From contig CM022672.1 in NCBI GenBank assembly GCA_012295275.1, positions 26,722,001-26,786,000 of the forward strand: a stretch of DNA of 64,000 bases, read 5' to 3'. Source of the DNA: Chrysomallon squamiferum. Taxonomy: Eukaryota > Animalia > Mollusca. Below the pieces are notes generated by a model that did not search any database, was not told the origin of the DNA, and worked only from the letters and a program-made list of their open reading frames with translations. Of the stretch, positions 1 through 64,000 are shown one piece after another. The translations under genes and the position numbers were made by a program. Positions within the stretch are counted from its first letter, which is position 1; each line of letters starts with the position of its first letter.

Positions 1-12
1 TGATAATGATGG
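1..12 (+). CDS. GAPVD1: GAPVD1 coding exon, 3' end only (..DNDG, phase 2 donor)
   Basis: T GAT AAT GAT GG|gtaag. It joins in frame to the exon at 347 (GG+A) and matches the FDNRT-CRKLL junction region of vertebrate GAPVD1 as I recall it. Confidence 0.7.
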
Positions 13-346
13 GTAAGATATTTCAAGTATTCATCATCTTTCAAGGATATTATGCTGGAAATAATTATTATTATTACTTAGTTACTGAAAATGTTATTTG
101 ATTTTATTATATTGTATTTTATTTGATTTTTATTAATATTTTTTATTTTTTTTATTTTTATTTTTTATTTAGTCATTTTTTTTTTTTTATTTATTTATTT
201 ATTATTATTATTTTTTTATGAATTTTTTTTAAAAAAACTTTTAGTTTGGAAACATAATTAAAGATTCTTAACTTCATTTTCTTCACACATCTTTTTTTTT
301 CCTCCATAATTTTTAAAAAATAATAAAAATATTTTCTCATATTCAG

Positions 347-481
347 ATGTAAGAAGCTGATACGTGCATTGCGAGAAGAGTACAGAAACAGGTCTGCGTA
401 CATCTCCTATTTGGTGCGATGTCGCCAGGGACTTCTCATGTCTCTGTCTCACTTGCAACAGTTACTCAACAGAGCTCAGAG
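347..481 (+). CDS. GAPVD1: GAPVD1 internal exon (CKKLIRALREEYRNRSAYISYLVRCRQGLLMSLSHLQQLLNRAQR)
   Basis: attcag| acceptor and AG|gttagt donor, 135 nt. Similar to the GAPVD1 segment CRKLL..DYRKRAPYIAYLTRCRQGL. Confidence 0.93.
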
Positions 482-923
482 GTTAGTCCAGATTCACGCA
501 GTATTGCTTTTATTTTATTCCATAAATGTTATAAACATTTTCCTCTGTAGCTGAGAGGCAGAGAATTTGTCAGAGAATTGAGAAGATTTGGGAACTCTTG
601 TCTTTCAAGATTCTGTTTGTCTACATTATTATTATTTTTTTTTTTTTTGGCAGATTGTCAACTCACATCTCAAATGTTTCTTGTCTCATCCTGAAATTTA
701 TAAATCATATTATAAATTTCTGATTTAACAGGATTTCAAAATACAAGTTCATAACTCGAGGAACTCTGTCAACCTGATTCTTGAATAATCTCAGATTGCA
801 ACACATTTCTAATCTTTATTGGTTAATTAAAGATAAATACATTGAAAACAGATACATACAATGATATGTAATATAAACATATGCTGAGATGGTGTTTAAA
901 AACAGTACTGATGTATTTTTCAG

Positions 924-1047
924 AGACAAGGAGATTTGTAACAAACACCTGGTAAATGTCTGTGTTCGACTGTTCATTGAAAAGAGGGAGAAGCAGGTTC
1001 TGTATTTTATATCAGACTTCCAGAAGCTCACTGCTGCTGATGACAAG
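924..1047 (+). CDS. GAPVD1: GAPVD1 internal exon (DKEICNKHLVNVCVRLFIEKREKQVLYFISDFQKLTAADDK)
   Basis: tttttcag| acceptor and AAG|gtctgt donor, 124 nt, phase 2 to 0. Contains DFQKLTAADDK, as in GAPVD1. Confidence 0.94.
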
Positions 1048-1374
1048 GTCTGTTGCATGTATTTTCCTTTTTTTTTCAAAATAATATATTATTTGTAAAT
1101 AGTAATTATCTGCGTCTGATGAGTACAGGTAAATCTCCAGTATGGTGTAATTAATTTTCTTCTGACAGTGTTTGAACTGTAGAAATATTTTTTTTATATA
1201 CACATTATCTTCCCAATTCTTTCTTTCGTTTATTGTCCTTTTCTGGTATCTCTCTGTTCAAGTTTTTAATTTTAATAATTTTTTATTTTGAGGGTGTATG
1301 TGTTTAAGTGAGATAAAGTAATATAAATGAATATAATTAAACTTTCATTTGTAACAAATTGTGTTTTCTTCTAG

Positions 1375-1441
1375 ACTTACCTTGTGGAAAAGTTTCTGCA
1401 GCTGTTGTATAAGGAAATGGAACAAGATCCAATATGGAAAG
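1375..1441 (+). CDS. GAPVD1: GAPVD1 internal exon (TYLVEKFLQLLYKEMEQDPIWK)
   Basis: ttttcttctag| acceptor and G|gtaac donor, 67 nt, phase 0 to 1. Aligns by eye to TAQVEDFLQFLYGAMAQDVIWQ. Confidence 0.92.
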
Positions 1442-2000
1442 GTAACAGAAGATATGTTTTTTTCATTACAACCTTATTTATTTATTTATCACAGAACATT
1501 GATTACAATGTCAATAATGTGCATGGTTACAGTGTTTGAACTGAAGAAATATTTTGTGTATATATGGATGTTTTCCTTCAGTTTCTTTTTTTATTTCTCT
1601 TTTTTGTTTTTTTATTTCTATGCTGTTGTTGGTGGTGTTTTGTGGGCTTTTTTTTCATGTGTATATGTCTGTTTAAGTGAAGTGCAGTAATTAAAAATAT
1701 ATAATTAATTTAACTTTCATTTACAACAAATTAATTGTCTTTTCTTCTAGAAATCAAAAAAATTATTCATGACTTGAATGCTGAATGTTTTCAAAGGATA
1801 TAGTTAATAAAATTCCCATTAACATTCAGATAGCTCTGTTTCTCTGTATCTGACAGAACATACTGACAACAAATTTTTTATATATATATATTGTTTGGAG
1901 TCTTGACATTTCAGACATCCAGTTTTTTTATTCCTAGAGGGAATGAATATTCAGGGGGTGGGGGACAAATATTCTCTGACACTGGTGTTGTAAATTGAGC

Positions 2001-3510
2001 ATTTTATTAAGTTTTCTAATGACAGTGTTGTTAATGAAGTATTTTATTAAGTTTTCTAATGACAGTGTTGTTAATGAAGTATTTAGTAAGTTTTCTAATG
2101 ACAGTGTTGTTAATGAAGTACTTTATTAAGTTTTCTAATGACAGCATTGTTAATGAAGTACTTTATTAAGTTTTCTAATGACAGTGTTGTTAATGAAGTA
2201 TTTAATAAGTTTTCTAATGACAGTGTTGTTAATGAAGTATTTAGTAAGTTTTCTAATGACAGTGTTGTTAATGAAGTACTTTATTAAGTTTTCTAATGAC
2301 AGCATTGTTAATGAAGTACTTTATTAAGTTTTCTAATGACAGTGTTGTTAATGAAGTATTTAATAAGTTTTCTAATGACAGTGTTGTTAATGAAGTATTT
2401 AGAAAGTTTTCTAATGACAGTGTTGTTAATGAAGTACTTTATTAAGTTTTCTAATGACAGCATTGTTAATGAAGTACTTTATTAAGTTTTCTAATGACAG
2501 TGTTGTTAATGAAGTATTTAATAAGTTTTCTAATGACAGTGTTGTTAATGAAGTATTTAGTAAGTTTTCTAATGACAGTGTTGTTAATGAAGTACTTTAT
2601 TAAGTTTTCTAATGACAGCATTGTTAATGAAGTACTTTATTAAGTTTTCTAATGACAGTGTTGTTAATGAAGTATTTAATAAGTTTTCTAATGACAGTGT
2701 TGTTAATGAAGTATTTAGAAAGTTTTCTAATGACAGTGTTGTTAATGAAGTACTTTATTAAGTTTTCTAATCAGTGTTGTTAATGAAGTATTTTAGTAAG
2801 TTTTCTAATGACAGTGTTGTTAATGAAGTATTTAGAAAGTTTTCTAATGACAGAGTTGTTAATGAAGTATTTTATTAAGTTGTCTAATGACAGTGTTGTT
2901 AACGAAGTATTTTATTAAGTTTTCTAATGACAGTGTTGTTAATGAAGTATTTAATAAGTTTTCTAATGACAGCATTGTTAATGAAGTATTTTATTAAGTT
3001 GTCTAATGACAGTGTTGTTAATGAAGTATTTTATTAAGTTTTCTAATGACAGTGTTGTTAATGAAGTATTTATTAAGTTTTCTAATGACAGCATTGTTAA
3101 TGAAGTACTTTATTAAGTTTTCTAATGACAGTGTTGTTAATTAAGTATTTAGTAAGTTTTCTAATGACAGTGTTGTTAATGAAGTATTTAGTAAGTTTTC
3201 TAATCACAGCATTGTTAATGAAGTATTTTATTAAGTTTTCTAATGACAGCATTGTTAATAAAGTACTTTAGTATGTTTTCTAATGACAGCATTGTTAATG
3301 AAGTACTTTATTAAATTTTCTAATGACAGTGTTGTTAATGAAGTATTTATTAAGTTTTCTAATGACAGAGTTGTTAATGAAGTATTTAGTAAGTTTTCTA
3401 ATGACAGTGTTGTTAATGAAGTATTTATTAAGTTTTCTAATGACAGTGTTGTTAATGAAGTATTTATTAAGTTTTCTAATCACAGTGTTGTTGATGATGT
3501 ATTTGATAAT
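2001..3510. repeat. Intronic minisatellite, 39-40 bp unit (ATTTATTAAGTTTTCTAATGACAGTGTTGTTAATGAAGT), about 38 copies
   Basis: Head-to-tail units are directly visible, with no spacers. The array ends just before the acceptor at 3523. Confidence 0.97.
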
Positions 3511-3523
3511 AAACTGTTTTTAG

Positions 3524-3638
3524 CTGCTACTCAAGAACAGATGGATGATGCTCGACTGGCCATTGAGCGACTGCTGATGAGTCGAATCTACACACATGCA
3601 TTATTTCCTAATGGTGACGGAGACTTCATGCGTGACCA
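3524..3638 (+). CDS. GAPVD1: GAPVD1 internal exon (AATQEQMDDARLAIERLLMSRIYTHALFPNGDGDFMRDQ)
   Basis: tttttag| acceptor and CA|gtgagt donor, 115 nt, phase 1 to 2. Helical-bundle region preceding the VPS9 core. Confidence 0.94.
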
Positions 3639-4047
3639 GTGAGTCGGTTTTACCTCAGAATAAATACTGTGTTGTTTCCATCACATATACTAGAATTAAT
3701 GTATATTTAATTTTATCTACAAATACACACACACACACAAGCACAGACACACAGAGAGTGAGATATATATTTTGTTGTTCATGTTGTTCATGTAAAATAA
3801 TCCATCCAGCAGCTGTCATTTTCTTAGAAAGACATTTGAGTTAATAAATATTAACATTAGTGAGATGTTTGTTCAGGTTTTGTTAAACCAGTATTTGTTC
3901 ATTCATCATGAAACAAAATCATAATCCAAATCAAAACTTCTCAAACTTTTTTTTTTCTTCCTACATTTTTAATATAATAATGATCATTATATAACCTATT
4001 GTATATATTACAACATAAAATAATATTATTTTTTGTATTAACTGTGC

Positions 4048-4083
<36 letters not shown>

Positions 4084-4209
4084 GCTTTAAAATTGGTTAC
4101 TGCAATCTTCTTGAAATTTCTAATTCATATATTTAACAAAATAAGAATTTAAAAAAAATAAAAGTTTAACCCTTTTTCTTTTTTTTTTCTTTTTTTTGCA
4201 AAAAAATAG

Positions 4210-4348
4210 ACTAATTTACCAGCACATCAAGAAACTGTCTCAGGTGATTACTCCGTTTCACAAAGATCTGGGCATCCCACGAATGTACCATTTCGAGTGT
4301 CCCTGGCCTGCTGCACAGCGAGAGATTTACATGATTAATGCTTACAAG
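4210..4348 (+). CDS. GAPVD1: GAPVD1 internal exon (LIYQHIKKLSQVITPFHKDLGIPRMYHFECPWPAAQREIYMINAYK)
   Basis: Acceptor (T-tract)gcaaaaaaatag| and donor AAG|gtatga, 139 nt, phase 2 to 0. PWP.AQ.EI..I.AYK motif of the VPS9 domain. Not in the ORF track. Confidence 0.93.
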
Positions 4349-4549
4349 GTATGATTAGCCATGTTGTCAGTCTCCTTGAGCGAGTCAGTGGAAAAACTTA
4401 TCAGAACAAGTTTGTTGTGAAGCATTTGGGATGCATGTAAAAGAAAACAGAAATGTGTGCTACTGGCATACATATATAGTGTTGATAGTATTGTGTGGTC
4501 TGCAGAGAGTTCAGTGGTGTTGGAGTGTATGCCAAGAATACAGTGTGAA

Positions 4550-4892
4550 TTGGTTCAGTTTGTGTAAATGGATGTTGTGTTACTATAGTTTGTGTGTTGG
4601 GTTTTGTGTTACTACATTTTGTGTGAATGGGTGTTGTATTACTTCCGTTTGTGTGAATGAGTGTTGTGTTACTACTGTTTATGTGAATGGATGTTTTGTT
4701 ATTACATTTGTGTTAATGGATGTTGTGTTAATGGATGTTGTGTTATTAAGTTTGTGTTAAAGGATGTTGTGTTATTACAGTTTGTGTTAATGGATGTTGT
4801 CTTATTACAGTTTGTGTGAAAGGGGTTTTTGTTATTACAGTTTGAGTGAATGGATGTTGTGTCATTAGAGTTGGTGTAAATGGGTGTTGTGC
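4550..4892. repeat. Degenerate ~30 bp GT-rich minisatellite (GTTTGTGTGAATGGATGTTGTGTTACTACA-like)
   Basis: About 11 imperfect copies visible in the last GAPVD1 intron. Confidence 0.85.
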
Positions 4893-5225
4893 TACTGCTG
4901 TTGCTGTTGTTATTATTATTATTATTAAAATGTTATTTTAGCATTTGCTAAAAGTAAAATTTATCCTGTACTTTGTGAAGTCTGAGGAAACATTTTCTAT
5001 AATAATAAATAAGATCTGGCAAAAAACTGAAATGGTAGTAACAGTTGTGTATGAAATTATGGTAGCTTATTATTACATTTGTAATTTTTATTCTTGTTGT
5101 TGTTGTTGTTTTTGTTATCAGTAACGATAACAATAATAATAACAGTAATATGCTATATAATAATGATGATAATAATAATAATAATAGTAGTGATTACTTA
5201 TTTGTTATTCTTTTCTCTCTCACAG

Positions 5226-5498
5226 ACACCAAAAGACAAGCTGCAGTGTGTGCTGCAGTGTTCAATGACCATCATGAATCTTCTCAGCATGGCCAACGAG
5301 AAGTCTGTCCCCGCGGCCGACGACTTCATTCCTGTGCTCATCTTCGTCATCATCAAAGCCAACCCCCCTTGTCTCCTGTCAACAATCCAGTACGTGAACA
5401 GCTTTTACAAGAACCGACTCGGAGGAGAGGAGGAGTACTGGTGGATGCAGTTTACATCTGCTGTGGAATTTATAAAGACTATGGACTATTCAGAATAG
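5226..5498 (+). CDS. GAPVD1: GAPVD1 last coding exon, VPS9 catalytic core (TPKDKLQC..ADDFIPVLIFVIIKANPPCLLSTIQYV..GEEEYWWMQFTSAVEFIKTMDYSE*)
   Basis: ctcacag| acceptor, 273 nt to TAG. Has the VPS9 ADD and GE..Y motifs, and the YWWMQF end is typical of GAPVD1/RME-6. Confidence 0.97.
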   Translation, partial: TPKDKLQCVLQCSMTIMNLLSMANEKSVPAADDFIPVLIFVIIKANPPCLLSTIQYVNSFYKNRLGGEEEYWWMQFTSAVEFIKTMDYSE

Positions 5499-6567
5499 TG
5501 CTATATATATATATACACATATACGAGGAAAAAAAAAAGAACAAAAAAAGCTAAATTTATAATTTAATTTCTCTTATGATTTGAGGTGCTGTGAATGAAT
5601 TGCGTTTTTGTTTTTTTTTCTCAGAATTATCATGTTGTTTATTCAGGGCAATCTTGACTAAGCCAAGATATCGTTCAGACAGGGATATTAGTTAACATGG
5701 GACCACACAGAATTTGTCTTCTACCACTGTAATGTCCTAATAATACTGTGTATGTAACTGTAAGCAGAGAATCATGCAGTGTCTTTATTAACATTAATAT
5801 CATTAACAACAAAACTGACCGTTTCTGACATTTAATTTTTCTTTATTTTTTCCTTATATAGTTAATATTATTATCATTTCTTCTTTTTTTAACCCCCACA
5901 ATTCTACTTTATTTTTGTTTTGTTTACTATTTTTTTTGGCTTTGTGGTAATATAAAACATCTTAAAAATTTTTAAAAACCATAGATTATCTGAAAAGAGT
6001 TTCAGGTATACTTAGTTGAAAATGTCTTTTTCAACCAGTAAACTGTGTTTAATGTCAAATTTGATTACATTTGTTTGAAATGTTTGAATTGAAAAAAAAA
6101 AAATTAAAAAATGCAACTAGAAAAGTAATGCAGAGGACAAATTGTATCCAGAAGAATTTTTTGTAAAAACATTTCCAGGTCTTAAATGAAAAATATAAAA
6201 TAAAATGAAATAATAATAATAATAATAATAATTAAATAAAATGAAATACAAATAAAATAACTGGAATATGGTAAAAGACAAATAAATAAAAACTGTCCTG
6301 CATTGCTGATTTTTATTCACAAATGCAGTATTGCATTTTTATCTCCAAGAAATAAATTACACAGAGAACAAAACATGAAACAGAAATCTGAATTAACTAC
6401 TTTTTTTCTTCGTTTTCATTTGGGAAAAGACTTTTCTTATTTTTCTGTTTATGTGATTTTAAAAATAAACAGAAAACTGATAATTTGAGATAATTCAATA
6501 ATATTCCAAATCTTATATTGGCAACCATAAAATACTAGTGAATTTATCAACTTGCATGCATACACTC

Positions 6568-6605
<38 letters not shown>

Positions 6606-9217
6606 CATAGAGTAATTAGTAGGCAGTGAATGGTACTGCAGTATTTCCTTATATTTTTAACAGTATTGTATGTTATTGTTTAAATGATTCATAATTCTGA
6701 AACCAGTTTGTATAAAACCAAGAAAGTATTTCTGTTTATTTCAAAAAAAGAAAAGAAAGACATAAAGTTTTTTTGTGTTTTTTTAACCCATGTAAATAAG
6801 TCACAAATGACAAAATTATTGTAATGGTTTTGCTGAAAAATGAGTTGGAGATAAGCAGCTTTATCTTGTGTAATTAAAAGGTGTGTGCACTGTTGATATC
6901 CAAAATCAGAATATATTTTATGAATGTTTCTTATGCCAATCTCATATTACATTACTTGAAAAGATTCACTAAATTTTAAGGTTGCTGATATTTGTTTATG
7001 CAGTACATTGTAGCACAAATATTTATATAAAAATAGTCGTATTCTGTTATCAGCAAAGCTTTAATTTGTAAATAGATTCATTATGGTTTTACTGCAATTC
7101 TGCCTTCAAAATACATAGTGTGCTTATATATACATATATTTAATACATACATGTATATATATATATATATATAACTGCAAATAAGATAGCTAAAAGTAAA
7201 TTAATATACAGTAAAATTTAAAAAAGAAAAAATCTTAGATTTGTTAGTGGGGTTTGTGGGGTGGTTTGTTTTTTGTTTATTTTGTGTGTGTGTTTGGTAT
7301 TCATTTTGGTTACTAGTCAGTTTTATAACATGTAGAAAGATAATGTGATAACTGCATAATAATGTGTATAAACTCATTGAATATTTATTTCTTAGTACAC
7401 TCTAATCACACATGAAATTATCTGTATAATCCACAAAATGTCCCTGATTAGTTTTGTTTCGTTATTTTATTTTATTATTTTTTGTTTAGCTGGCATTAAG
7501 ACAATTTACTTACTGTAATATTCAAGAGAGACATAAATTTTGAAAAATTATTTTATTCATAGCCAGAGTTTTCTTTATGTTGTTAAATATTTATAATTTC
7601 TAAAACCATAATTATTTTATGTGTATATACTCATACATGTTTTCTATAAATATTTTTCAATATGATAATAATTCATTGAAGAGGGTTGATTAAGATTAAA
7701 ATAAGTATGATTTGTACTTACAGGCATACCTAATCACCTTATTAAGAAAGGTTTTTAAGTATTAATCTCAGCCCATAACTTTTGTTCTATTAGATTCTTT
7801 AGTGACATCATCAAAATAGTCAAATTTTCTTAAGTGATTTAAATACATTCAGATTTGTATTGGAATTTACAATTATTCTGATTATTCTGGTGTATCATTT
7901 TGCACTGGCTTTCTGAATGATGTACCAGATGTAACAATCTTTTCTTAACAAGGTGACAAGACATGAAGGTAAGATTATGGCATTAATTAAGATTAATTTT
8001 TTAGATAATATAACACACCTACACATTCCTTTTTCATTTTTTAAAAACAACACGAAAAATATACATCATTTTTGTGTACTAAGTTTGTATCAAGCTTCCC
8101 CATAGGTCTGGAATCATAAAATAAAAAAAACAAATACTAAAGCAAATAGTCTTGCTAACAAAAAGTGTATATCACTGGGATAATAATTAAATCTTGAGAT
8201 ATTCTATGGGAAAAATAAACGTTACAATGAAGAGATTTTTTTTTATGCTGGTTACGTCCTTTATGTTTGCCAATTCTGGACATGATACCAACTTTATAAG
8301 CACTCAGCAAATATCTGATTATAATGGTTTTATTCACTGAAAGTGCACACTTGTATTTGAAGAACAGATCACAATAAACTACTAACCCACCAAACTCTTG
8401 GAGAATACAGCTATATTCATTCTTATAGACATATCATAATGTTAATTACTGTTACATGCTGAGTTATTTCCAGTTCCAACCAGTTGCTCCTTATGAAAGA
8501 CTGTTAAGTAGTCCTGACTAGATTTACATAAAAGATTGGTTGATAAGCCAGCTGAATGGTGGGATCAAACTACCTCGCTTTTATCATAATATATGTATTG
8601 GGGGGGGTGTTCATCTTGGGTTTTTTATTCACAAATTATTAAATTATTAATAAAAGCATATAAAAATTAATTAATAATGATTTTATTTGAAATAGGAATT
8701 ATTTTCATTTTATGATTCCAGACTTAATGGAAGCAGTATATAACTAAACTGTATTTCTTATATCATTCATTTTGTTGTATGTCAGTTAAATTTCACTATA
8801 TTTCTTATAACATTATATCCATATTTCGAAAATCTTACTAGATTTTTGGTTGTGTGTATGAAACATTTTGCTGAATTAATATATAAAGTTTTAATAAAAG
8901 TTTTTGATTTAATATTTATACATTAATATTTTATTATTTGGTATTAAAAATTATTTGTGTCTTTAATGTTAGTATTAATTTTTAAATATTATGATATATG
9001 TACTTTAATGATTTCTAACAACTTTCTTAAAATCAAGGCATAAAATAAAGCCGTTGAATGCTTTATTGCCAGAACTGGTTTTCAGAATGAATTACAAAAA
9101 AAAAAAAAATGAAGTATATAAAAATATACCTGAGATTTTTAAATTGGTGATAACCACAGCCCAGAATTAAACTATGCAATGAAGCAGAAGATTATAATGG
9201 TTAAAAATAAATGGCTG

Positions 9218-9270
<53 letters not shown>

Positions 9271-11732
9271 TATTTACATATACGAGTTTACACATTTGCC
9301 TACACAAACACATACTCGTACATAGATATGTACATATATATGCACATGCACACAGATACACACATGACATTGATACATTTATATACATTCACACGAACAC
9401 ACATATACATAGGTATACCTGTATATGTATGTGTGTAAACAGTCACACACACAGACATGGACACACCACAGCATCTTAAAAAAATTCTTGTATATCCAAA
9501 ACTATTAATAGAGTATGTAAATCTGTTACGTTTTACTGTTATCATTCCTCAGTGTTGAGTAACAAGTTTTATTACTAGACTGAAATCTATAGCATTCTGC
9601 TTAAAGCTTAAATGAGCTGGATCTGTCTTATTTATATACTGTGGCAAGTTGGTTGTGAAGAAGTAAAGCAGAAAATGATGTGAGTAACTATTTTTTAATA
9701 GATTTAACAGAAAATTAAATATAATAGTGGTTACATGTTTCTTCAATAAAAAAAACTTGAAGTAAATTAAGTATACTTTTCTGTTTCTTTATTAGGAGAT
9801 ACAGGTTGTGTGTGTGTTGTAAACATTTGGCTGAAAATAAAATAAATACTGGTTGTATGTTTAAATAAAGGTATGAAATTATGGAAGTCCCGTAATTTCT
9901 TTGTTGGGAGATGAATTGTGTGAATATTTCTTTTTAGATTTCTCTGAAATTCTAAATTAAAACAGGGTTGAAATTTGTGAATTATATTGAATTGGTTTAT
10001 TCATTTTAAACTGTGAAATCTAATTAGTCTGAAATTTCCAGTTTGTTGCATATTTTTTTTTTTTTTTTTTTTTTTGTAAGTGTATAAGTCTGTTTTAGTC
10101 AAGTATTAGTTTGTCAGTTTACTACAAAATAGCAATCTTCTGTTTTAATTACACAGATATTGATAGTCACAGTTTATGTCATTAGCCTCTTTGGTTTCAT
10201 CTGATTTATTTTAAATATTATTATTATTATTATTTTAATTTTTGAGACATGGTTTTTATTTTGTAGATGTATACCAAATTGTTGATTGTATTAATATCCC
10301 TTAAGTATATAATCTGTTTGTAAGTAAACTTACCATAATATTAATTATTATTATTATTATTATTATTATCAAATAAAAATACATTATTGCAACACATATA
10401 ATTAATAATTATGGTTTCTGTGTTAGAATTAATTATTGTTCAAAACACACACAAACAAAAAAACAAAAAAGTAATAATAAATTAGCTCATCACTGAGGTC
10501 ACTGATTTTCACAGTGCAGGTTTACTTTGTAGATAAATTTCAGATATTTAACATTTAGTGAAATTTTTATTTTTTGAGTTTAGGTTTTTAACATTACTGA
10601 GGTTTTGGGTTTTGTTTGTTTGATTTTTAAAGAGGGAGGATGATTGATTCTAATTCACTTTTCAGTTGTTTTTTTTTTTTTTTTAATTTAAAATTTGTTG
10701 ATGGGAATTGCAGTAAATGACTGGGCCATACGTTTTTTTTTGGGAAGGTTTTTTTAGAATTTTTTATTAATAATTCCTATACTTAGTTCTTGTTTATTAT
10801 TTGCATAACATTAAATCTTTAAATTAACATTGCAAAATTAAATAAACAGATAAAAAAAATAATAGGTTAAAATAAAAAAATCATCCAACAAATGTAGAAA
10901 ATATTTTTAGATAAAAGAAATTATTGAAATTTTTATATGAAAAAAGTGTGATATATATATATATATGTTATGTGTGTGTGTATGTGTGTATGTAAGTATT
11001 TAATGTATAACTGGAATATATGTCTATAAATATCTGTTAAAAGTTATAAAACAACACAGACTTGGAATGTAAAAAACAAAGCAAAAACAGTATTTTAATC
11101 ATCTAAATATGTTAAGCTCTAGAATAATACATGTTACCAAATATGTAGTTACATTACAGCAAAGATGCAGTAAATAAATACAGTAAATTATTATTCTTAT
11201 TTTTTATTTTATTTTATTTTAAAAGAAGTGTTAAGAATTTTAGCATATAAACTGAGATAGATGCTTAGATTCAAAAGATATTTGGAACTGAAAAAGCAGT
11301 ATTATTTGATTCTGTTTGTTATTCATAAAGACTGGATTACATAGATTTTAGCAAGGCTTGTAATTGTTGAAGAAGAGCACAGCTTTCATTCAAAATAATG
11401 TTTTCTGATAAATAATTTTATAAGCAGCATTTGCTTGCCATGTTAAGTATTGTCAAACTACCTCCAATTAGCAAATTAATGTCAATTTTATATATGAAAG
11501 TTAGTGATTCTCAGTTTCAAGTATTTGTTTCTTGATTAAAATGTGAGCAGCAGAGATTGCATACATTTTATTCTAGAATTAATTATTATTACTATTATTA
11601 TTTTTTTTTTTTTAAATAATTATTAATGCAGGTTAAACCTTCTTTCTATTTTATTACTTTTTTTTTTTTTTTTTTTTTAAATATATATTAATAGTGGTTT
11701 TTTCATGTTTTTTAAAGGTTTATTTAAATTTA

Positions 11733-11765
<33 letters not shown>

Positions 11766-12334
11766 TTAAATAATTATCAATGGTTTTAAAAAAAAATTAT
11801 AATTATTTTATTATTAGTTTTTAAATATAAATAAAGCAAAATAACGTGATATAGATTTTTAAATTAAACAATGTAATATTATTACCATGAAGATTTCTTC
11901 TGTAACAATCATACATTCCACAGACTTTGTGAACTGTTACAAATATTATGATATATTAGTGATTGTTCTTGCCCTAACTGACCCATGAAAGGTTTATATA
12001 GTATCTGAATATTGTCACTGTTAGTTTTGAGTATAAATTGTAATTAACACAAATCACACACTAAAATTTAGATATAAACAAACGACTTAATTTATAATTT
12101 CCAGGTGCTTGTTTTATTTATTTATCAAAACTAAAGTTTTGGTAATTGTAAAAGCCTCTTATTATTATCAAAGTAATGTTATTTTGAGAAACAAGACAGT
12201 CACTTGAGAGTATTAGAAGTAAGGTAATTTGATAATACTTATTGTAGCAATGCATGCTGCTGTTCATGTTTTATTATAGGTCTTTATCAGTTTTTGTTTA
12301 TGAGTATTTTTTAGAATTTCAACTAGAAACTGGG

Positions 12335-12620
12335 GCCATTTTGTTAATAAAGTTTCAAATAAAATAAGCCATTTTGCTAATAAAATATCATATATAAAAT
12401 AAGATGTTTTGTTAATAAAGTATGAAATAAAATAAGCCAGTTTGTTAATAAAGTATGAAATAAAATAAGCCGGTTTGTTAATAAAGTATGAAATAAAATA
12501 AGCCGGTTTGTTAATAAAATGTCAAATAAAATAAGCCAATTTCTTAATAAAGTATCACATAAAATAAGCCATTTTGTTAAAAAAATATCATTGAAATATT
12601 TTGCTGAATAAAATAACAAA
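12335..12620. repeat. 33 bp minisatellite (AAATAAAATAAGCCGGTTTGTTAATAAAGTATG), about 8-9 copies
   Basis: Directly visible. It explains the periodic ORF 12377-12619. Confidence 0.9.
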
Positions 12621-13001
12621 TTTGATTATTTGTAAATGTATTATCAGCCATTTATTTAAAATTAATTTTATTTACTTTTTATATAACCTAGTGCAGTATT
12701 CTAAAAAGTTAAAGCTGTGTTCAGATTTGCTATTTAAATAAGGTGATATTTTTTTTTTTTTTTTTTTTTTTTCATGTTAATACTGAAATACTCCCATTTA
12801 GCTCTCTGTATAAAATATACATTATTAATTTCTTGGAGTGGATTATGTAATTACAAACTGTGTTGAAAATATAACACAGTAGTTTTAGAGATCAATCTAT
12901 TATAATCTTTCATTTGGAGTTTGTCTTTTGTTTTTCTCTTTTTATCCATATAGAGTTTGTTTTTTAACAAATTCAAGATATTAATGATAAATTTTGTTTG
13001 G

Positions 13002-13045
<44 letters not shown>

Positions 13046-13858
13046 TAGATGTTAAATTGTACACAATGAGAACCAGTAAATTGTAAGATCATTTGATTTG
13101 AAACATATGTTTCATAAATTTTTATATAAATACATTTCTCTAAAATTTGTTAAACACAGCAGAAAAATTATCCAATTTCAATACATCAAATATATGGCAT
13201 TGTCTAAAATGGTTATACAAAACTAGATGAATCCATCCTTTAGGAAAATTTAATACAAGCCAACAATTTTAAAAGAGATTTCTATAGATGTTAAAGGTAC
13301 TGAATGAGAACCAGTAAATTGTAACTATTTGATTTGAAATGTTTGTCCAAAGAATTTTTCAAAAGCAATTTTTCTTTCTGTTTGCCTTTTTAAAATGAAT
13401 TTTTAGCCAGTTTTAGCATTTGTTATGGAATTAACATTTGTGACTTTTGACTTATGGAAAAGGGCCAGAAATTGTATCATTAACAAATATGTAAACAAAT
13501 CTGAAAAATTATATTAATTTCAATCTGACAGATGTATTATTCAGAATTAACCTTAATGAAAATTTCTTTGTAATACAATATGCCTATATTAGTTTTAAAC
13601 AAAAACAACAAAGTCACAGGAATCCATAGATATATATTTTTAATATCAAACTGAAAGTGAACAATAAAAAAGTTGAGACATTTTACATGATCTGTAATTG
13701 AGCTCAGATTATGAAGACATTGGTCACAGTACAATGAACACATTGAAAAGCTGATTATATGATAGCAAAATATTATTTTCTTTTACAAAAGGGTATAAAT
13801 CCTAGCATAATTTTATATTTATTTATTAATATTTATTATTATTATTATTATTATTTTG

Positions 13859-13891
<33 letters not shown>

Positions 13892-15979
13892 TTATTTTAT
13901 TATATATCTTTATTTTATTTTTATTATTTTTCTTTATTTTGTTTATTAATTTACATATTGATTTTATTATATATATATTTTTTTTAAATATATTCTTTAG
14001 AAATGAAATTCAATAATTTTGTTCTCATCATTTTTGCCAGTCTCACTGAACAGGCTGCACTTAAAAACTTATTTACAAAAACTGTTTATGTCCATCCATT
14101 ACATACACTACATAAAGCAATACACAACCATTTTGTTTTTTTATTAAAAATTATTTTTAAAAACTCAAAACATATATTACATGTACATTATTTTATAAAC
14201 GGTCCCTGAAATAATATTATAATATCAAAGCACATATAAAGAGAAAAAAAAATTGATGCAGTAGCTCAGACACAAAATTAATTTGGAGGTAGAAAGTATT
14301 TAAAGATTTTTCTCTGCAATATATTTAAAATTAAAATAATAATAATAATAATAATTACAATAATAATTTTATTACCAGTATTCATTTTTGTGATGGACAA
14401 AAAAGAAGAAAAAACAACAACAATAAAACAATTACAGTTAAACTTTAATAACAATAAAGTAACAAAATCGTAACTTGTATCAAACTCTTGTTTACTATTT
14501 TATTTATTTATTTAAATTTATTTAATTTGTTATGAACTAACAAAAAAAAATAGGACCACAAAATATTGGAAACAGCAATAAATATATTTTAACTTTTGGT
14601 TTTATTTGGCCTAATTTTATATTTATTAAATTGAAATAAAATTATGGATATTATCTTTTTTTATTTGGTTACATTTAAATAATTTATATATGATTCCAAT
14701 ATAAATGAAAGTGAAAGCTGAACAATTTAATGGGATATATATATATATTTGGCTAGAAAGATTCATGTATGTACCAATAAAAAACATGAAATACAAAAGG
14801 ACTATATATATATATTTATATATATTTACTTTATATACATTAAAATACAAACACCACCATGTAATGTGAATTTAAAAGCAATACAGACATGTTACACAAT
14901 TATACAAGATTATGAAAACAAAATCATGACTATAATTTTATTTTAATATATGTAATAAGCTGTGATTTATTAAATGCTTTTTGTTCGAGCTGTCTCAAAG
15001 TTCATCTCAACCATTTATTTGTATGACTGGATTTTGTACAATCATTCTAATGTCTAATCATAACTTGAACATTGTTTAGCTAAACTAGTTTGGTTTAGCA
15101 TAATGGCTTTTAACTCTAATGCATCTAACAGTGATCTTATCAATTAAGATACAAATGCTTGATTCCTGACTTTTAATAAATTTGATAAACTGACGAACAT
15201 ATTCAAGAAAAAAATAAAAATAAAAATTAAGGGAAGTTAAAACACATCAACTGAAAACTGTTGACCAGTACTTGTACAAAGCCATTGTAACAGAGTACCC
15301 AAACAAGAAATTTTCAAAACAGTGCTACCAAAATTAGTTGGTAAATGTAAATGTTTATCCTTGCTCAACAATGACATCAAAAATATTACTTAAAATTCAA
15401 ATACCCTTTATGCTAATTATGTTCATAAATTTTTTACTTCTATTGCTTACTTCATAACAGGCAATTTATCATCTGTTCCAGCTTAAAACTCATCTTATGA
15501 CTGCTTATCATTTGCAATTACACTTGAATTAAAATTTACAATGTCAATAACAGCCATTTATTTAGTTTATATTAAAAATAAATAGTAATCATTTGTCATT
15601 TTCATTCACTAAACAACACTGTTAAAATTCTGATCAACCAAAAAAAAAAAGAGGTAAATCACAAATATATACATCTTTATACAAACTCAAGATAAAAAAA
15701 AAGGAAAGTAAATTACGATATGCAAAATGTTTGTGATTAACAGAAAATTATTAGATTTTGTGAATCAAATTTTCTTTTGAAAAAAATCAAAATCAAAACA
15801 TCATATGATCGGTTATTTTGGAAATTTCTTTACAGCTGCATAATAGTTACATATAAACTGCCATTTCTCATTAAATCTTGGCATGTCAAAGTCATAAAAT
15901 ATGACACTATATTCTTGGAGATAAGGCAGATTTGCTCAAGTTCGTATGTGGTTGAAAATATAAAAATGACACCACTGTT

Positions 15980-16186
15980 CTAGAATTCTGTTTTTTGTCC
16001 TCGTTTCACAAATGACTGCAACAGGTCAATAGGTAAAGGGAAAATAATGGTGGAGTTCTTTTCTGCTGAGATGGTATTCAGAGTCTGGAGGTATCGGAGC
16101 TGGAGGGCAGCAGGTGATTCAGAAATGACATCAGCAGCTTCTTTGAGAGCTCGTGATGCTTTCTGTTCTCCTTCTGCAGCTATCAC
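15980..16186 (-). CDS. STOM: Stomatin last coding exon ([68 protein letters not shown])
   Basis: cacacag| acceptor, 207 nt. [10 protein letters not shown] and [10 protein letters not shown] are hallmark stomatin motifs. Confidence 0.97.
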
Positions 16187-16505
16187 CTGTGTGCAGGTAA
16201 AACGGATTACAATTATTTTATCTATATGTGTCTATCACACACGTCCACACTGTTATTTTGTTGGCATGTTATTATTACTTATTTATTTTATTTTTTATAA
16301 ATATTAAAAAGTTTTATTGAGTTTGTATTACATCTGATAATGTAATAATGATTAATCTAATAAATATTTATTTTAATTATATATGTTAAAGTGTATAATA
16401 CAGTTCCAAATTTGGTATGTTTTAACAGACTAAGTTTTAAGAAAATATAAAAACAAGTCTGAAACGTAAGTTTGACAAATCTATTTCAGTTTCAGAAAAT
16501 CTTAC

Positions 16506-16584
16506 CTTAGCTCTAGCTTCTCTGGTAGCTTCTGCTTCAGCGGCCATAGCTCTCTGCAGTTGTACAGGCAGACGGACGTCTTTA
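16506..16584 (-). CDS. STOM: Stomatin exon (KDVRLPVQLQRAMAAEAEATREARAK)
   Basis: gtatag| acceptor and AAG|gtaag donor, 79 nt, phase 2 to 0. Coiled-coil AMAAEAEA motif. Confidence 0.96.
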
Positions 16585-18531
16585 CTATACACAGAAACAT
16601 TTACATTTGAAATATTATATTTTAAGTTATATATATAAAACATCAGAAATCACTAGAATTAAGACTGCAAAAACTTTGTTATAAACTTGAAATATTTAAA
16701 ATAATTGTTTTAACAATCTGAAATAATTTAACTTGTCTATACGTTATTTATACTTAGTTTTGTTCATAATCATAGTCATAAATTAAATATTTTTAAAATA
16801 CTCATTACAAGGTTGTTGATACTGAAACAAACTAAAATTAATATTTCTGAATTTGGAAAAGAAATTTCTTAATAATTTTCTGTTAAAAATAAATAATTTA
16901 CCAAATTTCTGAGTCTGTTTTAAGAAAATTAAAATATATATATTTTTTTTACATAATATATAAACTATACTCAAAGAAAGAAAAAAAGTTTTTCTATTAT
17001 CTGACATTAAGGAAACAGAACAACTGAATTGGAATTTAAATACATTATTAGTTACTCTGGCATAATCATTGTTACTTCAGATAAAGTCTGTAGAATACTG
17101 TTATTTCTGAATTATTTCTGTTTTATTTCTACTCATGACTCAGGCAATGCAGAGCTGTCACAATGTTGACATGGAAAAAGGCTTTTAAACTGCCCTCAAA
17201 TTGCAAGGTCTGGGTGGTGTTACCCATGTAAAGAGTAATGATTAACAAAATGAGAGAGAATATTTGAATATTCTGTTACCTTGTGAGATGACACAAGATG
17301 ATACAGACCATAGTGCATCTGGTTCACATAACTGATTTGCATATGTTTACTCAACAGTTAACTGATACAGCTCTGAAGGACATTCCAACTAAACCTATTG
17401 TGATTAATTGCCATCTGTGCAATTCCATTGTCCTTCATGCTATGTTCAAAGGGAATAACTGAGTAATGGAAGACAGCAGCACCAAATAACCAAATCTGGT
17501 GTGTGAACATACTATCTTTCAGTAAAAGGCTTGAGAAGCATAGTACATTTTACTCTCTCATTCTTTCTACAGAATACTCTTGTCAAAATTATCAGTGACA
17601 TTAAAGTTGTAGTTCCTTGTCAATTGGTATAATTCATTATTTCTAAAACTGCTTAATTTGTTCAAAAGTATATTATTAAACAGAACAAATGTTAAAATAT
17701 AAACATGCAGTAAATTTAATACAAATAATCTAAATAATGTTAAAACTATAGCTTTGGAATATCCTAAAAAAAACCACCATATTTAAAATAAATAAATAAA
17801 TAAATAAATAAAACTATTGTGAAATTAGTCTTTTATAGTTAGTTATTATGATAATAATATAAAGTAAAGTATACAAAGCTTTTTTTTAATTATTGAATAC
17901 AGAGAAGATTATAATAATAATTTTATTTTATTAATTTTTTATTTTTTTGTTTAGTAAAAGTTAATAATTCATGAAACAATTAGTATATAACAAAACTATT
18001 TAAATAGTTTCTCTTTTGTAATACTACTGGCTGCAATTGGAACAAAATTATTGTTTTTTTCCCCAATTTTATTTATTTCATGCATGATAAGAAAACCAAA
18101 AATTCACTTTCTAAACTTCAAGATAATCTGTTAAAATATCAGTTAAATTTCAAAATATGTGTTGTCTTAAAATGAAACTATATGATGCTGTAGATCTCAA
18201 AACTATTTTTTTGAAAATAAGCAGAGACAAAAAAGGCTTGTGAAAAAATATCAAAAGAGCCATCTTTAAGTATGTATGCTTATAAAATTTATTTATTTAC
18301 TTATTTATTTCTTTATTTTGCTGAATGCTTCACATTTTTAGTATAACAAGTCTACAATCCATGTTAGCAACTCTATTCACAACAAAAAATCAATGTGCAC
18401 ATGTTTTTAGACGATAAGAAATAATAACAATAAAAGTTGTATGGGTGAATACTCTCTGGATGGCTCAGATGAATGGATAAAGCAAGCCACACAAAAAATA
18501 AGCATTCTGTTAATACAGGTTTCATACTCAC

Positions 18532-18587
18532 ACTTCAACACGCTCCACTTTTACACCCCATGGATCGGTAGCTTCATCAAGACTTGA
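18532..18587 (-). CDS. STOM: Stomatin mutually exclusive exon B, canonical (SSLDEATDPWGVKVERVEV)
   Basis: ctctttag| acceptor, GT|gtgagt donor, branch-like CACTGAC at 18614-18620, 56 nt, phase 0 to 2. Confidence 0.95.
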
Positions 18588-19356
18588 CTAAAGAGTAGAT
18601 GGGAAAAGTTTTTGTCAGTGCTAAATTCACATGCCTTTTCTATTGTTACTCAATCTGCAGCCATTTGTTTTAGTTCACAGTTTGTACTTGTTAGAGAAGG
18701 TTTTGTTAAAATTAAATAATAAAATTGGGGATAAGGCAGTTAATTTTTTGAAATTATGTTAGTTAAAAAAATATATATTTTGCTATGTGTTTATATAAAT
18801 AATAAATTAAAAAATAATAATAAAATAAATTATGCTGTAAGCATAAAAAGTAAATAAATAGTAAAGTAAAAAATGAAAATAAAAAATAAATAGAAAATAA
18901 AATGGAAAATTGAATGAATAGCTTAATAGCTAAAATAATTCAGAAGCAATTTTTTTTTCCATCCATTTTGTTCATATGCACAATTTTTTTTTTTTTAAAT
19001 CATATATTATTAGTTTATGCTTGATTTGTTTTCTTCACTTTATTAATTACAAATGAAACAAAACAAATGGCTGTAGATAAATAATGCAACAAAAGAGGGA
19101 ACATAAACATGTAATTGAAAACCACATTAAATGATGAGAAACAGTGCTACTTGCTATATAGAATGGTGTTAATGCTAAGCAAACAATCCAGACATGATGT
19201 TCTTAATGTTTGCAAGAAAAATTCTGATACTTACTGCAGGAAAAATGACAAATACATTTTTTTGTTTTAAATTTCTACAAATATAATCTCTCAGATTGCA
19301 AATTTAAAAAGTCAGTTTCTAACTTTGTCCTAATACAACTGATGCAATTTCACATA

Positions 19357-19392
<36 letters not shown>

Positions 19393-19537
19393 TCTTTCCG
19401 TTTATTTTAATATTATTACTTTTTTGATTTTTGCAACATTAATTAATTTTGTTTCATAACCATATCTGGATCTTTCTAACCAGCATATAGCACAACACAA
19501 CTACATGCAAGACCAGTCCTTGTGTTGGTGTACTTAC

Positions 19538-19593
19538 ATTTCAACACGCTCAACACAAATACCCCACGGCTCAGTGCACTCATCAAGATTAGT
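19538..19593 (-). CDS. STOM: Stomatin mutually exclusive exon A, variant (TNLDECTEPWGICVERVEI)
   Basis: gttgcag| acceptor, AT|gtaagt donor, 56 nt, same phases as exon B, open frame, clearly paralogous peptide. Confidence 0.9.
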
Positions 19594-20926
19594 CTGCAAC
19601 AGTATGAATTTCAAGTCAACACGCTTGACTTGTCACATGCATATATAGACTGAGGCAGTGACAGAATGTTGTGCTTTATGCTGAATAACTGATATTATAA
19701 TAATAAAATATATCGGGAAAAAATCATAATCTTAAATATTTTGGTTTATGCTGACTCAGCTATAATTAAATGTTTGGTAAACTTGTAACCTTATTAATCA
19801 TTTGAATTATGCTGAAACTATTATAAATTTAAAAAAAAAAAAAAAATAAATTATTTTTTTAAAAATCATAAATTGATTTCAAGATGATATATGACTGTGC
19901 GTGTGCGTGTGTGTGTGTGTTTAAAAATCAGTTCCTTTAAGAAATTTTGTGCTTTATGTAGAATAACTTATATAATGATGAAATGTTTCTATAACATCAT
20001 CATAAATGCATTACAGAACTGGAATGTTTGAAAAAATTAATATAAGTTAATATAATTTATATTGAACATGCGGCTTAAGTATAATCAGTATTATTTGAAA
20101 GATTACATGTTCCAAAAAAGATGATATATTTTGATGAATGGTTTAGAAAATATGATGCATATTCAGATCAAATATTAGAAATGTTGTATTTCACATTGTA
20201 TGTAAACATTTTATTTTCAATTTTATCATCAATATAAAGTTTATTCTTAATAACTAACACATGATCAGTTGTTTAGAAAATATTTTGTTATCTTGTGCTA
20301 CATTTAACTGTTGTTGTATTAACTATAAGTTTAGTTCACAAGGAAAAATAGGAATAATTGAAAACATTTTAATAACTATCTTTGTAGATGTCAAATCTGG
20401 TTGAACAGAATTATTTCCCTTCTTTATATAAATGTAAACTGGGTGAAAAGGAATTTGATCCCTTAAATTTCTCTACTAAATTAAAACCATTCTTTATTAT
20501 TATTACTATTTAAATCTGTTTATTTGTAAAACAAAGGTTAAGTCATTTCAAAGATAAAAAAACAACATCTGAACAAACTGTCAACTATAGGGTGATAATA
20601 TAAACATTTTAATAAAATAAAAAAAGACAGGACAAATTTACAGAAAAGGGGAGATAATTACTTCTGTCATGGAGTGTGTGTACAGATATAGATAGACACA
20701 TAGACAGACAGACAGACAGATAGATAGATAGATAGATATAGATAGATAGGTATTCACATTATAAAATATTTTTAAATGGATTTTTTAAAATAAATTAATT
20801 AAATAATAATAAGAACAACAACAACAAAAATAACAATAATAATATAAAATAATAAATAAAAACAAATAAAAAAAACCCAATATATTATATAATAAATAAA
20901 ATCGAAATAAATAAATAAATAAATAC

Positions 20927-21130
20927 CTGCATAAGGTGACTGATGGATTCCCTCTCAGACAGAATTTCACTGAGATTTTTAGTTCCCAGGACGTTTCTCA
21001 GAGTTGTGGCTGACAGAAGACGTGTTGACCGGTTCGAATCCTCCACATTTGTGATCGACATGGTAGCATTTTGTACCCGGTAATATACAACAGCATCCAC
21101 AGCAACTGTCACTGAATCCTTTGTCAGTAC
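20927..21130 (-). CDS. STOM: Stomatin exon (VLTKDSVTVAVDAVVYYRVQNATMSITNVEDSNRSTRLLSATTLRNVLGTKNLSEILSERESISHLMQ)
   Basis: attcag| acceptor and CAG|gtattt donor, 204 nt, SPFH core. Confidence 0.97.
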
Positions 21131-21137
21131 CTGAATA

Positions 21138-21235
21138 GAAATGAAATGAAATGAAATGAAATGAAATGAAATGAAATGAAATAAATAAAATAAAATAAAA
21201 TAAAATAAAATAAAATAAAATAAAATAAAATAAAA
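21138..21235. repeat. (GAAAT)9 plus (AAAAT)n pentanucleotide microsatellite abutting a stomatin acceptor
   Basis: Directly visible. Confidence 0.92.
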
Positions 21236-21556
21236 AAAATAAAAAAAAAAAAAAATAAAATTAAATTAAAAAATAAAATAAAAATAAAATCATATAAAAA
21301 ATTATAAAAATAAATTTGTCTTTAAATTCTAAAAAAATGATAACTGTTTGTCTTAAATCTAAAAATTAATTAAAAAAAATAATAAAATAAAATAAAATAA
21401 AGAAATTTTAAAATTTTGAACAATGTACATGAATAGAAGTATTATTTATAAAAACATTTTCTCAGGTTTGTACTGCAATAATGTTGTATTTTCTGCAATA
21501 TAATATTTTGGTTTATTATGGAATTTCTCTGTAAGATCAAGTCTGATTTTAATCAC

Positions 21557-21639
21557 CTCCTGTGGTGGCACATCAAATGATACTGTCCTCATGTCTACCT
21601 TGGTGTACTGGTCCATGCAGGGAATAATGAAAAACAAAC
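21557..21639 (-). CDS. STOM: Stomatin exon (GLFFIIPCMDQYTKVDMRTVSFDVPPQE)
   Basis: tttttcag| acceptor and GAG|gtgatt donor, 83 nt, phase 1 to 0. Contains the conserved IPC cysteine. Confidence 0.97.
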
Positions 21640-22100
21640 CTGAAAAAGAATGAATGAACATATAACAACAATACATGAGTAAAAACAATTAACATTACCT
21701 GCTGTTAATTAATCAGATTTTACAATAAAAATAATTTAAAAAAAAACCTTTCAGAAAACAAAGAAAAAGAATTTTTATCATTTTAAACTGAAGTAGACAA
21801 CTTCAAAGAGTGGAGGGAAAGTAAATAAACAAAAAATAAACAAAACTTTAATTAAATATTTATAAACAAAAAATTAAATAAAATTAAAACAGTTTTTTTT
21901 TAATTCAGAAGAATAACTAATTGTCTGGCAGATCATTATAAATTTAGTGATAAATTTAAATATTACAACAATGCTCAGAAAGAACATTTTTTCAACATTT
22001 AATAAATTTAAATTTATTTAATATTAATCTATTAAACATACCAAAAAATATGAATAAATAAATAAATAAATATAATGAATACAGTCAATCTAATATTTAC

Positions 22101-22173
22101 CTGGTCCTTTGGCCCCACCAGATACAAGTCGCCCAAGTCGAAAAATGACAGCTCTTTCATATTCCTGAACTAC
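22101..22173 (-). CDS. STOM: Stomatin exon (VVQEYERAVIFRLGRLVSGGAKGPG)
   Basis: ttactag| acceptor and CCAG|gtaaat donor, 73 nt, phase 0 to 1. EYERAVIFRLGR signature. Confidence 0.97.
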
Positions 22174-22339
22174 CTAGTAACAGAAAATACAAATATCACA
22201 TTAGAGATATATTTCATTTCATTATAAAAATAATGATGCTTGCAATAAATAGGACATTTACTATGTTAACAGACAATTATAGTCTGTATCTGACTGTTTG
22301 GTTTTCTCCTGCTTAATCTTTTTAATAAAGCTTTCTAAT

Positions 22340-22740
22340 TTCTCAGAACTATCTCCCTTTTGTTAATTCCTTGTAACTCTTTTTCTCTCTTAACTCTCCT
22401 TTTTCCCTCTTTCTTTATAAACCTCTTCTTCATTTCTCACTTCTTAACTTTAACTCTCCTTCATCTTTCTCTCTTAACTTTCCTATCTCTCTCTTAACCT
22501 TTTCTAACTCTTTTTATTTGTCTCTTCACTCTAATTCTCCTCTCTCTATCTCTTATAATGCTTTCTAACTTCCTCTTTATCTCTTAATCTTGTCTATATT
22601 TCCCTCTTTTGCATTGATAACTTGCTAAACATTCTCTTTCTGACTCAGTCTTACAGTCATCTAGATAATTTCTTTATCTCCTTTTCTGTAGATAACTAAT
22701 AATCCAGATATATAAACTCCTAAATAAATCTCTCTTATTC
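22340..22740. repeat. CT-rich low-complexity tract with recurring CTCTTAACT
   Basis: Directly visible pyrimidine bias on +. Confidence 0.75.
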
Positions 22741-25298
22741 TTGTTTTTAAATTTATATAAGCTACTGCTGAATTATATTGAAAGATGTGTGGTTCAGACA
22801 CTAGATTATGCATTCTTTTTAAATGTTTGCATAGCCCTAAAATTAGAAAACGTCTTCAAGCAAACATGTTTCCTAATGTATGTGAGACCAATGCCATGTG
22901 CAAGCTTTAAAAATAGAAGAAAAAGAAGGAAAAAAAAAGATCTAAAACGATCCTTGCTAAATAAAACTAGCACACTCAAAAATAAAATGCTTTATACAGC
23001 CAAGTTATTGATTCTTTCAGTTAATGTGAAAATTCCAGCAAAAGATAGCCTAGTTTAGGTTTTACACAAACCATTCTGTAATCACCCTCTGCTGTAAAGT
23101 GGTGGAGAAAACATGTTAGATTGGTTGTAATACCAATAAATAGCCAGGCTAGTACTGAAGCCTGGAGCAAAACTAACACTGAGCCACCATTTTGAAAGTC
23201 TGTAACTGTGTGTTGAATTAGAGTAAACATCACAAATATATCTTCATGACTGAAACGAGAGACTATCAAATGATCTGAAACCTGTTGCCCTTTACCAGTA
23301 CAAACTGTTATATGTGTAAAATCAATATGGTTTTATGCAAGCCCATTGTCAACGGTGTTTAAGACTGTTTTATGATTTTATATAAAATATGTTAAATATT
23401 ACAGCTGTTGCTTTTTCTGTTTACCAAACAAATTACTTTGGCTTTCTGTTTTCTTTCCTTTGTTTTTATGATGTTATGTTATATTATGTTATTCTTATTA
23501 TTAATTTTCATTGAAGCAAAATGACCTAAAATCAACCAAAATCATTAGGCTTACCATTAATTTTGTATATTTTAAAACATTGTAAAAATATTTAATGCTA
23601 CAAAGACAGTTCAGTAAACATACAGAAATGAATAGATGTTCTCTCAAGTGAAAATCTGAACTTGTACCAAACACATGTATCATAATTAAATGAACATAGC
23701 TCACTGACATACACTCAACTCAACTTTCCACTAGAATCAATGGGCATAACATCACATTAAGATTCTAAAGCCAAACAAAAGCAAGTCGGTTGTACAAATT
23801 TTTACACATAAACAAAATAACATGAAGAGGTCAACTTTGAAAAAACAAATTATGCAAAATGACACTCAGTTTTCAATAATTTAAAAACAAAATCTTTCAA
23901 ACAGCATTACCTATGAAATTTTTTAATTTTTTTTTTTTTAATACACACATATATAATTACTTTCATTTGTTAAGTAATCTTAACTTTAACTGATATATAA
24001 ATATGAAGAATCTCAAAACAATTCCACTGGTATGAATACTGATGCTCTACACAGATAGACAGACAGATACAGATGGACAGCTAGACAGAGAGATAAACAG
24101 ATTGATATAAGGAATTTCAATATCAAATATTTTGTTCTAACCATCTCAGTTAAATCTGCCTCAGTGTTTTAACTGTTGTTATAAATTATACAAAAGTATG
24201 TCAACAACAAGGGGAAAAAAATTATTATTTTACTTTTTATAATATTAACTATAAGCTGTGAGAAACACAACATGCTTTATTTCTCTATGAAGGAGAATGT
24301 AATAAAAACAACTATCATTAATTATTAATACAAAATGTTCTATAAACACACTAAGTGCTTTGTTATATTTTAGTATTTGTCAATAATACTTGTAACACTA
24401 ACAGCTAAACTGTTTCTCACTTTGATAATCGACCAGCTAAAACTTTTCACAATTCTTATGTTCAGGCAGACACTGTTATTTACTGTCAAGGATCAAGAAG
24501 AGACACTTAGTCTACAGTAAAAAGTTTTAAAAAATTGCACAGCTCTAATCAAGCTGCAGTTTATAAACCTCTAGCAGAGTTATAGTGAGAACACTTGCAT
24601 TTTGTTCAATTTTCTTCTTTCTTTTTTTTTGCTGGACTGAAATATGTTAATCATTAGAATATGAAATATTATCTTTCAGAACTGCTAACAGCTTTATTTA
24701 CTGTCTTTGGTAATAAAAAAAAGAACATTAATACCAGACACTTTATCTACTTGATTTAACCAACCTGTTATCTCTTATTTAACTCAAATAAAATATTTTA
24801 AAAAGTTATTTTCTTTGACACAAATTTCAAGTTTAATTATGTTGGTGTTCCATCAGACAATGTATTTGGCTACTTTGTTATAAATGACTTTCAAAACAAT
24901 AATTTAAAAACAAAAAAGATAAAATATATTAGTGCACCCATATCACACTTCAGTTATTACAAAAAGAAATGTATATTACAGAAAGACATATCTTTTCATT
25001 CAGTCAGTCCTAAACCTATCTTCTTACTAAGTTTTTTCCACAGATACAAAAACATTCAAAGTAAAATTAAAAAGAAAATATTTTTGTGACCCTATTTATT
25101 TATTATTGTTGTTGTTGTTGTTATTATTTTCTTGTGACCCTATTTATTTATTTATTTATTATTGTTGTTGTTGTTGTTAGTAATTTTATTTGTATACATT
25201 TTTATTTGTATTTATCCTTCAAAAAATTTTTATGTATACATTTTTTCAACATTAAAAAAAAAAATTATCATTAACAATAATTCTAAATTTAAAAAAAA

Positions 25299-25331
<33 letters not shown>

Positions 25332-27339
25332 AAATAAATAAAAAGAAATAAAAAAATTAAATTAAATTAAATTATATTAAATTAAATTAAATTAAAAAAA
25401 AAAAAAAATAATCAAATTAAATTATCAAATTCCCTGATTACATTTTACCATATGCCTTACATTTCTGAATAAAACTCTCCACCTAATGATAAACTTAAGT
25501 CTTGTTAGAGTCTTGTTAGAAACATATGGCCAGAATTAGAGCCTGGAGATCAGTAATCAGTAAACAACAAACTGAACTATAGAATTAAAAGTGATTACAA
25601 TTAGAAAACTAGGTAAAATATAGTGCTTTGATAAAGCTTTATTAAATATACCAGTCACCAATCACTAATAATTACAGAACTGACTACTGTAGTTGACTGG
25701 TTAAACAACATAATGAGATGTTTTATTTTTAAGTATTGATAACCTCAAACTACATAAAATTACTAGTGATTATAGTAAAATAACAGAGACCTGTATTTCA
25801 GTTACACTGAAACTATGTAATCACAACTGATTTCAACAGAAAAATGGGTAATGCCAGACAGCCTGTTTTAGTCACTTGAAATATTACTCTTTAGATTAAA
25901 TGATTTATCTATAAAGCTGATATTACGTTCTCTGTCTATATAAACAAGTGATTTATTCACTGTTTACTATGGTGATCACTTTATAATTCCGAAACTAAAG
26001 AGTGATTTATATGTAAAATGGAAACAGCTTTTCTAGTTTACACAGTTTGTTACTGTATTCACTTGTAGACCTATGGTTTCACTGTGAATGAAATTACATT
26101 GTAAAAGTGTAATGGATGTGAATCTTTATTTATATAATATTGAAATGTGTGTGTGTGTGTGTGAAGAAAGTAGAAATACACAATGCTAGATCATGTAGTA
26201 GAGTTCAGATTACAATTCATATCCTATTACTGGTGTGGTATAACAGGGATTCTCTAGAGAGATTCTGCACAGCCTATTCATTAATACATCTGTCAAACTG
26301 AAAATTCAGCCTGACAGAACATATAGCACAAATTGTGAATTGATTCAAAGATCACTACTTACAAAACTGAAACAGTAATGACTTAACAGCACTTGTTTCT
26401 AAAATAGAACCCCATGGGAAACAGACTAACTGGTTTGTAATAAGTGCAAACAATGAAATCAGTTTTGTTAAATTTTATAAAATGGAACATTTAATCTGAG
26501 AATCATGCAGGTTTGTGCTGTTGTTGTAGTTTTGGGGGTTTTTTTAGACAGAAAATACATTTTTTTCCTAGATATACGTAATTTGAAACAAATGTACAGT
26601 GTTATCCTGACTCTTCCCAGTTTACCTAGATACTTCTTATAAATAAATAAATAAATAAATAAATAATAGTTTGATAATTTTCACACTTTTTTTCTCTGTG
26701 TGTATGAAAAAAATCAAATAAATGTTTTTTTTTAAAGTACATTTTTATTAAAAGCAATAAAATTAAGAAATAATGCCGCCAACTGTTTCTTATCAATGTT
26801 TACATGTAAAATCTAAAAATAACTGATTATAACACACAGAATTACTCATATAAGAGAATGTTTTTGATTTATACAGCAATACAAATATATACACACACAA
26901 AGTATTATTAAAATTATACTGAAATTCTGTAATTTTCTAGCATTTTCCATTGACTTTAATCCATCTCAGTAATTTATTTTGGAAAAACACAGAATGAAAT
27001 TTGAAAATGTAAAATATGTTAACCTCAAGCAGTTTAAGAGGAAAGCATATTTTTCCAATTACCATATTTTACTTCATTTCCTTTTTTTTTTCAACTGTTA
27101 AACTTTTTTCATACCTTTTTAGCCTTCTAACTATTTAGAATGCTGATAATATTTGCTATTTATTTATTTATATGAAAAATAATAAATATGTATCTATTGT
27201 AGTGTCTAAATCTTAGTATTTATTTGTATATGTGCATGTATACACAGGTTTTTTGTTGGTTTTTTGTTTTAACAACGAAAGTTTGGACTACAAAAATGGT
27301 ACCATTATTTTGTTTCCACACTGCATCAATAATACTCAC

Positions 27340-27455
27340 CTTCATACACAGACACAAAGAAAAAGGAAATGTGATGGCAATCATGAAGAGAGACAGGGCA
27401 TATAAAATGTATCCACAGCAGCCAATATTTCCTCCATCATGTTGGGCCTGTGAAG
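27340..27455 (-). CDS. STOM: Stomatin membrane-hairpin exon (ASQAQHDGGNIGCCGYILYALSLFMIAITFPFSLCLCMK); alternative 5' edge at 27447
   Basis: ttgcag| acceptor (phase 1) or ttcacag| 8 nt further in (phase 0), and AAG|gtgagt donor. GCCG cysteines, hydrophobic stretch and TFP hairpin proline. Confidence 0.95.
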
Positions 27456-28325
27456 CTGCAATTATAAAGAAGAAGAAAAAATGATAAATATATAAACAAA
27501 TTATGTACCAAATATGTTAAAAAACAATAATAATAATTTTTATTTTTATTATTATTATTATTTTTTTTAATTGGATTTGTTTACTAGTTTGTTTGTCTCC
27601 TGGTCCTGGATACATGATAGGAATAGAATGACAACAAAGCAATATAATTTACAATATAATACAATACATACATACATACATACATACATACATCCATATA
27701 TATATATCACACACACACACACTTGCTAGATCAACAAACTGTAATTCAAAACCTCCACTCATCAGCCATCATAAGAATGAAGGGGTTTTTTTTTTTTTGC
27801 ATTACTTTTTTCCTTTCTTTATTTCATATATACAAATCCAATAGCTCTCAAAATCTGTTAACCTCAAATTATATAAGTGAGATTTTTATCCAGAATTCAA
27901 ATAACTGTGACACTATCAATAAAAAGGTTAACAAAAGACAAATTATTTAAATTATTTTTGAACAAAATAAAATATAAAAAAATAAAAATAATATTAATAA
28001 CTAAATAAATAAATAAATAAATAAGAGAATCATTACGATAGTTTCTATTAACTTTATGTTTCAAAAATAGATTAAATTTGATTGAACCCAAAAGTCTATC
28101 CCCTAGTATTAGGTTTCTATCATTTTGTAGATCTGTAAAAGACTATAAATTCTAAATAATCATGATTTCTTTTGAAATAAAGCACCAGTTTCTGAATTAA
28201 AGTGATAGAAATCTACAAATACAAATAAATATCATGATTCCCCACAACACAGGTCTATTTGACTTCAAAGGTAAAATAAAATAAAAAATAAAATTATTCA
28301 TTTAGAAATGACCATCAGGAATTAC

Positions 28326-28333
28326 CTTCCGGA
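28326..28333 (-). CDS. Candidate 8-nt microexon of stomatin (TCCGGAAG)
   Basis: gtatttttttgttag|TCCGGAAG|gtaatt. It retains a CpG in a CpG-poor intron and converts phase 1 to phase 0. Confidence 0.35.
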
Positions 28334-28610
28334 CTAACAAAAAAATACTATTTTATTCTAAACCATTTGACTTGATATCAAAAGAGACAAAATTAAACTA
28401 TAGATGTGATACTCAAATTAACTTTTCTAGTCATATATATTTGGAATGTCAAACAATGAAATGATCAACTCAAACAAAAGACCATAAACTACACCATAAT
28501 GTGATGTCAGAAGCAATTAACTTCATGCTAAAAACTACTTAACATGTGTCATTAAGTCACTGTCAATTCCAGCTGTTTCGTGCTAAACATCAATAAAATG
28601 TACAAGTTAC

Positions 28611-28634
28611 CATGGTTCCATATTCTAACTTCAT
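28611..28634 (-). CDS. Candidate proximal alternative first exon of stomatin (MKLEYGTM, phase 0)
   Basis: ATG...ACCATG|gtaact donor, an upstream in-frame stop, and TCAGT Inr-like repeats about 100 nt upstream. Confidence 0.25.
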
Positions 28635-30415
28635 ACTTCCATTAGTTTCAGTGTCCCCAAGCTTTAACGAATGGTTTAGAATTTATTAATATTGCAAAGA
28701 ATCAAAAAGTAACTGAACAGTGATGACTGACTGAGTTGTATGGTCTAACAGAATGTATTTTTATTTTATTTTATATATATTTTTTATATTTTTTATTATT
28801 ATTATTATTTTCATTTGCCCACAAGAACAAAATAATAAAAAAAAAAAAATCTATTGGTATTAGATTTTTTCATTTCTTTTCATTTTGTTATTATTTTTAT
28901 TTAATTTCAACAGATGTAGATGGAAGATCTGAAATACAAATTTATTTATTTATTTATTTATTTACTTATTTATGTATTAATTTATTTATTTCCAACAATT
29001 TTATATTTTTGAAAATAAATGGATAACTAATAAATATACAAACCTGTAACTACATAATCAAATTTCTGAGGTTTTTTATGAAAATTCAAATGTCGTGGTA
29101 ATGAATCTTCATCTCAAATATCAACATGATGCATATTATGTGAATATTCAGCTCTTAACTGATTTGGACGATTGACATAAGTTTCCTCATTTCTTCCCTG
29201 ATACATCACCAGACCTTTGTGAAATTCAGGGTACTGAGCATGTGTCATCCGATTAGACAAGCTATCTTCATCAAAACTGTAATCCATTTTCCAAATTAAT
29301 ATTATCTTCTTCTAAGCTTTTTTTTTTATAAATTACAGTTCTATAAAAATAAAAATTACTTTCATAATTTATTTCTTGTCTGATTATATCAACTGAAAAA
29401 AATCAATCAGTTAGGATCAAAATTAAAATGATCTATGTTTTTGTTATGGTTCATTCAAAGTGTCAACAAAATTTAATTTTGAGTTTTAGTTGGTGTATTT
29501 TCTGTTATAGAAGATCAATACCTGATAAATAAATTAAAAGCTTAACCCATGGATTAGACATTAAAAATTATTCTGATCATACCAAGCAGAAAATAGCTGA
29601 AAATAAAGGCAAGAACTGTATCACTTTAGCTGTCACACTTTGGTGCATTTGAAAGGATTTCCAGTGAAATGTCCTTATAAAGATATTTTTGACATTGCAA
29701 ATAGATGACTGTACCTTAAGTATTTCTTTAGAATACAAAGTCAACATAAGAGGCCAAGGACAAAGTGTTTACTGTTTATCATTCACAAATCAACATGAAA
29801 TGTGCTATGTCCATGCATTTCAGATGATCTGTTATATTGTCCATATGCATCTGTATTACTATGTAATATAATTTATACAATGATATACCCAATAATAAAA
29901 TAAACAGGTGCTATTTCCAAAACAAACAACACAAAATAAACAAAAATTAAATAAAATAAAAAACAAGAAATTAACAAATAAACAAATATATATATTTACT
30001 TATATCATTCCTTCAGATTTAATCTAACTGAACAGGTAATCATTTCAATGAACTTTCTGATTAACACATTAAATGCTGTTATTAGACAGACTGAGAATAT
30101 TTTTATTAATTTTTTCTCGTCACAGCTTTTTAATAATGGAAGGATTATGTCACAACAGTAACAGTTAATACTTCTGCTGAACTTATAACCCTTACAACAT
30201 GAGCAAACTGAAACCTTAATTACAAGCTAAACATGAAAATAATCCAAATGAAAAACATTACATTGTGATCAATTTTAAGACCCTTTCTATTATTATCACA
30301 CATTCAATAATTATTGTTCTGTGGTTACATATCCTTGACATAATGCAAAATTAATATAAAAGTATTTTCAATACATAACAATTTCCTATTAGGAACAAGT
30401 AAGTAATATAACCCA

Positions 30416-30447
<32 letters not shown>

Positions 30448-33400
30448 TTTGAAAACCATTTAATTTAATTTTATTATGATATAAAATTCTAAAATAATTC
30501 ATATGTAATTTTTTTAATTATTATTTTATATTTATAAAAATATAGTTTACATTTCAGATTACACAATACAATGAAACAAATAAAAACATTCTAAATTTTA
30601 TTTTACATCTAGTCATTCTAGGACTTAAAATTGTTAGATTCACCAATAACATCAAAAAATCTACATAACCTAAATTGTCTTTCCTACTTATTATTTTTCT
30701 TCTTCTCAAATGCAAATGTTCTCAAAAAATTAATAATATAAGTCATTTGAAAATGAAATTCACAGAATGGATTGCTGGTTATATTATTCAGTTGCATCTG
30801 AATGTGTAACATGAGGGTTATCTGCTAAAATATCTGCCAGTCATTATCAGTATTCTTCATTTAATGGCAATTAAATCTATGGAGATAAGGCAGTAAAATG
30901 TATATAGAATATCTCCACCGTTGGAATCAGCATCAGTAACTGTTCTGTTAGACAGGATTCAAAATTTGGTCAAATAAAAGTTGGAAAATTTTAATGTGGT
31001 AGATCACAAATATTTCTCAAAATATATCTGCCATGAATTTACTGAAGTAACACTTTAAAACATAAAATGTCAATGATATGTAATATTAATCACAAGGAAA
31101 TGTTCTACCTTTAAATTTGCAGTAGTACTTTAGCAAAAGCAAAGGATCAGTAAAGATGTAGATATAAATGAAACTGAAAGCTGTCAGTTATATAAATAAC
31201 TAATGCACACCAGAAAATAATTTAGAAAATGGATTTAGAATTGATATTTCATTTTCTATCTATTAACCATCTATTTATCTTGAAGCAATATGTATAATAA
31301 TATAAAAACAAAAAAATAAAAAATTCAGGTAATTTTAAAATGGATTCAAATAAATGTTTAAAATATTAATTAAAATAATTATAATAATGATGTGACAATA
31401 GATATTTTAAAAATAAATACACACTTTATGTTTAGAATAATAATTAATCAAATATTTATCAAAATATTTCAATAGTGTAGTACTGATGCAATGCTTATAT
31501 AATCATACAAATGTTTCAAAATGTAAATTAGAAAATGGATTTATAAAAAAAAAAAGAAAAAAAAAAGAAGAAAAAGAAAATTTTAAGAACAGCATTAAAA
31601 ATATTTTTAAAAACTATATAATAAATAATAATTTTTTTTTTTTTAATTCTTGTGTAATTTATATATTTATTTATGAATTATTATTATTATTTTAATTTCA
31701 CATTCTTATTCAACCTTTAGTTTAATTGTAATTATTATTTCAACAAATGATTATGAAAATATTAATTACTGTGTCCACATTTTTTATTACGAAATTATGT
31801 TAAAAGTCATATCTGAATTATTGTTTTATTGTTTTAACTGAAACAATACTTGCTATGAATGTTTTATTTTAAGGTCTACTTATTTATTTTTGCTAAAGGA
31901 AATTCTATAAAACCCAACAAATGAATAAATCAATTTTTATATTTTTTTTCTGAAACTTTTATTGAATTTTTGAGTCAGAATTTGTTTTCCCCCAAACACC
32001 TTGTAAACAGAATTAAATGACTGCTTGTCAATATTTTGTTCCTTTATTAAATATGAAAATACAGTTTCTGTAACATTACCTAATCAATGATATATTTAAT
32101 ACTTTTTTTTTTCTTTTTTCTTAAATATTGCAGTTATCCAATTTAAGAATGCTGCTCTGTTTTTTTGTTGTTTCTTTTTTAAATGCTTGTCTGAATCGTG
32201 ACAAGTACAAGAAGGAGGACTCTGGTCATGTTCTTTCAACTGCTATGTCAACAAAGGTAACCATGGATAACAATGGTCAGCTAATTATATAAGTTGAAAC
32301 AGTAGCTGGTTAAATATATGTTCTGTTCTAAAATCAGAATATCTATAATATATGAATTTACACAGAATACAGCCTATCCTGAACATTTAGAAACAACAAA
32401 ATTGAGAATCCAGTGCAGTACACTGTTAATGGTGGCCTACAGTGTTAGAATGTTTGTTATTCTTACACTTTAATATATGAGGACATAAATCACCATATAA
32501 TAAGATGCTAAATAATATAGATTATCATTCATAATAACCAATTCACTTGATTCAGATATTCAAATTTTTACAATATTAAGAGTTTATTCTTATGCCATGT
32601 ATAGATGTCACTAAGTTGTATATTTGTATTCTGAGCAGTTTCTATAGTTTTCATAACATTTTTATTGTTTTTCTTCTAGCATGATTTGGAGCTAGATCTA
32701 CCTCTACTTTCTTTAAGTGTATAATTTAAATACATGCACTCACACACGTACACACATGCACAGGCTCAGAAACAGATACTTTTTTTTTTTTTTATTATTA
32801 TAAAAACAAAGATTTTTATGAAATAAAATTAAAATGGAAATATTTTTAAAAATCAATCTTAAATTAAAAAAAGGAGTAATTTGTTTAATTAATACTACTG
32901 CTACTACTACTACTGCTGCTGCTGCTATTATTGCCACTACTACTACTAATAATAATAATACTAATAAGAAGAAGAAGAAGAAGAAAAAGCTGTTTATCAT
33001 TTATAATTTAAACAATTTTAATAATTTTTCCTTATAAATTAAGATTTATATTCTAAATTAAAATAAAATAAAATTCTATTTCAAGCACATGGAAATGTAA
33101 CATGACTTTATCTATGATATACAAATAAACATAATTACAGTATAAAAACTACCAACCTTCGGCTGTTATGATAACATCCTGAGGCATTTTCAAACTGGCA
33201 CAAATAAATATTCCAACACGTTTATGATTACTGAAATCTCCTTTTAACCTATCTGCTGTAATTTAGGTTTACAAAATATTTGTACATATGTGGTCAGCAG
33301 TGACCAGAGATGCAGTGTCCAGTTCACCAATGAAATGACAAACACAATGGTGAAGAAAGACAAATAGAGTCCAGCTACCTCTAAGCTTTAACATTACCCA

Positions 33401-33973
33401 AATGGTAGAAAGGGTGTGGCTTTTGCTGAACTTGGAGATTACATAGGTTTACAGCCTGATTTTATAGCATGAAGGGTCTATCACCGCTAGCACACAAAGT
33501 CATGGTCAGTGGCTTATGATAATTAATGCATTCAGCTTGATAAACAAAGCTAGGTTACCTGCAGCTGGTAATCAAAAAGTATTCACTGAAGAAGAAAGTA
33601 CTCCTATCTTACATGAAGAATAGCTAGCACTGAAAGCCTGCTGATATATAATTTTGTAATTGTAAGCTCCATTTTACACAAACCTTAGAAAAATGATTAT
33701 TTTATATTACCAATCAGTGGTACAAACTATCAATATTGTTACTTTGCACATATATAACTGTTGTAAATAATCAATATGTATGTGTACATCCTAGGCAAAT
33801 TATGTAGAACTTAATAATTAAATACTGAATAACATGTATTGAAACCTAAAATAAAGGAAGATAGTATTCTACAAAGATGTATCAAGCGAATTAGTTTTTG
33901 TTTTGTATTTACTATTCTGTCAGCTTTTAATGTGTTTGAAATAAGTTATTAAAATACAATGTCTTGTTATCTG

Positions 33974-35786
33974 ATTGTATGCAGTTCTTCTATTTTCATC
34001 TGAACTTGTGTAAAAATTCATTTAATCTTTCAATGTTAGTTTTCGATGAATTTATTTCCTGTCACTACTTTCTCAGTTTTGTTTAATATATTAGTTTACT
34101 TATTTTCATTCTTTCTTTGTTTATTCAAAATTCACACCTGTTATAGTTATTATAGTTTGTAAAAGTGCAATAAAGGTGTTTAAAAAAAACAGATTTTATT
34201 TTTATTTATTTCAAATTGATTCTAAAGTGATTTCTGATGAAGAATTAAACAAGCTGTATATTTTCAATTATTGTTCACTAAGACATCATCAAGTAATGAC
34301 TATTACACACATTTAAAATTGTAGATTTTACTACACACTTTAAACTGAAGCTGCTTAATTAATAATTGTCAACAATTTATGAGTTGGGCTGTAAAAACTC
34401 TGAAAAACGTGGTCTGTTATGAATGGGAGTAGCTGAAAAAAAGAAGAAGAATCTGGATAAAGTAAATTAAACATACTAAAAATTGGAAAGTCAATATATT
34501 TGTTTATTACCTTATATATGTGAGGCAAAATAGACTAAAGACAATGGAATATGTTGTGTAATTTAAATAATAATTCAGAAAATCCACTGGAAATAGATAA
34601 ATAAATAATATTCTGAAGGAATATGGAAACTACATAAATACCAGATATTTTATTTATTTTCAAAAGGTGTGTTTTCATACAAACTGCAAAAAGTAAGTTA
34701 TCCCTATCCAGAGAGAAACATTTATCCAACCATAACAATCACACAACCTCTGGCAAATCAACTTATACAGTTCAAAAATGACACAAATGTATTCTTTAAA
34801 AGATATGCATTCCATAAATAAAAGTCTGTGAAGCAAGCTGTGTTGAGATTGAGAAACCAGTTTAAATCATCTAGTGTTATAATTTTCAAACAAACAAACT
34901 GAACTGTTTATGCTGTAGTAAAGATTCAATGATATGAATAAGACTGCATTACATTTGCATTACACAATAACATGTCACATGTTAATATTGTGCAATAACA
35001 TGTCACCGTGTTAATATTGTGAAATAACACAACATATGTTAATATTCTTAGTTTACTGGTAAAACTTGTTTGACCAGTAAAGTGATCAGTTAATATGAAT
35101 ACCATACTCACAGGTCAAAGTAATTTAAAATATGGTAGTGGCTTAAAATAATAAACCAAAATATCATTTATAATTTGTTTTATATTTAACACTATTTTTT
35201 CTATTACTGGCTACTGAATGTCAAACAGTAATATGGTATTTTTGACATAAATATATTTTCAACAATAAAAATATTTAAAAATTGTTTTATATTTTGGAAT
35301 TTTTTTATATTGATTTTCTATACAGTGATCTTTGTCAATGAAATTACCAAAAAAAAAAAAAAAAAAGAAAGAAACAAGCAATCAGAAATGTCTAAAGTCA
35401 TATACACAATCATTATACAACAAGTTTTGTAATTAATCCATACTGGAGACATATATTACAATAAAAAGAACACAAAACAATCAACACAAAAAATCTAATA
35501 TAAAATATGTTAATTTTCTAAGCAGATATCATTATCAATTTCCTATCCTATTATCTTCATTTATATAATACTTGTGAGAAATAATTTGCTCTATATGTCA
35601 AAAATAATCAAGATGCAATAAGCTTATATGTGGCAACAACATGCTAAATGAAATAAATAAAAAAACAAAAAATGGAAGACAACAAAGTCTATGATGTTTT
35701 TCCAATAAATCTATTCCAGTGAATAAAAAAAGAAGTTACATTAGAATAATGTTTGTTTGCATGTTAGTCTCTTATATGCCTCATCC

Positions 35787-35826
<40 letters not shown>

Positions 35827-38800
35827 AATTTTTTAAGAAACCTTTTAAATAATAAGCAAACACTGATCTGAAATCTACAGTGTTATTGTTTCCTTTATTA
35901 AACAAGTAAATATCACTAAATAAAAATTATTTTTAATTATTTTCTCTTTACATATCTTTGTGCACTGAAAAGTACCCATTTTTTTCTTTTTACTCCAGTC
36001 TACTATTATATTAGCCACAACTGCAATTTAACAAAGAAACAAACGACATATGATATTTATTAATTAAAACAAAAAATAATAAAATTAAATATAAAACTAG
36101 AAGTTAATTATATCTTCATACCTCTTACTTTTTCCTCAACCATAAAGGCTGCTTGATAATATTTTTAACCCAGACTGAAGTAGTTAGTTTGGGCGATGTC
36201 CTTGTTTAATTGTGTAAAGCTTAAATGTACACATATTTATATGAAAATACTACTGAAAAATATTGCGAAATAACCAATGAACTTCCTAGTTTTTTATGTT
36301 GTTACTCAGTCATGCATGTCTGACTTTCTAATCTCAAGAGATATTTGTTATTTCAATGATATTTTTAAATCTATTTTAGATATTATAAGGCACAAAATTC
36401 TTTTTTATCATGTCAAACAATTTTTATTAAGTTAATCAAAAACTGTGTGTGCAGTATTATGCCAAATGTAACTAAACAAATAAACAAAAACATCCTCAAC
36501 ATTTTCTAAAATGAAATTATGTTTTTAAAAAATACTACTGATTCTATGACTATTAAAATTAAATAAATTTGACAACTTTCAATGTCAGTATCAACTTCAT
36601 CTTCATTAAAATATAATTACAGCAGAAACAGGTAAATCTGATTTCTATTTTTGGTGATGTTTTGAGATTAGGCCTGTTTTAAATTAACCAAGTTTTACAG
36701 TTTATAAATATGCAAGATGTAACATGTAATACTGGCTTTTCAAATTTAAATTAAATGAGTACAGCAACACAATAACTGTATTAAATAACTTGAAATTTAT
36801 CTACCAAAATAAATAAATAAAATAATTACAACACCTACTGCAAAAATATTTCAGCTGCTGCAACTACTTCTTCAACAACAATAACTACTACTACTACTAA
36901 AATAGTAACAATAATAATATAACAAAAAGAAAGAGAGAAATTGTGTAACTGGCCAGAAAAGACAGAAAACTATTGTTGCATTACATATGCCACGTAGTAA
37001 ATTAATACATTGCTGTATAATATATTATTGGTTTTTTTCATTGTTTTTTGTTTGTTTGTGTGGGTTTGGGGTTTTTTTTATTTTTTTTATTTTGCTTTGT
37101 TTTCTTTTATGGTTTTATTTTCTTTGTTTTTGTTATTTTTTTTGTTTTTTTTTCAATTTGAAAAAAAAATATCTACAAATTAATTCAGGTCAATAATTAT
37201 AACTACATATTTAATATAACAGATTAAGAATTTACAATTGCCATTCTAAAATTACTGCTTACATTTCATTTTTGCTGTTCAAATCAAACATCTTCAAAGG
37301 CTACTGATATAAGATACATGTAATAGTGTAAGAAAAATAAATATAATTATTTGTATTTCCTCATTGAAATAGACATCTGTATATCTACTTGTACTGGTAA
37401 AATGTCTTTAGCTATCATGTACACACTGTTCCTGCCCAATCTGGATGTGCTTGTGAGGTACAACATTGACTGAATAGATCACTGAAATATATAACAGTAT
37501 TTTCTGGTCTATTTCATTATATATCACCCATTCCTGGGAATTCTTGCAACACTTTGAAACTTCTGTGTAATTGTGGCTTAACTGCTACTGTAACTTCTTC
37601 AGTAATGATAAAATGTATTCTAATAATGTCAAATGATAATTCAGACTGGCTGCCCACTCAGATTTACTGTAACTTTTCTTTCCATCTTACTTGCCAAGAC
37701 TTAAGAGTGCAATGAAAAGAAGAGATTGCAAAAATTTCATCAAAAATATATATTCATAAACAATGTTGATTTTCAACTCAGTTTTTCATGCTGGAATCTG
37801 GCAAAAACAACAAAAAATATCTCAAAATGTTTATTTAAATATTAATAATATGAAGCCAAACTTACATTCCTAAATATTAAAATATGCCTGAGATGTCACT
37901 CTTTTGTATCAATTCAATTTTGTAACTTAATTATTAATTGTTCTAAATTACAAGATATGAAACAGTTTTTAATTATTTTTCAAGTATAATTTGGCCCTGT
38001 TTGTATTATTTATGTGTTGGTGTTTCATTGTATGCACTCCTTCTATTTTCATCTGAACTTGTGTAAAAACTCATTTAATCCTTCAATGTTAGTTTTCGAT
38101 TAATTCATTTCCTGTCACAACTTTCTCAGTTTTGGTTAATTATTAGTTTAGTTATTATATAAACAGATTTTTGTATTTATTTATTTCAAATTGATTCTAA
38201 AGTGATTTCTGATGAGGAATTAAACAAGCTGTATATTTTCAATTATTGTTCACTAAGACATCATCAAGTAATGATTTAAAATTGTAGCTTTTACCTAGTC
38301 TTTAAACTGAAGCTGCTTAATTATAATTGTCAACAATTTATGTGTTGGGCTGTAAAAACTCTGAAAAACCTAATCTGTTGTAATGTGAGTAGCTGAAAAC
38401 AAGAAAAACACACAAATTTTTTTTTTTGATAAAATAAATACATATGTTGGACAGAATTCTTGAAGTAAAGAATTCTCTGATATAAATATGCTAAAAAATT
38501 AGAAAGTCAGTATATTTGTTTATTACCTATATATGTTAGGCAAAATAGACTAAAGAGAATGGGGTTTGTTGTGTATTTTAAATAGCAATCTCTATATTTT
38601 AGAAATCCATTGGAAATAGATAAATAAGTAATACTCCAGTGGAATATGGAAACTACATAAATACCGGATATTTTATTTATTTTCAAAAGGTGTGTTTTCA
38701 TACAAACTGCAAAAAGTAAGTTATCCCTAGCCAGACAGAAACAGTTAATCAACCATAACAATCACACAACCTTTGGCAAATCAACTTATACAGTTCAAAA

Positions 38801-41800
38801 ATGTCACAAATGTATTCTTTAAAAGATAGGCATTCCATAAATAAAAGTCTGTTTAGCAAGATGTGTTGAGATTGTGAAACTAGTTTAAATCATCTAGTGT
38901 TATAATTTTCAAATACATTTTTTAAATTGTTTATGGCATTTGTAAAGGTTCAGTTATATGAAGAAGACAGCATTTTATTTGTATTGATGTTTTGATTACG
39001 CAATAATATGTCACATGATAATATTACGCAATAACATGTTATGTGTTAATATTCTCAGTTTTACTGGTGAAGTATGTTTAACTAGTAAAATTATTAGTTA
39101 ATATGGACTAATGTACTCACAAATAATTTAAACTATGTTATTGGCATAAAATAATATTAAACCAAAAAATCATTTATAATTTGTTTTATGATTAACACTT
39201 TTTCTATTACTGGCTACTGAATGTCAAACAGTAATATGGTATTTTTGTCAAATATGATTTTCCTTTTACATTTTGGAATTGTTTTATATTTATTTTCTAA
39301 AGAGTGATCTTTGTCACTGAAATTACCAAAAGAAAAAAAAAAGAAAGAAAAAAAGAAGCAAGCAATCAGAAATGCCTAAAGTCAGATGCATAACCATAAT
39401 ACAATGATTTTTGTATTTAATCCATACTGGAAACATGTATTACAATAAAAAGAAAACGAATCAATCAACACAAAAAATCTAATATAAAATATGTTTATTT
39501 TCTAAGCAGATATCATTTGCAGTTTCCTATACTATTACCTTCATTTATGTAATATTTGTCAGAAAAAATTTATTCTATATCTCAAAAATAATTAAGATGA
39601 AATAACCTTGTTCGTGTCAACAAAATGCTACATGAAATAAATAACAAAACAAACAACAAAAAATGGAAGACAACAAAAAGTCTATAATATTTTTCCAATA
39701 TATTTATTCCAGTGAATAAAAAAAGAAGTTACATTAATTTACGCATTTGTTTGCATATTTTTAATTATTTTCTCTTCACATTTCCTTGTGCATTGAAAAG
39801 TACTCATATTTTTCTTTTTATTCCAATCTAACATTATAGTAGTCACAACTGTAATTTTACAAAGAAACAAACAACATTTGATATTTATTAATTAAAACCA
39901 AAGTTTATAAAATTAAATATAAAACTTGTATAATTATATCTTCAAACCTCCTATTGTTTCCTTTTCCATGATGGCTGCTTGATGTTTTTAACCCAGTCTG
40001 AACTAGTCATAAAATGTTACAAAGTTTAAATATACAAATGTTTATAGAATGATAGCAACATAGACATTTGGCCCAAAATAAATAAAATAGTTGGTAACAG
40101 CCATAAACTCAAACAGAACCAGTGACAGAAATAGAAAAAAGAACAGACAAATTAAGCATTTTCTTTTTTCAATAATTTTTTTTTTTTTTCTGTATATTCC
40201 TTCTCACATGTTCAAATGTACTAAAAATATTTAAAATTGAGAGCTAGTATGATTACTGGAACAATCAATCACATATATATAATTCTGTTTATTTAGTGTC
40301 ACTGGCCTGCCTGGTAATCTAAATATTTAACTGTGTTTTTCTTATCTTGAAAGATATATTTTCTTCTTTAAAAAAATAACCCCAGTGAAATATTTTTCTT
40401 AAAGTATTAAAACAATGATATTTTTGTGCTGTGAAAGAGTTAAATTTGCTCATTTCAAACATCTTCATTCTAAAATAATTAACTTTGTAACCTTAGAGAT
40501 ATTTGTAGTCATAATGATATATTCAGTATATTCCATTTTGGAATTATTAAAATTTTAAAGCTAAATATTTTACTTCTTATGAAAATAATAAATAATTGAC
40601 CGGTATCTTCTTACAACACAGATTTTTTATATTTATTAGCAAAAACAAATTAATATTGAAAGAAAATCCTTTTGAAAAGATCTTGGTTTTAAACATTTGG
40701 ACTTAGTATTTATTTCATTCATTAGGGTTGTTTGGAGGAGTTAAATAAATAAATGAAAAGCAACAAGCATAAAAAATGTATCTGATATTCGATGTCAAAC
40801 AAAGTCAAGTAATACCTTGGAAATAAATGCCAAAAAAACCTTATATACTGGAGAAACTTAAAATGCATTATTGTATAAAAGACTGCATAAAATATTGACT
40901 TTTATAGCTATATAAGGTGTGATACAAGGAAAAGATTTAAAATGATCATACAGTTCGTTCAATGAAGTATTATTTTCATACAATGCATAAAGAACTTTCT
41001 ATTCAAAGACTAACAAAGATATTATAAGGCATTGAAAAATATTTTCATTATATCAAACAGCTTTTATTGACATAATCAAAAAATGCATATGCAATATCAT
41101 GCCTATTAATATTACAGATAACCAATAAAAAAAAAAAAAAACACATTAAAAACCCACAAAATAATAAAAATCCTCAACATTTTTCTACAATGAAATTATG
41201 TTTTTGAAAAACTGCTACTGATTCTTTGACTGTTAAAATTTAATAAACTTGACAAATATCAATGTAAATATCAACTTCATCTTCATTCAAAATAAATGTT
41301 AAAACAGCAGAAACAGGTAAATCAGATTTCTATTTTGGGTGATTCTCTGAGATCTGGCCTCTGTTTTAAATTAAGAAAGTTTTACAGTTTATAATTATGC
41401 AAGACATAATATGTAATACTGGCTTTTTAAATCTGAATGAAATGTGTAGTGCAGGAAAATCTATTTTAAATAACTAGACATCTATGTACCAAAATAAAGA
41501 AAATAAATAAATTAATGAATTACTATTGCTAAACTACTTCTGCTGTTACTACTTCTACTGTACTACTGCTGCTCAGCTACAAGAACTACTGCTGCTGCTA
41601 TTAAAATAATAACAATAATAATAAAACTAAAAGAAAGAAAGAAACTGTGTATTTGGCCAGAAGACAGAATAATTTTCTTGCATTATGCATGCCAAAGGAA
41701 AACTATTTTAAGATTAAGTGTAACTCTGGAATTTTAAATCCTAAAATGTATACATTGTTGGATAATACATGTTTGGTTTTTTTTTTTTGGCAGGGGGGTT

Positions 41801-42184
41801 GTTCTATTTGTTTTTTGTTTGTTTTTGAGGAGGTTTTTTTTGGAGGGTAGCTGCTGATGTTGTGGGTTATTTCTTCTTCTGTTTTTCTTCTTTGGTTATT
41901 ATATTTGTTTTTTAAAATATCTACAAATTAAGTCAGATTAAGAAATATAATTAGATACTTCATATGATAGATTCAGAATTTACAACAGCTATTCTTAAGT
42001 TCTTACATTTCATTTTTCTGTTGAAATCATTAAACTTCAAAGCAAAAATATGCCTGAGATCAATTCACTTTTGTATCAGTTCAATTTCATAATCTATTTA
42101 TTAACAGTTCTAAATTAATTACAAGGTATTTTAAACAGTTTTTAATTATTTTCCAAGTATGATTTGGCCCAGTTGGTATTATTT
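33974..42184. repeat. ~4 kb diverged tandem duplication in stomatin intron 1 (copy 1 33974-38011, copy 2 38027-42184)
   Basis: Colinear matching blocks, e.g. 33974/38027, 34620/38640, 36490/41170, 37880/42045. The paired ORFs 34535-34738 and 38507-38761 are near-identical. Confidence 0.93.
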
Positions 42185-42248
42185 TTCAGGACTAATGATT
42201 GTTCAGATTTCCCCCCTAATATAATGTCCACTTGGCAGTGGTAATTAC

Positions 42249-42296
42249 CTTAACCTCAGCGTTTTGTTTGTCTGGTTGAATGACAAGTAATTCCAT
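42249..42296 (-). CDS. Candidate alternative first exon of stomatin (MELLVIQPDKQNAEVK, phase 0)
   Basis: AAAATGG start context, 16 open codons, AAG|gtaatt donor. In frame with the 27447 acceptor. Confidence 0.4.
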
Positions 42297-44399
42297 TTTA
42301 AATAATTACACCACAGAGAGGGAATGCTTTGATGTCAGTGTTCTTATTGTCAGACGATAAATATTATGAATAGCTTCTTGCTTTTAAGTATTCACCAAAG
42401 ACCAAAATGGCAACTATTTTAAATGAAAACCAAAATAAAAAGTAACAAAAAATATACCTACTTTGAAATGGTGATAAGAATTAAATAACAAAAGGTAATA
42501 TGATAAATAATATCAATCCTAATAAACATCCATCTACATATATTATTATTTAAAGAAAAAAAGTTCACTGCTTTTATAAAAAAACATATATATATATTCA
42601 TTAAGATCTAACAGTATATTATCAGATAAAACCCAAAAAGAATGTTAACTAGTTCAAGACCAAATTGTGACAGCTAATAGATACTTGAAATACAGTCACC
42701 TGAACCTACTGTATTAAAGCACTGTCATTAAACCTAGACAGTAATTCTATATCTACTCTTTATGCATGAAATGACAGTTTACATTGTTGTCATAAGACAT
42801 TCCTTTCAGGATTACTGAAGAAAATATTTAAACCATGTGCCTAACATACTCATTAAAACTGAGCAAAACAAATCAATTTTGTTTACTTGTTTTATAGAAA
42901 AACAACATAAAATGCATATCTATGCCACTTAACAAATTATCTGCCAGTTTAATACTTTTTGAAATATACTATTTTGCTGAGAAAAGGAAACACACAGGAA
43001 AAGAATTAAAACTTTTCAACTAGAACCATTCCATCTTAATACTACAGATCATGATTTGTTATTTGTATAATGATGATAAAACAAGCAATATATAGCTTGC
43101 TATGCTGTTAATATACTAGAAAAACATTTTTTACTTTTATGTGCACCCTCCCATAGACAGGAAAATATCAAAGTGGCTTTGATAACTAGTCTGGATAATA
43201 CATCATTGTGAAATGGAACCAAGGATTGAGCTTCTGATCTAACATGTCTCCAGCTATAATCTAACAAGTTTGATCTTCAGATTCATACAAGTATGAAATG
43301 ATTGACAGCAAACTAATGAAAATTCTCTAGCAAAACCACTCTGAATATGTTGATATTGTAAACTATGCTTGAACATGATGAATTGGGATATAAATTACAT
43401 AAAAATTCATCTCTGGGGTTTTGGTGATAATCAGTATAGTAGTAGTTTTGTTCATAATAAATGGATTATAGTATTCAAATACAGCACAAAGTACACACTA
43501 TTCTGAAATAAATTAATGCAAATGATACAGCATCACTGCAACAGAGAGGAAAGTCAGGCCCATGTAAACAGCAAATAATTCAACACAGTAACAGGCCATG
43601 CAAGCTCTTAGGAATCACTGGTCAATAACTCTGTACAAACCTCTGATTTTCATGGTTTTTTATGATCTCAGTAAAAATATTAAGGTACATAATAAGAGGT
43701 GTAGCACTGATATCTAATTGGTGATGGCAAGGAAGATGAATTTATGAAAGGAGAACAATATTCTCTGATATTTATTTTTCTAATGTTCTCTATGCTAGTG
43801 CAAAGTATTACAAATATTTTTCAAGACAAAATAATAAAAATGCATAGATACACAATATGTAAAAGATAACATACACAACCAAACAGCAAACTAATTATAA
43901 AATCAGTTGTTCAACATGACTGATGATTTAATTCAATTCCACTAATTACTTCTTGGCCAATATATATTTTAATAATTTCTAAGAATTGAACAAACCTTTC
44001 TTCTCACTTAACTCAAGCCTCAAATGTGTGTATTCATGTTTACACACACACACACACACACACACAATATGTATGAATGTATGTATTATGTATGTACATG
44101 ATATTCTTATTACTGCTGGATAGAATATTTAAGGAAATCAATAATGGCAGAACATTCCTACTATATTTCATTTGTGTTTTGGGTTAATTATTTATATAAT
44201 TTAAAATGTATTTATCTGTTAAAATTGGTAATATGTATAATTGTATCCTTTTAATCTTACATTTTCTGCATGTATTGTTCTAACAACCATAACACAAGCT
44301 TTAATACAAACCATAAAGTTTCTCGTTTATAATGATTTTAAAATTTTAAAATAATAAAATAAATTAAATTAAATTAAATTAAATTAAATTAAATAAAAA

Positions 44400-45730
44400 A
44401 TAAACGAATAAATAAATAAATAAATAAAATAAAATAAACCAGTTAAAATTATTCTAATTTTTTCTCGTAACTGTAACAAAGAAAATACCAGACAACTGGC
44501 TGTATTTTCAAAATGTATTTTTATTTGGGTTGTATTTACTGTATTTTATTGAACTATTAAAGTAGCTAAATACATAATTTGTAAATTACCCGATACAGCA
44601 CGTATCTTTTATTATAATTTAGTGATCGTCTCAGCTTCTGTGTTTATTGCAGAAGGCAGCTGCGAGTTTCAAGAGCTGCAGACGTAAATATGTTATAGAA
44701 CAATAATTATATATTGTGTAATATAATTATACTGCCTACCTGATTCCATATCGACTCTCTGAAATCCTTGATCTGCCTTATCGTTTGCCATTGGGTCAAA
44801 AAACCCTTGTCGTTAGCGGAATAAACAATTAAATGTAGTAACCACACTTCGCCGATGTTTTTACGTTGCTATCTAGGTCACAAATCACGGGACCTATTTG
44901 ATTGCACAATTTAGTTTGTGAAGAGATGGCTTTTGTAAAAGTTTATCTCAAATGTATATACTCATAATTTTCATTAAAAATATAATCTTGTCCACTTCTG
45001 CACTTAAAGTATTGAATACGAAAATAGAGCTTTAAAATGTCATGTACTCATTATCTTCTGCTATAAAAGTGAGGTCTCCCGAATGTGACGTCATTGACAG
45101 GTACCTATTTGTGACCTTTCAGCTGAAAATAGTAATACTGAATATTCATGAGCAGCCGAATACACTATCCTCGGAGTTCTTGCCCTTGTTATTAACTGAC
45201 AATGAGCGCCATATGAAAATAGTTAGTGTGGAATTAATGAAGCTTTTCTTATTTTGAATATTGTATCTAAGGTAAGCAAACAAGCATGTTTCGACACACC
45301 ACACACTTTTTGATTTACGTGAATCTGATTAAATAAAAGTAAACTGATAAAATAAAAGCTTATGAACAAACGGCTTAATAATCATATTAGCAGTTCGCGT
45401 TTCAGGGAACAGAAATGTTTGAATTCTGATTCTTCTCCCCCATTCTCCCTCTTCCCTTTGCCCAAACCAGCACGAGGCACAATCTACGCTCACTTGAGTG
45501 GCGTTTACGATTAATATCGACCGTTCTGCTGTGTACATCTTAGAGTAAAATCAGCATTATTATGTCGAACAGAGTTTCTCCAGATCCAGAGGAAAATTTA
45601 CTCACAGACGAAAAGAATCGGCAAGTAAACGACAACCACACAGGGCCAGTATTTAGGGGTAGTCTAAAGGGTAACTCCGAAATCGAAATGACTGAAAGAC
45701 CTTCAACAGCTAAATGCGATATTGTTTATG
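44400..45730. promoter_or_regulatory. CpG-retaining bidirectional promoter region (stomatin on -, unknown gene on +)
   Basis: CpG density rises sharply against CpG-poor introns. Divergent ATG exons at 44791 and 45562. TATAAAA at 45062-45068, TGACGTCA (CRE) at 45086-45093, Inr-like TCATT at 45091-45095. Confidence 0.7.
44740..44791 (-). CDS. STOM: Stomatin first coding exon (MANDKADQGFQRVDMES, phase 1)
   Basis: ATGG start and CAG|gtaggc donor, 52 nt. In frame with the 27455 acceptor and inside a CpG-retaining region. Gives an 870-nt CDS (289 aa). Confidence 0.78.
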
Positions 45731-45733
45731 GAG
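45562..45733 (+). CDS. First coding exon of an unidentified gene (MSNRVSPDPEENLLTDEKNRQVNDNHTGPVFRGSLKGNSEIEMTERPSTAKCDIVYG, phase 1)
   Basis: 172 nt, protein-like hydrophilic composition, strong GAG|gtaagt donor, in a CpG-rich promoter. No convincing downstream exons in the window. Confidence 0.72.
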
Positions 45734-45749
45734 GTAAGTGTAATTAGCA

Positions 45750-45766
45750 TTTATTTATTTATTTAC

Positions 45767-45813
<47 letters not shown>

Positions 45814-46326
45814 CTGTTTATTAATTATATTTATTTATTTATAATTTTATTTTAATTTTTTAATTTTAATTTTTTTATTTACTATTATTTTTATTTATTT
45901 ATTTATTTATTTGTTTTGTTTTTCTGTTTCTTTTCGTTTTTTGATACTTTTGAAAAGAAAGATGACGTGTTATTTGAATTACATATTATTTTGTTAAAAG
46001 TACAATTATTTTATTAGTTTTAAATTACATACAAACTGGTGTTATAATAATAATAATAAAAACTAGAATAAAACAAATAAAAAACCCTATCCACCCAGCA
46101 TTCATTATTATAATACAAATGCATATATTTTTTATTAATTAAATAAATTAAATGAACTAATGAATTTTAATATAATTTTATGGTTATTAAGTACTAAATA
46201 TGTTTTGTTTAACACAACATCTGTTACCACAACTCCATCAACTACTGATAATGTCTTACAGAAAATGCTTTTAGCTGTTGAAGGTTATTAGTAGTAGTAG
46301 TAGTATTTTTATTATTATTATTATTA

Positions 46327-46361
<35 letters not shown>

Positions 46362-46595
46362 CAATCAATTTATTTATTAATTTTATTTATTTATTTATTT
46401 ATTTTAATTTCTTAATTTTTAATTTTTTAATTATTTTTAATTTATTATTATTTTTATTTATTTATTAATATTATTATTTTTTTCCTATTTCTTTTCTTTT
46501 CTTTGGAAAGAAAGGTGACTTGTTATTTGAATTACATATTATTTTGTTCAAAGTACAAGTATTTTCTTAGTTTGAAAGTACATACAAATTGGTGT

Positions 46596-46637
<42 letters not shown>

Positions 46638-46845
46638 TAGCATTAAACAAATAAAAAGAAAACCTATTCACCTGGCATTCATTGTTTATTTATTATAATA
46701 TAGATGCATATATTTTCTATTAATTAAATAAATTAAATGAACTAATGAATTTTAACATTATTGGTTATTAAGTACTAAATCTTTTTTGCATATCACAATC
46801 TCCGTCATCACAACTCCATCAGCTACTGATAATGTCTTACAGAAA
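45750..46845. repeat. ~0.55 kb tandem duplication with (TTA)n tracts (unique cores 45950-46265 and 46503-46845)
   Basis: Colinear similarity from GAAAG.TGAC.TGTTATTTGAATTACATATT to ACTGATAATGTCTTACAGAAAAT. Confidence 0.88.
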
Positions 46846-47944
46846 ATAATGTTCATATGCACCTTTCCAAAGACAGGAAAGTATATCTCACATTTTGATG
46901 TATCAGTCATTGTGCATTGGCTAGAATTGATCATGTGACCCATCAAAAGTTTTGGGTGAGCATTGTATCAACAAAGTGCATTCAGCTCTTATCAGTGGAA
47001 CCAGTTAAAATTAAAGGTCAAAACTTATATTTTAATTTGAAAAGTAAAAATGATTGTTTTGACAATATCTCAACAAATATAATTTTAGAATGTAAAAAAA
47101 AAAAAAAAATTAAGGGTAAGTAAACATAAGTTGAAATTATTAAGTTTAAATGAAAATATTTAATATGCCAATAAGAGAATAATGAAATAATGAATGTAAG
47201 AAAAAAACTGAACAGTAACAGTTGGTTTTTAAGTGGCAATGCCAGGACATTATTTGAAACCCAATGTGTTTTTGGGTGCATATATGGAAATGGATTTAGG
47301 AAATAGGGGTATGCTAAGGTCTGAAGGATTGAGGGGACACTATAAGATTCTCTCTGAAGAAGTTTTTGTAATCTGAAGATGCAGTTTATTACTGGGAGCA
47401 GATAGAAAAAATATTAAATTATCTGTAATCTATACTAATTTAGGCCTATTAAAAAAAATTCTATTTAAAAAAAAATTAAATAAATAAAAGAATCTAAATA
47501 CAAGCTATAATTAGTCAAATATAAATTTGCAAAGGTTAAATGCATCATGCAACACAATACCATCTGCACTGTAACCACCCAGTTAGATTGTGTTTTTTAT
47601 TTTTTATATAAAAAACAACAACAAAAAGTTCATATTTTGTGTTCTTTATGTCAGCTGAGTAAACTATGCAAATATGAATACAAAAAATAAACAAGTTAAT
47701 TTCAATTGCTTGAAACTTGTCATAGGATATTTAATAAACATTTGTAACACCATACCAGTATGGAAATTAGACATAAACTAAAAATCAGGAGAGTATGTTA
47801 TTTTGGATAACATATATAAATGTATTTCTAAAGTTTTTCAATTCATACCACTGTATTAAGCTTCAAGGATAAGCTTATAATAATAATAATAATAATAATG
47901 ACAGTAATAATAATAACAATAATAATATAACAATAATAATGAAA

Positions 47945-47985
<41 letters not shown>

Positions 47986-48111
47986 TTTAATTATATTTGT
48001 TTAAAGTGTAAGCTTCCCATGCTGGTATGATCAGAAAAACATGTGCTTTCATTTCCAAGGGATTGTTTAATTTGTTGTCTCTGCACATCTATTTTTGCTG
48101 ATAATATTTAA

Positions 48112-48160
<49 letters not shown>

Positions 48161-49133
48161 CACAAAATGACATACACAAATACATACTCATGATTAGGTA
48201 AAACCGAACCCCATTGATTTACTCAGTCTAACAGAGTTTTTAATATTTCATTCTATGAAATGACTGGCAATGTGAGCCTCTTTGTCTGTTTTATAATTTA
48301 TTGTTAACAAAGTTTGGTCCTATTTTAGAAATAAATAATCACGCCATTTACAAAAGCAAGCTGTTGTTAATTATATATTGTCTCTGTAGGCTGGGTTAAT
48401 ATATATAAATATAAATATATGTATATGTCTTTATATATATATATATATATATAATGATATTATTATTATTATAATTTTAAAGCAAATATTTATTTATTAT
48501 AATATTATATTTTAAGTATGAACAGTAAAGAAAAGAAAAAGCAAAAATGCTGGGGTAAAATGTGACTGTCATAAATATATATAGATATTTATTTATTTAT
48601 TTATTTATTTATTTATTCTGATTTTATTTACTGATGCAGTTATAGTAATATATTATGCAGTCAGTTATTAGCCACAGTTTTAAAAACAGTGGAAAACTAC
48701 AGAGTTTAGAAGACATCCAATGAAATGAAGTCTGCTAGTCTATTTTGTTTTTGTTATTTTCTATTATTATTAGTAGTTTCATTAAAAAAAAAATTAATTA
48801 TTATTATTGTTTAAAATTTTAAAATATGAATTTATTTTTTTTAAATAAATAACACTATTATTATTTTACTAAATTCTTAAATGTTCTGTTGCAGTGAAGT
48901 ATCTAGTTCAGTTTGACTGATTTGTAAGTTGGCAATCTGCCTTTTGTCATGACTGTTATGCCCTATGAAACATTAGTAATTTTTATAAATTTTAATTTGC
49001 TTGATAATATCAAATCTGTGTATAATCATTTGGTTCAAATGACCACAGTAATATTCTGCATTATTTTTTATATAAAATATTGTTTGAATATACTATGTTT
49101 TATCTATAACATTTAAAACTGATTATAATTTGA

Positions 49134-49179
<46 letters not shown>

Positions 49180-49735
49180 ATGAGTGGAGCACTCTGCATG
49201 TTTTTCTACATTTTAAAAATAAAATCAGCCTACTGTAGTAGCAACAATATGATTCAAAATATTATTTATTTATTTATTTATTTATCAGCATCATGAATTA
49301 TTAATTATTAATTATGCTTGTAAACTTATTTATTAACCATAGTCATATTATTATTAAACATTTATTATCTTAACTGTCTTAAATTTTGTTTCCCCTATCA
49401 TCAGATAAAAACTGATACAGTGGTCCATGTGCATATTTTCTAGATAAAATAGTTTGACTGGTATGCAGACATGACAGAGTTTAGAAATTTTGAAGTAGGA
49501 GATTTGTTATGTATGTTAAAAGCAAATTAGACTGAATTTATAACTCAACTTGGCCCTTTAATATAGCTTAAATATTATTAATTTTATAACTATCACAATT
49601 TTATAAAGTATCAATGCATAATACATTATTTTAGTTACTGCAAATGTAATGCAAGCAGAAAAAAAAAATATATATATATATTGCAAATAATAACAGTGTG
49701 AAAGAAATAACAGCAACAGCAACAACAACAACAAT

Positions 49736-49768
<33 letters not shown>

Positions 49769-50224
49769 AACCTAAACATCAGTAATAATATTAATAATAA
49801 TTTTAATGGGAATAGTGGTAGGGACAGTAGTAGCATCAGAAGTAGTAGTAACAGTGGTAATAGTAGTAAGAGTAACAGTATTAAACTATCAGAATTATTA
49901 GCAGCAGTAATAGTAGTAACAGTAGTACAGCAGAGTCATAGTAATAAAAATAGTATTGTAGAAGTAGAAATAACAGTAGCAGCAATAGCAGTAGTTAGTA
50001 TCCTAACAGGCTGAATAGTACAGAAATAACCTGTTGATTTTTCCTGATTGAGCAAGTTACAGAAATAGCTGTGCTTAGTGGAAACTGAAGTAAAATTCTG
50101 ATTTCTTTAAATTAGTTATTGATTTCAAAAAATTCCTCTTTTAGCTCACATTTCTTCTGTGTTATTACTCTTATGTTGTAATTTTTTATTTTTTATTTTA
50201 TTTTTTATTTTTTATTTTATTTTT

Positions 50225-50265
<41 letters not shown>

Positions 50266-53200
50266 ACGTCATGAATTACTTGTAAGAGAACAAGACCCAG
50301 TGGATGAAAATGACAAAGGTCACAGTTACTTTGATGTTAAATCTGTATCAATGTCTTGAAGAAGGAGAGAACAACATTATTAGTCATAGTAGTATAATTT
50401 TATTATTTTTATGAATATGAGTATGATTATGATTATAATCATTAGTCGTATTAATAGTAGTAGTAGTAGTAATAACAGAAATAATAGCAGAAATACCAGT
50501 GCAGTAGTAATAGTAGTATAAGAGGGCTGTATGGTGGTAGAAGTGATTGTGTTAATCAAAGTGGTGATGGCAATAGTAATACAGTGATGATAACTGTAAT
50601 AGTAATAGAAGTTACTGTAATAGTAAAAGAAATGAAGGTGATATAGAAAATAGTTTTATAAAAATAATGATGCATTTAAGAAATAGATATATTTTATTTT
50701 ATTTATTTTGTATTTGTTTTTGTTTTTTTTATTTAATAGATGTATGTATATTAACTATTTAATAAATAAACCATATATTTATTATGTTTTTTTTTTTTTG
50801 TTTTATGATGCTTTAGTTTCTTCATGGATGTTATTATGTTATGGATCAAAAATGAAAAACAAAGGAGTGTTGTTAGTAAATCAATTGATTTCCACAAATG
50901 TAGTGGAAAACATAACGATCACTTTTGAGCATTAACATTTTGTCCATTGTATTTTTCATTGACAGACATCCAGTATAACAAATATGTAAGCATTTTCTGT
51001 ATTGATTTCATTGAAAACCCAGAATGGTTAAATTCCATTGTAATAAGCAAACATTTTGATGAAATAGGAACTAAAAAATCAATTGCCAAAATGAAGAGGG
51101 GAAAAAGAAATTTGTATTTTGAGATGCATTTTCTTATATTTACAAATTAGAGTTTAACGGAGTTCCATTCTGTTACTAATGCACTGATATGACTTTCTGC
51201 TTGTTTTATTGTTGTTTTAATGGTTTTATGTTTGTTCTTTTGGTGTCATTTTGTTATTTTATTTAATGGGTTTTTTTTTTTTTTTGGTGTTACAGTTTAT
51301 GAGATTTTCATTTGCTGTTGGTTGATAGAAGTAGCCATCACAACAGTAACACAGGTATTCTGTCTTGAAAAATAAATCAAACATAGAATTTTCATCCAGA
51401 TTTTGACAAATCTTACACATCATGAGACCTTAGGCTGATTCTTAATCTGGCCAAACTAATCAAAATACATTTGACTTTAACAGTTGTCAGTTTCTGTTGA
51501 GATAACATTTAACAAAAACACAACTTTCTTTTCAGTATTCAGTATTTCATTAGAGCTTAAAAATGAAACATATAAGAACATACAAAGATACACTGATAGA
51601 TTAAAAGAGAACAAATGAAAGAGTTTATTTATTTATTTATTTGTTAATTTAAAGTCATATGTGTGAACAGATACACAGACACACACATATAAAATAAAGA
51701 AGAAAAAAAGACTTACTTAGTTTGTTGTAATTCTCCATGTCAATCTGTATATCATTATTTTGTTCTATATTTGAGGCCATCAGGGGAGGTTTCAGTGTGT
51801 CTTAGTGTACAGGAATACTGTAAGTTTAACTGTCATGTGACTTTTAACATTGAATCAGGTCAGCTTACCTCTGTTTATATACTCTTACTTGGTGGCGATA
51901 TCCGTATGTCCCAAATACAAATTATCACATGAACTTTAGTCATGTATGTTGTAATCAAATACAAATGTTGTGAAACTACCATCACCACCATTATACAAAA
52001 GATGGTGTAGTTCAGCTCTCATCTAAAGTGGTTTCATTTCCGTGACCTGTGTGTTGCACAACATCAGTTTAAGTGAGATACATGCAGTGTAGAGGTTATC
52101 CTCCATTAATAAATTTTGTTTTATATAAAGGTGTTTGTTAATTTTCATTCTATTTATACGATGCTTGGTATTCTGTGCAGGTATTTTGCAAATTTTAAGT
52201 GTTTTAGTTTGTACCTAAAATTATGTTCTTTACCTTTTTTCATTCATGTACAGATGTTCTAGACAGGAGTTTTAAAGGAATTAATAAATATCAAACAGAT
52301 CCTGTTTTAAAGTGTATTAAGTTGTATCTGTTAAAAACATTAATCATTCTTTATTTTTCATTGTTCATTTTATTTTTGAAATAAACAAATCCACAAATAA
52401 AGACGACCTCCAGTCACACAGACTTGCAGGAAAAACGGTCTGGTATCTATACTACAGAACTACTGTTGTACAACTAACATCATTGCCAACAGTACTACTA
52501 CAACTAAAGCTAATACTACCATTACAATGTCTGCTCTGCTACAATTATGATATTTTTTCTCCTGCTATCATTACTACTACTACATGTACTAATGCCATTA
52601 TAACTGTAATTATTATATTTGATTGTTTTGTGTTCACAAAGAAAAATAATCATCTTTCTGACGTTTAGCAACATAAGCGTACATGTTTGTGTGGATAGTA
52701 CTGATTTTTATTAATTGAAAAACGCCTTTGGCCTCAATCCATAACAGAACACTGGACATTTCCCATAACATAGTAAAAAGTTTGCTAGTTCATTATTCAA
52801 CCGTGATGAAGTATATTTGTTATGCCTGGTTGCTTTTTATTTGTTTTCCATCATTCCGTAAACAGAGCAGTCAAAATTCGCCCTGCATTTTATTTATTGA
52901 TCATCATAATCTCATTAACATCATCATAATAACGACATCAACAACATTAAAAACATTCGAATTCCGTTGGTTTTACAATACAAGGGAGATAATCGACGCG
53001 TTCTTTGGAAATCTTAATTTTTACGAAGATAAACGTTTATTAAGGCTGTGTACTTTTAGCGTTACATAATTATAATGCAGCGAAGTGTTATTTCTTAGCT
53101 GTTTGTTAAGGAATATTTTAATAAATACTTTGTTATCTCTGTTTTCGATTTTTTCAAAAATTTAAAGTTAATGTATCCAAACAAAAATTGTATTTGCAGG

Positions 53201-53445
53201 CGTTTGTGTTTGATTTTCGATGTATTTCTCCCGCCTTTTTCTGTTTGTCTGCATAACAGCAGTAGCAACAACAACAACAATAATAAAACAAATCGCTATT
53301 AATATTATTAAGCTTATTATTAATAAAACAGAAAACATAACTGGGCCAAAATACCAGGAAAAAGTAAGAAATGAATGTGCCAGTTTATACGGTATACACA
53401 TTTCAGAGTTGCGGTTCGCTGATTAAATTTGGTTTAATACCGTAC

Positions 53446-53464
53446 CTGCACAAATAATTGCCAT
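53446..53464 (-). CDS. Candidate - strand ATG exon (MAIICA, phase 1); distal stomatin start or part of a divergent transcript
   Basis: ATGGCAATTATTTGTGCAG|gtacgg with a possible acceptor at 53505. The phase fits the 27455 acceptor. Confidence 0.28.
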
Positions 53465-53620
53465 TTATCACAAATGTAAGTTTTTTAATATAATTTCTTA
53501 AAAGCTGTCAGACTAATATTAACGAAAGTTAGCATTTGCTTGGCAACTGTATAGAAAAATGTTATGGATGCTCGTAAACTGTAATGTCGAAATAAATACA
53601 AATGATTTTTCAATTTATCA

Positions 53621-53664
<44 letters not shown>

Positions 53665-54176
53665 GAATCGGACAAAAATTAGCATTTGAAGCTGAAACAG
53701 ATTTTAAAATGATGATTTCTGCACTTTATATATAAACCTTTTTAGTAAACCTTGTTTACTATATATATGAAGTTATACCTTAGCACTACTGCGCATACAA
53801 AGACACACACAAAAAAAAAAACAAATCGTCGAATTTATCAGGAATGCATTGTTATTAATATACGTAGTATACCATAGGTCCTATAGTCATCCAAAAAAGA
53901 AACAAACATTTCTGAAACTATTTTGCAGTATTTAAGCAGTTCGGTTATAGTAGAAGTTTAATATCAAAGTGGCAAGGCCCATTTTGATCCACGTTCGTAT
54001 TTTATATTCAGCCAGCACACATATGGTTTTCATAATTTAAACACAGATAATATGGTAAAATATTAACTTTATTTCTCTAAGTGGAAAACACAAAATAGAC
54101 AAAATTAGACACTCTGCATCACTTTCCTTTTCCAGTGTTCTTTTCAGTGAACTAAATCCGAATTTTTTATTATTTA

Positions 54177-54219
<43 letters not shown>

Positions 54220-54439
54220 TTTTTTTATTATTATATTTATTTGGGGGTTGGGGGGTCTTTATTGTTGTTTTTTTTTTGTGTGTTTTTTTTTTGGGGGGTT
54301 ATGATGATTTATTCTTGAGAAAACATTAAAACCGTGAAATTGACAGACAGGTTTTGGTTCGAACGTATGTACCGTACACAGTTCTTCTAAATGATATTCC
54401 CATAGGCGGGAAAGAATAGCACGTGAGTCTTTGAATCAA

Positions 54440-54489
<50 letters not shown>

Positions 54490-55590
54490 TAGACACACAC
54501 TCACACACGTAATATTTACGCTTTCATTGCATTTTAAAAATATGTCTTTTCTATATATTAATTTTGAGAACAGTGAAACTAGTTATTGTCAATTAATCGT
54601 CTCTGCTTAAAAATTCCCATTAGTGAAGATACAATATATATATAATATATACGTTTGTTTCTAAAATATATCATAATCTACAATAATGTGTTATTATCTG
54701 TTAAATACTGGTCCCCAGGAACAAATACATTTTTTTATTTTTTTTTTTTGGAAGTATTCTAAAATATACCAAAACTCTTTGTTCCTAACATGATGGTTAC
54801 AGATCGATCTTACCGCAATTCAGAACAATACACCACATTTTTTTTTTATTATTATTTTTTTTTTTTACTTTTCATTTTTCCAAAACTAGAGAGGTGTTTA
54901 TTAAAGCAGAGGAATGACATTTACACAGATGAATAATAATGTACGCGAATGTTAAACTATCGATTGTACCTGAGTGATCATGTGTGTCAATAAAAATACG
55001 TTTGTTCGAGTTATCCATTCAATGGTATTGTTAACTTGGTAACGGGATCTACATATTGATTTTATGCTGAACTTTACCGTTTAGCGCGCCGACCGAAAAT
55101 CCGAAATTATTCTGGTGTTTATTACAAACTAACAGAACATAAAACAGATAAAGAGCTGTTGCAAGTCTTTCAAATAATCTGTTTATTAATAATGACTGGG
55201 TTTTTTGTTTGTTGTTGTTCTTTTTGTTAATAAATAAATAAATACGTTTCTTTTTTATCGTATGATATGAAAATTATGATTCGTTTTAATATAAAAATGA
55301 CCGGCAATGATAGTAAAACATTAAATAATAAAAAAAAATAAAAATTCGATATTTTAAATCTGTCTCTCACGTTTTAAAACATTTTGTTGTTGGATACCTT
55401 TTTATAAACTGAAACAGTATTAGAGTATAGTAACTTTTCTATAAATTCTACTCTCAAATACATGAACTCAGAACTGCTAAAGACATTATCAGAAAAACAG
55501 TTTCAGATATTCCAAACGCTTTTTTCTTAAATGATAAATAAGCTAGAACTTTGATAGCGTTAAGTAACAATTATAGTTTACTTGTTTTCT

Positions 55591-55639
<49 letters not shown>

Positions 55640-56024
55640 ACAGTTAAAAAGTGACATGACAATATCATGAATATGGAGTCGCAATGACGAATCAAATTAC
55701 GACATTAAAATAAAAACAATTAATCAGTTAATACGTGCATAAATCGCGGAAGCCGAGCACTTAACAAATTATCGAAACTGCAAGTTATTTGTTTTAGTCC
55801 GTTATCTAGTGTGTTGTAATGTTTTAACACCACAGAAATCGATCTTGCGCAATCCGCGATCTCAGCATGCGAAGATGTCCTCCTGAAACGCACAGTTTCA
55901 TTGGTCAGTGTGATTTTCCGTATCAGGCTTCCAGGCCACTTCCATTATCGTTTCTTGGCAGAGTGTTCAGCTGTAACTACTGCACGATTTGAACAGACAG
56001 TTTAGAAGGTCGATCTCGATAAAA

Positions 56025-56088
56025 ATGGCCGAGCCATCGTTAAAGCGGCACAATTCAAATACAAACGACGCAAATTTCGTGTTTGGAG
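56025..56088 (+). CDS. Second (alternative) first coding exon of the unidentified + gene (MAEPSLKRHNSNTNDANFVFG, phase 1)
   Basis: AAAAATGG start context and GAG|gtaaat donor, 64 nt, at the CpG peak. Same phase and a similar end (V-Y/F-G) as the 45562 exon. Confidence 0.75.
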
Positions 56089-56889
56089 GTAAATAGTTCA
56101 TTAGCATTTCTATCGGACCAGGTATATATAATAATTATAATAAGTTTGTTTCGCAAATGTATACTGTTAGGATTGCTTTGTAATTATAAGCTACTGGTAG
56201 GTGATTGTACAAATAATAATATTAATAAGATGCTTTATATTTGTTACATATGTTTAAATGAGCACGTGTGTAAGTGCATGTGTATGTTTACCAATTAAAA
56301 TCGAGGTAACTACGATATCAGAAAACTATATTAATTTTTAAGTCATGTTGTTTTATTTTAAACGTCAGTACTAATAATAGAATAAATTGCATAAACTTTG
56401 TCAAAAATAAAGTTACAAAATAGGTTTGAAATTATAAATGGTACCTAATTAATTGTTGATAGAAAATTACAATGATTTATTAAACTATTAAAAATAATAT
56501 AAAAAATAAAAAAATGTATTTGTGTTTCACAGACAGTTATAGTATTCCATTAATTTATTAGAAGCTTAACATTTTATGAAATTTGCCCCATTTCTGAGTA
56601 CTAATTTTTACATATTTATCATCATTATCACTCTTCATTCACAATCACATTTAATTTTTTTTATCTGAAAGTTGTTTTATAGTATTTATTTATTTATTTT
56701 TTTATTTCATTTTACTTTTTTATTTTTATTTTGTTTATTTTTGATTTTTGTTCTTTATTATTTTAATGGAAAATAAGGCTTTTATATTATTTATTTATTT
56801 AATTTAATTTAATTTTATTTTTTTATTTATTTTTTTGTTTAAATTTTATTTATTTGACTCTGTATTGTTCCAGCAAATACAGTATACCC

Positions 56890-57450
56890 TTGACTGTTCG
56901 CAGTTCCCATTCATGACCCCCCGATATTCTCGCTAAGACTGGCTAATTAACAGTGTCTAACAGATAGTTTAACTGAAAGCTTTTAAACTGTTAGCTCACA
57001 GCAGATGTAAAAGCCAAGAGTTGTATTTCTTTTCTTCTTCTTCTTTTTTTTCTTCAACAAAACATTCTCAGAATTCTTATGTTTACTGGCAGTTTGTATT
57101 GTATGTGTTTCATGTGGTACAGTAAAACCTATTTTTGTCAAGGAACTGCTTTTGCAGATTTTACTAAGGATTTTAAGGTTTGACTGCCTGACGAATGCAT
57201 TCCTCATCTTTACCCAACATTTAAATACATTTAACTTTTAATGGTTTGAATCATACGTTGTTTCATCATACAGTCACTGTCACTACACTGAGCACTCTTA
57301 TAAACAGAAAACCAGCTTTTGATGCAATGTCTGGATTGGGAAATAACCCAAGAGATAAACTGAGAAGGATTGACCAAACAGTTTTGAGTGCACAGAATCA
57401 GTTTTCCTCGCTGACCCATTGAGTTACTTTGTATTTCTTCCATTCATTGC
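56890..57450 (-). mobile_element. Highly decayed non-LTR retrotransposon (LINE) reverse-transcriptase fragment
   Basis: The - strand translation SMGQRGKLILCTQNCLVNPSQFIS resembles the LINE RT motif GIRGKLLxWIxxFLxNRxQxV. It is followed in the expected order by an SKxCK-like segment and NTTLGF (cf. ANRTLGF). Broken by stops and deletions. Confidence 0.5.
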
Positions 57451-59472
57451 CCATTCTCTAATTATGTTAATTAAGACTAAGACACGCTTTGTCTTATCAA
57501 AGCACATTTAGAGATACAATAACAATCAAAAATCAATGTAATTAGGATGGCCTTAGAGAAAAAATTAAAATGTGATTATGGTGTAAAATTGTGGAATTCT
57601 TTAGGTATTATTGTAGTGGTTAATATACAAAATTTGCTGTTGTGTCTTTTATTAAATATTCTTTACAGACCTCAATAATTCTTTTATTTATTTATTTATT
57701 TATTTATTTTGCAAGCTACCTCTTTTTGACTTGAGTAAATGATTAGGTATTGATATAAATATTAAATTAAAAACATATTCAATTTTATTTTTAGGGTAGC
57801 ATAAGCATCTCTATATAAAAAAAAAAAAAAAAAAAAGTTTTCTCATTGATCAGTTGTTTGCAGAATGCAGGTTTATAGTAAAGTGGGCTTGACTGTATCA
57901 ACAACTAAATTAGTTCTAATTACATCTTTCTACATACATTATATGTAGCCTGACATTTTGCACCTGACTCAAATCAACAGTCTCAGCATGATTACTCTCT
58001 AACAGTGTTACTCTTAGAGGTTGCCTTGTTCTAAATCATTTCACATTCTTGACAATGTTACGTTTTACATTTGTAAGTAATAAATGTAACCCCTGCAGTG
58101 TTTTAGTGAATATTGTAAACATTATGTATGTTTAACTGTGCAAGTAATTAACATTTTTATTTAGTATTTTGAGTTTACTGTATTATAATGAAAAACAATG
58201 AGCAGTATTAGGTATACAAGAGTGTGTATGTGTGTGTAAAATTAACTACTGATTTTTAGCTATGTGTATATATATATATAAATTCACACAGCTGCTGTAG
58301 TTATTAAAATAAATATAAGTATGAAGACATTTACACAAGTATTTATATTCTGACATTTTCAGAATGACTCACAAAAATAATAACAAAAAAATAACGACCC
58401 ATACAGAAACCATACTCATACACTAAATACTAAAAGTTTATGAAGCATAATAAATATTTTTTATTTACTGTATAAGTAACTTAAAGGAATACATTATTGG
58501 AAATATTCTAATTTTGCATTGTTACAATACATTATCATGTCTTTCTGTTTTAAAAAAAAAAAAAATAGTTTACTAAACTAAAAGCCCCTCTTTTTGTAAT
58601 ATCACAAAAGTTTACATGATCTTGAGATATTATAATCATAATTATTAACAGCTGATATAAAAATATAAGCAATATCATAAAATAGTCAACTCTGTTTCAC
58701 AGAATTTACCATATAGTTTCATTTGACTTGTAACATGTAAAATGTATTTTGTTTATGACACTCAGGTATTACATAGATCATCCAGAGATAATATAAGTAA
58801 CTGATATTAATATATATTTTTAATAAGTACAGTTTCCCTACATGAGTTGTATTTTTTTATATATATATTTATTTTGCATATGCACTGTATAGAGAAGTGA
58901 CTTTATTAATTATTCAAACTGAAATGTTTAGTGATGTGTAAATCCCCAAAGCTTTAATAAAACATTTATTTTTTTATTACCTTGTGCAACCCATAGAAGT
59001 TACAAACACTATTAGAAAAATGTATTTAGCCTTTTTATGATTATATTTCAAATGCTACAAAGGTTGCAGTATATGGAGTATTATTAATGTGAATGTTTTT
59101 TATTTCTTTTGACTGTATAACTAGGTCTATGTTACTGATTTTTTTAGGAGATAGTTTACATATGCTTTGTGTGTACGACAAATGTGAAAGATTAATTGCT
59201 GCTAATTATAAAAGAGTAACTTGCTGCATAGCCTGTTCTGATATCTCATTTGTTCTTAACTATGTGTGTGTTTCAAAATTAGTATATTTTAAAACACACA
59301 CACACATGCAAAATGCAAATGATTGGTAAATTTCAATTTAATATAACCTATAACATTAACAAAAAAATGTGAATATATTAATATGTATTTAATGTTTCAT
59401 CAAAGAAATCATAAATGTCCAACAAATTTATTTTGTTATTTTGTGGGTTAACTGTCAAAGCAAATTAAAAGA

Positions 59473-59506
<34 letters not shown>

Positions 59507-62500
59507 GTAATAAAATTAATTAAAAAATACATTTTAATAAGATGAAGAATAAAAGAAAACAAAATAAGAAAATAAAGTAAAATAATATGCAAATAAATAA
59601 TAACAAAAAACAACAACAACAATAACAAAAACCCCACACTTTCCATTAAGTTTTTTATGTTTTAGTGAGAGAGTTAAGTTTAATGAAATTCATAATTATT
59701 ATCAGAGAGTGCCTATAAGGTTCCTAAGTCTACTTTATATTCTACCAAATGTAACAAGCCAGAGATTTATTAAATAATAATATCCATTTGAAGATATGTG
59801 TGTAAATGAAAGTGACATCTTGGCAGTCATTTTTTAATTAAACAACTAGTGCTAATATTTGACATATTGTACACAAAATTACAATTTATTTTAAATTATC
59901 AAAGGTTATCCTTACTGTTCTTGTAGCCATTGGTTTATTAAATGGATAATCATATCTAAATATCTATGGTAAAAGTAATTTCAGAATTCAGAATGCAGAT
60001 CTTAATCACTTTGTCATGTTAACTGCTTTGGACTAGGGAGCCAAGATGACTGTGGCCTGTTGCAAATTGGGATAGGTCACATAAACCATTGACATCTGTG
60101 AAAATAAGCAATTTTGATGATGTGAGAGAAATGAATATGAAACTGTTACAAATTTATTATTAGTTTGGTGTAAACAAAAAAAGAAGAAACCTAGGAAAAA
60201 GAACTAAAGGGTCTCACTTGATGGTTTTAAGGTGGAAAAACATTATTCATCAGACTTACTCAAAAATTATATCGTTTCTATGCTTGTATGATCCAGTAAA
60301 GTGGAATATATCAGTTTGATTTAGATTTAAATCCAAACTACAAGACATGAAGGCTTAAACATGTGTCAGGGGAATAATTTATTCTGTGTATGGCTCATGA
60401 AAATTCCACAGAGTTCTGTTCTCTTCATGTTTACATACACAGAGATTAGATAAATATTTTTCTGTATGCTGGGATATGTACAGTGTTATTGGCCATGACA
60501 TTTGTGCATAAGAAAGAGATTATAAATTGTCTAGATTTTGTTTTTCTTCTTCTTCCTGTCATGATTTCTGTAGTTAGTGTTTTGTTACAGTTATTATTAG
60601 CAGAGATTTTTATTTACATGTATTTATTTTACATCAGCAATTCAGACAGAAAAACTGGAATGTTATAAATCAAAATAGAAAGAATACAACTTTATTTTGA
60701 CATTCCTTTTTGTGATTCATTTTCTGCAGGCAATTAGAAAATGAATTATTTATATTTTACAGATTTAAAAAATATCAACAACAGTAAAAAAACAAGCACA
60801 AAAAATACTAATATCTGTTTGATGAATGCCAGTAAACCTATGTTAAAAGCATTGGTATTGTTTTTTCTAACATTTGCAAAGAAAAAAAAAAGAAGAATAA
60901 AATAAATGAATAATTTTTTTTTTTTTGACTTTTTGTTATTAGTCCAAATTGTAGCACACATACTTTTTTTTATAAGACTGAATTACACTTAATCTATTTA
61001 AACTATATTTAACAGCTCCAGATATTATTAAAGAAGTAGTATGTATCTGTATATTTTTATATGCATATTGAATTATGTTTTCTTCATTTATCCAGTAAAA
61101 ATTAGTAAAGTCTGTCAGATTAGATGTAATTCATATGAGTACTACAAGTATTCTTTTTATTTTTTTTTACTTTATTTTATTTTATTATGTTTTTTTTTCC
61201 TTATAACTGATAATTGTTATGAGTGAAATTATGAATTTTAAAATAATAACTACACTATACTTTATTCTAATATTTTGAAGATATTAATACAGAAATAATA
61301 AATTAATAAATAAACTAATTAAATAACAATAAATAGAATAAATAAATAAATAAATAGTAACATAATAATTTTTTTGTTTTTTTTCACTGAAGTCTATATT
61401 TCTTTTGAATACATGAATATTTTTACTGGCCTTTTTATCTTCCATTAAAATTAATATCATGAGAAAACCACAACCCCCCCAAAAAAAAAACACACCCAAA
61501 AACAAATCAGTTTATAATTGATTATAAAGATGATGTAAGTAAATACTAATAATGATGTTTCTATTCAGTTAGTTAATTGAATCATATTAGTTTCAGTTAT
61601 CCATCTTGAAAACTGAACTCTAGCATGTGGTATACAACATTACTTTTCCAAATCCAGTAATAGAAGATGAATGATTGTGAAACCTAAGACTGTTTATCTC
61701 ACTAAATAATGGCAAACATAACAATTTTCTATTACTGGTTCTAATAAGACAAATATCTGGTTGTTGTTGTTAGCAAAATTACTTTCATGTTTTTGTTTGG
61801 CTTTCTAAAATTTTAAAAAAGTTATTTAGTATTTCTTTTCTTTTTTTTTCCATATTCCTTTGATACTTTCAAAAGACCACAGTTATTTCCTTTTCTTTCT
61901 CTATTTTATCTTTTATCTTTTTTCTTTTTTTTATGTGTATTCTTCTTAACCATCTTATTATTAATATAATAATCTTGTGGTTTTTTTAGCTGTTATAAAA
62001 TTGCAGTGTTATTTCCTTAAGGCAAAATTATTTGGAGCATAAATTGCTGGGAGTTGCTGGTTACAATATGTTTGCAGATTAAATAGATTTAAACAGTGGC
62101 AGAACATTCTTTTAAGAATAATTAATTTTATAATCAGTGTTACATTTTCCATTAACAGATTTCAGTATTCATTTGTAATCAGATTTGATAATTAAAATGT
62201 TCTTTCATTAGAAAATAAGTTCATTTTATATATAAAATATTAATTTTTAATGAAATAAAATAATAATAATAATAATAAAAAAAGAGCCTATGTAAAAAAA
62301 AAAGTATGTCTATATAGCTTAAAATCCTCAGTTACAAGAAATATAAATACAAATTAATAAATATTAAAACCTTTAATATCTAGAAGCTTTTTTTCATCAA
62401 AAGCTTTGTTTACTTCTTAAGAAAATAAATAAAATAAAAGATTAATTTAATAATAATAATAATAATCAGTATCATTAGAATAATATGGAAAAAGTTTTAA

Positions 62501-62747
62501 TTTCTGTGTAAACTGGTTTAAATTTTGCTACAGAAAAATACAACAGAAACAACAACAAAAAAACAACCTAAGAAAGAAATGATAAAAATCAATAGGCTAA
62601 TCTTGTACAAGGTTTTCTACTTGGCACACAATATGTAATTTTTTTTTATATGACTAATGGTGATTTTTTATCTTGTTGACATGTGATGTTGATGCTACTG
62701 ATGTAGAAAACAGAATGATGTTATTGTTGAGACTATACAGATAAATA

Positions 62748-63144
<397 letters not shown>

Positions 63145-63569
63145 GTACATCAAACCATTCCTGAACATCATTCAGGACAACAGAGCTAATATATTTTGAC
63201 TTACATTAACAAAGAAATATTCCCAGTTGCTAAATAAAGCTTTATCATTAGTTTCAATTATTAATATATATGTGTACTCGGAATGTATGGTGACTTCGAT
63301 GTACATAAAGCTGGATTTATTGCTTTTACCTGTATGCTAATTACAAAAGTATCTGCTGAATTGTGAAAGCTTTCATATCTCTCTCTTATAAGTAGTGTAA
63401 TAAATGCAAGCAGGTTTTGTATCAGAGTTGTTATAGTACTGTAACAAATGGTTTTTTGGGGTTTTTGGTTTTTTTTTTTCAATTTTTCTTGAACATTAAG
63501 TTATTATTATTATTATTTTTATTCTCATTATTATTATTATTATTATTAGTAGTAGTAGTAGTAGTAGTA

Positions 63570-63634
<65 letters not shown>

Positions 63635-64000
63635 CCCTAAATAATGTGATGATCTCAGGTATTGTTTCCTGATTTATCATATAATAAATATTAACTTTAG
63701 ACAATAATATTAATAGAGACAAAAAAAAAAAATCCGGTATAATTTTTTCTTAGACAGAAAACAGATGGATGAAGTTATGAATATATAGTGTGTCAGAGTC
63801 TGTTTACACATAAATATATATATAGAAAGACAAACATAAAAACAAATGTGTAAATTGATAAACATGTATTTGCATGTAAGTTCATACATAAGTTATTATA
63901 TATGTGTGGGTGTTCAAGCCAGTCATATGTTATAGACAATTTATATAGCAATGTAAGAGACAAGTAGACCAGAATAAGCCTCTACTTATATTGTAAAGTG

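Follow-up and report, generated by a model that had tools for sequence, protein, structure and literature searches.

A candidate two-state RNA switch at a pair of mutually exclusive exons in a mollusc stomatin gene

Results

Gene context and alternative exons

The window, by which we mean the whole 64-kb stretch of DNA that was analysed, has the composition of AT-rich animal DNA (GC content, 0.21-0.32). The first-pass annotation had assigned the gene studied here to the stomatins, and Pfam (PF01145) and homologues agree in identifying a mollusc stomatin/mec-2-like gene on the minus strand (Table 1). The protein segment encoded by exon U is 99% identical to proteins of the gastropod Gigantopelta aegis, with Haliotis coming next among the closest named proteins, so that the animal is probably a gastropod. 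A likely alternative first exon of the gene is located at 44732-44791 (minus strand), 17 kb upstream of the next exon. It resembles the start of Gigantopelta isoform X2, and relatives show several N-termini. The last exons of a VPS9-domain gene (PF02204, E 3e-28), which has an in-frame tandem repeat at 3262-3642, occupy 3262-5498 on the plus strand and converge on the stomatin gene.

Table 1. Mapped and predicted features of the stomatin locus, in order of transcription (positions in the window)
Feature	Position	Strand	Remarks
Stomatin gene exons upstream of U	27438-27337, 22173-22099, 21640-21551	-	tblastn, ends approximate
Upstream constitutive exon U	20927-21130	-	204 nt; SPFH/Band 7 domain; AG/GT ends; PF01145, E 4e-10
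Selector a1 (5' arm of S0)	19667-19683	-	Upstream of exon A; 7 bp + A.A + 9 bp with 19481-19497
Perfect 8-bp hairpin over TGTTGAC	19612-19632	-	P 0.90-0.99 in both predicted states
Alternative exon A	19538-19593	-	56 nt; TNLDECTEPWGICVERVE(I); weak pyrimidine tract (0.53)
CAACACAA (5' arm of stem 1 in the first-pass annotation)	19520-19527	-	After the exon A donor; predicted partner, exon A 19551-19558
Docking element	19476-19508	-	Downstream of exon A; pairs with a1 (S0) or a2 (extended stem 2)
Stem 2 middle arm, 5' side	19461-19471	-	Pairs with 19186-19196; P 0.88-0.99 at 37 °C
Stem 2 inner arm, 5' side	19431-19442	-	Pairs with 19203-19215; where the middle arm is able to form, P 0.69-0.77 (37 °C)
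Stem 2 inner and middle arms, 3' side	19186-19215	-	Sequence and predicted folds
Selector a2 (split)	19107-19156	-	19144-19156 with 19481-19493; 19108-19117 with 19498-19507; replaces the 19152-19159 register
Stem 3, 5' arm (core 19060-19078)	19045-19092	-	Core P 0.97-0.98 in every fold holding it
Stem 3, 3' arm (core 18653-18671)	18643-18689	-	Arm present; helix scan against shuffles
b1 (5' arm of S4 or outer extension of stem 3)	18626-18643	-	Its end lies 6 nt ahead of the exon B branch point
Exon B branch-point consensus CACTGAC	18614-18620	-	Followed by a strong pyrimidine tract (0.88)
Alternative exon B	18532-18587	-	56 nt; SSLDEATDPWGVKVERVE(V); common form in databases
b2 (3' arm of S4)	18227-18244	-	11 bp + A.A + 6 bp; would loop out exon B
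Downstream constitutive exon D	16506-16584	-	79 nt; completes the split codon; KDVRLP...
Stomatin gene exon beyond D	16186-15983	-	tblastn, ends approximate

Exons A and B have the features of tandem-duplicated exons: they are identical at 39 of 56 nucleotides, share length and phase, and have AG/GT ends. Either exon alone leaves the frame open to the same stop, each ending in a split codon that is finished by exon D. The acceptor of exon A is weaker than that of exon B (pyrimidine tract, 0.53 versus 0.88). The first-pass annotation took the two exons to be exclusive, and the annotated proteins of relatives bear this out. The segment is readable in 108 of 120 homologues, none of which holds both exons; seven of the 108 are of the A type (Cys before Thr, ending ERVEI). 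Homologues and cluster members together yielded six isoform pairs that differ solely in this exon, from Babylonia (two genes), Patella, Mytilus edulis, M. galloprovincialis and Argopecten. All five Gigantopelta isoforms among those listed are of the B type. On the strength of these sequences, exons A and B appear to be a real, old, mutually exclusive pair, common to gastropods and bivalves.

Inclusion of both exons shifts the frame and leads to a stop 101 nt before the last junction, and skipping of both does the same with a stop 79 nt before it. As a rule, transcripts whose stop lies over 50 nt ahead of the last exon junction are subject to nonsense-mediated decay (NMD). NMD is thus likely to remove both kinds of transcript and, given the two frameshifts, offers a simple rival account of exclusion: protein splicing factors, unequal splice sites and NMD would together make the exons exclusive, and the RNA stems described below would be real but would serve housekeeping, shortening the intron and hiding cryptic sites. 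We rate this account as possible, though on the doubtful side. Lengths that shift the frame in this way characterise 60% of human clusters of mutually exclusive exons according to the accessible part of PMC5740500, but the same text reports joined reads in only 22% of such clusters.

An incompatibility between U2 and U12 splice sites was considered and rejected. With the U12 donor consensus as yardstick, the donors (GTAAGT and GTGAGT) and acceptors (CAG and TAG) show no mixture of spliceosome sites.

Predicted pairing in the intron between exons A and B

The first-pass annotation described six arm pairs that fold this intron into three successive stems, and we found every arm in its place. The core of stem 3 forms 18 of 19 pairs, as claimed; its single mismatch is A.C on the transcribed (minus) strand and would be G.U on the plus strand, and its 7-bp extension contains one G.U on the minus strand. 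The description of stem 2 also holds, with a G-U pair in the minus-strand RNA of the 11-bp arm and one bulge in the 12-bp arm. The annotation had put the distance left between the exon A donor and the exon B branch point at roughly 100 unpaired nucleotides; we computed 97 nt, compared with about 920 nt in linear sequence.

The predicted ensembles support these stems only in part. Pairing probabilities (P) were taken from ViennaRNA ensembles at 37 °C unless stated, and the energies of the helix scan are based on nearest-neighbour stacking values and are approximate. Stem 3 and the two inner arm pairs of stem 2 are plausible. Stem 1 and the outer arm pair of stem 2 are not: their P is 0.00-0.01, forcing both costs 7.6 kcal/mol, and their 8-mers each match at 6-9 places in the window. 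Stem 3 outscores every other helix of the intron (-34), and none of 300 block-wise dinucleotide shuffles reaches this value (best, -33.4). The 11-bp arm of stem 2 scores -24, which the best helix of 16 of the 300 shuffles equals or exceeds; in one fragment, its P falls to 0.02 at 15 °C. The first-pass annotation had proposed comparing the folding energy with dinucleotide-shuffled controls, and for the whole intron the result is only modest (z = -1.37, with three of 20 shuffles as good). The z-scores of the individual domains are -1.85 for stem 2 and -2.69 for stem 3.

Two splice-site-like sequences lie within these stems. In the 5' arm of stem 3, a run of pyrimidines precedes a cryptic CTACAG that resembles an acceptor (AG at 19072-19071). 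At 19229-19245 (minus strand), in the loop of stem 2, an acceptor-like TTTTTCCTGCAG shares a single G with a donor-like GTAAGT and could be either a decoy or a site of the recursive type. Both suit the account based on protein factors and NMD, as stem 3 pairs the former and stem 2 loops out the latter. So does the presence of stem 3 and inner stem 2 in each of the two predicted states described below.

In the 3' UTR region, a 19-nt stretch at 15550-15568 (minus strand) is 89% like the 3' arm of stem 3 and could pair with the 5' arm (13 bp with one G.U). This pairing is probably due to chance, because its 9-mer core also occurs at 12645 and 9209.

A helix around exon A and a shared docking element

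Tiling of the window for strong helices revealed a further helix, S0, outside the coordinates of the first-pass annotation. S0 pairs 19683-19667 with 19481-19497 and loops out exon A. It comprises 16 bp and has no equal among 500 shuffles; it is matched by eight of 586 non-microsatellite pseudo-exons (11 of 816 if microsatellites are included). In the same test for enclosing helices, the constitutive exons U and D reach only -9 and -14. The 3' arm of S0 consists of the bases that the first-pass annotation divided between stem 1 and outer stem 2, and the docking element to which it belongs includes the 3' arm of that stem 1 and the 5' arm of that outer stem 2.

The docking element is complementary to both a1 and a2 in mutually exclusive ways, and forcing one pairing abolishes the other, which is the arrangement of a docking site with competing selectors. 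Pairing with a2, which extends stem 2, has a P of 0.92-0.93 in the full fold and 0.00 when S0 is forced. The energy gap between the two states is 0.7 kcal/mol in a 751-nt fragment and 2.0 kcal/mol in a 1521-nt fold, in which extended stem 2 beats S0 (P of 0.92 versus 0.04). S0 precedes extended stem 2 in the order of transcription: its P is 0.93-0.99 in each of six prefixes of the transcript whose ends lie between 19470 and 19100, that is, over the next 370 nt. The model is sensitive to temperature: cooling one fragment from 37 to 15 °C lifts the P of S0 from 0.23 to 0.98.

Two local hairpins are predicted at exon A in these folds. The TGTTGAC covered by the upstream hairpin is the sole branch-point-like motif that a motif scan found within 45 nt upstream of exon A. 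Downstream, CAACACAA is predicted to pair with exon A around the donor with a P of 0.83 when S0 is forced and 0.00 when extended stem 2 is forced; stem 1, for which the first-pass annotation had used the same bases, has a P of 0.00 in both cases. Direct masking of the exon A donor was rejected as a mechanism, the unpaired probability of the donor being nearly the same in the two states (0.73 versus 0.67).

Upstream of a1, degraded direct copies of its motif occur at 19735-19771, 19796-19826 and 19943-19979. They pair with the docking element at -13 to -15 kcal/mol, compared with -27 kcal/mol for a1 itself, and may be spare selectors or relics of local duplication. The arms sit in islands with a GC content of 0.29-0.42; that of the loops is 0.17-0.20.

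These findings bear on the reading of the first-pass annotation, in which one static fold of three stems brings the exon A donor too near the exon B branch point for joint use. In its favour, the folds predict stem 3 and inner stem 2 well, and the alternative register with a2 still gives two abutting long stems, which leave 71 nt. Against the static fold stand the negligible probability of stem 1 and the outer arm pair and the energetic cost of forcing them, and also its inability to choose between the exons. Moreover, steric interference between splice sites limits the distance from donor to branch point to about 50 nt, according to the accessible part of PMC5740500, and both 97 and 71 nt exceed this limit; steric interference was rejected as a cause of exclusion for this reason. 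Bringing the exon A donor near the exon B acceptor would, if anything, favour joining of A to B. We consider the static fold very unlikely. What stands of the structure-based exclusion device proposed by the annotation is the real exon pair and helices that exceed those of shuffled sequences; the single static fold does not.

The exon B side

A helix that we call S4 (18643-18626 with 18244-18227) abuts stem 3. Helices as good occur in two of 500 shuffles and around 13 of 586 pseudo-exons. In a local fold, S4 has a P of 0.95, but this drops to 0.02-0.12 when stem 3 is present, as S4 loses to the outer extension of stem 3. The local fold round exon B is unremarkable (z = -0.55). Whether S0 or extended stem 2 is forced, the P of S4 stays at 0.10-0.12, and the two ends are therefore predicted to be uncoupled. 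Extended stem 2, stem 3 and S4 together would leave 44 nt between the exon A donor and the intron past exon B, an arrangement that the model does not favour. We also rejected a relay in which freed a2 pairs with b1 and blocks S4: the P of the relay helix is 0.05, and S4 is unchanged between the states.

How unusual the helices are

Four helices of -24 or better lie within 19720-18200, and none of 300 shuffles gives even three. Among 80 real tiles of the genome, however, eight hold three or more such helices. After a complexity filter, which three of the four helices here survive, three of the 80 tiles remain, two of which look like tandem repeats. The thresholds and search windows for these counts were set after seeing the data. 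The cluster of helices thus exceeds shuffles but is not unique in the genome, and its position round exclusive exons is the main argument for a function.

The frequency of such tiles bears on another explanation, in which the arms, having no role in splicing, arose by chance or were left behind as neutral traces of small mobile elements or local inverted duplications in a genome rich in AT. Non-microsatellite helices of about -31 near 7750-7965 and 45700-46285 are consistent with it, as are the direct copies of the a1 motif and the modest z-score of the whole intron. So is the strand bias of stem 3, whose duplex is more stable as plus strand (-26.9) than as transcribed strand (-22.2); its A.C mismatch appears to count against selection on the transcribed strand, though not if the RNA is edited there. 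The exon A domain has a z-score of -2.20, and the plus strand again does better (-3.87). On the other side, four of the helices compared, some with G.U pairs among them, are more stable on the transcribed strand, although this test is biased. S0 surrounds a conserved coding exon rather than an element, and the helices adjoin one another and splice signals. The first-pass annotation had named arms from a dispersed MITE family as the finding that would speak against it, and the arms of stem 3 have no dispersed copies in the 64 kb: no further copy of the core was found in the window at ≤2 mismatches, and no target-site duplication was seen by eye at stem 3. Rfam gave no match at E up to 1 over 15000-24000. 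Weighing both sides, we think it unlikely that the arms are relics or chance complementarities.

The scan also recorded strong non-microsatellite inverted repeats at about 7750-7965, 9244-10765 and 45699-46285, which are possibly small mobile elements.

Comparative and sequencing-read evidence

In a contig from a relative (organism C), exon A with its splice sites is identical at 68 of 73 positions and the flanks are unlike, which fits purifying selection on exon A. The comparison of the flanks covers 30 letters on each side and ends short of the arms of S0. Within these 30 letters of a single contig, comparison by eye shows GTTGAC kept upstream, 12 nt further from the exon. After the donor, an 8-nt stretch could pair, in a register different from that of the window, with the last bases of the window's exon A; such a complementarity would arise by chance about one time in ten (hand estimate) and is a hint at most.

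A genomic pattern for the A-type exon had no matches in metagenome contigs and genome contigs. The general exon pattern matched 117 loci of other animals in 23 of the collection's 64 parts; the mollusc pair was absent from all of these loci, and none resembled the arms convincingly. At one locus of another animal (L022), two tandem copies of the same stomatin exon lie 128 nt apart (6001-6036 and 6129-6164, minus strand); another (L099) has three matches to the same exon. No copy at either locus is of the Cys type. Their sequences suggest independent duplications, and the short intron of L022 could permit steric exclusion.

Reads from four of the 12 runs listed, two of them RNA runs, were searched over 19425-19800, a segment that contains exon A only. 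They gave one unspliced contig with two differences outside all arms (X8), one 35-nt piece that is apparently a chance match (X9), nothing (X10), and the exon A of the relative (X11). The two differences in the X8 contig are at 19731 and 19736, at a depth of about 4, in or beside a degraded copy of a1. Neither of the two RNA runs yielded a spliced exon A contig over 19425-19800, which proves nothing about splicing.

The protein segment encoded by the swapped exon

Counted from an alignment, the swapped exon corresponds to residues 176-194 of mouse stomatin. Leu178 and Thr182 belong to a hydrophobic pocket that mouse stomatin needs to inhibit ASIC3, and the exon leads into the dimer strand at Val197 (both from the accessible part of PMC3433786). 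Exon A encodes a cysteine at position 181 in all nine named mollusc A-type proteins found. A cysteine at the position of mouse Ala181 is present in 27 of 252 motif matches, nine of them from named molluscs. Ticks, mites, horseshoe crabs and a scorpion are likewise among the named sources of stomatins with this residue; the sequences noted in this connection are proteins P0214, P0218, P0219, P0222, P0232, P0234-P0236, P0241, P0242, P0252, P0261, P0265 and P0269 and locus L026. From these sequences, Cys181 may be a recurring functional variant.

Discussion

Arthropods and a few vertebrate genes provide established cases in which RNA structure guides the choice of exon. We compared the stomatin locus with several such systems, each through the accessible part of the paper cited. 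Human ATE1 (PMC7797038) similarly has duplicated exons, 7a and 7b, and elements R1 and R4 that compete for R3 between the exons; the inter-exon element pairs either upstream of the first exon or further downstream, and pairing round the first exon represses it. In ATE1, however, the selectors are the pyrimidine tracts of the exons, which are conserved and have been tested by mutation, whereas the present case consists of sequence and predicted folds; here a1 is found 74-90 nt upstream of exon A, and the two parts of a2 about 520 nt upstream of exon B. ATE1 also has a 30-kb pairing, R2R5, of which the local counterpart here, S4, is weak.

The Drosophila srp exon 4.1/4.2 and Dscam exon 9 double hairpin (PMC4691838) have one helix per exon and use the exon outside the loop, as is proposed for the stomatin locus with S0 round exon A and S4 round exon B. 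The helices of srp cross as a pseudoknot and have no common site. In the stomatin gene they are serial, S0 competes with a stem inside the intron, and S4 finds little support in the folds. Insect Dscam, 14-3-3zeta, Mhc and MRP share the principle of one docking site with more than one selector, and hymenopteran MRP has several intronic stems (PMC6071210), but the docking site of these insect clusters is located outside the exon cluster and not between two exons as it is here. In C. elegans mec-2 (PMC8934639), splicing also diversifies a gene of the stomatin family, but by means of terminal exons and one large cassette exon under the control of the protein MEC-8; the accessible text contains neither the term 'RNA structure' nor a swap of SPFH-domain exons. 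A mechanism of this kind is thus already known (PMC6071210), and the present locus is a credible candidate in a mollusc stomatin gene.

The first-pass annotation had suggested that the device was possibly undescribed. Among the matches listed by our literature search, with most subscription journals outside its reach, we found no description of a mutually exclusive stomatin exon or of such RNA pairing in molluscs, yet RefSeq already annotates both isoforms.

Our preferred reading is that the stems are half of a predicted two-state RNA switch that is centred on the docking element and biases the choice of exon, backed by NMD. In our judgement, the chances of its being right are about even. Complementarity and frameshifts are seen in the sequence, the folds are predicted, and the effect on splicing is modelled on ATE1 and srp. 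In the default state, which would favour exon B, a1 would pair with the docking element once the latter has been transcribed, and the weak exon A would be looped out. The hairpin over the exon A branch point would be present in both states, and the second hairpin would close round the exon A donor in this state only. Inner stem 2 and stem 3 would fold the remaining intron, and the upstream intron would extend as far as exon B with its strong acceptor. A kinetic preference for hiding exon A would fit exon B being the common form.

In the minor state, a2 would capture the docking element to form extended stem 2, freeing exon A from the loop. The exon A donor would then be carried past exon B by an end-to-end stack of extended stem 2, stem 3 and possibly S4. 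The silencing of exon B in this state is the weakest step of the model. Since both shift the frame, transcripts with both exons or with neither would be removed by NMD, a step that the proposed switch shares with the account based on protein factors. The latter leaves unexplained the helix round exon A and likewise a shared docking element with two partners of nearly equal energy.

In its fullest form, the proposal would be that the layout of the switch is conserved across molluscs, with one helix for each exon and a docking element poised between partners of near-equal energy, that it sets the ratio of two stomatin forms differing next to a hydrophobic pocket involved in channel regulation, and that it may act as an RNA thermometer in a cold-blooded animal. 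We regard this full form as improbable.

The whole candidate switch lies within about 1.5 kb and is testable in one minigene. A swap of the exon over the pocket residues gives the difference between A and B a plausible function, and since the pair is common to gastropods and bivalves, the two forms probably regulate ion channels differently.
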